Shown: one piece after another, positions 1 to 64,000 of the stretch
Layout of the letters: the number at the start of each line of letters is the position of its first letter
How positions within the stretch are numbered: the first letter of the stretch is position 1
Assembly: GCA_904063045.1 (NCBI GenBank)
Contig: CAJFCJ010000021.1
Coordinates: 558,001 to 622,000, forward strand
Reading direction: 5' to 3'
Source of the DNA: Dimorphilus gyrociliatus
Taxonomy: Eukaryota; Animalia; Annelida
Length of the DNA stretch: 64,000 nucleotides
Program-made: the position numbers and the translations under genes
Notes under the pieces: generated by a model
What the model was told of the DNA's origin: nothing
Database searches by the model: none
What the model saw: only the letters and a program-made list of their open reading frames with translations

Positions 1-274
1 ATTTTAACCTCTAGCCAATATTCACGAACATTGTAGTGACGTTTCAATTCATCTCTGATGGCGTATAACGTTCATTTTAAGCTGCGATTATAAAGGTACC
101 ACGCGAAATATATCCAAACCTGTATGTATAATTGAAATTTCCTTCATGAAAATTGCGCAAAAAATCCCTAAATTCTCCTTTAGAGTGTTGCCTAGAATCA
201 TCTCCAGCATTCTGCCTATCTTGAGCATTCCAATCATCACTGAAAAAGACTCCTGGATCATCGAAACCTTCCAT
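1..274 (-). CDS. MCM5: DNA replication licensing factor MCM5, 5' end only (exon 1 274-120, exon 2 from 54 running off the window)
   Basis: Starts MEGFDDPGVFFSD (human MCM5 MSGFDDPGIFYSD). A GT-AG intron at 119-55 joins NFNYTYR to DELKRHYNVREYWLEVK (human YRDELKRHYNLGEYWIEV). Confidence 0.95.
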
Positions 275-293
275 CTTAGCGTCGTTCAGTCAA

Positions 294-319
294 TTTGGCG
301 CGTAAAACGATCACGTGAC
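294..319. promoter_or_regulatory. E2F site (TTTGGCGC, 294-301) plus E-box (ATCACGTGAC, 310-319) just upstream of the MCM5 ATG
   Basis: Exact TTTSSCGC match 20 bp from the start codon. MCM genes are established E2F targets. The palindromic CACGTG core is seen directly. Confidence 0.6.
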
Positions 320-590
320 TCGTAGCGAATGATAACTTTAGAATAGGCCCGCGGAAATTTAAAAATATGTTATAAAAACGGTCCTTCTTATTTTGTATAT
401 ATTTCAGAAAGATAGAATAACAAATTGACTATTATAATTTATTGCAAACAATCAGATGAATATAACAAGAAAATATACGAGATATTTCAACAATATTCAT
501 CACAGACTTACTTTCGGGGACGGAATTCGCTCAAAAAATTCAACTACAAAATATAAACAAAATAGTAACGTTCTAAAAGATCATTTTTCA

Positions 591-3500
591 TTAGAATAAA
601 CCAACGTATTCGGTTTTCTCTTGTTTAAAATTAAATTCCTTTACTTTAAGGTTTACACTTTCTAAATATTCATCAATAAATCCGTCGATATCTGGCCGAT
701 AGTTGCTTCTTTCACCACTCATAGAAACGTATTGCGATCCGTTATAAAACCATCCATCGGGTAATGGTTCTTTTGATTTTTGGGATTGAATCTTTTCAAT
801 TTCAGTTGCGGATAGAGAATCTCTTTTCTTTAGATCCCTCAGAAGGGGTTTCTTAGACTTATTTGTCTTTTCCAACCATTCTTTCAAGAACTTTAACTGC
901 ACATCTCCAACTGTTAAGAATATTAGATATGAAGATCCTTTTCTATTCTGTTTGATGGAATTAAAATATCCTCCGGAAGGACAAACTTCAATTTCATTTA
1001 ATTCACCGGAAGCTAATAAATAAATAAGAGCGAAAATAAAATATCAACAATATATCTTATTCTGTTTTGGAAAAGTGAAAAAAAAAGATAATAATATCTT
1101 TTCTCACCAGAAAATCTAACAAAGCCGTAAATGTACACTATTTTCTGTAAATCGGATATCTTAGTTTGAGATAGAGCTGTTTGGGGACAATAATAAGGAA
1201 AAGGATTAAGACTAATGATTGTGGCAAAATATATAAGAAGATTCTGACCAATAAATCCATTATAGAATAATCTTTCGTCAAAACATCCTTTATTAGATAT
1301 ATTGACTAATTTCTCAGAAAATCCGAGTAGAGATGTTCGATAAGTTTGATAAAAACGGATAAAATGATCTATTTCTTCACCATTTCCCACAGTGAAAACA
1401 GTATCAACGAATTTGTTACCGCTAACAATACCTTCAGGTCCAGTCATAAAGACAGCGTTAGCATTCATTGCTCTTATCATCTTTTGTATTTCCAAGTTTT
1501 TATCTAATGCGTATGAAGATGGTGTTGTCCATATAATTGTTGTTGAAAGTCGAATATTATTTTGTAAATTCGGAGATAATTCCTTTGTTTCTTTATTTGG
1601 AAAAACCGTTGAAGCATTGACGCAAGTGGTAATCGATCCTAAAAATTGTTTAAATTATGTAAATTTACAAACAAAACAAAATAAACAGTAATAAATTAAT
1701 GCATTTTACCAATTTGAATATTTTCGTTCTTTAATTTATTAATAATCTGTAAGAGATTAGCGTTAATTGGAAGGGCTAGTATAGAATTTCCTTTTATGCT
1801 TGTATATTTTTGATAAATTTTATCGTAATTAGTTTGCTCTGGACACCAAAGTTGCTCATCAGCTATCAAAGCTACATCTCTGAAAAAAAAACATTTGTAA
1901 ATTAAATTTATCAGAAAACATAGAAGGGTAGGGAAATTATTTAAAATTCTTAGTATAGGATACACTAATATTATTATATTGAGTATATATTTATCTATAT
2001 ATATGTATACAGTGTAATGTATCCCATATTGGTGGCAGAATCATGACCGTTCTTAACCTGTCATTGATATTACTTCTGAGACAGTCAAAGAATTGCCTGG
2101 TAAATGACCCAAGAGTTGAACAGACGATGTGCGTCGTATGATCTAGATTTTGGACGGCTGTACGGTAACCCGCAGTTGCCCCAGAGTCGTTTTCGTCATT
2201 TTGTTTGATTTTAAAGTAGCAGTTTCTGTCATAATCTTTCATAAACCTAGTTTTTTTTATGAGAAAATTTAGAAATAATAAAAAAGTCATAAAAGTAAAC
2301 ATTAAAAGAACACTTAACCTATTAAAGTTGGTTGCATTTTGGGAAAATTTCTTCAAAGTTGTATTTTGCCATTGTTTAAGGAATTCTCGATTTCTTTCGC
2401 AATTTTCATATCTATAGGGGTTAAAAAGAGGTCTAATTGAGTTGTTAAATATGTAAATTTGTAGAATATACATTTCCCCAACGGCTTTTGGTAGTTCTGA
2501 TGCCACTTTCAATTCAACCTTGTCGTTTTCTTTCCACAATGGAAGAATTTTTGAAAAAAAATGACTTGATAAGATCCTAGAAGTTTGATCACTCCTTGAA
2601 TCTATCCAAAGAACTAGCATGCACTCGTTGTTTGACAAACAAAGTGGTATGTAATCCCATGCTAGCCGACGAAGTCGGAAGCAAATAACCAGGGGTTCCT
2701 CTATCGATTGCTGGGGGGAGGGGAAAGTTGATAGTTGTTTTTTTCAAAAGCAAAAAGAGAAAAAAAAGCGGCAATAAAAAGTTTTTTTTAGCTACTATTA
2801 TTACTTGAAAGAAATAAAAACACTATATTTCTGAGCTGTAATTTTACTAATTTCTAGTTAGTAGTTAATTATTTACCCGATCATAAATTATCTTTTGCCA
2901 AACAACATCATCCAAAAGTAAAACGGGAGCCAGATGACAGTGTTCGAATGATAAACCTCTTTCATAAAAAGCTACTTTAACTTCATTAAAGTAGGCCAGT
3001 GTACCCGGGACAAAGATGCTTGATGTTCCCTCAGCCAACCTCTTTCCAAATAGAGCGTGGCGGACGTCCTCAGCATCACCCTCGACCTAATAAAGTTCAA
3101 CAGGTTAGAGAACTGGTTATCGGACGAACGGGGCGGTGACCCTGGTGACCTCGATTACGGGTTAAACCGGGGACAAAGAAAGACGAAGCCGACACCCCTA
3201 CTTACATCTAAGTATACATCTGCTGCCATCCTAGGTAGGAGGGTCGACGTCAGTGGGTTGGAAATAAAAATGGAATCGCCATAGGTCAATGAGCCAATTA
3301 TTTCACCTTCTTCATTTTGTATGTCGTAGATGGCAACCATTAAAGAAAGTACATTAGACCTTTCTAATCGGCACCAAACTTCTGAATTTGATGCGCAATG
3401 TCGAATTAGCGGCCTTGACACGTGAAATTTGTCCAAGTATCTGGGAATTTCTTTCAAACAATGAGCCTTTAATTGAGAAGGATTCGATGCGAAATCTGAC

Positions 3501-6500
3501 GCTTGCTCCAAAATAGTTCTTACAGCACTCCTAAGTGATGTGTATATCCTTTGGAGTCGTCGAATAGTTTCGTCATTTTCAGATATCGTCCTCTCGGTCA
3601 AAGACTCTTTCTTTGTATTACCTGTAACAATATTTTTATTAGAAGAGAGCACATATTTTTCATATAAAAATGAAACACGACGAATGTGAATAAACTTTAG
3701 AAATAAAGAAACAAAGTACAAACTCTACATGTCTTGGAATACATAACCAATTAGGCCCATTCGGCAAAGTTTTGCAAACAAAAAAGCACAGACTAGCACA
3801 GTTGTTACCTAGAGGCTTAAAAATATCACTTTGTTTTGAAAATAAAAGATAAATATATATAGCGAAACTGGAATAAAGAAACTAAATGAAGTCCGTTTTC
3901 GTGTTTATTGTAATCTGTATAGTAAGCTCTTACGAATTCTATACAGTTGATGATATTAGGTATTGATATTGATTGACGCTTTTCAATATGTTTATAAGTT
4001 GTTATAATACTTCTCTTTTACATCTGATGTTTTTTCAGCGATGATAGACTTAAAGACTTTTTTAGGACATACGACAAAACCAAATTGCCTACTAATAATA
4101 CAACAAACGTTCGGTTAAGCATGAAAATACTGGATCTTGAAATTGATCAAGATAAATCCGTAAGAATTTTATTAAATCGAAACACAATTCTTAATTTACA
4201 GAATAATAATGATGAATTTCAAATAGGCAATATCCTTACTAATGTATTTGAGAGTCCGCTGGAAAGAGCCGAGATTAAAAACCCTAATTAAATCGTATCC
4301 TATTTACTTCCGTAACGAATCAATACCTAATCAAGATAAGAAGATTTATCATTTGTTATGGCATCCTGACTTTTTTATTGCCAACTCTTATGGGGATCAT
4401 CTCGTACCAAGTTTAAATGTTGAAGGGAATATATTTTTTTCTATGCAAGAAAATACCGAAGTTACTCTATCTGTCCCGTAAGTTTAACTAACAATTGAAT
4501 TCTAACAGAAAAAGCTTTGTTAAATTATCTTATTCTTTAATAGGATTTCCACAAAGATTCCTTGTCCCAAAACTGGATTATCTTATGGTTCTAATATAAT
4601 TTGTAACGTACGATTCACTAGCTGTAAGTAAGCTGCCCAAGAGATGGCGCAAACTTACAAAAAGAAAGAAAAACTTAATAATATTGCTCTTTTGTTTTGA
4701 TATTTTTTCCAGACAAGCATAATAAAGGTGATGTGAAATTTATACCAAGTGCAGAACAACCTATAAGTTTTAAGAAGGATTTAGAACTCACAAAAAATTT
4801 AAAATTGGAATCGTATCAAACTTCAGCTATATGTAGAAAATCGCAGTTTCCATGCACAGATTTAAAAATTTCATTTAAACCGTCGTGGATGAGATCTGAA
4901 TATCAACAAGCCTATACTATAGGAGTATTTACAGTTATAGCCTCTTGGATTGGATTTTGGTTAGAGAAGGATAGAGATAGAATACTTTTATCAACACTTT
5001 TAGTAACAAGTTTACAAATATACAAAGTTGGATTTACTTTATCATGCCACGGAAAAGTAAAAATCTTCCTAATAGAAATTTTACTTATCTATATTTATAC
5101 AATTAACTTATTTCTTTACTATTAATCAATTTTTTGTCTTTTTTCCCTTTTATTTAGATTGGAGAGAAGGCAATTGAATTATGGCTGTCAATTTGCATAA
5201 TTTTTATACTTTTAACAATTTTTCAATTCGCTATTGTTCGAATTTTAATTGAAAAAATTCCAAATACTATAAAATCTTTTAAAAGAAGCGACAAAGATTT
5301 GGTAACTAAATTTTAATAGTGATATTTTTTTGTTAAGTATTGGTAACATCTTTCTTAAACAGGCCTATTTTCCGCCTGCTTCGTCTTTGGAAAGAATAGC
5401 AGTAGCAATTGACACTTTTTGCGGTTTAATTCTATTCCCTTTAGGTTTTATAATAATTAATGTCATTGAGTGGCCGACAGTTAGGTCTATTTAGAGATGT
5501 GCAACTTATATTGTAGATTATAGAGAATGTTTGTACAGTATTAGTTAAATAGTAAACACTCACCATTTATTTTTAAACAACCATTTCTTGTGAAAAGAGT
5601 CCTTGCAAAGACGAAACCTGATTTTGGTTCAGTGGCGCAGCATATGATATGACCTGCTATATCTCCATTAATCCCAGTATTTTCTAAAGTGCAAGAAGAC
5701 TCCATCCAATGTTGACGACTAATTAAAGGTTTCAAAGTGGTCTTTGCCGTATTTGAACCGAATAAACAAAATGGTTTGAGTCGTTGTTCAAGCTTTGCTT
5801 TCGTTTCCGTTGGATATTTTCTCATATAATGATTATAATAAGATAGAAGAGGCTAAATTATATAGAGAATATACAGTATATTATTGTTATGATCTATCAT
5901 GTTTCAATTATAATACAAAGATGATTGAGCAACAACCTCGCATATTTCTGTTTCATTCAGATCCTTTGGTTTAGATAAATATCTTTTCAAGTTTTGAATA
6001 ACTTCTTCCCAATGACGCTCAAACAAAGCGAAATCCTATTTAATACGATAAATTAAGTTATAAATTTTTACATGAACGACATTATATTACATTAATAAGG
6101 AGTTTTTCAAGACCGTAACAATCCATCAATTCAATGAGATCAAGAGTTTGCGATGGTGTGATAAATTTGACCTATTTTTTCAATTTCAGAGAATATATAA
6201 TGTAAATCAAAATAATTGAATAACAAAGTTTGAGTATTTAATTAGTTACCTCGTGTTGGAGAGTAAAGAATCCACCACTATAAACATAGAAAAATTTACA
6301 CATTGTATTATAAAATTCTTGGAATTATGTTTAAACTTACGCATTAAAATCTTCTAGAGCGAAAGCTTGAATTAATGGCCATTTTTCTATGTCCATTTTT
6401 CCTATTTTACTGTTAGAGTTGGTTGTTAAAATGCCAACTCTTTTCGTTGGTTTTATCATTTTAATAAAACAACGAATTTTATAATCTTCACCAACTTCTT

Positions 6501-7208
6501 GATCATACTAGTTTGAATTTTTAAAGTTTATAAACTATTACTTGTTTTTATGTAAAATTACTTCAATACCTTATTATTATTAATACAATACAATTCTAAA
6601 TTGTCCCAATTTGCGAAGACATTTAAAAAGAAATTATAATTTAAAGGATTGCAATAGAAATGAACATTGTCCTTATTTATCAATAAAACTACATCTTCTA
6701 ATATTTCATCTTCAGTATTGTATCTATAAATACATTACATATTTATGCATTACATTGTATATGTACCATTTAAACGTTATATCACTTACTTTTCAGTATC
6801 TTTACCGATAGTTTCTAATATATCGAAAAATATATAGTTCAATAGTTTCATACTACCATCATGATGCCAGCTATCTACGCCTATTGAAAAGAATTGCTTT
6901 TGTTTACTTTTTAATCACATAATTTCAACATTCTGTTTAAACAATTTTCTTTTTATAATTATTTTTTAACCTCCTATTGCTAATATTCCATCAATAGATT
7001 CATCTTTCTCTATAAAATGTTGAACATTCCTTAGGCGAGTTAAACTGTATGAAGAAAATAATTTTGCTGTATTTAAAACGCAGTAAAACAGATTGAATTT
7101 TAAAGGATATAAATATTTATATTCTGCTTACTGTCCAATTGAAGTTAAGCAATCGCTTTTTATCAAAGATTTATAAGAAATCTGTTGCTTTCCTCTTTTC
7201 TTTGACAT
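591..7208 (-). CDS. DNAAF9: Dynein axonemal assembly factor 9 (C20orf194/Shulin homologue), multi-exon
   Basis: Start MSKKRGKQQ at 7208. Successive minus-strand exons read LTRLRNVQHF..DGILAIG, GVDSWHHDG..LLNYIFF, LEDVVLLINKDNVHFYCNPLNY, YDQEVGEDYKIRCF, EKWPLIQAFALE, GGFFTLQHE, FALFERHW, PFCLFGSN..GHIICCATEPK..FARTLF, LMVAIYDI..GSLTYGDS, and finally EPLPDGWFYNGSQYVSMSGERSNYRP. These are collinear with recalled human C20orf194 motifs (EKWPIVQAFALE; LPAGYFYNGTQFV). Stop at 591-593. Internal exon boundaries were only partly resolved. Confidence 0.85.
3622..5563 (-). other. Single large (1942 nt) DNAAF9 intron hosting a nested antisense gene
   Basis: Donor G|gtgagt at 5564/5563 and acceptor ttacag|GT at 3622/3621 give an in-frame phase-1 join (KING-NTKKES). 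The other DNAAF9 introns examined are mostly well under 200 nt. Confidence 0.8.
3886..5494 (+). CDS. Divergent pentameric (Cys-loop) ligand-gated ion channel subunit, GlyR/GluCl-like architecture, 381 aa, nested in the DNAAF9 intron
   Basis: Seven exons: 3886-3959, 4039-4159, 4227-4477, 4544-4623, 4713-5056, 5158-5301, 5363-5494. All introns are GT-AG and phase-compatible (1146 nt total). Signal peptide MKSVFVFIVICIVSS; YDKTKLP; MYLRVRWKEPRL; LWHPDFFIANS (loop A); C-x12-C loop; M1 VIASWIGFWL; M3 KAIELWLSICIIF; M4 IDTFCGLILFPLGF..NVIEW. Confidence 0.85.
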
Positions 7209-8342
7209 TCTTAAATTTGTTTACATCGCTACAGAATTAGGCCTATTCTTTTGAAAACTAGTTCTATTAGCCGCATAAATTTTACGACATTAATATGGTA
7301 TCCCATTCAAAAATTTAAACAAAATGTTATATAGGTTGAAAAAATACTGATAAGACAAAAACTTGATAATATTAAGATTACAAGCTGCTTTGTTTTAAAA
7401 ATAAATGGAAATATATCTACCTTTTTAGATAAGCTTATACTTTAAGTAAAGCAAAATCTTTACTTTTCTTTTAACATTTTGGGCAACGAAACGATTTTGA
7501 TTTTTGAAATTCTTTTAAATCGATAAAAAGTTAACTGAAACCTAATCGTCTTTTTAAGGCTACTTTTGGATAGTAATCCTAGATAACGGACACATCCTTA
7601 CTATTAATATTAGAATACTGAAGTTGAGTTGGGGAAGAGCTTTCTCTAAAACTTCTATTAGTTTCGTGCCAAGAGAAGAAGAGAAAAATTTAAGGATAAA
7701 GGAGAGTAATTTTGTTTAGAACCTTATAATTTTGGAATAAATCAAGAGAGAAATAACTGAGATTCGTTTGAAAATGAAACCTCGAAAGAGTATACTTACT
7801 TATATTGTATGCTAAACCTAGGTCTAAATCTCTAAGTCTACATTCTTTGCCTTAAAAAACTTATTAATTAGTATTTTTGCATCTATGAAATTATAAACTA
7901 TATTTTATTGTTTTTTATTACTTAAGCATGCTTATTCTTAGTTAAGCACAACATAACAAATAGTTCTTACTTAGAGTTAATATTTTTACGACACTTTAGA
8001 CTGGTTTGTGTCGTTAAAATAAAACATAAGAAGTAAGCTTCAATCAGTCGTAGTGAGTTTAGAATGAGAATTTATTACTTGTATTTACATAAATTGCAAT
8101 TTATCTTTTTGCAAATTTACCTATTTTTTAATTAAATCGCTAAATACAGGCACTATTTTTAAAATTCCTCAACAGTAATCAATAATTTTAAGACATTCAT
8201 GAACGATAATTTGTTAAATTGCAATTTTTAGACCATGTGGTTTTTTAGTGAGGCCTATTTTTTTGTAACTCAAAAATTCTAATTTATTCATTAATTGTCA
8301 GGATGCTCTTCGCGCAATAAATCAGTTTTACGTCGGCAAAAT

Positions 8343-10270
8343 ATGAAGTATGTTCTTGTAACGGGAGGTGTCATTAGTGGCATAGGGAAGGGTGTAATTT
8401 CTTCTTCAATTGGAACTCTACTAAAAACTCATGGAGTTAAAGTTACTTCAATAAAAATAGACCCTTACATAAATATTGATGCTGGAACATTCTCTCCCTA
8501 TGAACACGGAGAAGTATTCGTTTTGGACGACGGAGGAGAAGTTGATCTTGATCTTGGAAATTACGAGAGATTCTTAGACATAACACTACATAGAGACAAT
8601 AATATAACAACAGGCAAAATTTATGAGTATGTAATTAAAAAGGAAAGAAAAGGGGATTACCTTGGAAAAACTGTTCAAGTAGTACCACACGTGACAGATG
8701 CAATCCAAGAATGGATAGAGCGTGTTGCAAAAATTCCTGTCGATGTTAATGACCCTTCTGAACCTCAAGCTTGCCTTATCGAATTAGGTGGAACTATAGG
8801 CGATATAGAGGGTATGCCTTTTATTGAAGCTCTTAGACAATTTCAAAGGCGAGTTGGCAAAGAAAATTTCTGTGTAGTTCATGTCAGTTTAGTACCAGAA
8901 CCAAAAGCGACGGGGGAACAAAAAACGAAACCCACACAAACAAGTGTAAGACAACTGAGAAGTTTGGGTCTTACTCCTGATTTAATAATTGCTAGGTGCG
9001 GAGGACCTATAAATGATTCTACAAAATGTAAAATATCATCATTCTGTGATATAGAAGATGATTGTGTCATTGGTTTACCCGACGTGTCATCAGTGTACAA
9101 AGTTCCTCCGTTGATGGAAGACTCAAATCTTGTTGAATATTTTGCGAAAAGATTGAATTTACCTTTAAAGCGTAACAGACGTGCCTTGTTACGCTGGCGA
9201 GGACTTGGTAGTAATCAGGAAAGAGCATTGGAAGAAGTATGTATAGCTCTTGTGGGAAAATATACCAAATTAGAAGATTCCTATGCAAGTGTGATAAAAT
9301 CTTTGAGGCATTCTGCCATGAAAATCAATAGAAAACTCAAAATTCAGTATATATTTATTTATTTATTTATCCTTTAATAAGAATGTTTTTTAGTTATATA
9401 GAGGCTGACAAGTTAGAGAGCCAAGAAAATGATCCTGTTAAATATCACGAAGCTTGGCAACAGTTATGTAGATCGGACGGAGTATTAGTTCCTGGTGGAT
9501 TTGGTATGAGAGGTTTAGAAGGTAAAATATTAGCCGCAAACTGGGCAAGAACGAATTCAAAACCATACCTAGGAGTTTGCCTCGGTTTGCAATGCGCTGT
9601 TATAGAATTTGCTCGCAATGTTTTAAAATGGGATGATGCAAATACAACAGAGGTAAATCCAAACACAAATCATCCAGTTGTTATTGAAATGCCAGAACAC
9701 AATACTGGAATGGTGAGTATATCTACTAGTTAAATGAAAATAACGTTCCTCCTACCACTTACAATAATAATAATCAGTTTGCGTATATTTATTCATTTAG
9801 CTTGGTGGAACAATGAGACTTGGTAAAAGACGTACAAATTTTACAACTAACAAATCAATTGTCAGGAAACTATATCATGACAAAGAATACGTTGAGGAAA
9901 GACATAGGCATAGATATGAAGTTAATCCGGAAGTTGTTCAAGATTTAGAAAATAGTGGCTTGAAATTCATTGGCAGATCTACTGATGGAGAAAGAATGGA
10001 AATTTTAGAATTGGAAAATCATCCTTTTTACATTGCTGTCCAATATCATCCTGAATATATATCTCGTCCTCTCAATCCTTCACCACCGTATTTAGGCCTA
10101 CTTCTTGCTTCATCTGGAAAGTTAGATAGCTATTTAAATTCTGACTGGGAGCCTTCTCCAAGGTCTGGCTGTTAATCTTCTTTTATATGTTTTACATAAT
10201 TATTCATATTAAAACCTCTGTGCTTGTTATCTACAGATGCACTGACTCCAGTGACCTCTCCGATGAGTAA
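8343..10270 (+). CDS. CTPS: CTP synthase
   Basis: [18 protein letters not shown]-loop, [13 protein letters not shown], and glutaminase triad GVCLGLQ / YHPEY. Exons 8343-9346, 9394-9712, 9801-10162 (or to the stop at 10175), plus a probable terminal mini-exon 10237-10270. The 3' end is uncertain. Confidence 0.97.
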
Positions 10271-10650
10271 CAACTCTTGATTAACTCTTCGAAATGTTAA
10301 AGTATATGCGCTGAAACGAATGGCATATTTTTTTTTGAGTATCATATTATTTTCCTTTATATTTCTTTCATATCGAGATCTGTTCTATTTACAAGATGAT
10401 GACAATATATGTTTATTAAAGCTTCTGTCTTTTTTTTAAGTGTATATTAACAATTCTGCAGTTGATCCATGCTTTTATTTTCTTTTTCACTACTAAATGA
10501 AATGTCTAATATTTAATTTGTTTTTGTTCTATGTATCGGGTGGAATAGAATAAATTTAAATTAACACAAAAGCTGGATATCAAGACTAATCAAGTAATAA
10601 ATTAGTTTTAGTAAAATAATGAATTATTCATAGATTTTTGATAATTCAAC

Positions 10651-10662
10651 TTTGGCGCGAAA
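10651..10662. promoter_or_regulatory. Overlapping double E2F site TTTGGCGCGAAA
   Basis: Its reverse complement TTTCGCGCCAAA is the classic DHFR-type E2F element. It lies ~320 bp upstream of HTATIP2 copy 1. Confidence 0.45.
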
Positions 10663-10982
10663 ATACAGGTTATTTTCGTAAATGTTATTTGACATTTATA
10701 TCTTTCTAATTAAGAAAAAATTTAACAATTATTCGTTGAAAGGTATAAAGATTAAAATAAAGATTTATGAATTTGAGAGTAAACTTGATGAATTTAAATA
10801 TATTCCTACGAAAATAACATTTATTAATACTTTAGCGTTCAGCTATTTTTTGAGATCTTACCAGTGATCTCGTTTGAAAACTATTGGTTGGAAACTTTTC
10901 ATTTGCAATTAAACCCGGAAATTTCACAAAACGACGCAGAATTATATAACAATTTACTCTAATCAATTGTGTAAGACAAATA

Positions 10983-11806
10983 ATGGACAATAATTCATCA
11001 GAAAAAAACGCCTTCGTCATGGGCTTCACTGGCGGTATTGGACAAGAAGTACTAAAAGCTTTAGCAAGAGAGAAGTTGTTCGCCAAGGTTGTTCTTATTG
11101 GTAGAAGAAAAGTTGAATTTGATGACGAAGAATTAAAAACTTGGGAGCAAAGAATAGTCGATTTTGACAATCTATCAAAACACACCGAAGACTTCAAAGA
11201 CTTGCACGTGGGATTCTGTTCACTTGGAACTACAAGAGCGAAAGCTGGCAAAGAAGGATTCTATAAAGTAAGAGTTTTTACTGCCTTATGTATTCGGAAT
11301 CATTTTCGTAGTATGAATCATCAAATTCATTCTTATTTATGCAGAGAGCATTTTTAGTATTAATAATGTATTAGACTATAAAAAATTGCTATTTTATGCA
11401 GATTGATCACGATTACGTTTTGGAATCGGCTAAATTGGCAAAAGATGGTGGGTGTGAAGAATTTCACTACGTAAGTTCAGCTGGTGCAGACAAGAGTAGC
11501 ATGTTTTTCTATTTGAAAACTAAAGCAGAGATTGAGGATGACTTGTCCAAGGTTGGATTTAATAGGCTGAGTATATATCGGCCCAAAATGCTTTTGGGAA
11601 AGAGAGATGAGGCGAGAATGGGCGAACGCGTTGCGAAATTTCTTCTAAAGCCGATTGTTGCTCTGTCACCAACTGCTCTTAGCGTACCAATGGAAGATGT
11701 AGCTAAAGCTATGCTAAATAACTCAAAGAAGTCTATTAACGAGTCAGTAGAAATACTAGATAACGTTGCTTGCCACAACTTAAGTAAAGAAGGAAACAGT
11801 AAATAA
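10983..11806 (+). CDS. HTATIP2: Oxidoreductase HTATIP2/TIP30 (atypical SDR), tandem copy 1
   Basis: GFTGGIG Rossmann motif, LIGRRK, GFCSLGTTRAKAG, DHDYV, VSSAGA, YLKTK, YRP. Exons 10983-11267 and 11402-11806. Confidence 0.93.
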
Positions 11807-13245
11807 AACAATGTCATTAGTAAGAGATGCAACAGGAATACGGCTGCTTTCAACATTTTCTGTATATTAATTATGCATAGTGTTCTATATCGATTAACAG
11901 AATAAATATGACTATCCCTGCAAAAAAGAAAAAAAATAAGAGATGCTATTTGTATTAATCTACATATTTTTTCCCTTTCCCCTTATCTCCTAATTGTTCT
12001 TTATTCTTTTTACTATCAATTTTTTTCTCTATACGCCGCTTAAAAGAAGAGATAGAAGAGAAGAAGAGCCAACTATAAAAAGATGCAAAATTGTTGTACT
12101 ATTTTAATTTTCTTTATAATTCGATATCAAATAAATAACTTGATATAACTTAATAAATGTAATATTGTATATTTACTACGATATTCTATTATTAATACTT
12201 TAAAAGCGAATGTTTAATGGATAAATTAATACTCTTGAAAGTTTTACTACAAAAGATGCTATATTATTAAAATTTATAGCCGATTCACACGATTAATAAC
12301 GATAGCTTATTGTTTGTTTGTTTATTCTATACATATATATCTCTTTTTTATCATTATTATTATTATTTATATCATTATCATATTAAAGGCTCTATAATAC
12401 TTTCAGTATTATTCTATAGTAAAATGTTTAGAGTTACATTTAATGTATGAATAGTAATGGTATCGATTTTAACTTAGCTACCCTATTTTTCTTTCTTCTT
12501 TTTTTATGAAGCTGTAAACTCTATAACCTGCTTCAATTTGTAGTTTTTGACTTGTTTTACAAAGTTGATATACCTGTTGAAAATTATTTTTATCTTATTC
12601 CTTTATATTCTTTACTTTTTCTTAGTTTGTAATACTTTTTTATATGTCTTTGAGGTTATCTTATCTATCATTGTATATGTATATATATATATACTTAATG
12701 ATTTTATAAGAAAAATGCGTAACGTTATTTATTCAAATGTTGAAACTAGAGCTAGAAAAACGAATAGAGTTAACTAACTATTGCGTTTCTTAAGCATCCT
12801 TCTATATATATATATATTATACATAATTTAAAACAATGGCGGCAAAATACATAGTTATTCTCGTAAATTATATTACGTTGAAAATACTATTCTTAAGTTG
12901 TAATAATAATAATAAGAGGAACGTTAGGAATTATCTACTAAAAATTATGAAAGGTGTATATTTTAATAAGCCTTTTTAAAGGATTAAAAAATCGTTTTAT
13001 TTCGCTTTTGACACGAATATTGGATATTTTATGTTAGTTACTCAATAGTTACCCTTTTCCCTTCTTTTATACGAAAATAACTAAAAGGATTTTATATAGA
13101 ATTTCTTTTTCGTTTAAAGACAAACAGTTCCATATAAGCTATAGTCTCGACTGCAACGACAAACAATAAAAATCTCCGAACGAAATATATTAAACCAAAA
13201 GGTTTCAATTAAAAAAACTGCAACTCGAATAACGAAGAATAAACT

Positions 13246-14052
13246 ATGGCTGATAATCAAACTGGAAAGAGAGCATTTATTATAGGTTTTACCGGTGCAA
13301 CTGGAATGGAATTACTCAATAATTTGGCAAAGAATAATATTTTTTCAAAAATTGTTCTTATTGGTAGAAGGAAAGTTGACTTTGACGATGAAGAGATAAA
13401 AAGTTGGGAGCAGAGACTAGTCGACTTTGACAATTTATCAAAGCATGCAGATGATTTTAAGGATTTAGACGTGGGATTTTGCTCATTAGGTACAACCAGA
13501 GCAAAAGCTGGAAAGGATGGATTCTACAAAGTGAGTACTTTTTAAGTCTATCTTCTATTTTTTTCACTTTTAACTCGAAGATGAAGAAAATGAAGAGAGA
13601 AAGGAAAAGAAATATGTATTAATAGCTTTTTATTTTTTCGATAGATCGATCACGATTACGTGATAGAATCGGCTAAATTGGCAAAGGAGGGTGGATGTAA
13701 AGAGTTTCATTACGTTAGTTCGGCAGGAGCTGATAAGAATAGTATGATGTTTTATTTAAAAACCAAAAAGCAAGTTGAAGAAGATCTCGCTCAAATTGGC
13801 TTTGATAGATTAAGTATCTATAGACCAAAAATGCTCCTGGGTAAGAGAAAAGAATGCAGAATAACGGATTTCCTCGGTAAAGCTGTTTTAAAGCCAGTTA
13901 TTGCAGTATCACCAACAGCTATATCTATACCAATTGAAATGGTTGCAAAAGCCATGTTGATCAATTCCCAGAATGATATAAAAGAGCCCGTGGAAGTTAT
14001 AGATAACGCTATGTGTTATAAAATAGGTAAAGGTGACAAGGATATTCCATAA
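13246..14052 (+). CDS. HTATIP2: Oxidoreductase HTATIP2/TIP30, tandem copy 2
   Basis: GFTGATG, LIGRRK, CSLGTTRAKAG, YLKTK. Exons 13246-13530 and 13645-14052, with the same intron position as copy 1. Confidence 0.93.
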
Positions 14053-14100
14053 ATAGAACGTAAAAATTGCATGTATAGAAAAATTATACGTCTACAGTTA

Positions 14101-14122
14101 ATATATATATATATATATATAT
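14101..14122. repeat. (AT)n microsatellite
   Basis: Perfect (AT)11 seen directly. Similar (AT)n runs occur at ~19557-19581, ~20164-20184 and ~20261-20287. Confidence 0.9.
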
Positions 14123-15002
14123 CTTTACTTAAGTACAGCATCATTTATTGATTAACGTCTAAGGATAGCCTTGCGGTATTGTTTATGTCGTGGCTGCTAT
14201 AAGTTCTTATATTGACAATATATAAATTTATATATTAGTATAAAATTTATATATTTATATACGTTTCTTTTTGCACAGGTATAAAACATGTACCAACAGT
14301 AATTATTGTTTCCAAATTCATTTCCAACAAATGTAAATAACTTAGAATTACGATGAAAAGTTTAATGGAAAATTCTCTTCCTAATAGAAGAGTAACGTTC
14401 CTTAATCTTCATTTATAATGAATTAATTATCCTATTTAGACGGTGTACATCTTCCTCTTTCGTTATTCTGTTTAAATAAATCCTTAAATTTGTATTATCA
14501 TTATTATTATATTTAGCTGATTTAATCGGTAGTCACCTAGAATGTCCTACTTTTTGAAGTTTGTAAATTTTCCTCTCTAGTCAACATATTCTTACATAAA
14601 AGAATAAAATCTTGTACTTGTTCGTTCAATTTTGAGAATTTTCTTTTCTAATAATAAACCTTATTTATTTTATGTTTTTAAAATTTTCTTTGAAATATTT
14701 AATATAAAGTATTTTACCTAAAAATATCAATTTAATTCGATATTGTCACCCGATAACGATTTTGATCTTTTAGCGGGAAAATATTCATCGTTATTTTCGT
14801 ATAAATATTTTATATTCGTACGAAAAAAAGGTTATAAAAAAACAGAGAAAAAGAACATTTATACTACTGATAGATTCATTAGTTAAGAAGAAAGAGGGGA
14901 ATAGTTGTCTCTTTTTATCCTTCGTAGCTAATCGGATAACTATTCAAAATAGATACTCTTAATAAATTCAGGTGCCTTCTCAAAAGAGATAGTTTAAGGA
15001 AA

Positions 15003-15773
15003 TTAACCAACTATCAAGAAGGAAAAAAAGTTTTTATTATGGGCTATACGGGTGCTGTTGGTACAGAGTTATTAAATATTTTGGCAAAGGATAGTACCTT
15101 TCATAAAGTAGTACTGATTGGTAGAAGAAAAGTGGAATTTGATGATCCAGTATTAAAAACTTGGGAGCAGAGAATAGTTGATTTTGATCATTTGTCAAAG
15201 CACACTGAAGACTTTAAGAATTTCGATATTGGATTTTGTTCGTTTGGAAGTATTTCTTCCAAAGTTGATAATCAAACTTTTCGAAAGGTAAACTATCATT
15301 TCATTTTAAATTTTCCAGCATTTTCCTTTTGACAAATATTCAGAGATTTAATACGAATTGTCCAATAGATAGATCACGATTACGTCATTGAATCGGCAAT
15401 GCTCGCTAAAGAAGGGGGATGCGAAGAGTATCATTACGTTAGTTCAGTGGGAGCTAATAAGAACAGTATGATATTCTACTTAAAAACCAAAGGAGAAATA
15501 GAAGAAAGTCTTGCCAGGATTCGCTTCAAGAGGCTCTGTGTTTACAGACCTAAAGTGTTGATTGCTGAAAGAAATGATTTTAGAATTGCCGAAAGTTTAA
15601 GCAAGTTTTTCCTAAAGCCAGTTATAGTTTTAGCACCAACAGCCCTATCAATACCAGTTTTGGATGTTGCAAGAGCAATGATAAACAATTCCAAAAAAAG
15701 TAGTATAGAAGCCATAGAAATTGTTGATAATGCAACTTGTCATCAGCTAAGTAAAGAAGAAAAGAAGAATTAA
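15003..15773 (+). CDS. HTATIP2: Oxidoreductase HTATIP2/TIP30, tandem copy 3 (diverged; start codon unresolved)
   Basis: GYTGAVG, LIGRRK, YLKTK, YRP. Intron 15288-15368 is at the shared position. Homology extends upstream of ATG 15039 to ~15003, where copy 2 has its ATG and this copy has TTA. Confidence 0.85.
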
Positions 15774-16330
15774 TTAAAACTTTATTCCTATTCCTTCTAG
15801 TCATCGTCTATATATTTTTCTTTTTCCTATCTCTCTCCCCCTGCATAAGTGAATAGTAGGTAGAACGAAATATGTATAAATCTCATAGTTAATTAGAATA
15901 TATTAAAATATTGTTGTTGCAAGTAAAAATAAAAATAACCTATCAACAAGGAAAACAAGACGAAAAGAGAACAAAATATCTTTAATTAGTTAATTAATAG
16001 TATAAATGAATATATTCTCCATGTTTTATATGCATATAGAAATATGTATATACAATATATATATATACAGTATATTCATCTATCTATCTATCTGTCTATC
16101 AATCATTATAATTAAAATTGTAGGTGTATTTTATTCTTTTCTTCAACAAGAAACAAAGAGAAGAAAGAGAATGTAATTGCTATTAATTTCATGTTAAAAA
16201 AGAGAAGAGAAGAATAATATCTTTAATTCAAGTCAGGCTATTCTACTTATCAAATTTAATGGGAACATTCCAATAGTTATCATCATTAGTTTTTCCCCTA
16301 TCAGGAAGAGAGGGAGACAGGAAAGGAGAC

Positions 16331-16350
16331 AGAGAGAGAGAGAGAGAGAG
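16331..16350. repeat. (AG)n microsatellite
   Basis: Perfect (AG)10. Others occur at ~16828-16847, ~17937-17950 and 19871-19890. Confidence 0.9.
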
Positions 16351-17221
16351 CAAAAAAAGACTATAGACAGACGAAAAGCGAAAAAACAAACAAATAACTG
16401 TATATTTTTAAATAAATGAAAACTAGTCTTCTATTGTGAATAGCAAAGAAAGAAAAAAAATTAAATGGATATATGAGCTTCTTTAATGAGAAAATAATAA
16501 ATATATTGGATAAAATGATCTTCTTAATTAGTTGAATGTATTAATATATATCAGCTAACATTATAAGATACTGTTAAAGCTCTACTAATAACTATAATAA
16601 GTAAAATAATAAGAATAAGAATAACAGCAGTAATGTTATTTATTTATAAGGTTTTCTCTTTGTTTTCTTCAGTATATATAATAAGATCATATCGAGAAAT
16701 ATCGAACATGTATTTTTACCGATAGAGAAATTGTATTCGATGATTAAATTATAATACAATTTTTATCCAATCGATAGAAATTTGATATTATTTACGTTTC
16801 GTTAAACGATATAGATACTAAATAAGAAGAGAGAGAGAGAGAGAGAGTGTGAGAAAAGTGTAAGTATATTCCTTATTCTGATTGGAAAAGGTATAGAAAA
16901 ATATAATCAAAAGAACATGAAAAGTGATTTTATAACAGATAGTGATTAAAGGAAATTTTATTCAAAGATCCTTATCGCTTAAAGAATTGTTTACTTTGAA
17001 AATTAAGAACTAATAAAAGATAATTAACTTTGATAAAGTACCGGAATATTCTCTAGAATTTCAGATCTTTCAACAACCCCATATTTTCAATGACCTATTA
17101 ACTAGTTAATTCATACAAACAGACCAATATCTCTTCTTTCCTTATTAATTATATATATTCAATAACATCTGCGAAACTGGATAGATTAGCTGAAGAGGAA
17201 AGAGATTAAGAGTTTCACCTA

Positions 17222-19301
17222 CAGCCATCTGGCGGCTATATTGAAAAGTTATAGTACCATGTATTTGAAAGTTTGCGCATGGAAATTGAACAAATTGAAT
17301 AAATTGAATAAATGGAATATTTGATGTTGTCGACAACTAAAAAGTAAGAATTATTAGTTTAATAGTTGTCAATTTAGATTAGCAATAAAGTAAAGGAAAA
17401 TTGTCGCAAGATCAGTCTTTATACTGTATTTAGACTGTGTATACAGTATTTGTAAAACTAGCAGAAAATGAGAAAATATCTTCTTTATCCTAGAAATAGG
17501 ACTAGTAAGAATCAGTTGCACCATCTATATTTATTTTCTTCCTCTTTATCTCTTTTAATTACATGCTCTAATTACTTTATTTAACTTATATGATAGATAA
17601 AATTGTTAAAACGCCATCTAGTCCCAGAGATATTTTAACAAACTGACATTACACCAAATGAAGAAGGTATTTCTTTTTTTCAAATTAGATAGGGGAAAGA
17701 CAAGTCACTTTTAATTAAGGAATCACGTGACAAAGGTTTAAGAATTGCCTATTTTGTTGTTTTCATCTTCTCCTTCTTATCCTGCTTTTGGTATAAAAGG
17801 ATGTTGTTTATCATGAATAAGCTTATATGGATATCCATATACCACAAGACAGTATCTAAAGATAAAGTTTATTTTTTCAATTAGAGTGTTACTTCGTATC
17901 GGTTAACCTTTTAGTTTACAGAATATCAACCGTTTTAGAGAGAGAGAGAGATGAAATGAATGAGTGAGTGAGGGAGACAGACAGTCAGTTAGAAAGAATG
18001 GGAATAAAAGATAAACATTTTTCATCCTTAGTTTTAATTCTGATAGGATAATAATCGCTTATGAAAAGATAATATTTGTTTCATCTATTTTGTAATTAAA
18101 GTCGCCTAATTCTTTTTCGTATAGCAATTCGAGCACGAAAAGATTATGCCGTAAAATCCTCTTCGAATCGCACTCGAAGGTTTTTAATCTCCGTTCTTCT
18201 ACGGATTCTACGGTAAAGTGATATCATCATCCCTTCTGTCAATATATTCTTTGAATAGAATAAAAGGTAAACTTTTGATTATACTTGCAATGACGTAATT
18301 TAAAAAAGAAAGACAACACGATTACGTAAGGTAAACTGATAAAAACTTTATATAAATAATATTTAAGAGTAGAACATTTGAAGATCAAAGTTGTTGAAAT
18401 CGACCGAAAGGGAAAGTTGAAGTGATTTAACACGAGGTCGAGTGGCCTTTAAAAAAGTTGTCGATTCTAAATAAAAAAAAAAACTCCGACTAACAAGCCA
18501 CTGATTTCAAGGATTTTCCTTTCCTTTGACTGAATTTTCTTCCATAAATACGATAATGAGCTATTTTTTCACTCTATTCTCCCTTTCGTCTTTTCTTCTT
18601 CTCCTCCCCCTCCCCACTCTCTTTTAAATGAGCAGATGGCGTTGCAGTAGTTTAATAACTTTGCTGTCAATCTTAGTTTAAACATTGAGATAATCAAAAA
18701 GTAATGAGAAAAATATGGAGGGGGACGTAATGTTTAATTGTTCTTTGCTATCGCAACAATTCGATAACGAGAAAAACGTAATTAAAAACATATTGCAAAG
18801 AGTTAATATGTTTACAGATTACGTAATACATCAAGCATTAATAAATACAAATATTACGGTAGAATGCAGTTGATTAGAGTAATGAGAATTTTATGTAAAT
18901 TTTGCCGATTGCAGTATGTTGCGGGAAGACAGAAAGAAAAGGAGATACTTTTCTTTCTTTTCCTCCCTCCCTCTCCCTCTGTCTCTCTCTCTCTGTCTGC
19001 CTGTCTGTCTTTTCTTCTGCTCCTTCTTCTGGTGTTCAGCAGAAGGAAAATAGAGCTCTATTGAAAATACTATTTGCTTTATCTTGGGCTATGATATTCC
19101 TTAAAGAAAATATTAAAAAGCCTAAGTAAACACCAAGTTAAATTCTTTTTCCGCTTTTTTCAATAAATTTTAATCGGTGCTGTGATTTTTCTTCTGCGTA
19201 TATAAAATTCATTAATCCCATCAAGAAGTCAACTGGAAGAAGGGGAAAAGAGGTTAGCTTTTCTCTCTCTTTCTAAATACAGCTTATAAATCTAGATGGC
19301 G
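17222..19301. promoter_or_regulatory. Cluster of five CTCF-core-like motifs in divergent orientation (candidate insulator/boundary)
   Basis: Minus strand: GCCGCCAGATGGCTG (~17222-17236), TATAGATGGTGC (~17518-17529), GACTAGATGGCG (~17612-17623). Plus strand: AGCAGATGGCG (18631-18641), TCTAGATGGCG (19291-19301). Each matches the YAGRKGGCR core of CTCF; binding is not demonstrated. Confidence 0.4.
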
Positions 19302-19556
19302 TTATATATATATATCTTACGCATAAGTAATTTAGAAAAAGAGAAATGTCGATTCTAATTATTAGAGAAGGGTAGGGAGAAGTTTTCTTAATCCCTTAAT
19401 AATAGGCTATAGAGCATGGGAAGATTATTCTAAATCAAAGCATTGCATTACTTCTACCCTATGATTAGACTGTTATAAAACAATAACCTACTTTGGTTTT
19501 AGTAATTATGAGTGGTAGCGTAAGAGCTCGTTCGAGGAAATGGAAATACGATATGA

Positions 19557-19587
<31 letters not shown>

Positions 19588-20677
19588 TTACTTGTTTACA
19601 TCTCTGTATATTTATGGTTTAGAAAGAAAAATAGCTTAAAATAACAAGTTAAACAAGTATTTTCTTTTTAAAAAAAAATGATAGCATTCTTTTACAAAGT
19701 ACAATAGAAATTTTGTTCATATTTGTATAAGTATATAATATATTCATTATTTACATTCGAATATTCATAGAATTTCGCAATGTAAATAATTTTCTCACGT
19801 TGGAAATAACGATTTGTTACCCAACTATAAAGATAAACGTTTAAAATTAGAAAGAGTGAGCAAGAGCTACAGAGAGAGAGAGAGAGAGAGAAAGAGCAAT
19901 ACGCCTGATGATGTTTTTATAACGTAGAGCCAGTTTGATTCGTGTTTATTCATGCTTAATAATTCTTTGTTATTGCGCAATAATTTATCCGATTCCCATT
20001 ATACAAGAGATTTATTACCTCCCTTATCAACTTGCGACAATAAAAATGCTACTACCAATAATAAGGATTTTATTTCAGAATTTTGAAGTATTCTTTATTG
20101 ATATAAAAAAAAGTTGAATATCTTCTTTATAGGCATTTTTGTATATTTTTTACAATATACAGCATATATATATATATATATATATACAAAAAAAATTGGA
20201 AAAATACTGTACAAAGTACATTTATATTGTAATTATTCGTAAACACATACTGCACACAGCATATATATATATATATATATATATATATGCTATATACACA
20301 GTATATATATGTATACTATATAATGTATATTGAGAATGTATACTATATGTACAATGCATAACAATAATACATAATACAATATATCTTAAATATCGTATTA
20401 ATTTTCGTTTCTTTTAGTAAGAAGTAATGCATATACGTCGTAACATAATAACAATAATTGGCACCGTAAAAATTACCCTTCGCCGTAGAAACTATCGTGA
20501 TTCTAACTGCTTAGTAAAAACAGTATCAAAAATAAGCGGGAAAAAAATAATCGACTAGTTCCTGTCATATGACATATAGACAACAGTTACCCTGTTTAAT
20601 CGTTTCAAATTGTTTGTAAAGTCATTTTTTGTACTGTTTATATAGGCTTCCACTCTGCCTAAAATATCATCTTTGCT

Positions 20678-23600
20678 TTAGACAATGTAGCCATCAGGGG
20701 ACCGTAAAGAGTCGAGCATCTTCTTTCTATGGACGGCTGAGACAATGCCTAATCCTAGCAAATGCTCGTGATTTAGTGGTAGACAATGGCAAACTTGTGT
20801 GTAACCGTTGCTGATGAATACGTTAGTATATCTCTCTAAATTAAGTGACCTTAACCATTCTTCCACTGTTAGAAGGTCTGAAGGTGATATGTAATGATCT
20901 GGATCTATATCTATTGCACTTAGAGCGATACCATCTTCCATCAAATAGGGATTCCTCGATAGGTTGTCCAGCCTATTCACAATTTCGATAAACTTTGGTC
21001 TTTCGGATCTCTCAACTCTCCAACAGTCTAACATCAGTTGATACAAAATTTTTGGGCAATAGTTCATTGTTGGAGGTAAACGGAAACCTTCCTCTACCGC
21101 TTTGATTACGTCTTGATTAGACCAATTCCAATAAGGTCGTTCGCCGTAGGTTAATATCTCCCACATGACGACACCGAAAGACCAAACATCAGAAGCTGAA
21201 GTAAACTTCCTGTAGCTAATAGCTTCAGGAGCCGTCCACCTGACGGGTATCTTTCCGCCTTTCGTTGTGTAATCGCTACGATCCATTTCTAGTTCTCTAG
21301 ACAAACCGAAATCGGATACCTTACATACGAGATTTTCATTAACAAGAATATTCCTGGCTGCCAAGTCGCGATGAACGAAGCTAATATGGCTAAGATAGAC
21401 CATGCCACTAGCAACTCCTCTCATCATACCGATTAGCTGAAGAATTGTAAACATGCCGTCGTTCTGTTGCAAAAATTTATCCAAACTACCATTTCTCATA
21501 TATTCAGTGACAATCATTATTGGATTTGATCTTGTAACGACACCCTCGAGAGAAACGATATTAGGGTCATCAAATTGGCCCATAATAGACGCCTCGGCAA
21601 GCATATCTGACCTTGCTTTGTCACCACCATCAGGCTTTAATGTTTTTATAGCGACATCTTTTTCTATATTCATCGCCGGAATACGAAATTTTCCTTTACA
21701 AACGTCTCCAAACTCTCCACCGCCAATCACTTCTTCGATCGTAATAAAGGAGACGTCAATCTCCTTTGCAAATTCCCTAATAGCTTCATTAGGATCTTCG
21801 TAGGTGTGCGGGTCAACGTAAGTTCTTGACTTCGGTGTGCTTACAAAAGGTATTTCTGTTGAAGGGGAAAAAGCATTGACTAATCAGTTAAAATGTTCTG
21901 TAAATAAAGGGAAAAAAAAGAAGCAGAGATATAGTATGAAAAAAGACGTTTTCACAGAATCTTCTATTCTATTAGTAGTTTGATAATGCAAACTTTCTAA
22001 TTTGAAATAAAGATACAGAACAATAAAAAACAGGCAGATTCAATTTCTTAATGGAAAAGCAGTAAAATGTCCCATTTTTTTTAGATACCGAAAACAATAA
22101 ATCGAATTTTACAATGTAATTTAATAATATTATTTATGTTTTACAGGAAATTTGGGTTTTATTAACTTGTTAGTTTTGTCTGCTCGCAAAATGCAAAAAT
22201 GTAAAGCTTGCTTAGTAGATTTTTTTTTCCCTATTATCCATCTCTCCGCTCTTTATTTACGGTTTTGCGCGGATCAAGAGGGTTAAGAGTTGAATGAAGC
22301 TTGCTAACAATTTAATATACTTTTTCTGACCGTATTAGAAAGGCTTATAACAATCAAATCCTTTTGAAGGTATTCCATTAGTAAATTTCATTCGACTCGA
22401 GTAACTATAAAAAGTTTCCGATCGAAATCTCTTCTTATTTATTTACGAAAGGGATTGAATAAAGCTCCAAATAATGAAAAAAAAGAGACGTACAGATAGG
22501 AAAGGAGCGGTTGCTGAGATCCCAGCGAGAATCACAAGTATAGGAAGATTAACATTATGCAATAATAACCTAGCTTCGGCTTTATCTAAGACTTCCTACT
22601 AAGGTCTTACAACTGAAGCCATTACACGATTGATAAATAACAGAGTAAAAAGATGAAAAAGAAGAAAATGGAAATGAAAAAAAAAAATAAGCAGAAAAAT
22701 CACTTACTAGGTCCGACAGACCGTGGAACGCGAGAATTATAAGCATCGGGTTGCATCAAAGTCGGATAAGGCGCTGTAAAGGGCAAAACAATCGATATTT
22801 TTTCCAAATAGAATAAGCAGTGGCATGATCAAAAATTAAGCATAAAAAATTCTTAATTAAGTTAAAGGAGTCGTCTTGTCCCTTTGTACAAGTTTTCTGT
22901 TGTTTTGCAAATATATAGAGAGAAGTGAGCTTACCTTCTCCGTTACTGTATTGCAAGGCATCGCAATCGCTAGCACTTTTTTCGTTACAGCCCTGGCGGT
23001 TACTGTTGGGGAAGAAACAAGAAAGGAAAATTAAACAACTGCAGGCGATTGTCAATTTGCCAAATGTCAATTTCTGTGTTAAGTGTATTACTTTGTCACA
23101 TATGGTGTTATTATGTTGATTTCTAAAAATTTTCCCTTTAACTCTCACAACAACCCCCCCATTTCTACAACCCCTCCTCTTTCCACCCCTTCACCCTCTT
23201 ATTTTTTCTCTCCTCGTTAAGTGTATTAATAACGGTAGGATGAACATAAGTTAACATATGGCGCCTAATTTTTGTTCGATCGTCACGTTTCCTCTATTTT
23301 TTTATTTCGGTGCGAAGGAAAGAGGTTCTTTACTCGCTTAGATCGATTCCTTAAACACATAAAAAATGTTGTTCTGTTTTCAATGTCAGTATTTATCTAT
23401 GTTATTTTCTTTCAGAAAAGCTTTGATTGTAGATTAAATTACTAAATTTACGCTTCGAAATTTCGTACCCAGCGACAGCTGCAAATGTTAATTTTTATAA
23501 GTTTCCCCCCTTTTATTATTCATTTTACTCTTTCCATTATCCACTTCGCTTTTCGTCTGGCATAACCTTATGCTCTATAACCCTCCTTTTTTATTTTCCT

Positions 23601-26600
23601 TTTTAAACAGCTTGAATAGGCTTATTTTAATTAATTTTTCCCAAAAAATGGAATATTTTTTTCAAGTATTAATAAATAGATATTTTTAGTTTACTTTTTA
23701 TACGGGAAATTACTTTATTATTATTCTCAAGTAAGTAATATTTTCTTCTATTCTTTAAAGAAGACGAGAATTTGCCTAGCCTTTAGAAAGTAGATTAAAT
23801 TACGTCTTTAAGCTTTCAAAGATTTATTGAATGGCGTATTTAACACCATCTGTTTAAGACCGGTCGTTTCCTCTGAATGCATAAAAGTCGAATACGAGAT
23901 TTTCTCGATAAGAACGAGAAATACTTGGGATACTTCGAACGAAGTTCAATTGATTTTAAATCCTGTTCATAGTATTTAATTTAATTTCTTAGAATCTAAG
24001 ATTAGTTAAGTTAGCTGAAACCTATTAATTACCTTCAGTTTTAATATTTTTAGGCAAAGCTCTCACTCTTTAGATGAGAGAATCCTGCGGCAAATCGTAA
24101 AATATAATCTCTTACTTAACTATATTAGCCTACTTTCGAGATTTGTAACAATTCGAGGAGAGGCAGATACAAAGTTTAATCCCCCTTTAAAACTATAAAT
24201 TAAGGGAGAGGATCACCAGATGTTGTCACCAGATGACGAATAAATCGCCGGCCGCAAAAAGAACAAAAGAACGTATCTCATCAAATCCACATACAGTAAA
24301 AATCTTGTAAACGTATTGTAAAGCTACTCAGATAATTGCAGTCGTTTGCTATATTATAGCCAGAAAACTCACGTGCAACTTTATACTCTTTGCGTTAGCT
24401 ACCCTGCTAAGGAAGAGACAGGAGATATAAAAGAGATCGAAACTCTTATTGTCTCCAGCTATTCCCTTATTATTTTTTCCTTATTTTTTAAGGTTAAGAG
24501 GATTACTACCCATCAACAACCCAGATCACGTGATGCTGATATTAATTCTTGCCAATTCGATGCCCTCGATCTTAAGTGCATTACTCTATATTCATAAGAC
24601 GTGACAACGTCAATTAGCCGGACTCGAACACAGCTTGACGTTAGAAAATACTGGGCAATTTTATATGGGGAAGATTTTTCTTTTTAAATAGAGTTAAAGG
24701 GAATAAGAAAGTGACAACGCCCGCCAATTATTTTGCCTTTTAAAAGAACAGCATCTGCAGATTAAAGGCATCAAGTACGAAAAGTACACTTTTTGTTTAT
24801 CTACGATATCGTACTCTTCTCTGGTTTAGTCTTTAAGAAAGAAAACTCCGTATCAGATTGTACAAAGTCGATCCGACACGTAGCAATTATTTCTTTAAAA
24901 AGAAAACGGGCGTCGTCCCGCAGGCGAAAATCTCATAATTGATGACAGGTGACGCTTACCGTCTCAGGAAAATAGCGATCATAACCGCCAGCATAACCAG
25001 GAGCAACAATACGGCGACTGCAGATCCCGCAATAATTCCAGTTTCGCCATTAGAAACACTTCCATCCGCTCCATTTAGAGGACCTTCTGCTTTTTGAACA
25101 GTTCGAACGGACACCTTGGTGCTAAACTGCCCCCAGCCTAATGATGTATTGGCCCTCACTTTAAATGTATATTGAGTATCATACTCCAAATCATTTATTT
25201 CTATTTCCAAATCTTCAGCTTTTAGTGAGTATAGTCTTCCGTCAGGATCACTTTCATTGACATACTGGATTTCGTAATGTTCAATCGATGTTCCATTGTA
25301 TTGAGGTGCCTTCCAGCCTAATGTTACTTTGTTTCCTTCAACCTTCGTTACTCTCACATTTTCCGGACGACCGGGCACTGTAATAGAACTCGATTAGTTT
25401 CAAGTGTCTTTGCCTTTGTCTATGTTACTATAAGAATTTAACGATTACATAAGATCCATTCAAACTTCACGGGATAGCCTTAACAATAACCCTTTCCCCC
25501 CCACGGTTAAAATCAGGATAGCTTTAAAAAGGTTATACTCGGAGAAAAAGAATTACGATCCCCTTAATAAAAGGCCATAATTAGATATTCTATGGATTCT
25601 GATTTCAGAGGAACGTCTCAGAGCCAAAGCACACTATCTCAAAAGGTTAAAAAAGCGATTTGAGTAATGGGATTCACAGTCAACTTGGGTAAAGTTAGCT
25701 AACAATTAAAAGGTTGTCAGAAAGCTAATTAAATATTTTCTACTCAACAAGATGGCTTTTATTATTAAGTGCATTTTTTGGACTTTCCAAAATGAGTCTT
25801 CCTTCAATTTTCCTGTTTGGCATTTAGCAATTTAAATATAAATTATTAATTTTAAAGAACAATAGTTCAGACGTGCCAGCAATGAGCTAATTACCGGAAT
25901 TTTATATTTTTTTGTACATAATCATACTGACAAGGCGTATTGTCGGTAATGAAGTTCAATATTTGGCCGAATTACTGACGACATATTTACCCATTACCTT
26001 TTTGTTTGTGGAGCAAAGCATTTTTATTATATTATATTTGAAATGGCGAGAAAATTCACAGACCTAGTAGCCGCCTAGCGGGAAAAGTGCAAAAATACCC
26101 AACGGTACCTTATCTGTTAAGCTTTTTCTTGCCTCTCTTCCCTAGGTGCCCAGAAGTTGACAAGTAACCATCAATAATGAAGGTCAATGTTAGTTAAGTT
26201 AGTGACGTATTTACTCATTTAAGCTTTTTTTTTACTATTTACACGGTAAATTATTGATTTATTGGAATATTATATAGTTGGAGCAGTAGGCAGCCAAGCG
26301 GGATATCGGAAACAATTCGTCCATGTGTTAGCAAAACCGATTTACAATGGAAGAAGAAAGAAGAAAAGAAAAGAAAGAAGGAAAAAAATTTCCGATTGCG
26401 GCTGAGCGCACAGAGGCGTTGTGAGAGACGTTACTCACTTCCTTTTTAATTAAAAAAAAAAGAAAGAAAAAAAATAAATAAAGCGGGCTGTAAACAATAA
26501 TAGCTCGTTATTCTTTTGTATAGGTGGTAGCGGAGTGGGATAAAGAGAGTTGGAAAACGTTGGGATAAGAAGCGAAATTTTGTGTAATTTTCGCCGCCAC

Positions 26601-29600
26601 AGCTGATAACACACCCCTAGGGCAGTATAATAACGGCAGTAAATAAGCACTTGGGCACAATAGAAATCATTAGAGAACAGTGACAATTGTATCCATGATG
26701 CAGTACGCCACAAAAACTGTCATTGTTCAGTTCTGGCAGCGGTGACTATTATATATTATACGCTATTACTGAGGTTTTTCGTCCATCTAAAACACCCTCC
26801 CCCTTTTTTTCTTTTCTTACAGGTGGCAGGAGTCGTAGGTATTTTAAAGACCTCCTAGCTCGTTCAACTTCCCGCCTTCTTCCACCTTACCGTTTTCCCT
26901 ATCTAAAAATAGCGAGTGCCTGGAGTCGATAGAAATAGAGAAAGACACCAAGAGGAAAAGAGGGAATATCATAACAAAAGAAGTTTTAAGGCATTAAAAG
27001 GTTTTTTTTGTAACAACCCGCTTAAAATATATAATGAATATATAAGTCATATAAAGAATTTCCCATTTAAATATTTTCGCAGCCCCGATCGATATTAAAG
27101 TGGGTTAGAAAAAAAGAGTTGACGTCACACAGTAGGGAGTAAATCGCTTTTTTGGGGGAAAAAGAGATTTTTCAATAACTTTGTTAGAGTATCTCAAAAT
27201 TAGCGCTATCTCGAAATCCGACATGCAAATATGTTTTTCCTATATAAGCAAGAACGTGTAAAAAATACTAACGGGCATCACTCGTCCGGACGGTAATCAA
27301 GGTTGATTTCATAGATTCTTGCCCCGCTTGTTCGGAGACGCCGTTGAGTGCATAAACAATTACTCGATAGTCGCTGCTGGTATCCAAATTGTTAAGAGTT
27401 ACGCGAGTATCCGTCACTTCAGAACTTGGTTCATAGGACACGTTGGGTCCACAATCGTGACACACCACCTTATAATATAAGTCACTGCGTCCATTATCTT
27501 CTGGTGGTAGCCAAGTGAGCACTGCTTGACGTTGATCGACACTCTCAGTCTGTAAGTTCCGGGGTTCAGATGGAGGGCGTGTGCAAGACATATTATCATC
27601 ATCATTCTTATTTCTGTAGTATCCGATTTTACATTGACAAATCCTGGAACCAGGAGCAGTCGATTCGGAATAAGCCGGGCAAGAGATGCATATTGAATTA
27701 CCCTTCTCAGGTTTGTACTTTCCAACGGGACACACTGTTGATAGAAAAAACAAAGAGATAGTGTTTAATGCATGTCACTTTTGTAATAACAGTGTATATC
27801 ATATAAAAGAAAAAACGAGTCAGGAATAAAAACATTCGCCTCTAGAAGGCAGATACCAAAAGAGATATTTGTCATATTGATAAGCTTTTTATCCCTTACG
27901 AATTTATCAATGTCAAATATCGGTATTCGTATCTGTCGCAGGAAAAAGTAGAAAGAGAGAAAATTACTAGCCTAACATACTCTAGCCGGAAAAATTTCAG
28001 AACTACGGAAACGCGCGGGGGGTAAAACGCCTTTTCTTTTCTCATTTTACGAAGAATTCTACTATATTCTCCCTCAATTATTATCGATTTTCAATTCGCT
28101 CCTATTTTATCTGACTATCTAACTATAGTTCTTTTTTTATTTCGAGTTATTTCATTCCTCTTCTCTCTAAAATATTCCATTTTGGTTGCAATACAAATTT
28201 GAAGGGATTTACCAATATTTTACGAATCGTAAACACTTTTTAGCCTCGAAGCAAATTTTGTTTTGTTCCTATTGAACAGTAAGTCTTCGACATACATATA
28301 CAAATCGCAAGGAAATAGCTTCCTTTATAAATTTTCGCACAATCAATTCAATTAATTAAAGGGTCATAGGAGAAGATCCGACCTACTGACTGATTAGGTA
28401 ATTCTTCTTTCCTTTGACAAGAATGCCTCAGTTGGTAACAGCATCAACTTTGATTTATTTTTCTATTGATCTCTCCTAATTACAAGAGCATAAAGGAACT
28501 ACCCACGGCTTAATTAAACAATCATTCGTATCGTCTAAACAATAACGGGGGAAAGTGAACGGCTATTACAAACAAAGATATTTTAACTAGCCTACTGTCA
28601 AATAGCTTACTAAACGTACATAAATATCAAGTCCTATATAAACAATAGTCGTAAATTTATTGTAGTCTTATTAAGATTAATACTGCTCTTACATATACAC
28701 TCTTCGCCATTACAGTTTTATCTAATCAATGTGGGCAACTCTTATAGGTAAATCTAAATTTTCGCGATAGAGTCTGAAATATACCGATGATTCGATTAAT
28801 TTAGTTTCCCGATAAGAAATCGCTATAAATAGTAAAGAGCGTCTTAAAGAGATTCTTCCCAGTTAATGAAGCGGTAGACGATTTGGGAATTGAAAGCACT
28901 TAAAAAGGCGGAAATTCGTAATTAAATCAATTTACAAAGTTTAAAACTTATGTAAAACTTATTCATTTATGCAGCAGTCAACTTTTCTCTTCCCAAACGG
29001 CAGGTGCAAAAGGTTATTTGTTTACGAAATATAAAGAAATGATAAATGCTAGATAATTTTTCAAAATGCCAACGCTTCTCTTTGTTTGTTCGTTGTTAGT
29101 GAATGGACTCGTTGTCGATTTATATGCAAACCTTTTAATTCAAGTAGATTCCCCTCTTACAAAACATTATAGTAGAAATTTAATCATCCAATAGGTCTAT
29201 CTTCTCTTAAAATCTCTTTTTTTAACCAAAAAAATGTAATTCTTTTATGTTTAGTTCCCCAACCAGATAAAGTAAAAAAATTAAAATTCCTTAAATGCCA
29301 CCTTATTATTAAGAGTAACGAAATAGATTTATTGCCTATCAAGGAAGGTTGAAAAAAGAAGTAGCACGTTAATGATATCTTCTAATTTTATGACTCTCAT
29401 AAAATTATCATCCATCTGTCACATCTACTACTGAAAATATTTGAACGGTATATGCTGCATTTACGATATGGCCTGCGCTGATTGATATCTATATACTGCA
29501 TAAAGCTATATACTTTAGATATTTATATTCACATTTCTATATTGTCTGCATATTTTGTAGAGCATTTAACAATCTTTAGTGAATACTTCTTAACTTTTAT

Positions 29601-32600
29601 CCTTTCTCCGAATATTTCCGCAGCCTTTGTATTTGCCTCTTTTCGATTTCAAGTACGAATACAAATCGTGTTGAGGATTTTCGTCACGTGTATGACGTCA
29701 CTTTGTACAATAGCACTAAATCACTCTGATCGACTACTTGGAAAATTTACTGAGAGCCTCAAAAAGGATTTGAATTCGTACTTATAGCTTTAAAAACGAG
29801 AGAAAGTTAGCACTAAAACGTAACAATTAAGGTAGAGAACCACCATAAAGTGGGATTAAAAAAGCCGATGGGCAGTTTTATTACTATTTAGTAAAACGAT
29901 TTCCATCCATTAATTGGAACCAGTATAGACAGTAGAGTGAAGTTTGTAATATTAATCCGACAGTTACTTTAAAAGAAGACATCCCTACTATAATTAAACA
30001 CGTATGTGGTATACGTTCGAAATAGAATACAAAGCGCTTCATCCAATCATGTGATATTAGCAATGTTTAGCAAGGCTTTAATCGATAACCGATACAAAGA
30101 ATACCATCGTAATTTAATCCTACTATAGTACATCTGTTCATTTTTTTTACCCCACTAAAACCCACAATAATTTTCTTGCGAAACACGCAACATTCCATTC
30201 AGAATTTTCCCAAAAGAAATTTCATTGCGTAATGTTACGTTCAAACGAAACCTGTTTGCGTTTGGTTCATTTGACAGCTAGTTTGATCGGTTGGAGGGAG
30301 GGGAAGCGAGCAGTTTGTTCAAACAATTATAACTATAGAAACACGCCAGTGCGAATTTACTAAATCCAATATTTACAAAGACATTTTATCCCCAACGCAG
30401 GCGAGACCGCATGAACGATTTTGAATACCGTTCGGGTTTGGTATTGACAAAAGGTATGAGGGAATCGAATAGAGCCGAGGGAAACGAACTGCATTATTTC
30501 GTATGATATAGATAACAGAATAGAACGAGACGGAAAGATACAAAAAGAAAATAAAAATCAATACTCACTCTTGCAATATCTGGGAGCAGTATCGACCATG
30601 TAGCCCTCTTTGCAAACGCATTCACCCTGAATATCGTACCATTTGCCCTGATGAGAACAATACATTGTTGGACTGGAAGAGAGTGGAACGGAATTTTCTA
30701 TACAACGGCCGGTCACTTTTCTCGGTGTATCATCAATAGCCGATGATGTTGTATTTGGAAATCTGGCTAATTTTGTGACACTGCTAGGACACTTTTCATA
30801 GAATATCCTCATTGTGAGCAAGAACGTGCACGTTCCTTCTTCTTGTATGGCTATATAAAATCCACCTTTCATTGGTCTAAACTTAAAAGATTCCGTGTTT
30901 ATTGATTCCCATATCTTGCTTTTAGAATCGGTGCCTTCATAGAGTCTAGTACCCGGTACTTGTTTAATCATATTCCACGAAGATTTTTTCCATTCCGGGA
31001 TTTCGCTATTAGCTATATCATCGTCGGCCTCATAGACTAGAAGAGAGAAGGATTGCTTGCATTGACTACAACGTCGCATTAAGAATTCTATTTCTATTGT
31101 GGCTTCTATTGCGTCTCTCCTCTTAATAAACGGAGATCTTATCCACGTTGGTTCGGGTTTAGGCCCTACAGGGCAAACCCCGATTCCCCTTATAGTTTGG
31201 CTATTTCTGGTAGCTGACGATTCTTTCCACTAAAAAAAGGAATCAAGGATAAGTGTATTTTCTACAGATAAAAATATATATGCAAATCATATAAGAAATT
31301 TTTCTTGGAACGAAGAGACCGTTCTTTGTTAAAATCAATAGCTTATTGACTACTGCTTTTTTATGCCTTTTTGTTCACGATTTCATTTGGCGACCGATCG
31401 ATTACAACCGATTGAAAGAGGAGAAGAAGAGAGTATTCCCGGAGGAGAAACCGAAACGGTAAAACGAAGAAAAAAAAGTAACTCTGTAGCCATCGTTAAT
31501 ACATTTTCCTTGCCTTAATTTATTTTTATCTAACAGGAAGCTAACCAAAATGACTTTTATGGTTTTCTTTTCAAGTTTTTAAAGAACAAAATTACCAAAT
31601 CGATAGCTTATCGATAAATTTTATGGATTTCGCTTAGATGCTTAGCTACTGGTTGAAGTAGGCTATTATAGTGCGGTCGTAACTTTCTAAGCCTATTATT
31701 TGTTGAATCGATGATTTCTATTGATGGTTACGTTTGTCTCATTATGATGACCAATTGGTTGCAATCGCCTTCCGGTTAGTAAGCTACCTTAGTGTACTTG
31801 TGTCATAATAAAAGTGGGATGAACCGTGAAAGAATTCTTATTTAAGATACTTTCCATTTACTTATTCCTGCGACGTTTGTCGATACTTTTATTAGACTGG
31901 ATCGTTACACTTAACGGTTTTATTGATGATTTTAATAATATAATCGACTATAGAAGTAGATTACTCAGTTAAATTGAGATTTTTTATGCAAAAGAAATTA
32001 TTTAGAAATTTTTCTACTATTCTAACACTTCTGGCTTGCAAAACGGAAAAGTATAAAGAAAATGCTATCTTTTGAACATTTCCCCTTTTGCTCTTTAAAC
32101 AAAGGCAGCTATACATAAAATCTATCGAATTATTAGTTTTCTCAGGCAACTGTACATAATGCTAGAAGAAACTTAAAGGAAAAAACCGATTCTACGCCTT
32201 ATATTTTCGAATATCGTATAGGATTACTATCTCTTTCTTCATCTCTTTTTACGTCTTCATTTTCTTCTTTTTAACACAAAAGTTTGTACTAAAGCCTTAT
32301 TTAGATTCTAAATATTACAAAAGTTTTAAAAACATGCTTTTAGTAACTATTCTTTGATTCGCCTGCGCAGAAAATTCACGCTTAAATAACTTACCTAATT
32401 CAACGGAACTTATGTTTTTTAAAGAGTTTTATAGGATTAAAAACACGCTCTTCAGGTGTACCAAGTGATTCATACACAAACGCTGCGTATCCCTTGTTTT
32501 TAAGCTCTCAATATAAATGTTTTGCTCCAAATGATAAGTAATATTATACGATTTGTGGCGAATAGCTTAAAAAAGTTATCTGTACAACTCTTTCATCGGT

Positions 32601-35600
32601 AAATATCTTCTTCAAACGTAAACAGTTTGTTATTTTAGAACTTCTATTTTGACTGCCAATACTTAATTAAGTTGGAGAGATAAAAGGAGAAGAAATATGT
32701 CAAAATACTCTATGTTAAACTAAAATTCATGTTTTACTCAAATGTTTCTTCTCTTCTTTGTTAACAGACGATGATGTGGTAAAAAAATAGGGGAAAAGTT
32801 TAAAAGTTCATTAGCTATTGGAGATGGCCTTTTGTTCGAGAGCTTTTGTAATTAAGTACGGAATTATGGATTATATATGAATCATATAATGGGGTAAATT
32901 TACTTATCTCCACTCGTCCCTTTTTAAATTATTTAGTTTAGCAACCGATGATTCGGCCTAATCCAGACTATCTTAATTAGTTTCTATGCGTTTAAATCTA
33001 CTTCTTTTATATTTTCCACGAAGGCTTCAGTAAAGTGAGTATAGGTTTTATTAAAGTCAGTTTAAAAAAGGGAAAAGTAATTTCATAACTTGTGACTTTT
33101 TAGAATTCCCCCCGCTGATTCACTGAATACAATAAAATTTAGTATTTTTTTTTTACCGCAATAGTCATATACGCTATTCATTGACCATACAAGAAATTCT
33201 TCACAATCGATAATCGATAATAATTAGGGTACAAAACGTTTTGGTAAAGGCTTTTCGTGTACTAAAAATAAAGACTTTACATTAGGAATATAATAAAAGC
33301 AATTATTTACAAATAGAACGAGAATAATATAGCAGAGGTAGATCCAGTCTAAATAAAATGCACGCTTAAGTGTTTACAGGCAGTAATAATATTGAATGTC
33401 TCGCCAAATATCAAATTTTAGCAGATGGTGTACGTTTGGACGCCGATGAATAAAAAAGAGAGGGAAAAACGAAATAAAGAGAAAATAGGTGTGGAATGAA
33501 TGAGGTTGATGGTGGGTGGAGAGGAATAAACAATTTCCGTTTAATATTTCATTTAACGAATAATAAACTATGTTATTAGATTATGATCTGCTCATATACT
33601 ATTTTCTCGTACAGATATAACATGTATGTGTATATAGCACGCAGAAAAACGCCTCTTTACTTGTATAACCATAGGCCAACAGGCGCACCAGATGAGATTT
33701 TTAACCTAGAAAATGGCTCTATCTAAAGTAAATATGAGCTAGATTTGATAGAAGATATAGAATATGAATGGGCGTATTGGAATTTTTTAATTAATGTAAA
33801 GTAATAAATAATTCAGAAAAAATTAATTTTAATCGCTTATCTTTAATATTAGAGAAAAAATAAACAAATACCTCCCCTTTAACAGGATTATCTAGTATCT
33901 AGAAGTCGGTATCAGTGATAGACGCGAAGATTATTGTGTCAAACTGATAATATCTTTGTTTAAGGGAAAAAAATCCCTAAGTGGCTACCTGGTGTCGCGT
34001 CTCTCCTTCTTTCTTTTCCTACTAGTTTTAAGACTTTACAAACACTTGAGAGTGGCATTTAACAATAAAAGGTTTTATAAATATATAAAAGCCCGTAAAT
34101 AGAAACGCGACGCGTGACGCTTGAAAGGAGTGGGAAATTTCGTTTTGTCAAACTAATAAAGCGTACAGACGAAGGCTTTTTACCTATGGAATGCCCTAAA
34201 TGAATTTTTAATAGCCTTGCACCAAGTTCAACCAGACGTGAATAAAGTAGACCGTCTGGACAATGGATTTCAATAGGAGGAAAGTAAAAAATATCGAAAA
34301 TAAATAATAAACACCTGCCCTTCCCTCTTCAAGCGGCTAAAAACGAACCGAAATACAAACAATTCTCTAGGAAACCGAATCGTTTTAGTCAATACTGACC
34401 AACTTCATAAATCTCGTATGTCCTATTCGGAAAAAATACACCACCCACATCATTCATTCTGACCTTTGACCCTTTAATACGCGAAATTATAGCGCCGTTC
34501 GATAATTAAGCCACTGCACCTGTTTTCTCACGCAACCAGCAATGAGAAGAGTAGGAAAGGGTAACTGAGGGAGGGGAAGCGGAAGAGAAAGAGAAATTTT
34601 CATTAACGTTATAGTCTAGGGATTCAACTAGTGTTTCTCCAACGTATTTTCCTAGCAAATCATTCCTTATCTATCTTTTCAGGTGGTACCATAATACGAT
34701 CAATAAAGATCCCTAATTCAGGAGGATTTACGCGTATTTACGTAGCTGCACTGTTTCAAGGTTGCAATGTATGATAAGAGAATCCGAAACAAGGAGGTTA
34801 AAAGTTGACAAAAAATAGTTCAAGCGTTTAGATCAGGGGAAATAACTTAATTCTATTCGGTATTCATATAACTTATTCCCTAAAGCTGGGTCCGGAAGAG
34901 CTAGTTTGTGAAGAACGTCTCTTATGAATAAAAGAAAAATAGTTTATATGCATATATACACGATTACGTAATAAGAAACATTGTCAGGGTAGCCCCCAGG
35001 CAATAACCATGATAGAAAAACAACTTTATTCCACCCATTTCTCTGGCAAAATAAAGATTTTCTAGTAGTATTTTGTAAATAAGAAAGTATACGCAAGTTT
35101 ATAAAGTTGATTTCGTAATCGTATATTCATATCCAGGACTCGTAAATTTCACTATGTAACAATTTTTTATTTCTCTGAACAATATCCCTGAAAAAGTGTA
35201 CTCGCCCGCAGAAAGCTACGTAAAGTTTCGAAATCGGCTATAAAATGGTAATAAATTTCGCTATAAATGAGAAAATGTGGACAATGGAAAAGCCGTTAAA
35301 AATCTTTCTTTCACTATCACCCTTTTCCGCTCTTTAGATGCTTGGCATGCTTACATACAACTTAAGGTGTTTTTGAATCTACTCTTCTGCTAACCCCTTT
35401 TAGGTTGAGGCAACCCTTGTTGACGGTAATTCACCAATATGAAATGATTTATAGAGGCGCCACTTGCACTAAACGATTTCCGGTTTAACACCCGCCGAAA
35501 CACATCAGTAGTCTCTTTACAAAGAATGGTCTCATTGTTTGAACTACTTTTCATTCCATTGTTAAATCAAAAGATGACAAAGACAGTAGTAAAAATTTAT

Positions 35601-38600
35601 TACATACCTCTTCCTTTCCAGTATTATATTTCCTCCACTCAATCGTTAGATCGCCAACCGTGTTAAATAGATCAACTGTAACAAAAAAGGGAATGATGAA
35701 CATTCATAAATCATTATAGACGGAAAAAAGCCTATATTATATTTAGTAAAGGTCGATCGTAAAATTTTTTATACAATCTGCTTATCGTCTTTTAACGAAT
35801 ATAAAACTATATAATAGACGAAGAAATGAGTTTCGGAAGAGAAAATAAACAATATCAACATTGAAGTTAAATAAAAGTAAAAAAGGGAGCATTTATAAAA
35901 ACATAAGAACGTATAAAGCATATATAAATATATGGATATATAGAAGTTAGTTTTCTTTCCGCGCCAAAATGGTTGGAAAATGTAATAATATTGTACTTAT
36001 CAACAATTATTATCGCCCATCAAACGCCGACCGCACAGAGTCGAGCGCTTGTCAACGAGTATCGATAAGAGATAGCGTAGTTTAGATATTTTTTCGAATT
36101 GAAAGTATAAATAAACAAATATAGACGGTTTTTTTTTAACGTTCTACCTCATCTGTATTTTATTCCAACCGTAGAAAAGGATTATGGATTAGAGTCCACA
36201 GTAGAAGGGAAGGGTAAGGATTTCGGGATTAGCCGATGAATCGGACTGGAATGAGAGACAAAAGGCTGATAGGATTAATGGGCGTTGGGCGCGTAAAATC
36301 GGAAAAGTAAACAAAAAAATTAGAATGTGAATAATGTATGAACAATTTTTTGATGCTTATTTTCCTTTATTCACATCCTTTATTCTCCTTGAATGGGCAT
36401 TGCCTAGCATGTGGTCATCGGCTGGTCAGCGTGTGCGCTTCATATTATATTCCCTATTTCGTATACAATTACTGATCAAATATTTCCATCGAATGTATCA
36501 ATATACAACTCAACGGACGCTGTACAGACGTTTTGTTATATATTACCAATTAATACCCGGTTCATTTCATTTTTTACAATAACAGCGGACGCTTGCACAC
36601 GCGGGACCCTCTAGCTATGATGATTCCAAAGAAATTTTCAATACGGTTTATTGTAAACAAAATAAACACAACAGATAAAAAAAGCCCGAAAAGGAGAGGT
36701 GATATAAAAATGTCAATTGTTTAATTAATTCGACACCTTTACTGTTAAAAGCCCAGTGGTATAAACGATTAAATATACAAATAAAGTTGATTAGTCAAAT
36801 GAAACCGAATCTCAAGCTTAATTCCGCTTGCTAAATTTTTAAAAACCTTAAGACAAATCGGTTTGACAGGTCAATGAGGTCTAAATCGCGAACTAAGACA
36901 AATTAGTGTCAGAAAGAATAACCTTTACCCTCAGCCTTCTTTTAAAAGAAGAAAGAAACCGGATATAAGAAACTTTCTTTTTCTATCCCTAAATTCAATA
37001 TTTCAATAACAGTAAGATGAATTCGTAAGAATATATAAAATAAATCTAACAGAAATATATTATGTTGGCTGTTTTCTAAGGCGGTTGCTTTGTTATGGAA
37101 ATATTTTTTATTAAATACTTTCCAGTACGATTAACAATTTTAATGTCAAGTTTTACTTATGTATTAAATTAATTCTTTAATAATAAAATAGATTATTGTT
37201 ACCACTTTACCTTTCCATTTTTAAGTTTAGGAATGAGAAAAAATACCGAAACGTCGAATAATAAACAATAAAGGCGCCTTAATTAATAATTCCTATCTGT
37301 TTATCGATCTAGCGATCGATCGAATCAAACACACGCATATATATATATAAAAGAGAGTAATAATGGGAAAAAAGAGACCTCCCTGTTTCATATAACCCGG
37401 TACCTAAATATTGAACGCTAACTCATTTTTTTCGATCCCACAACAAAGACCACCCATAACTAGTTGACTGCACAATAGGATCTAGTCTAATAACTCATTC
37501 ACTATTTTGCTCTTTAGTTATTACAAATGCTTATCGGCATGGACCTACTCCTCCTACCTTTACGTCGCTCTAGATGACTGTTTTTTCTTTGTAGTCGAAA
37601 AGGAAAGGTTACCACAGAAGAAATAAAAAAGAAAGAAAGAAAATACTGCCCGGGGGTAACGATTCTAAATCACGTGACTTAAACCGAATTAATGGGGAGG
37701 TTCAGTATCCTAGGCACCTTTATTACGACATACCGAGAGGGTGGGAGTCGTCGAGAGACTTTTTTATCGGTTTATTATAGCGTAAAAAATTTTTTAAAAG
37801 GGGTTGCAGAACACAAGAAAAGATCCGTCGCTTCTTCTTTTATCAATCTTGGGGCGTAAATAAAGCAGATGGTCGTAGGTTGTTCACAAAAGAAAAGAGT
37901 TTAATTACGAGTAATTACTCGCAAAAAAAGTGGATATAATTAGAGGTAGTTCATAAAAGCAAGGAAATCTCTTTCTTCGTTCTTATGAAAGTTAAAAAAG
38001 CGAAAAGAAAATTTTTCCTCCCTAGTTACTTTTTTTTTTTATTGTTACCAACATTCAAACGTTTAATATCAGATTTCTCAAACAGTAAAAAAGAAAAACA
38101 AAGACCACCCTTACTAATCATATCAAGTTTTATCAAAATATCAACTATTAACTACTGATAAGAATTGCAAAAAGGATGATGACAGCTGTGTCTTATCCCA
38201 TCAGTCTATGTATCTAGAGTAATTCCCCCCAACTCATAAAAGGGCGTTTCGCACCGACAAAAATGTCAGACGACACAAAGCCGAAACTTGCCTCATTAAC
38301 TACATTTGCATTAAAATCGCTCGGTCTCAATACCCTATCATTACTTGACGTTTTTTTTTACGTTCTAACCACAAGAAATACCTATAATACTTCTAAACAA
38401 CCCCTATGTACTTAGTATTTTACTGTACTGGACCCCTCCGAGGCGACAGAGAGACAAGATTTTTTTCTTAACATTAAATCTTATCTTTCGATTATCTAGA
38501 CGCCAGATGCGCGTCTTCTGGACCGAAAACTGACACGAAACTCTAAAATTCAAAATTACGTAATCCTGGTCATTTGCATAAATTAATCGGACAAACGGTT

Positions 38601-39469
38601 CCGCATGACGTACTTCGTCGCCGATCGATTTTGTTTATTCTACAGCGTTTCGTAAATAAATGCTTGTCTTTATGTACGGTTAGATTTCAAACGGGTTTGT
38701 CGGCGATAGGTGTCAAATTTTGGGCACAGTTAAAATTGCCTGATAACGTTACGTAAGTAAACAAGTGATGCTTTAATTAAATTTTTCTGGAGGGTTACGG
38801 AAGATATTGGTGAGAGGGTCAGAATTCGTTGACAAGTTTCATACAGCGTCGTCGTTGGATACAAACTAGATTTTAATTGCTTACACCGCTATTCGAAAAG
38901 GTCAAGGACGATGTTATAAGTTGCTTCTAGTAATTAGCGAACGTTCATACAAGGTGTCCAAATTCAATGCAATTTGGATTATTTTCCAGCATAATTGATA
39001 GAAGACAATTCGACGTAATCAGATACTATTATTGATATGATAATCTAATTAGAAAGAATTCTTTATACATATAGCAAGATTCTGTCAAGTGCTCATAAAC
39101 AGAGATTATTGTAGTGGAAGTTTTTGCGATACGGTAGACAAAGAAAATTCCGTATTCCCAATTAACATGCACCATAGATTTGCATAAATATACATGTATA
39201 AACTGTAACAAAACCAACAATACTGGGTTAAATAATTTCAACAACTTTTGATTAAGCACGCAAACTCGTCAAAACAAATGGAATACGAGTCGTAACTGAG
39301 CGATAATAGGCTTAAATAGAATTTTCTCACAGGAAAATATTAACTTGCAAAATAGAATTTGTCAGACGATCGAAAGTAAATTCAAAAAAATCAAACCTTG
39401 AATGCTTCCTGTTAAGCTTAATAATCCAAAAATTATGGATAGGAACGATAGAAAATTTTTTGACAACAT
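20678..39469 (-). CDS. Eph: Eph receptor tyrosine kinase, 997 aa, 8 exons
   Basis: Exons 39469-39397 (signal peptide [22 protein letters not shown]), 35675-35608, 31229-30569 (ligand-binding + Cys-rich), 27734-27273 (EGF-like + FN3), 25377-24960 (FN3 + TM), 23002-22935, 22773-22708, 21855-20678 ([10 protein letters not shown], kinase [26 protein letters not shown]-terminal YIV). Total 2994 nt with all phases compatible. Confidence 0.97.
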
Positions 39470-40266
39470 TCCTCTGTGCTGCCGTTTCGTCTACTGCTAG
39501 CCTCTCGCTCATCAATATTCATGAGTTGTCAGCTGCAGCCAATCACGGTTTCGCTTTTATTTAATAGGCTGTTAATTAAGACTGAGAGGTAGGTTTTCAA
39601 GGTATTTATTTTCTGACATAATAATTTGGACATAAATTGGCGCAAATTTTTCTCTTAGACCATAATTGTAGAGCCCTGGACCGTAGTTATTTTTTGATTG
39701 TATCCCGATACTTTGTCGCTTCTTTTTAAGTTTGGTCTGCTTTCGTGAAGTTTTTATACCAACCGAAACCAATTTTCTTTTAAATAATTAATGGAAAACT
39801 TATGTGAAATTACTTTTTAAAAAAGTGATAAAATGCAGAACAGATGGCCGGTAATACAAAACCAAATATATCGGGCTTATACAGTCGACGATAAAGTAGG
39901 GAATTAGATGACGTAATTGGGACAATACACATTATTTACTCTAGCCACTCTTTGTTTTCGAAATTACATAATAAATTCCATCAAACATCCTACTTTAGAG
40001 AATGAAGAAGCTTTTGTGACGCACGCGTCACACGCAATAAAACATAAAGAAAAAAATTTTCAATTGGAAAAACGACCGTCTTAATTAGTAGCTTTCGACG
40101 ACAATAGGTTTCGAATCCGCTTACGTAACATCGTCGGCTTCCTTTTGAAAAATCTTTAGGCTTTCAATTTTCAAACGCCTAAGCTCGTTGGAAAAGTTCT
40201 GAGGTTCGGTCTAATTGTGTTTTTTTTACGGATTTCTTCGGGCTTTCGGATAATTGCTACTAGCTA

Positions 40267-40278
40267 GCCGCCATCTTG
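40267..40278 (-). promoter_or_regulatory. YY1-type motif (CAAGATGGCGGC on the minus strand) in a CpG-richer region upstream of Eph
   Basis: Exact CCGCCATNTT consensus, oriented with Eph transcription, ~800 bp upstream of the Eph ATG. A CCAAT box is also present at ~39539-39543. Confidence 0.4.
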
Positions 40279-42263
40279 AGTCATTGTTGAAGAATTTTAG
40301 CGACTTTCTGACAACTCTTTGGAAAATCTTTGGAAAAATTCAGCCTAACTAACAGTTAAGCGAAAAATCTCGCCCTGAGCCCGATCCGTACTGGGAAACA
40401 CTTGAATCTTTTCGCCCTATAAATCTCTTCTAAAAACACAGACGGTTTTAGAAAAATTGACAAAAACTTGCAAATTTCTATCAATCTTATCATTTCCTGT
40501 TATCTAGAAAACCTTTCAATCAATCTATTAAGTTCAAAAGACTTATGTAATTATCTGAAATAAGCAGAGGGCGCTCTTTTCAAACTTTCAGCACCATCTG
40601 TTGCTAAACAGAGTTTAACGCTTCGACGTTTTATCCAATAATATATAAATAGAATTAGGAGTTGTCAAATATGGTAAATCGAATAAAATTGTTGTTTGTA
40701 CTCGTAAAAATCTCTCAGATCTTATGAATATTAATGAGTCGGGTACGTTTGAATATGTTCCATTAATTCATACCATCTAACTTTCCATAACTATCGATAT
40801 CTCTTTAACGACAAACTTTTACGACTATGAAAACAAGTAATTTCGTATCGCATACACGCTTCATTGTTTACTTTACGTGTATTTTCGTTCCTTAAAGAGT
40901 AAAAATGTGATTAGTACGGTCGACCCTTTTTTTTCTATTGACAGACAGGATTTGTTGTCGAAAAGTTAACCAAACTCTTTCAATAAAAATAGTTACAAGA
41001 CTATTCTGCATAAAAGGCAAGTGGACCTTCGAACTTTTTCCCATAACTCCTCTTTTCACTTCTCTTTTTTTATCATTTGGCTAAATACGTTACATTTTCT
41101 GGTTTAGCTGCTTGTTAGCCTTTTTGTTATTGTTTATTTATGCCTTTTTTTCTCCATACAAGAATTAGATTGTGCAGTGTAATACCCGATTAATACAAAT
41201 AAGGTGAAAGGGAGAAAGAGTAAACATATCTTGAACGCAGTAATAATTAAATCTGACTAATTTATTTCTTAACCTTTACTTTGCCTACCTTTTTCGTGAC
41301 CTTTCAATACTCCTTCCCTCCCACTTCCACACCCTTCTTTTCTCTTTTTCTTTCCTTCTACTCCTCCCCTATTTGGGGATCTACTGTTGGAATTAATTGG
41401 AATTTTTTAGTAAATGGGTCCGTTCGTACTTATCTTACTTATCTCTCTTCTATCAGTCTGCTTTAACGACTCGTAAAATAAGAAGAATTAGACGTTAGTT
41501 AAGTGGATTTGCAGATGCGTCCCGAGTCTGGTATCAATTAAATAGTTATATACGTAAATAATAGCCATACATAACGAGTTTAATGGAGGGTGAATCGCAT
41601 CTCTTTCATCAAATATATTCCTTTTTATAATTCGCCCGTATTCTATTAAGGTATTCAATGGTACCATTACAGGTGATTTTCCTTTTTTTTAAATTCTCAT
41701 TAACTGAGGGAAGAGGGAGAGTTGACAAGGTTAAAATGTGGTTACACATAGATGGCGGTCAGCTTTTAGTTGTTTTGGAAATTTTGCAGCGCCACCTTAA
41801 ACTTTTTAACATAACTATTATGACTTTTGCAAAAAAGTTAGGAGTAAAATTTAGTGTTCAAGTATTAATAATAATAATTTATATTTTATTGTCATCATTG
41901 CAATAAGGCACATGGAAGATTCACTTGTTCAAGTAAAAACAAATGCTTAGAATAGTGAGAATAAGACAAAAAATTCAAATGAATTTCCATTATCACAATA
42001 AATAATTGAAGAAGGAAGACATCAGATTACGATATTAACCACAAAAAACAATTTTTAATAGTATTGAGCGATTATTTTTTACAAACAAAAAGATATCAAT
42101 ACATAATCTGAAGTATTAAATAAAACAGTCACTGCATTTTGGTCTTATTCTATTCGCTTTTGCAATAAAGTAAATTCAATCTTGGTAAATTAACTAGCTG
42201 GAAAAAGAATTACCTATTTATGGACACTTTATTTAAAGAAGTATGCAGGAATAGTTCATTTAA

Positions 42264-43937
42264 TTAATTATGTGGGTAGAGATGAGATTGTGGTGTTTGG
42301 TATAGGTTATTTGGAGCGTTGGCTTGTTGAATAGGTCTCTTAAAATTGTTCTGATTTTGATATAATGGTGAAGGTTGAAAATTCATCGATTCATTAGTAT
42401 AGGCTAGTGGATGTTGTAACCCATTTTGGTACTGAGTTTGATATTGAGATGGTAATTGAGATTGCTGCTGTGGTTGAGTATTAGATGGATCAACTCGGCG
42501 TTTTCCTGACTTGTATTTTTTAATCAAGAATACTGCGCCGATTACAATGACAGATAGAATGATTGATCCAAAAACAAAACCAATTATTATTTTTGCAGCC
42601 GTGTTTAAACCTATACTAGATGTTTCACCTTCCTCCTCCTTACCACCGGCGGAACTTAGTAAGCCTTTCATCGTTTCTTCTATCCATACGCGAAAATGAG
42701 GTACACTCGCATATACTCCCGGTTTGTCAGGTTTAGCGCAACCAGCTCCCCAGCTGACTATACCTACAACATTAGTAGATCCGCTAATTATACACTGTAA
42801 AGGTCCACCCGAATCTCCTTGGCAAGAATCTTTACCACCATTATCATAACCAGCACAAAGCATATGGCCTATAAAAAACATATAGAACACATATTTTATT
42901 ATTTATAATAATAACTCAACCTTTCCTAGGAAGTCTTATATTCAGGTTAAATTAATAGCATTATTAATTTTATATCGTGGATTATTTCTCTCAGATTTTG
43001 GGGAAATATTTAAATATTCTCTTATTAGAGTAAATTCTGTTTAAATGTTCAAAAATTGTATTGTTTAGTGCCATATTGTATTCTTTATAGTAAATACTAA
43101 TATATAGTAAATAATAATTTATAATAAATTGTTTACTATTGTGGTTTTTATAGGTTACGTGTATTATAATTTGTCTATTGTTTAATTGAATCTGTGAAAT
43201 TGGACTTTTTTGAATTTATTATAGACTTATTGATATTTCTGGACGTTTTAACGAACGTCAACATAAATTCGTAATCTGATATTGGAACAATTGTTCTCAT
43301 TAATTGAATTCACTTGATTGTTTATAGATATAAATAAAGACTAACCTTTTATCCAGCTGTCTGTATATTTTTGTCTACATTTGGAATCCGAAATAATAGG
43401 TACAGAAACTCTTCGAAGTACATTTGAGTTTGGAGAGAACCCCGTTTTACCCCAACCGCTTACGTAGCAGATTGTATTTGGAGAGGGTTCACTAACCGAT
43501 AATGTAGCATTTTGAATTTTTTTTGAAGGAGCTACTTCTTGAGATAGTTCAATTAAAGCTATATCATAGTATTCAACATTGGTTAGATAATCGTGACGAT
43601 AATCTTTATGGACAGTTATTTTACGAATTCCATGCTGCACATGTGACGACAAATCATTAAGGTCGTGTACACCGAGAAAAACTTTCACTTGTAAATTGGA
43701 TACTGTAGTTCCAGAAAAGGTAACGCAATGAGCGGCTGTTAAAATCCATCGACTAGCAAATAAGCTACCAGAACATTGAAACGTTTGATCATTCGTACTA
43801 ACTAATAAAAATGCTTGCCAAGGATATTGATGCTCAAGTGTTTCTTTTCCTCCAACAATACGAGATGATATTGGCTTTTTACTATCACACACATAAGTAA
43901 CATGAAGTAAAATCGTAAAAATTACCAAATATTTCAT
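42264..43937 (-). CDS. Trypsin-like (S1A) serine protease with signal peptide, C-terminal transmembrane helix and cytoplasmic tail, 398 aa
   Basis: Exons 43937-43346 and 42868-42264. R|IVGG activation site; TAAHC, DIAL and GDSGGP triad; S1 Asp (KDSCQ); [25 protein letters not shown] followed by KKYKSGKRR. Confidence 0.93.
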
Positions 43938-45526
43938 AAAGAATCTTAGTAAATTATAATCTACTGGAAAATATCAGATTATGAATAACCAGCCTCAAGC
44001 ATTCTTTGTATCGATCTGAATTTCAGTTGCTACAACACTATAACACGCCCCGGCCTCAATTTCTAGGCCTACAAGGAAGTTAGATTAAAAACTATTCTCA
44101 ATTCAAATCTGCTAGGAATTTTCCCGGGTAATTTCTGTTTGATCATTTAAGGCAAATGTTTTTATGATCATAAACGACAGAGACAATAACAAAGCGTATG
44201 TTAAATATAAACTATATATAATATATAAATTTTATATACGATTATTTACGTCTATATATCATAAAAATATAGCTTGACAAAGAATTTTCTTTGCTTTTTG
44301 TATCTGTCAATTTTTTTCGTTTTTTAGCTCATTCTCTCTCGTTTTTTGCACATAGAAACGTAATAATATCTTGTCATTTCTAACTGTTCTGCTTCCTTTA
44401 TAATAATAATTCATATGTAAAAATTTACGAAATAAGACTCTATATATTAAAAAATATTTCTTTTACTTGAATAAGACTGGTTTGAACAGCTCAAAAAAAA
44501 TATTAAATATGAGTGAACTAAATTTAGTCTATAGAAAGATGTATTTAAAAAGAGAACGCTTAAATTCTCCATTATAAATGTTGCATTACTAACTTATCTT
44601 CCTGTGAAAAAAATTGATTCTATGCAAGTTTGTTATTGAAAATATATATATATATATATTAGTATATATATTTATATGGAATGCTCAAACGGCTCAAGTA
44701 TATTCAATGTTTAAACAGTCACATTCTAAAGCTCTTAGCAAGACCCTCCCTTAGAGATTGATTCAAATATGTCGGAGCGATTGAAAGATTTTTGTCAAAT
44801 ATATTATGAAAAACAACAAAAGCATGACAAGTGATAGAAAAGCGTCACATCGATTCAAAAGGTCGCTGATTTTACGAATAATTTATAAAGGTTACCCTTA
44901 TTAATTCATATAAAAAATTTATTTCAAAGTGAAAATAGAAGGATACAGATTCTTCTCCCCGTAGCACTTGATTATTCATTCTTTCCGGTTATTCAGTATT
45001 CAAAATAGAAATAATTAATTACCCCACTAGGACCCCGATTATAGATTAGCGAAGGTTGATTAATGGTTCAGCTAATGGACGGGGTAGTAAGGAATAGAGG
45101 GGTGGATACAAATCAATCCATTGTATAAACTTGCAAAACCTTAGAGTTAATTTTGTATTTGTAATAAATATAAAGAATAAATACGATATAAAAGAAAGAG
45201 ACAACAAATCCCGAAGTGTACTAGTTAAACTGTCAAATAACACATATAATACTTTTTCATGTCATTGTTTCAAATACCTTAACGAGTACCAATATGAATA
45301 TAATTCTTTAATAGGTTTGTTTTTTAAAAATAAAACCGTAAAAGAAGATATTCATACCTTGTTTATTTTTCTGTGAACTAGTAGTATTAAACAATAATAA
45401 AAAAAAGAGCCAAGAGGCTCCAATAATGAAAAATATGAATTATTATTTTACTTTAGTGTCGTTGAGTGAATGTTAGAGAGGAAGTTAGTTTTCTCTTCTC
45501 TCCTTTATGCTATATATATACTTGTG

Positions 45527-48500
45527 TTAGATAAATAAATCACTTGAATTCTTTTCTCTTATATCTTCGTCGTTTTCGGCTTGCCTTTCCCTAAGTAGCT
45601 TAGCGTATTTATCAATTAGTTCATCAACATTTTCAGCTGAAGGTGGCGCCTGTGAACGTAAATGTTCGCTATGATCGTTGTTTTTATTGTTAGGTGTTGA
45701 ATATCTTGAAATAATGCCTTGAACGTATTTGTGCTGTTCTAACGCTTCCATATCCGTTAATTTTCGCGGAAAATCCTTCTTTTGTAATTGTCTTCTTTTG
45801 ATAATATCGCCATCCATAGTGACGAGTAGATCTGAACCATGCTCAGAATTTGCGGAAGGTAATTTTGCTCTCGTTTTAGGAGTATTTCCAATAATATTAT
45901 CATCATCAACAACGATACCGGCAGGTGTGGATATTCTCCACTCTTCTATGGATCTATTAGCATCTTCTTGTTTAGATACATTTTCGCTGCTTAGTGAAAA
46001 ACCATTTTTTGCTTTATTAAAAACCTCTTGTCGTACAGCTTGCAAATTTGGTGATAAAAGGCTACAGAATGATGAAGAGCTCTTCTTGTTCAATGGCAAG
46101 TTCTCTTCGTCTGTCCATTTTTTGTTTTCTTTAGGTGGAATATCAATAGTTGTTGATTTTTTATCAGTCAAATTCTGTAAGGAAGAACTGGAATAGGAAG
46201 ATTTGCTTCTTATATTACCTGTCGATTGTAACAATTTAGGATAAGCGGCTTTTCTTTTAACCTCTTCTCTCTCTTCATAATTTACTAAAGGATCTTGCTT
46301 TACCATAAACTTATCTTTGTCTTCGTAATTCGATAACGATGTCATTCTCCATAGTCTATCGGGGTTTTCGTAATTTCCTACACCCCCACTTTTATTCATT
46401 ACCGAATCCTCCTTGTCCTTCTTACTTAATAACGGTGATTTAATCCTAGAATAACTTGACTCTAATGAATTTTCCTTTTTTTCGTAATTAATTAAAGGCC
46501 TATAATTTAGCGGTGATTCCTCTTTCTTTCTAAAATCACTGGTCGTTCCGCTTTTTGGATAATCCGATTCCTTGATTGAGTAATTAAGTGAACTGTTATT
46601 TGCTAAATAGTTACTCTCAACTGAGTTTGGTCTTGCCAAATCGTCGTTTCTATTGTCGATCTTTGAAGTATACATTTTAGGAGATTTTACCTCTTTACTT
46701 TCACTATTACGCAACGCCGACCTTGAGCCCAAAATGTCTTCTCTTTTCTGTTCGTAAAACTCCGGAGGATTATACTTTGATGAACGATTTTCGTTGTTTG
46801 GAAGAGTTTTCGTTACATCTTCTCTCCTCTTATCATTTTTCAATAGACTTTCGGAAATGGTTGTCTTGTAATTAGAGCCAGGAGAAGAAGTTCTAGAGAG
46901 CAGTTGTCTTTTATCATAGCTAGCTAACGGTGTTGTTCTACTCAAAGGGTCAATAGTTTTCTCAATGTTTGTCGACGGTAATGGTGTCGTTCTTGAAAGA
47001 GTATCTTTATTCCGATCGTAATTTGTATAGGATGGAGTTTTCGTTAATATTTCCTTCTTGGTAGGAATACTAGTAGATAATTTTTCCTCTTCTCTACCGA
47101 TCGATAACGGCTCATTTCTCTTTGATAACGTTTTTGCACGATATTCCTCTAAACTACCTGATTTTTTGTTTTCATCTGGACAGGGATTCTCCTTGGATAA
47201 TTTCGGTTGAGCAATCTTTCTAGCGAATGGTTTATATTCAGCAAAAACGCCCTCATTACCTAATTTAATGGCCTCTTCTGCTAGATTTAACGATTCGTCT
47301 TCTTTTTTACCTGTATAGGCTTCGACTAGCATGGCTAACCTTCTTTTCCTGAGTTCGTCAGTCGTTTTATTTGTTTCTAATCGTCTCTCGTACAATTCAA
47401 TTTGGATACAATCAATGAGAACCTTAAGGGCGTCTTCGTCGATCTCCGATAGTATTTCCTTTGCTTTTGTCTTTTTACTATTCTTAATATTGTCGAGCCA
47501 TTGTTCGGTAAATACCTCATGATCCGAAGGTAATCGAGTTTGTATGTTTGATCGAGTGTTGTTTAATAAAGATTGTAGTTTTCTTAAATCTTCGACTTGT
47601 TCTTCTAAATTCTTTTTCGATTTATCCTCTAATAATTTAACAGCTTTTAAAAGATATTGCTGTTCGGATTGCATAAATGTCAACTGTTCCTGAAGGTGTA
47701 GTTTATCTCTATCCCTTTTTACCGTCTCCTCCTCCTTTTCGGCAAGTTCAGTTTGAAGTCTAAAGATTTTCTCTTCAAGAATATCCTTCTTTGAAGAATC
47801 ACCGTCTCGTTGAATAGATAACACTTCGTTTTCGTTGCGTATCTTATTCATATCCGTTTGTGAACTCTCTAATCGCGTAGCTAAACTGTCCACTTTCACC
47901 TTTAAGTCTTTATTTTCTTCGGATAGAGATTTCAATTTTGTCTGTATGTAAAATTATACAATCATTACCGTAAAAATCGATTAGCTCTAAGGCTTTTCAG
48001 TGTCAGACAATATAGAAATGAGAAATCAATAGTTTAATACGAATTGTACAAGTTTTTTTTTCCACAAACCTCTTGTTGAGAATCGGATCTCTTGGCCATT
48101 TTACTCATCTGGAAGAGTATCTTATCAATTAACTCAACTGCTTTCTCCTTATCGTTTTCGCTTCTTAATTGACTTTTCATGGTTTCTAAATCGTCAAGTT
48201 GATGTTGTTGTTGTTCTTCTTCTTCCTATTATTGGAAGTGAGTGAGAAACCAAAGAGCACAAAAAAGTAAACAAATAACAAGGAAATCCGAAGGCCAAGG
48301 TCAAAAAATATAAGTAAGAAATATATATATATAAATATATATATATGTCAAAGCAAACAAGTTGATTGAACGTGACGGTGGGAAAACAATAAAGTGCGCT
48401 GAACGAGGGTTATCTTTTACCGTCAGGTGGCAGTTTAAATTTTCTGTTGTTTATAGGCCATATTTTGATTTATGAAAAATTACACGTTTAGAAAAGAATG

Positions 48501-51500
48501 TCTAATAAGCTCTAAGGGCCATTAAATGAATCTAAAATACAAAGAACACGGGTTGAGAGTATGAAAAATTGAACAGAGCTACTAAATTTTTTTGATGTTA
48601 GCCTATTGTTCAGACTGACAGACAATAGAAGAATTTCCTTCTTGACTAATTGAACGTTTTCGATTATATTGCGGTACTGCATCCAAGTATTTTATTTCCC
48701 AATTATTTGTTTAATAAATGGTAGAATATTTATTGTTGCCCTGTAATCGTTAAACTGCAATGTAGGTTACGTATCACGTAGTGTTATTTGTATGACATTT
48801 TAGCATTTTGTTAGTAAGGTATTTTAATTGCTGTTCTTCCATTGTAACAATTACTCTTGTCACTCGATATTAACTTTTCTTTTCATTCAATCCTCCCACC
48901 TATAATGTGACAAACTCATTCGATACTACCCGTTGAATACGCGTACAATTTCAATTACAACTTTTAACCCAGTCATACTATATAAAGCTTACTTTTTGTG
49001 TGTTGGAAAGTCACTATATATATAGAATACTATATATAAGAATATGATCATATGCATATCATTCCTGATTTGCTTCATGAATAAATTATACTGAACAATG
49101 TCATCTCTTTATTGTAACTTTTAATGCTTTTAGTGCTTTTAATGTTAGCCTAATTTATGACCAATTATTTATTATTTAACTTTCTATAACTAATTCAATT
49201 GAGTGAATTTTTTATGCTCTATCAAGTTTACTTTGAACTATTTTGAAAAAAAACCCGCTAGATGGAGTACAAGAACGTACAATATTTTAATCGTTGATTT
49301 TCCGCATTCACTCCCTGGTGTTGTTTAGTTTTTAATTAATTAATGATTAAATAGAGAATTAATAAGAAAAATAATTAAAAGAAAACGATAATATAATAAA
49401 GCTTAATTCAAGAATGGTATTTAATTTATGCTGAAATTCGATCAGCGTGTAAAAAAGCCGCCTCGTTCAGAATATTTTTCGCTTTATTGGTCGTTTATAA
49501 AAGGAGACCAAATCTGTCTGTTCTCGGTGAAAAATGAAATAAAAGACCTTTTGAAAGGTTTAAAGACTTGACTATTGCATTGACAAGTGATAAAGATGAG
49601 ATAGGCTTTATAAAATTTTAGAAATTAATAAGAAAGTCATCTTACCTGACATTCTAACTTGTCCAATTTCGTTTGCAAATGAACCCGTTCTTTTGCTGCT
49701 AAGTTAATTTCGTCGTAAAGTCGTTTATTTTCAACGCTAAGTGCGTTAACTTCCTCGGATAATCCATGCATAATTTTAATAGTATCACTTTCCGTTCCAT
49801 TTTCGTACAAGGGCTTATCCTTTGGACGATAATCGTCTGTGCTACTATTAGATTGTTCGTCCATTATTTTCAATTCACCGCAAACGTTTAATTCATCGCT
49901 AGAAACAGTTTTTGAAAGAAAGGGGTCTAACTCGGCAAAGTCGTTCAATACATTCGATTTAGGCGTCTCTTCCGTATCCGTTGTCGATTCAATACTCCTA
50001 CCGTCGGAGTTTATGGTTTTCGAAGGATCAGCCTTTAGTTTTAAATAGTCGATTTGCTCTTGCAATTCCTATATTGTGATAAAGAAAATTTGAAGAACTG
50101 GAACGTAAGACAATAGTTACTCAACACAGTTCACAGTTTGATTCGAAATCGATAACTGATCGAACTAGGCCTATATTTGGAGCACGCCTTATACCCAATC
50201 GATAATTTATCTAACCTGTTGGCATCTGAAACATTGATTTTTGTAACGTACGTTGCGGTTTTCTTTCCACTACTACTACTACTAGTATTACTACTACTTT
50301 ACTCTTTTGAAGTTTAATAAATAGGGTTAGGAATAGTTCGGCTCCTTTCAAGTATTGCTTAAATTCCCTCTATAACCCTTAAATCCATCAAGTTAAGTGC
50401 CATCTATCGGTGGTTTAACAATTACCTAAACTTGAGCCCCGCCCGTGACCGCTATATAATTGCCTAGACTTTGGCTTTAGAATAGATCCGTTGAACTTGA
50501 AAGGAAAGGGAGATAATAGGCCTAAAATAATACATCCAGCTATCTTTCTTCAAAATAGGATAAGTACTATAGTAAACAATCTATTGTGAAAAAGTTATTA
50601 ATTTCAATAGGAATATTTCAATAGGTGAAGAAACTAAATCGATTAAGGCGTAATTGGTTAAGTCGATTATAGAAATTTTCAAGGAAAAGAGGATTTATAT
50701 GGTATTCATAAAAATTAGTAAAAATAATATAAATACATAACATATAGACAAAATACTATGTTACAATTATTGTTATTCATACTATTAGTAATATACATAT
50801 ACCTCTTTCTTTTTTCGATTGGCTTATCAATCGGAAAATCAGAGCTGGAAAGTAATCACTTCAAATGTCTAGGTGTAAAGGAAATATCTATATGAAAAGT
50901 ATGTATGCGTATGTCTGCTTGTATTGGCGTGAACGTGTATGTGTATTTAGGCCCTAAGGTGTTAAAGAACTCGCCATAATATTTATCATATTATTGTATG
51001 TTTCGTATACTGATTAGCTAAATTTTGTTTGCTTAGTAAATTTCAATTGTTACACGATATGTTTGTCGTTAATTTGATCGTGAGTAAAACGTAAACAACA
51101 TTGTGATATTACATTTTGGTGCTTTCTCTTACTTTCTCTCTCTCTCTCTCTTTCCCTACAACCTCATTTCGTCTCTTTTATTTTTCTGCAACAGTGTAAC
51201 TGATTGATTGAAGAAAAGGAGAATGATGTAAACATAACAATGATAGAGTAGAAGAAATAATAATTAAATTGGCGTTTTATTCTAATTCTCGTTCCCTCTC
51301 TGTATTAAGTATAATTACGTAATGTTTATCCATTTATGTAAGATATACTATTACACGGATCAATTTCTTTGTTCACTTTAAATATATAGAATTATTATTA
51401 AAACTATTTATAAACTACTTTATCAATATATTCTCATTAATTAATGATATCAACTTATATATAGATGTATATATCAAATAAACTCAATATAAACTTTTAG

Positions 51501-51946
51501 CTTGATCTAATTTCACCTGATCAATTAATTCAACTAGATTAGTTACTCCAAATTTCCTACAAACTACAAACATTAATGATTTATTGTGAAAAAAAAAAGA
51601 TATACAGTTTATAGCTAAAAATAAGCAATGAAGAAAAATCTACTTAGTCACTAGTCTGTTTTTTTTTATTTAACTTTTATAAGTCAATGGTTTTTTAAAA
51701 TATCAATAAATACTGTATATTGTATACAATATATAGAGTATACAGTATACGTTCACAATAAAAAAATACATACATACATCCTAATAACGATTTTTAGGGC
51801 GTGGACATGCGACGGAGGGAGGTTGACAGAGACTTAAATCCCATAAAATATACTAAATAATATGATAAATATCATACCTTTATGGCGGCTTGGGATAATG
51901 CTTGCTGATCCATAAGGAATTTAATAGTTTCACCCGTATATGCCAT
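45527..51946 (-). CDS. Uncharacterised ~1020-aa protein: N-terminal coiled coils, central degenerate repeats, disordered C-terminal half
   Basis: Exons 51946-51878 (MAYTGETIKFLMDQQ..., lower confidence), 50068-49646, 48225-48070 and 47941-45527. All are phase 0 with GT-AG introns. The last exon is an ~800-codon open frame in AT-rich DNA. I recognise no family. Confidence 0.8.
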
Positions 51947-53527
51947 ACAAGAAATTTATATAAGGCAAATATGTTCAATTCTTATCTCTAATTACTCAAC
52001 AGCCTTATTTAATCTATTCTATCCTTTATATATTTTCTGCCTGTATAAAAAGAGAATGAAGTTAGAGTTGCTAGAATTACAAAAAATATTCAAGCTTTTT
52101 CATGTGATATGTTTAAAGAGAAAACTCAGTTGGACAGTTGTTATATGTTGTTTTTTCTCTCTCCCTATTTTGTGTCTTTCTCTGCAATTTTTCACTATAC
52201 AAAACCATTTATCTATATAGACTATAAACTTTAAATAAAAATTGATTTTTATTTTAAATATTCACAAATCGACTAGTTTTTTTCTTTTTTTTAGAGAAAT
52301 TTTATATTTTTTCTGTATCTTTTATGCTAATTGATACAAAAACATACTTGAATACGACTTGTATACTGTATCTTGAACTCTTTTATCCTTCTTCTCTTCG
52401 CTTCTTGATAGAAAGAAGAGAGGGGATATATAAACAATTTAATTTCAAAAGTTTATAATTGGTAACAATGTTAAAGAATTATTAAAAATTATTTTAATAT
52501 AGTTGAACTACTGTTGAAAAAGTGGGAAAAAGTCAATTAATACTTTACTTTCTTTTCTTTTTCAACTATTTAATAAAGATATCATTTAGATATTTATAGG
52601 AATAAAAATTTATGTTATAGGCGTTTTATAGGTAGATCATAACGCCCTACCTTAAGTCATAAAGGTAAAATATGGCTTTCAGCGACAACAAACTCACCTT
52701 TGCTAACATTCTACCGATAATAACCTTTTCAGAGGATGGTTTCGTGATGGTTTAGATATTAAACTATATCTAATCGTATAAGTTATTAATGAAAATAAAA
52801 TGAGGCATACCTGTAGTAAAAAAAGATGAAGGAAAACAGATGGCGAAGAAGAAACTGATGGTTTCCTATCGATTATAGAGAGTAACACACAGCGGCGCCA
52901 CTTTCGGCGTCATTACTGCAAAAAAGTAGCCAAAGACAGTCTTATTTGTCTATACTAATCTCCTGCATATATAAAATACACTCAATAAAACTAGAAAATA
53001 TAGGATTTAAAGTTTAGGGTAGAAGGAATCATATTGCCAAAATATCATGCCCTGACTTGTAGTGTAAGGGGATTACAAGGATTAGAATGGAGCTTTGTAC
53101 TCCTTTATCATCAATTATTCATTTGTAAAGGTGTTCAAGCAGTTAAATTGACGAAATTTTGTTACACTGACAATCTTTTAAATCCTTTTGCACACTTTTC
53201 TTTTATTTACATGAATAATTAAATGTTTATTTATTTATTTATGTATTAAGATAAAAAATGAACAATTTGTTGTTTTACGTTCATTTTTCTCTGTTTGAAC
53301 GTCTTTTTTTTGTTTAATGAATCTATATAAAATAAATTATTTAGATAAAGGATTATATTATTAAATGACTTCTCTCTCTCTCTTTCTCTTTATAAAAGAT
53401 ATTTTTGAAATGATTTCTTAAAGCATTCCTTTAGAGATTTAAATTTAATTTTCTCTGTTATACTATTTACTTTATAGATTTAGCAATGTTTATTAATATT
53501 TTTTGCAACCAGTTTTTTTTTACTTGT

Positions 53528-53542
53528 TCACTCACTCACTCA

Positions 53543-53575
<33 letters not shown>

Positions 53576-53576
53576 T
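53528..53576. repeat. Compound (TCAC)n(TC)n microsatellite upstream of DDX11
   Basis: Seen directly. It accounts for the SLSLSL of spurious ORF 53486-53725. Confidence 0.85.
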
Positions 53577-53821
53577 ACTTTACCGCCTTTTTTCTTTATT
53601 ATGATTATAGGCCTATCGCTATGGACTATGCTTTTCTTCTTTTCCTTAAAATATTTGATACGTATTTGGTTTTTAAATTAGAGCGCCAATGTTCTTATTA
53701 TCACCCTCTTTTTTTTACCTTTTAGTAATTAAAGTTTTAATTAGCATTTAGACAATTCTTTAAGCGATATTTATAAATAGTTCTCTTACGGATATGTAGG
53801 TATACTTAGAAAAAAAGCAAT

Positions 53822-56800
53822 ATGACTGATCCATTCGACGACGGTTTAGATGATAGCTATTTTCAAGATGTTCAGTTGGAATTTGAAGAGGAAAAAAAGG
53901 ACTTGACAGGTTAATTATTACAAATAGTTAATATATTGGAATAAATTTATCTTATTTAATCGATTAATTCTAATATTTGTTTCATTTATTAAAGATTCAA
54001 AGATAAAGTTACCTGTACCAGAAACTTTTCCATTCCCATTTCCTCCATACGATATTCAAGTTGGATTTATGAAAAACGTTTACGAATGCCTGGAAAATCG
54101 TGGTATAGGAATATTTGAGAGTCCTACCGGAACGGTAAAGTTAATTCGTAGCTGTTATGATATGGATTGCAAAGACAATAGTAATAATATCTTTATAAAT
54201 CATAGGGTAAATCCTTAAGTATAGCTTGTTCTGCGTTAAAGTGGTTGATTGATAATGAAGAGAGGCAAAAAAAGGATTTGGATAATCTATTGTCGGACAA
54301 TAACGAGGAGGAGAGCGGTAAAAATACTCTGTTATTACCTTGCACCGGTTATTAATTAACAAAAATTGACAGGTGGCGATTGGATAAAGCAACATGAAAT
54401 TAAAAAGAAAAAAGAGGACGATGCATACGAATTAAAGGTGACTACAACATTTTGAATAATAATATACTATAAATATTATCAAAATAATTAAACGGCGGTT
54501 ATTCATTTGTTCTTTATTAGAAAATAATTGAAAATAGAGAAACGTTAGATGCAAGATTAAAAGATTTAAAGAAAACTCTTAAAGAAGCTTTAGAATTAAG
54601 GAAAAAGGTAAAACAAATATAACATAATTTAATTGATTTTAATAATATTTCATCTAAGTATAGACAGATAAATTGGATCAAGAATTCAGACAAATTTATA
54701 AAGATCAAAATGTTCCTGATTTTAAGAAAATGAATGAGAATTTCGAACCGTTAGATAATGACGATAACGATGAAGATAATCTTCTTGTCGACGATTACGA
54801 TAGTGACGAAAATGATAAAAAAGGAAATCGTTGTTCGGATGATGAGAATGAAGAAGATCTTGTAACGAAAGTATATATTATTTCTTTGTAATTATACTAT
54901 TGTATATTTATATATACTGTATTGTATATATTTATAGATTCTCTACTGTTCAAGAACTCATACCCAACTTTCTCAATTTGTTCACGAAGTTAAAAAGACA
55001 GATTTCTCAGAGAATAGTAGGGTTATATCTTTAGGATCTAGACAGGTTTTGTCAAATATTTGAAAATAATAGAATTCATTCTATTCAACTGTTTTCTATT
55101 ACAGAATTTTTGTATTAATCCATCTGTACGAAAGTTAGAATCGTTAACCTTAATAAACGACAGATGTTTAGAATTACAAAAGAATAAGACTAGTACGTTA
55201 ATTAACATCATTATATATTTTATTAATTGTTATATCTTTAATTATTGCCTTAATAAAGAGAAAAAAAGCAGCGAGACGCCGCCGAAAAAACGCAGAAAGT
55301 CGGAAAAAATTGAAAAATCTTGCCCTTATAATAAAAAGGAAAATATCAGATTTTATAAGGATAGAGCATTGGTTAATTAATTTATTTTTAGTATATACAG
55401 TATACAATTTATATTAATAATTCATTTTTCGAAATATAGATAGAAATACAAGATATAGAAGATTTAACACAACAGGGAAAAAGTATTAAAGCCTGCCCAT
55501 ATTACGGTTTAAGAGCTGCAATACCGGATGCTCAATTAATTTGCCTACCTTACAATACTTTATTACATAAGCCTACGAGAGAAAAGAGTGGAATAAAACT
55601 GAAAGGAAATATAGTGATAATAGACGAAGCACATAATCTATTCGAAACTATAAGTTCTGTTTACAGTGTTCAAATTTTTGGCAGTCAGGTAAAAGATATT
55701 AAAAATAATAATTATATTTTTAACGTATAGATTTTCACCTTTAAAAAGAAAATATTGATTATCGTTAAGCGAGTTTTTATGTATTTTCTAACCCCTGTTT
55801 TTCTTTTTTTCCCCCTAATTGACGGCAGTTAATTCAAGCCCATTCTCAACTGCAACAGTACCACGATAAATATAGATCGAGATTAAAGGCAAAGAATTTA
55901 TTATATATCAAACAATTAATAACCATATTAAGCTGTTTAATAAAAGCATTAGGAGGTTATTATTACTATTATTATTATTATTTCTCCAACTATTTAACAG
56001 TTATCTTTATGAACAGGAAAAGCTGGTATAAACGCTGACAGTCAATCAGTTGGAATAGGTATATAAAGAATAATAATCGGAAGATGATGAATCTATTTTA
56101 ATGAAATTTCTATTTCATAATAAATTAGATAGTAGACTAGAGACGTTGAACGATTTCCTATTCAAAAATCAATTGGACCATATGAATTTCTTTAAAATTA
56201 AGAAATATTGTGAAAATAGTCAAATTTCCCGAAAGGTTTTTATATAAATATACAATATATACATTAATATATTTATTTATTCTATTCTCTTATTCAAGTT
56301 ACACGGTTTCATTGAAAATTCGTTGAATGAGGATGAAAATGACAAAAGTGAAAATACTAAGGGAGTAACATCTTTCCTTAAAACGATATCAAAGCCAAAA
56401 GTAACAAAGAACGATATTGAAGGTAGATACGGCATAACAATAATAAATATTACTTTAATTGATCTTATTCTATTTCATAGAAAATGAAAATTTGTCTGTT
56501 GAAGAGAAACAATTAAAGAGATCTTCTCCTTTAATGATTATTGAAAGCTTTATTGAAACTTTAACAACAGCTGATGTTGACGGCAGAATCTTAATAAGTA
56601 AACAAAGTAAGAAAGAAAGAGGATGAGAGAGAGAGAGAGCAATTCTTATCTACTTTTTTTTTTAATTATTTAGATTTACTAAGTAAAAGTTGGATAAAGT
56701 TCGTATTGTTAAATCCTGCCTTATATATCAAAGATATATTGGAAGAAGCTAGAGCAGTTATTGTCGCTGGCGGTACTATGCAACCAGTTAGTTAATTCAT

Positions 56801-58269
56801 TAAATAAACTCTTTTAATTGTATATTAATGACGATATTCTAGTTTTCAGAATTTAAAGATCGTCTTTTCTACGCTGCTGGCGCAACTTCTAATAGAATTA
56901 TTGAATATACTTGCGGTAAATATATAAGAGTATTAAATATACCCTTGCCCTGTGCATTTTACATTTCCTTTTTTCTAATAGATCACGTTATTCCTCCTGA
57001 AAATATTCACCCTATGGCGCTGGCAAGAGGGGCCGGAGGTATTCAATTAGATTTTAGTTACGATTCGAGGCGCAATTTCCAAATTGTAAGCTCAAATAAA
57101 TAAAAACTAGTAATTTTTTTCTTCAATTAAATCTCTACTTTTAGCTCGACGAACTTGGTAAAGTAGTTTGTAATGTTTGTAATATTGTACCAGCCGGAGT
57201 AGTTTTATTCTTTCCATCATACGATTTTGAGAGAATTGTTACAAATCGATGGAATGAAACTGATATTATTAAAAAGATTGAAATAAAGAAGAGAATATTT
57301 AGAGAACCTCAAAAAAGTTCAATGGTAGAAAAGACTCTAAACGAATATAAAACTTGTATAGATGTAAGTTTTACAAGAGAGAGAAAGAGAGAGACTTTAA
57401 TAATAAACTTATATATTCCTTTTTTGGATTATTATAGAAAAATTACAGGAATTTTACTGGAGTAAATGGAGCAATTATTTTCAGTGTTGTTGGTGGTAAA
57501 TTGAGCGAAGGAATTAACTTTTCTGATAATTTAGGAAGGTAGGCTTATTAATATAAATTAATAATAATTCTCCTCTTTTAATAAATACTTTAAAGAAGAA
57601 ATATTTGAATACACATTTCGTTATTTTAGATGCGTTATAATGATTGGTTTACCGTATCCGAATAAAAAATCTGTTGAACTACAAGAGAAAATGAACTATT
57701 TAAATCAAAATATGGTAAGAAATAAATAGAAAAACAACGGATAAACAATATAATCGTATCGTTTTATAGCCAAAAAGTTCGGATGGAAGATTACCAGGTC
57801 AAGTTTTATACGAAAATTTATGTATGAAAGCGGTTAATCAATCTATAGGTAAGAAACAAATAATGGAAAGGAAAAAACAATAATCTATATACTGTATAAT
57901 TAATTATTTTTCTTTTGTGGTTCCCCTTTTTCGTTGAATTCTCTTTTTGTAATTAATTACTTTAATGTAATTTATACTCATTCCCTTTGTTTTTAATCTA
58001 TATATTCAATCTTCCTTTTGATAGGTAGAGCAATAAGGCATAAGAATGATTATGCTTCAATCTTACTATTGGATCATAGATATTTAAGGCCATCTATAAA
58101 ATCAAAACTTCCAAAATGGATTGCAAAAGAATTGAAAGAACACGAAAAATTTGGTCCAGCTTTTGCATCGTTAAACAACGTTTGTATCTATATAATTTGC
58201 TTATTAATTATTATACTTTTTTGCTTTTGATAGTTTTTCCGAGAGAAATCCAAACTAAAATCCTATTGA
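53822..58269 (+). CDS. DDX11: ATP-dependent DNA helicase DDX11 (ChlR1), about 24 short exons
   Basis: [37 protein letters not shown], four Fe-S cysteines (NFC, NDRC, SCPY, ACPYY), [54 protein letters not shown]. Acidic [10 protein letters not shown] corresponds to the human EYE motif region. Ends [11 protein letters not shown]. Confidence 0.96.
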
Positions 58270-58468
58270 ATGTAAATGAATAGCCTTTAGGCTAGAGAAG
58301 AATTATATTACAATGTATTCTAACGCCCTCTGGTATATATATTCTAAATGATTAATTTTCAAGATGGTAAAAACTTGAACAGAATGGAAAAAAGCAATAT
58401 TTCTTATTGAATATTAATTTTTATTTGCTTATTTAATAAATTTTTATATAAAGAATTACGAATTCTTT

Positions 58469-59633
58469 TTATTCACAATACACTGCAAATACAGTTGCGC
58501 AACAAAACGCCGTTGCCGTTTGATAGCAACCCGATGCTGAATTATCAGTTGTAACATCCCATGTACATCTACTACCAAGTTGAATTGATTGCTTTTTATT
58601 CTCTCCAATGAAAACTTGACAAACGAATTTATACCGTTCAACGCATAACTGTTTTAATTCTCTTTGAATCTCTTGACTAATAACGGGACAAATCATTTTA
58701 GCCCTTTTAGAATCATAATCGAAATTATCGAATATGGTTTTTAATACGTTATCAACGATATGCTTTATTTGATTATATAGAATTTTCTTATCCGGTTTAA
58801 GTTTATAAGTAGGTTCGAGGTGTGGTTGCTCTGTTGAAAGAAATATTAAGATATTTTCATATTATAAGGTTGAAGAAATATTTTAAAAAGACTGTTTACT
58901 GTAAAAGAAATTTCAAATTAATTGCCAACAATTTGGATTAATATGTTTTACAAAGTAAAAATCCTTTTTTACGCAGGTCTAACTGCTTTAAGGCGGGTAC
59001 GAAGGAATTGTATTTGAATGTGTTCCCTATATTACATTTTTATAGAGAATAATAATGATTGATTAATTATTTAATTATTATCTGGTTAAACATTAATTAT
59101 GTAGATATTTTTGAAAGAGAAAATGAGATAAAGGGAAGAAAAGAGAAAGGATTGTAATCCAGAGAATACAGCACTTTTTCTTTTGTTTTTCAACAGTTGC
59201 TTTTATATTTGGATAATGATCTCTCTTATTGGGAAACGATTTGTCCTTCTGTTCAATTTTGTTTCGAGTACTCTTTTCTTTCTATTCCGCTATACCTCTT
59301 TCTTTCCTTTCATCATTTATAGTGTAGGATTATAATATGAGCTTACTTTTTACCAAGAGTTTAATATTTAAACTAGATTGATACCACTAATGAAACAACT
59401 GAATAGATAAACTTTTTATTGCTTTAAATATCAAAATATTTATTTGTTTGTCCACTTTTACCTTTTACTGTTGTACTCCTCCTATCTTTTATTCTGCCCA
59501 AAAGTGTACTTGCCGCCTTTTTAGCCGCTAATGCCGCCATTATACTATTTGGTTGCATGTGCACAGATGATCTCCTGTCGGATGACACTGATGATTTTCT
59601 CCTCTCATTTGCGTTTAATTTCGAACTAGCCAT
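58469..59633 (-). CDS. TCTEX1D1: Tctex1-domain dynein light chain (TCTEX1D1/DYNLT5-like), 177 aa
   Basis: Exons 59633-59462 and 58830-58469 (phase 1). LEPTYKLKP, RYKFVCQVFIGE, SRCTWDVTTDNSAS and CATVFAVYCE* are typical of the Tctex1 family. The paralogue assignment is tentative. Confidence 0.88.
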
Positions 59634-60337
59634 TGCCGTTTTCAGATCACTTTTGACTAGTGTTTAGCGTAGTAGGATTACCATTAATCCTTTTAATATT
59701 TCAAGATTTTATGCATAAATAATAGCACTAGCAGTGTATATCAATTCAAGACGTGTTTAATAGTCTGTTCTTTTTTACTTTATTTCTAAAAATTGTATAA
59801 GAAGACTATAAAGATAGATAAAAATGACAAAATTCAATAAAAAATAAAATTTATTTTCCATTGCTTTCAAAGACCTTTAAATGAATTATAGATATTGCAT
59901 CTCTTTCTCTTTTGTATACTATATACTGTATATACTGTATAGAGTAATATTAATAAATTGGATGTATGTTGTTTGAGATGGAGGGGCTGATGTGGAAAAA
60001 TTAAGTATAAAGCATTAATTGTATAGCAGTTGTTGAAGAAAGTAGTTTCCTTGTTATTACAGTTTTCCTAATATGCATCTATGCAGTATAGATTTAAACA
60101 GGGTAACAGGTTCTTATACAAATAGTATTATAGACTGTAAAAGCTACTGTCACGAAAAGCGTATTCAATGTGAAAGGCCTTTAATATCAAATATTTCCTT
60201 TCTTAATATTATATAGTGAAAACTTAAGACTGACTCAGACTCTTACATTATTCTCTTTTAGTATACAATGTGATTTTTATCTCTTATTATATGGATGGTT
60301 AGTTAATAATGTATTGAAAGATTAAGATTATTTAAAG

Positions 60338-63300
60338 ATGAAGTATGTATATTTTAATAAGCAACTAATTAATATTCATATTACTATTTATTTTCCCTCA
60401 TTTCAAAGTTTTGGAATACAATTTAAAAACCACTCGGACTTGAGATATAAGGAGAGATTCTATACCTTTGTCTTAGGATCGGCTGGTGGTACTCTGGGAG
60501 TATTTGTTATTCTGGCTTTATGCTATAAATTATTGCATTATGTCGTATTTTGGATATTGAAAAAGAAAGAAGAAGATAAAAGGGACAGAGTGATAAATTT
60601 CTGGTTAAAATTAAAGAAGAATGCACAATATTTCGTTGCCGGGAAGACGTTACTAGGAAGAATTTTGGTATACAAATATTATATTGATTTGATTCATTTA
60701 TCTTATATTCCTTTTTTTCCCCTATCACTATTTCCTTCTATAATCGAAGAGCGTTACAGAGTGTATTCTAAATGTTTGTTCAATTGGAATATTCCTCTAT
60801 GATCTGCAATGGTACAGGGAATTTTTTCCATTTTGCATCACTACTCATAAAATATACTATAGGCTCTATACATACATTTTTAATATGGTTTAGTATTAAT
60901 CTAACCTTTTTCCCTTTATAGTTTATCTAATCTTATTGAGATGGATGTTCAATTTGCTAATAATCCATCATTAATTATTGATTTTATGCTTCATTTGTGT
61001 TTTTTTCTCTTTGGAGTATTAAGAGTAAGTTAAATATTGATAGAATTCCATTTTACATTCCGTTTTCTTTCGGTTAATCTTTAGTTTATCGCCACCGAAG
61101 ATAAAATTACATTTTGGTTCGACTTGTATACACTAATAGATATTTTAACAGTTCCTCCGTTGGTTTGTTCAATATTCTTGAATAAGAGATGGATTGGATT
61201 AAGATTTTCGAGAATTCTATGCTTTTCCAAAGTTACTAAGACTCTTACAGTGTTTAATCTATTGCGCTCGTCCCTAAGTATATTTGCCTCTCAAATGTTC
61301 TTTTATTTTATTGGAATTTGGGGTTCATCAGCCGGTTTTATATATTTATTAGAGAATTTTGAAACGGCCTATATATCTTATTGGGAATGTTCTTATTTCT
61401 TAATAATAACTATGTCAACTGTGGGTTATGGAGACGTTACACCTACAACAGTTGGCAGCAAAATATTTACAATGGTATTTATTTTCATTGCCCTCTATCT
61501 CTTCGCAATCAACCTGGAAGTATTCTATCAAATAGTGAACGAATCTTCAATATTTAGGAAATCTTACCAGAAGCCAATAGGCGTAAAGTTAGTTAATCAA
61601 ATATTAATAAATCTTTGTTAAAATACACATTCACAAACTCTTTACTTTTTGCAGGCACGTTATAATAGCTGGCTCTTTATCGTTTGATTCCATAACTAAA
61701 TATATTAAAGATTTCATGCATGAAGATAGAGATCATGATAATTATACGTTTATATTTGTTAATAAGTAATAAGATTGTTCATGGGTACTTATAAATAACT
61801 ATAATAGTTTATTTAATAGGAAAAAGCCAAATTTAAGTATAAGATCTCATTTTGAAAAGAATTATTCGCATGTACGCTATCACAGAGGAGATCCAATGGA
61901 GAAGAAGTGTTGGAAAAGTGTAAAATTAAAGGAGGCGGACGCTCTCTTAGTAGTAACTGATTATCATACAAAAAATCCTGATGAAGAGGATAGAAAGAAT
62001 ATATTACAAGTGATATCAGCAAAGAATTATTCGGAATCGACACGTGTCATATTACAACTATTAAGATTCCATAATAAACATTATATAGTACATTTAAACT
62101 TTTGGAAAGAATACGATCAAGTTATATGCGAAGATTCAATTAAATTAGGTTTTCTAGCTCAAAATTGTTTAACTCCTGGTTTTTCAACATTAATATCTAA
62201 TCTATCTAACGTTCAATGCGAAAAAGAGGTTATTATCTTCTGTCTTATTTCCATAATTATAACAGTAATATAATTATTGTAATAATCCATTTAAAAAGAT
62301 TCTTACTACGTCGTTAACAAAGGATACTGAACAGCATAGACAAAATTGGAGGTCAGATTATGTGAAAGGTGCAGATATGGAAATTTATGCTAAGAAATTC
62401 CCTTCTGCCTTACATAATTATCCTATAACCGAAGCGGTTAAGTAAGAAAGTTGAATATTATATCTTCAAAAATACATCATTTATTCATTCTTACACTATA
62501 TACTGTACATTTACTTGTAGATTCTATTATAAAGAAAGGAATATTCTTCTTCTTGGTATTAAAACTATTGAAAATAACGAAGAAGAGATTAAACTAAATC
62601 CTAGTTCTAATTATATCATTGATAAAAGTACTACTGGTTTCTTTATTTGTAAATCCGAAAAGGTTTTACGAGAATGTAACAAGTCATTTAAGAAGAGGGA
62701 ACTACACCAATCAAGTATATCATTAGGTTAATATCGTTAATATGTTAACTTAGTAAATTATTAACATATTCATTATCACTATCATCTTTTCTCTCTTTCT
62801 CAAATAGAAACAATTCAACTTTCTGAATCTTCTCTAAGGTTAGTTTCAATTTTATATACTATACAGTAGACAGTATATACAGTATATGCACGTTACGTCC
62901 TCTTTTCACAGTAATCAATGCAATTCGGAAAGTTATGCTGATGAAAATAATCAAATAAGACGTAAATTAGACGCCACAAATAACTTTCATTGGTCAGAGA
63001 GTGTAGATTTCGATACTATTTCATTGGTAAATAAAATATTGTATTTCTAATTTCTAATTAAATTATGTTTCTTTCTTTTTCTTTTAAAAAGACAGACGAA
63101 AATATGATGAGATTTTCAATATTAAAAAACCATATTGTAGTCTGTCTATTCTGCGATGAAAATTCACCTTTGATTGGTCTCTACAATTTCGTACTACCAT
63201 TGAGATCTTCGTCAATTGACTATAAACAACTTTCGAGTATTGTATTCTTGGGTGACGGGTATTACTTAAGAAAAGAATGGCCATTGCTCAAGAATTTTCC

Positions 63301-64000
63301 AAAAATATATGTGAAACAGGTCTTCATTAAATTCATTGAAATAAAAATTCATTATTATTACTAATACATCAATATTACGATATTAACAAAGGGTTCACCT
63401 TTAAATCGTAAAGATCTAAGAGCGACAAATGTTGATTCATCAAGAATGTGCGTTGTTTTAAAAAGTCCTAAATGTACAGTCTGCGAGAGAGAGGATGAAG
63501 AAAAATCTTTGGACGATGACGTTATTATTTGTACACAGCTTATTAAGTCAATGGAATTTCACAATCCAGAGGGTATAGAAAAATGTAAAAATTTAACGAA
63601 TAAGCAAAAATTTCAAAGTAGGGAGAATAATTAAAAAGTCATCTCCACTATGTTTTCCCTATATTTTAAACCAAATCCATAGATATTGCGAAAAAGATAA
63701 TGAAAGAATATTTAATTGAAAGATTAAGGTCCAATAGTTTTGCTGATATAGTATTAAAGAGGGAATTGATAATTCATAAACGAAAATCGTCAAATAGAAG
63801 AACAATTAAGGAAGATAAAGGTACATAGTTGAATTCTATCTTTATCTATGCTGTGTTACTTTGTCCTTTAATATTAGAAATATGGAAAAATGTTGAAGAA
63901 AGTGGTCAAAATATTGAAATTGTCAGCGATTTAGGTAACAATCTATATAAACAATATTAAAAATGTATAGTACCATTTCTTATGTACGGTTATAGATTGT
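60338..64000 (+). CDS. Divergent Slo/BK-family (KCNMA1-like) potassium channel alpha subunit, 3' incomplete
   Basis: S0 (RFYTFVLGS), GKTLLGRIL, FIATEDK..DILTVPP, WIGLRF, YWECSYFLIITMSTVGYGD filter, RCK1 HVIIAG..KDFMHEDRD, NCLTPGFSTLISNL, RCK2 HIVVCLF..IGLYNFVLPLRSS and GSPLNRKDLRA. The start codon is uncertain. The Ca-bowl exon would begin at the window edge. Confidence 0.92.

Follow-up and report, generated by a model that had tools for sequence, protein, structure and literature searches.

In a comparison of 561 sequences of the superfamily of pentameric ligand-gated channels, the Cys-loop proline was the only absolutely conserved residue (100%), and conservation was 94% for the pre-M1 Arg, 77% for the M1 Pro, 88% for the M2-M3 loop Pro and 98% (W/F/Y) for the aromatic residue of beta9 (PMC4795631). 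The consequences of removing single prolines from this set have been studied in the glycine receptor (GlyR): the engineered P146A (Cys-loop) and P230A (M1) mutants are functional and gate more weakly, with higher EC50 and lower efficacy (PMC9607081). In nature, the beta6-beta7 loop motif varies in the Cys-less nematode receptor Q70GM3 of Dirofilaria immitis, where it is shifted by one residue (YPFE), a variant confined to a small clade (PMC4795631).

Charge selectivity has also changed within this superfamily. EXP-1 and LGC-35 of Caenorhabditis elegans are cation channels, and swapping the M1-M2 loop changes charge selectivity (PMC4562599). These two GABA-gated cation channels lie within the anion lineage, lack the PAR motif and have acidic residues in front of M2, a concept to which the subunit described here would conform. 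Both have a normal Cys-loop. An engineered anion-to-cation conversion of GlyR, combining deletion of P-2' with A-1'E, is reportedly due to Keramidas et al. Among annelids, Alpo4, along with other orphan lophotrochozoan receptors, is isolated and fast-evolving and has no known agonist despite broad screens (PMC10338036).

Here, we analyse a gene of the small marine annelid Dimorphilus gyrociliatus whose product is a subunit of a pentameric ligand-gated channel, 381 aa long and encoded in seven exons at positions 3886–5494 (+ strand) of the window, i.e. the whole analysed stretch of 64,000 nucleotides from contig CAJFCJ010000021.1. All coordinates below refer to the + strand of the window.

Gene structure and transcription

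A single spliced transcript contig (run X1; 1324 nt; 3805–5591) covers the whole gene, aligning in seven pieces with zero mismatches and six GT..AG joints that match exactly the six introns of the channel gene, all of which are GT..AG. The 3' end of the transcript is not defined because the contig continues into a host-gene exon that lies antisense to it. Searching D. gyrociliatus against its own genome showed the gene to be single-copy; the contig is therefore not that of a retrocopy. The first-pass annotation had raised the possibility that a cDNA would reveal different splicing, restoring C-x13-C with FPxD. Since this one contig splices at all six modelled introns and shows only these, it gives no sign of alternative splicing that would restore a normal Cys-loop, and the gene model is not mis-spliced.

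Exon 1 (3886–3959) contains the first ATG of the transcript, with an in-frame stop upstream, and encodes a hydrophobic, signal-peptide-like N-terminus. It is followed by exon 2 (4039–4159) with the N-terminal helix and beta1, and by exon 3 (4227–4477), which extends from beta1 to beta6, includes loops D, A and E, retains WHPD and has a short insertion after beta2 compared with glycine receptors. Exon 4 (4544–4623) holds the entire Cys-loop and exon 5 (4713–5056) everything from beta8 to beta10, loop C, the pre-M1 segment, M1, the M1-M2 linker and M2; the start of exon 4 and the end of exon 5 agree with those annotated previously. A short M2-M3 loop devoid of the conserved Pro, M3 and the start of the intracellular loop are encoded by exon 6 (5158–5301), and the rest of that loop, M4 and the stop codon by exon 7 (5363–5494). 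M4 has the canonical IDT...FPL..F...N...W spacing, which is conserved in the orthologue described below. The intracellular loop is very short, ~29 residues compared with ~85 in GlyR alpha3.

The public gene model, DgyrCDS12804 (protein P0004, 290 aa), is truncated at both ends: it lacks exons 1 and 7, and its protein begins at residue 53 of the 381-aa product. The structure given here thus corrects a model from which the signal peptide and M4 are absent, so that cloning based on the database entry would yield a non-functional construct.

Family assignment

The first-pass annotation had placed the gene on an anion-channel-type scaffold, and the family searches bear this out. Among solved structures, the best HMMER matches were to GlyR (E ~1e-17), GluCl (3e-13) and GABA-A (2e-10) receptors, and a local GlyR-like profile scored the subunit at 91 bits. 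In the phylogenetic tree, an anionic clade that includes the subunit was split from nAChR-like sequences with 100/100 support. The placement within that clade is not resolved by the tree, in which the stem branch of the subunit is long (7.7 substitutions per site, compared with 0.2–1.9 for the others). The reference set contained no HisCl, pHCl, EXP-1 or LGC-35 and two sequences named GABA receptors; it was narrow because the final word search yielded mainly vertebrate glycine receptors. A search for the two Pfam domains, suggested earlier, gave a divided result on the truncated, M4-less public protein: Neur_chan_LBD (PF02931) scored above its cut-off (37.2 vs 26 bits, E 2.7e-9) and Neur_chan_memb (PF02932) below (17.1 vs 28.1 bits). 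Single exons gave weak, sub-threshold scores of 13 bits, with nothing for exon 5; these scans covered P0004 and the single exons.

All four transmembrane segments are present, M1 to M3 as helices in the AlphaFold model and M4 as a sequence pattern in exon 7. The fold resembles those of GluCl and GlyR; only helix boundaries were used from the model, whose mean pLDDT is 63.8 and falls to <50 across the Cys-loop. GlyR/GluCl-type receptors, including P0119 (Tubulanus), P0120 (Owenia) and the D. gyrociliatus paralogues, are thus the best matches in both sequence and fold. They have in common with the subunit the second, loop C cysteine pair with a Pro before its second Cys, WxPD in loop A, SWxxFW at the end of M1, KAI[DE]xW at the start of M3 and the M4 motif. 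The subunit differs from them in lacking the Cys-loop P and D, the pre-M1 Arg, the M1 Pro, PAR and the M2-M3 Pro.

Cys-loop, loop C and the coupling residues

The Cys-loop, CPKTGLSYGSNIIC (4563–4604), retains both cysteines with 12 residues between them (C-x12-C) compared with the canonical 13, and has YGSN where [F/Y]PxD is expected. HMMER aligns YGSN to FPMD of the glycine receptor, with a one-residue deletion directly after it, so that only the aromatic residue of the tip motif is retained and P and D are gone. Both the direct reading and the alignment thus agree with the earlier description of a shortened, Pro-less loop. The loop C cysteine pair, CRKSQFPC (4832–4855; CKNSRFPC in the orthologue), is, as noted previously, of the GlyR/GluCl kind and shortened, having C-x6-C against C-x10-C in glycine receptors, i.e. 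four residues fewer.

The anomaly extends to other positions. An Ile codon (4919–4921) takes the place of the conserved M1 proline, which is present in 8/8 of the nearest paralogues. Alignment to the GlyR-like profile with hmmalign also shows His for the M2-M3 Pro and Asn for the beta9 aromatic residue, and HMMER against solved structures gave the same result for these three positions. The pre-M1 Arg is replaced by Pro according to hmmalign and by Ser according to HMMER, a position at which a local alignment shift of one to three residues is possible. Compared with Table 1 of PMC4795631, six of the seven most conserved positions in the superfamily are replaced. The pre-M1 Arg, M1 Pro, M2-M3 Pro, beta9 aromatic residue and Cys-loop Asp are additions to the earlier list of replacements, so the first-pass annotation understated the anomaly. 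The cis-proline that lies behind the superfamily name 'Pro-loop receptors' belongs to the lost cluster.

No such departure was seen in related sequences: C-x13-C with [FYW]Px[DE] is present in 57/57 other ligand-binding-domain exons of the D. gyrociliatus genome and in 188/188 of the relatives fetched. The departure from the canonical loop is far beyond chance.

The M1-M2 linker and the register of M2

As reported earlier, the M1-M2 linker reads WLEKDRDR and lacks PAR; acidic residues adjoin the start of M2. Its EKDRDR segment (4964–4981), identical in the orthologue, replaces the usual xxDAxPAR, and there is no -2' Pro. Among the eight nearest paralogues, seven have PAR and one APR; all eight have Leu at 9', and Leu at 6' is found in them too.

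The prime-numbered pore positions are unsettled because the M1-to-M3 stretch is two residues below canonical length and the gap is placed differently by three methods. In the HMMER register, D falls at -1', R at 0', L at 2' and 6' and T at 9'; in the MAFFT register, R is at 0', D at 1', R at 2', S at 6' and L at 9'. With hmmalign, the D. gyrociliatus gene has D at -1' and T at 9', as with HMMER, and the orthologue is set in another register. The secondary structure of the AlphaFold model (a loop at EKD, with the predicted M2 helix RDRILL...TLS at 4973–5044 starting from RDR; pLDDT ~72–76 here) agrees with the HMMER register at low confidence. The previously proposed -1' Asp, 9' Thr and 2'/6' Leu thus hold in the HMMER register and fail in that of MAFFT, and the -1' Asp, being aligner-dependent, is not secure.

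The acidic residue was also taken as a signature of cation selectivity. We regard this as only suggestive, because the residue is flanked by arginines and the net charge of DRDR is zero. Such a filter, with no net charge and Arg at 0', would also suit an anion-selective or a mixed channel. With Leu at 2' and 6', as in the HMMER register, the pore of a homomer could be so hydrophobic that it does not conduct.

Conservation in a second species and scarcity of relatives

An orthologue in a second species (L009/L008) has seven exons with identical phases and an intact frame. The two subunits are 67% identical, with dN/dS of 0.19 at dS ~1.1, and exon 3 includes a run of 36 residues that is identical in both. 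The most constrained region is that from pre-M1 to M2 (82% identity), where dN/dS is lowest (0.12). Every odd feature is retained in the orthologue, namely the Cys-loop (11/12 inner residues identical), loop C and the FW[LF]EKDRDR linker. Introns are ~50% identical between the species, exons 57–84% and exons of the host gene 70–74% (protein level). Decay with dN/dS near 1 and frameshifted orthologues had been named as what would overturn the first-pass reading; given the intact orthologue, the retention of the odd features and the dN/dS of 0.19, the gene is not a pseudogene.

The gene is known in two species only, and its relatives are nearly absent among 1.8 billion representative proteins. 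The exhaustive search of representatives with exon 5 returned only an 86-aa fragment of the orthologue and one weak GluCl-like match (E 4.8e-4), and a word search starting from the public protein matched nothing but the query. In the language-model atlas, exon 5 stayed below the level of recognition. Searching the D. gyrociliatus genome itself yielded no paralogue for exon 5, and the closest paralogues overall are just 23–30% identical.

Discussion

The gene probably encodes a functional, lineage-restricted pentameric channel subunit of the GlyR/GluCl-type branch that was radically remodelled and has been under purifying selection since. On our reading, the subunit works, is heavily rewired and has a charge filter that would no longer be of the anion type. 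The remodelling probably took place on the stem that D. gyrociliatus shares with one or more related species, with purifying selection thereafter, and it affects three sites. In the cluster coupling the extracellular to the transmembrane domain, the Cys-loop is one residue shorter and has G-S-N for P-x-D, and neither the pre-M1 Arg nor the prolines of M1 and of the M2-M3 loop are retained; at the agonist site, loop C is four residues shorter; and in the charge filter, PAR has given way to a shorter linker with DRDR. We infer that pentamers with a pore still form from this subunit, because constraint on the protein is strongest in the M1-M2 region. With the anion-type filter gone, conduction would be expected to be cation-permeable or poorly selective. 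Gating would proceed via a coupling interface unlike that of any studied member, and the ligand is probably non-classical.

The same data can be read in other ways. The first-pass annotation had considered a novel chemosensory or accessory subunit, a rewired cation channel and a non-conducting binding protein. The subunit might be non-conducting or accessory, with no gated pore of its own; assembled alone or with canonical anion-type paralogues, it would modulate or structurally support its partners, or would serve as a membrane-anchored binding protein. The replacement of all but one of the seven most conserved coupling positions would fit such a role, as would the minimal intracellular loop, a loop C so short that it would not cap a canonical agonist site and, in the HMMER register, the Leu residues at 2' and 6' and the loss of 9' Leu. 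Constraint is nevertheless strongest from pre-M1 to M2 (82% identity, dN/dS 0.12), four transmembrane segments with a canonical M4 are retained, and GlyR still gates when either the Cys-loop or the M1 proline is changed to Ala (PMC9607081). Moreover, the nearest paralogues carry 6' Leu, which is therefore no mark of a dead pore. We regard an accessory role as unlikely, with a chance that is still appreciable. It is less likely again that the channel has stayed anion-selective through an unusual filter, in which an Arg next to the start of M2 and a second one two residues upstream would keep a positive electrostatic ring despite the loss of Pro-Ala. Descent from the anionic clade, the Arg that HMMER and MAFFT alike place at 0' and the absence of net negative charge from the filter all speak for such a channel; against it, PAR, present in 7/8 of the nearest paralogues, is missing, the filter contains two Asp and the shortening of the linker resembles engineered anion-to-cation conversions (PMC4562599).

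The very weak Pfam scores of single exons, the lack of exon 5 paralogues and the near absence of relatives among the 1.8 billion representative proteins are what one might see in a decaying pseudogene, or in an artefactual gene model whose true mRNA has a normal Cys-loop. This we consider highly improbable: the modelled introns are seen exactly in a spliced transcript, the frame is open in two species with dN/dS of 0.19 at dS ~1.1, and 11/12 inner residues of the aberrant loop match the orthologue, against ~50% identity for introns. The pseudogene and mis-splicing readings were rejected on the strength of the transcript contig and dN/dS.

Read as a remodelled, working channel subunit, the protein differs from each of the closest described systems. 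In contrast to P146A and P230A, each of which was made in the laboratory as a lone substitution with the rest of the interface intact, its loss of the same two prolines is natural, combined and conserved, and is accompanied by a loop deletion and by loss of the Asp-Arg salt-bridge pair. Q70GM3 is its reverse: there the cysteines are missing, and both the proline and an acidic residue are retained. Whereas Alpo4 is nAChR-like and falls in the cation-type clade, with no Cys-loop change mentioned in the portion of the source used here (PMC10338036), the D. gyrociliatus subunit is of the anion type and has lost the coupling cluster. Compared with EXP-1 and LGC-35, its acidic residue has Arg on both sides and an uncertain prime position, and orthology between the nematode and annelid genes is not expected. 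It is possible, though we say so tentatively, that the gene represents a second structural solution for the coupling of ligand binding to gating, together with an independent change of selectivity in annelids parallel to that of nematode EXP-1 and LGC-35.

The subunit offers a natural test of whether a receptor needs the hallmark residues through which binding of a ligand is coupled to opening of the pore: the Cys-loop proline and five of the six other most conserved positions are missing, yet the gene is transcribed and under purifying selection. Should the subunit gate, channels of this kind could do without the canonical cluster, and the changes that compensate for its loss could be mapped; if it does not, a channel subunit would have been recruited to a non-channel or accessory role.

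Gene structure and transcript

The channel gene consists of seven exons on the forward strand of the window (3886–3959, 4039–4159, 4227–4477, 4544–4623, 4713–5056, 5158–5301 and 5363–5494), separated by introns of 61–101 bases, every one GT..AG, and its product is 381 aa long. The interval 4544–5056, singled out in the first-pass annotation, corresponds exactly to exons 4 and 5. A 1324-nt contig from the public sequencing run X1 (run type not on record) aligns to 3805–5591 in seven pieces with no mismatches, its joints being exactly the six predicted introns; since exon 5 has a single copy in the AT-rich, 78 Mb genome of Dimorphilus gyrociliatus, this contig represents spliced RNA and not a retrocopy. 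No ATG precedes the one at 3886 in the transcript, and an in-frame stop lies before it. Thus, the six exact joints argue, for the assembled transcript, against the alternative splicing that might have restored a canonical Cys-loop.

The public model DgyrCDS12804 (P0004; 290 aa), retrieved via scaffold alignment of the exons, begins at an internal Met, residue 53 of the 381-aa model, and reads past the exon 6 donor into intron 6, ending ...VTKF, so that it lacks the signal peptide, N-terminal helix and M4. This truncation touches 3886–4038 and 5302–5494; the transcript contig backs the 381-aa product. Searches, family scans and structure work used single exons and DgyrCDS12804 as queries, the joined protein being used in local scripts.

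The channel gene lies antisense within an intron of DAAF9 (dynein axonemal assembly factor 9), whose regions occupy 3155–3721 and 5541–5825 of the reverse strand; the exon at 5544–5825 gave a match to Pfam DAAF9, and 5562 is a splice junction at which a transcript contig of the minus strand stops. The channel transcript contig shares ~30 bases (5562–5591) with this antisense exon: the 3' UTR may really extend that far, or assembly may have run on, the contig being unstranded.

Family assignment

Single exons barely score against Pfam. DgyrCDS12804 scored 37.2 bits against Neur_chan_LBD (cut-off 26) and, lacking M4, 17.1 bits against Neur_chan_memb (cut-off 28.1). Among solved structures it matched glycine receptors (GlyR, about 1e-17), GluCl (3e-13) and GABA-A receptors (2e-10), with no nicotinic receptor among the best 60 matches. 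GluCl and GlyR were also nearest by Foldseek and ESM Atlas, and GlyR/GluCl-type receptors are the closest known proteins. The maximum-likelihood tree, built on a narrow reference set, placed the gene within the anion-type clade with 100/100 support, which covers clade membership and not position inside the clade; the stem uniting the gene with its orthologue measures 7.7 substitutions per site. The anion-channel-type scaffold proposed from the sequence is thus upheld by the structure matches and the tree.

Altered residues

HMMER alignments to glycine receptors and a local GlyR-like profile confirmed the shortened, Pro-less Cys-loop recognized earlier: it reads C-x12-C, with Y-G-S-N at the F-P-x-D positions followed by a one-residue deletion. 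Loop C, also correctly noted as shortened, is C-x6-C whereas glycine receptors have C-x10-C, and the M1–M2 linker (EKDRDR) indeed lacks the -2' Pro and the Pro-Ala-Arg (PAR) filter. The M1 proline is replaced by Ile, the M2–M3 proline by His, the pre-M1 arginine by Pro or Ser and the beta9 aromatic residue by Asn. Of the seven most conserved positions of the superfamily (Table 1 of Jaiteh et al., PMC4795631), one is kept; the Cys-loop proline was 100% conserved among the 561 sequences of that study. The M3–M4 loop has only about 29 residues and M4 is canonical. Full-text literature searches yielded no publication that deals with this protein or describes a Cys-loop receptor naturally lacking the loop proline.

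All 57 other ligand-binding-domain exons of the same genome with a recognizable loop carry C-x13-C and [FYW]P.D, the eight nearest paralogues have the M1 Pro (8/8), the 9' Leu (8/8) and PAR (7/8; APR in one), and 188/188 fetched relatives with the loop are canonical, although these sets, having been collected through homology to canonical members, are biased towards canonical sequences. Ligand-binding-domain matches at G000:C66:102957-103538 and G000:C194:38379-38960, on small contigs of this genome, have identical scores and many in-frame stops, and may represent a pseudogene copy, either duplicated or a haplotig.

Pore register

The M1-to-M3 stretch is two residues shorter than the canonical one, and gap placement differs by aligner. 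The -1' Asp, 9' Thr and 2'/6' Leu of the first-pass annotation hold in the HMMER register, where Pro-Ala is deleted (D -1', R 0', L 2' and 6', T 9'), but not in that of MAFFT, which has four linker gaps and two residues added after 14' (R0', D1', R2', S6', L9'); hmmalign placed the orthologue differently again. In the AlphaFold model (mean pLDDT 63.8) M1 is a helix without a kink, EKD forms a loop of three residues, M2 is helical from RDR to TLS and a break of two residues precedes M3; these modelled boundaries hint at the HMMER register.

Position 6' is Thr in vertebrate GlyR and GluCl, whereas Leu stands there in seven of the eight anion-type paralogues nearest to the gene (LGLLTVLTMTTQ; L011–L013 and L015–L017, on G000 C5, C23 and C12), so that Leu here is not unusual. 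Nemertean and Owenia GlyR-like proteins also have Leu at 6'.

Orthologue and selection

An exhaustive search with exon 5 returned an 86-aa fragment with 75% identity (P0001), on contigs L009 and L008 of the Logan-assembled runs SRR23372229 and SRR23372216. These contigs cover the whole orthologue, its seven exons matching in phase, its introns GT..AG and its frame intact; the nesting in DAAF9, with both flanking host exons, is conserved in L009. The proteins are 67% identical (70–74% for the flanking host exons), exon identity being 57–84% and intron identity about 50%. At a dS of 1.14, dN/dS is 0.19 for the whole gene and lowest, 0.12, from pre-M1 to M2. The orthologue keeps 11/12 Cys-loop residues, both loop C cysteines and an unchanged EKDRDR linker. 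A decaying pseudogene, raised as a possible refutation, is therefore rejected: the frame is intact, dN/dS is not near 1 and the odd features are conserved.

A 36-residue stretch, SYPIYF...SYGDH (4265–4372), is identical in the two species at an exon dS of about 0.6. No other block of the protein is as conserved as this one, which takes in a short insertion that follows beta2, an N-E-S sequon and loop A.

Functional implications

The channel gene encodes a transcribed, conserved subunit of the anion lineage in which the coupling interface is rewritten, loop C is shortened and the filter is not of the PAR type. In concept it comes nearest to nematode EXP-1/LGC-35 and to orphan annelid receptors, Alpo4 among them (PMC10338036). 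One alternative is an accessory or non-conducting subunit; because constraint is strongest over M1–M2, the product probably still builds or joins a pore. Since M1–M2 loop swaps switch charge selectivity (PMC4562599), a pore of this kind would no longer be of the anion type; the rival view, that the channel is still anion-selective, draws on DRDR having no net charge, which counts against such a loss. Gating persists, though weakened, in glycine receptors carrying P146A or P230A (PMC9607081), and it may therefore survive in this rewritten anion-lineage subunit as well.

Follow-up and report, generated by a model that had tools for sequence, protein, structure and literature searches.

A DNAAF9 gene of the annelid Dimorphilus gyrociliatus raises a simple question: why does a gene whose introns are otherwise short carry one of 1942 nt, and what does that intron contain? 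We analysed the locus in a window of 64,000 nt, which is AT-rich (GC about 30%) and belongs to a genome published as 73.8 Mb in size with a median intron of 66 bp (PMC7854359). Shulin of Tetrahymena and human DNAAF9 bind and inhibit outer-arm dynein during its delivery to cilia (10.1101/2020.09.04.282897; PMC12700831), and a dynein-packaging role is assumed here, by homology, for DNAAF9 of D. gyrociliatus. The window was compared with a related species represented by Logan contigs (L012-L014; runs SRR23372216, SRR23372228, SRR23372229 and SRR23372232), which are 66-77% identical to it in DNA. The splice models of the two genes described below are based on the sequence, its conservation and the continuity of the domains.

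The host gene was modelled on the minus strand from an ATG at 7208 to a TAA at 591 (591-7208), with 16 exons and 3390 nt. The number of exons becomes 17 if the interval 2412-2471 is spliced, and the length of the product is about 1109-1129 codons. The additional exon is probable, given that 2412-2471 is bounded by GT-AG and free of stop codons, and that the relative has a stop codon there. Intron 9 (3622-5563, minus strand, phase 1) alone exceeds 178 nt; the remaining 15 introns measure 87, 90, 66, 62, 63, 78, 55, 84, 119, 166, 60, 72, 178, 71 and 95 nt (range 55-178 nt). Its donor (AATG/GTGAGT, after 5564) and its acceptor (TTACAG, before 3621) were read directly on the minus strand, and the orthologous intron of the relative (L014:7506-9780), which is 2275 nt long, has kept the GT and the AG. 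The statement of the first-pass annotation that this is the only long intron of the gene is thus borne out.

The same annotation had named the host as the ciliary dynein assembly factor DNAAF9, and this agrees with its domains, since DAAF9_N, DAAF9 and DAAF9_2 follow each other in family order, collinear on the minus strand and on both sides of intron 9. DAAF9_N matched exons 2-5, with E-values down to 1.5e-16 and another of 9e-14. DAAF9 (PF25203) matched exon 9 (5564-5852, minus strand; 96 codons plus 1 nt) with its positions 47-126 of 501, at an E-value of 2.2e-6 here and 1.6e-5 in the relative, and exon 11 with its positions 315-374, at 0.26 here and 0.04 in the relative. DAAF9_2 matched exon 15 (E 3.9e-6), for which a PDB search gave nothing relevant. 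Exon 10 (3206-3621, minus strand; 138 codons plus 2 nt), which lies between the two DAAF9 matches, had neither a Pfam match in either species nor a relevant PDB match, yet its phase fits that of exon 9 and it is 70% identical in amino acids to its counterpart in the relative. Compared with the DNAAF9/Shulin family, the host thus has the same three domains in the same order and differs by its central DAAF9 part, corresponding to exon 10, which is too divergent to score. The split of the DAAF9 domain across intron 9 in both species, together with the matching phases of exons 9 and 10, argues strongly that the exons on either side of this intron belong to one gene. Furthermore, the minus-strand open frames within 3622-5563 matched no family, DAAF9 included, so intron 9 appears to hide no additional DNAAF9 exons. 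The host is thus DNAAF9 by its domains, and a single-copy gene. All its exons are collinear in the relative, and its dN/dS is 0.14 over 643 codons. Protein word searches with exons 9 and 10 retrieved genomic read-through ORFs from the relative alone, and no product of a spliced transcript. Elsewhere in the genome, a second match to PF25203, on contig C336, was rejected as a chance match unrelated to the DNAAF9 locus.

Two of the short introns deserve a word of caution. The intervals 2412-2471 (60 nt) and 2247-2318 (72 nt), both on the minus strand, are in-frame introns whose lengths are multiples of three and which are free of stop codons, with the result that an ORF at 1991-2638 reads through both of them; in the relative, the counterpart of 2412-2471 contains a stop codon. 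Such introns are a hazard for annotation, which would add 20-44 false residues to the protein.

Another intron of the host was unusual in a different respect. Intron 10 (3087-3205, minus strand), a GC-rich stretch of 119 nt, is 88% identical to its counterpart in the relative (L014:10200-10320), as against 64-84% for the exons of the DNAAF9 locus and 31-54% for its other introns, and has no second copy in the genome. Since the two species differ by a 2-nt indel, this intron is not coding. No Rfam or tRNA match was found for this intron, and its folding energy was no better than that of shuffled sequence. In a consensus fold in the sense of the host, all 29 pairs were kept, and one compensatory change was seen. 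Inspection by eye shows AGGTCA-nnn-GGGTCA at 3137-3151, which resembles a nuclear-receptor site of the DR3 type; both species have kept its half-sites but not the same 3-nt spacer. Intron 10 may act as an enhancer or give rise to an RNA as yet unknown.

The plus strand of intron 9 provides the answer to the question of its content. A gene model of seven exons, extending from 3886 to 5494, could be assembled there with GT-AG at all junctions and consistent phases, giving a coding sequence of 1146 nt (381 codons and a TAG) interrupted by introns of 79, 67, 66, 89, 101 and 61 nt. This coding sequence lies wholly inside one host intron and on the opposite strand (3886-5494 on the plus strand, within 3622-5563 on the minus strand), and its span of 1609 nt represents 83% of the intron. 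Exon 1 (3886-3959) starts with the ATG, encodes a hydrophobic leader resembling a signal peptide and ends in phase 2. Exon 2 (4039-4159) would encode the N-terminal part of an extracellular domain and exon 3 (4227-4477) the core of a ligand-binding domain, with W-x-x-P-R-L and W-x-P-D motifs. Exon 4 (4544-4623) contains, as read from its translation, a Cys-loop with 12 spacer residues and no FPxD. The end of the extracellular domain and the predicted helices M1 and M2 are assigned to exon 5 (4713-5056), M3 and the start of a short M3-M4 loop to exon 6 (5158-5301), and M4, followed by the stop codon (5492-5494), to exon 7 (5363-5494). These assignments agree with the hydropathy of the exons: beside the hydrophobic N-terminus in exon 1, hydrophobic segments number two in exon 5 and one each in exons 6 and 7, and none was detected in exons 2-4. 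The first-pass annotation had described an intron almost filled by an antisense gene of 7 exons and 381 codons, with a signal peptide and four transmembrane helices, and each element of this description was recovered. Scans of positions 1-9000 of the window for Rfam families and tRNAs found nothing.

Whether the host intron is empty or filled in related species, a point raised by the first-pass annotation, could be checked in the relative, where it is filled. On the 17-kb contig L014, a gene for CTP synthase is followed by a full DNAAF9 ortholog, with all 16 exons collinear, and by an MCM gene; the ortholog of the guest lies antisense between exons 9 and 10 of DNAAF9, and exon 10 comes directly after the nested gene. 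Since the same layout was present in three independent Logan assemblies of the relative, it is not the product of a misassembly. The neighbouring genes are also found in the window, where a CTP synthase gene occupies 8295-10175 (plus strand) and an MCM-family gene, at 77-274 (minus strand), starts at 274 and runs off the window; the order CTP synthase, DNAAF9, MCM is common to both.

The guest ortholog of the relative consists of seven exons, with GT-AG at all introns, and encodes 379 codons. Exons 2-7 have identical lengths in the two species, and exon 1 is 6 nt shorter in the relative (68 nt), with the same phase and again a hydrophobic leader. All 12 pairs of splice dinucleotides of the guest are kept in both species, and in a MAFFT alignment exons 2-6 contained no gap columns, as opposed to every intron. 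The amino-acid identity amounts to 40% for exon 2 (121 nt in both species, dN/dS 0.20) and reaches 83% for exon 3. Over 353 aligned codons, the dN/dS ratio of the guest was 0.19 (Nei-Gojobori; bootstrap 0.13-0.28) with a dS of about 1.1, and the differences at the three codon positions numbered 94, 48 and 138. Across the guest and DNAAF9, dS between the species is about 1.1-1.35. Purifying selection on the guest is thus about as strong as that on DNAAF9. Because the relative has the same exon lengths, the same GT-AG sites and a dN/dS of 0.19, the guest is, on this comparison, a complete and real gene under purifying selection.

To which family this gene belongs was examined by searches run exon by exon. 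All single-exon family matches were below the curated cut-off of Pfam: raw ORFs and exact exons alike yielded sub-threshold matches to ligand-gated ion channels (LGIC), and profiles built from the two species and compared with PDB were needed. For exon 3, the top Pfam family was Neur_chan_LBD (positions 48-95, E 0.055), and all 20 of its PDB matches were glycine receptors, the best being GlyR beta (E 4e-4). The two-species profile of exon 5 matched residues 165-255 of GlyR alpha-3, from beta8 to M1 (E 0.005), and 25 of its 28 PDB matches were Cys-loop receptors. Exon 6 matched positions 55-95 of the Pfam family Neur_chan_memb (E 0.047) and, as a profile, M3 of GlyR alpha-1 (E 2.4e-4) and of GluCl (E 0.0015). 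The top matches of the exon 7 profile were the C-terminal M4 of GABA rho-1 (E 0.13) and of GlyR beta (E 0.96).

Within the genome itself, exons 3 (37% identity) and 5 (26%) matched, in order, the same genuine LGIC locus on contig C5, which is itself a strong match to the ligand-binding domain family; the nearest paralog of exon 5 is at C5:1951124-1951423. No paralog of the guest closer than this locus, that is, above 37% identity, was found in its own genome. When exon 5 was compared with 1.84 billion representative proteins in a full HMMER search, three matches were obtained at E ≤0.001, namely a 75%-identical fragment from the relative, a GluCl-like protein (27%) and a repetitive protein; no ortholog beyond one relative was thus found among these representatives. 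The guest, which is fast-evolving, was found here in the genome of D. gyrociliatus and in one relative alone. For the Neur_chan_LBD family, the same genome yields at least 172 six-frame matches, of which many stand in tandem clusters (e.g. C2:1489755-1492141, C5:4061496-4064585 and C6:3028102-3036884), which is a large repertoire of ligand-gated channels for a genome of 78 Mb.

These matches, weak but collinear, indicate that the guest is a very divergent subunit of the Cys-loop/pentameric ligand-gated ion channel (pLGIC) superfamily, closest to the glycine/GABA-A/GluCl branch. With the anionic Cys-loop receptors (GlyR alpha and beta, GluCl and GABA-A; PDB 7tu9, 9boy, 1vry, 3rhw and 8op9) it shares a plan consisting of a leader, an exodomain and four helices, and the core of the ligand-binding domain, pre-M1/M1, M3 and M4 are collinear. 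A ligand-binding domain of the Neur_chan_LBD type is indicated by the matches of exon 3, and the four hydrophobic segments stand in the order M1-M4; among these, M1, M3 and M4 align to GlyR, GluCl and GABA receptors, and M2 was placed by position alone. The signature disulfide loop of the family (C-x13-C with FPxD) is, however, replaced in both species by C-x12-C without FPxD. Moreover, the guest has a Gly in M1 where the family has a Pro, an Asp directly before the Arg of M2 where anion channels have Pro-Ala, and an M3-M4 loop of just about 30 residues. All of these peculiarities (C-x12-C, the Gly of M1, the pre-M2 Asp and the short M3-M4 loop) are kept in the relative. The C-x13-C loop is what gave the eukaryotic 'Cys-loop' receptors their name, and prokaryotic pLGICs do not have it. 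Membership of the guest in the pLGICs may therefore stand without a canonical loop. Its channel function could be altered or lost, since the loop has 12 spacer residues and no FPxD and the Pro of M1 is a Gly. The first-pass annotation had called the guest an ion-channel gene; this finds support as a family assignment, from weak but collinear exon matches and with a non-canonical Cys-loop, and the function remains putative.

On either side, the guest is separated from the host exons by short gaps. Between host exon 10 and the ATG of the guest lie 264 nt (3622-3885, read on the plus strand), presumed to contain its promoter and 5' UTR, which are about 59% identical to the relative, as introns are. 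At the other end, host exon 9 follows the stop codon after a gap of just 69 nt (5495-5563). Neither AATAAA nor ATTAAA is present in this gap; an AGTAAA at 5551, 13 nt before host exon 9, is the sole variant signal, and the next canonical poly(A) signal is located inside exon 9. With so short a gap, and with no canonical poly(A) signal in it, the 3' UTR of the guest probably overlaps host exon 9 in antisense in D. gyrociliatus, and the strictly intronic part of the guest is then probably its coding sequence alone. In the relative, 475 nt with several canonical poly(A) signals separate the guest stop from host exon 9 (L013:3654-4128); the tight abutment is thus not conserved. This difference of about 400 nt makes up most of the difference between the host introns (1942 versus 2275 nt), and all canonical signals are absent from the gap of D. 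gyrociliatus.

All this is best explained if DNAAF9 and the guest are an ordinary nested-gene pair, which would need no regulatory coupling; from the sequence evidence, we consider this very probable. The host intron would be long simply because it accommodates a second, independent transcription unit on the opposite strand. The guest would have its own promoter within the 264 nt preceding its ATG, its mRNA would end in or just past the 69-nt gap, overlapping host exon 9 in antisense, and its protein would assemble into a ligand-gated channel, while transcription of the DNAAF9 pre-mRNA would pass across the guest and splicing would join 5564 to 3621. We considered the possibility that the host is in fact two genes, an N-terminal gene with DAAF9_N and a downstream gene, in which case the channel gene would be intergenic. 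The lack of any Pfam or PDB match for exon 10 would fit this view. Yet, PF25203 is split in both species, with positions 47-126 before and 315-374 after the interval, and DAAF9_2 follows; exon 9 runs stop-free into a strong donor, exon 10 begins at a phase-matching acceptor with no upstream ATG context, and the relative has kept both of these sites. The overall length of about 1109-1129 codons, presumably close to that of human DNAAF9, also speaks against two genes, which we hold to be very improbable. Alternatively, the plus-strand model might be a decaying pseudogene or a chance chain of ORFs, as could be thought from the weakness of its family matches, its non-canonical Cys-loop and M1, and the three matches in 1.84 billion representative proteins. 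Neither decay nor chance would be expected to leave an intact frame of 381 and 379 codons in two species, the dN/dS of 0.19 and the distribution over codon positions (94, 48 and 138) reported above, exons 2-6 free of alignment gaps and 12 conserved pairs of splice dinucleotides, and the probability of this alternative appears close to negligible.

It could also be that the nesting is functional, the two genes being coupled by their antisense arrangement. They might then be co-expressed in ciliated cells, or exclude each other by way of transcriptional interference or of the antisense overlap with exon 9. The nesting has indeed been kept in the relative at a dS of about 1.1-1.35, an RNA overlap with host exon 9 is likely in D. 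gyrociliatus, given the 69 nt and the absence of a canonical poly(A) signal, and interference between nested genes has been documented elsewhere (PMC3192792). A kept nesting is, however, what one would expect by default, since a precise rearrangement would be required to part the genes; furthermore, the relative, with its 475 nt and its canonical poly(A) signals, has not kept the tight abutment, and the flanks of the guest are no better conserved than introns. Such coupling is thus unlikely. Its most specific version, in which the nested pair has been conserved as an antisense regulatory unit, the guest transcript extends into exon 9, and one gene, by being transcribed, gates the other, strikes us as decidedly unlikely. 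If true, it would connect ciliated cells, which depend on DNAAF9, with an orphan channel of the ligand-gated type whose Cys-loop is shortened and whose pore mouth is acidic. Shared expression and mutual exclusion had been put forward by the first-pass annotation as inference, and none of our results favours them; apart from physical position, nothing speaks for a link of the channel with ciliary function.

As an ordinary nested pair, DNAAF9 and its guest have many counterparts, nested antisense genes being common in animals. Intronic genes represent about 6% of Drosophila genes, among them 2mit, which is antisense in intron 11 of timeless2 (PMC3786989); LRRTM genes are nested in introns of alpha-catenin genes (PMC3933685), and transcriptional interference has been documented for some nested genes (PMC3192792). 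The DNAAF9 pair resembles 2mit/timeless2 and LRRTM/alpha-catenin in that a complete coding gene of opposite strand occupies a single intron and is kept between species, and differs from them in the families of host and guest. It also stands apart from these examples by its compact genome, by a guest that fills 83% of the intron and by a 3' end that probably reaches a host exon. It is nonetheless another instance of a known arrangement, and the nesting adds nothing new on nested genes.

The main value of the finding is for annotation. ORF-based or otherwise careless gene calling would miss or fragment the seven-exon guest, and could split DNAAF9 in two or read through its two stop-free in-frame introns; in this compact genome, a single long intron is a useful hint that a gene lies hidden in it. 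As a putative fast-evolving subunit of the channel family with unusual residues in its gating loop and at its pore mouth, the guest itself may be of interest to channel biologists.
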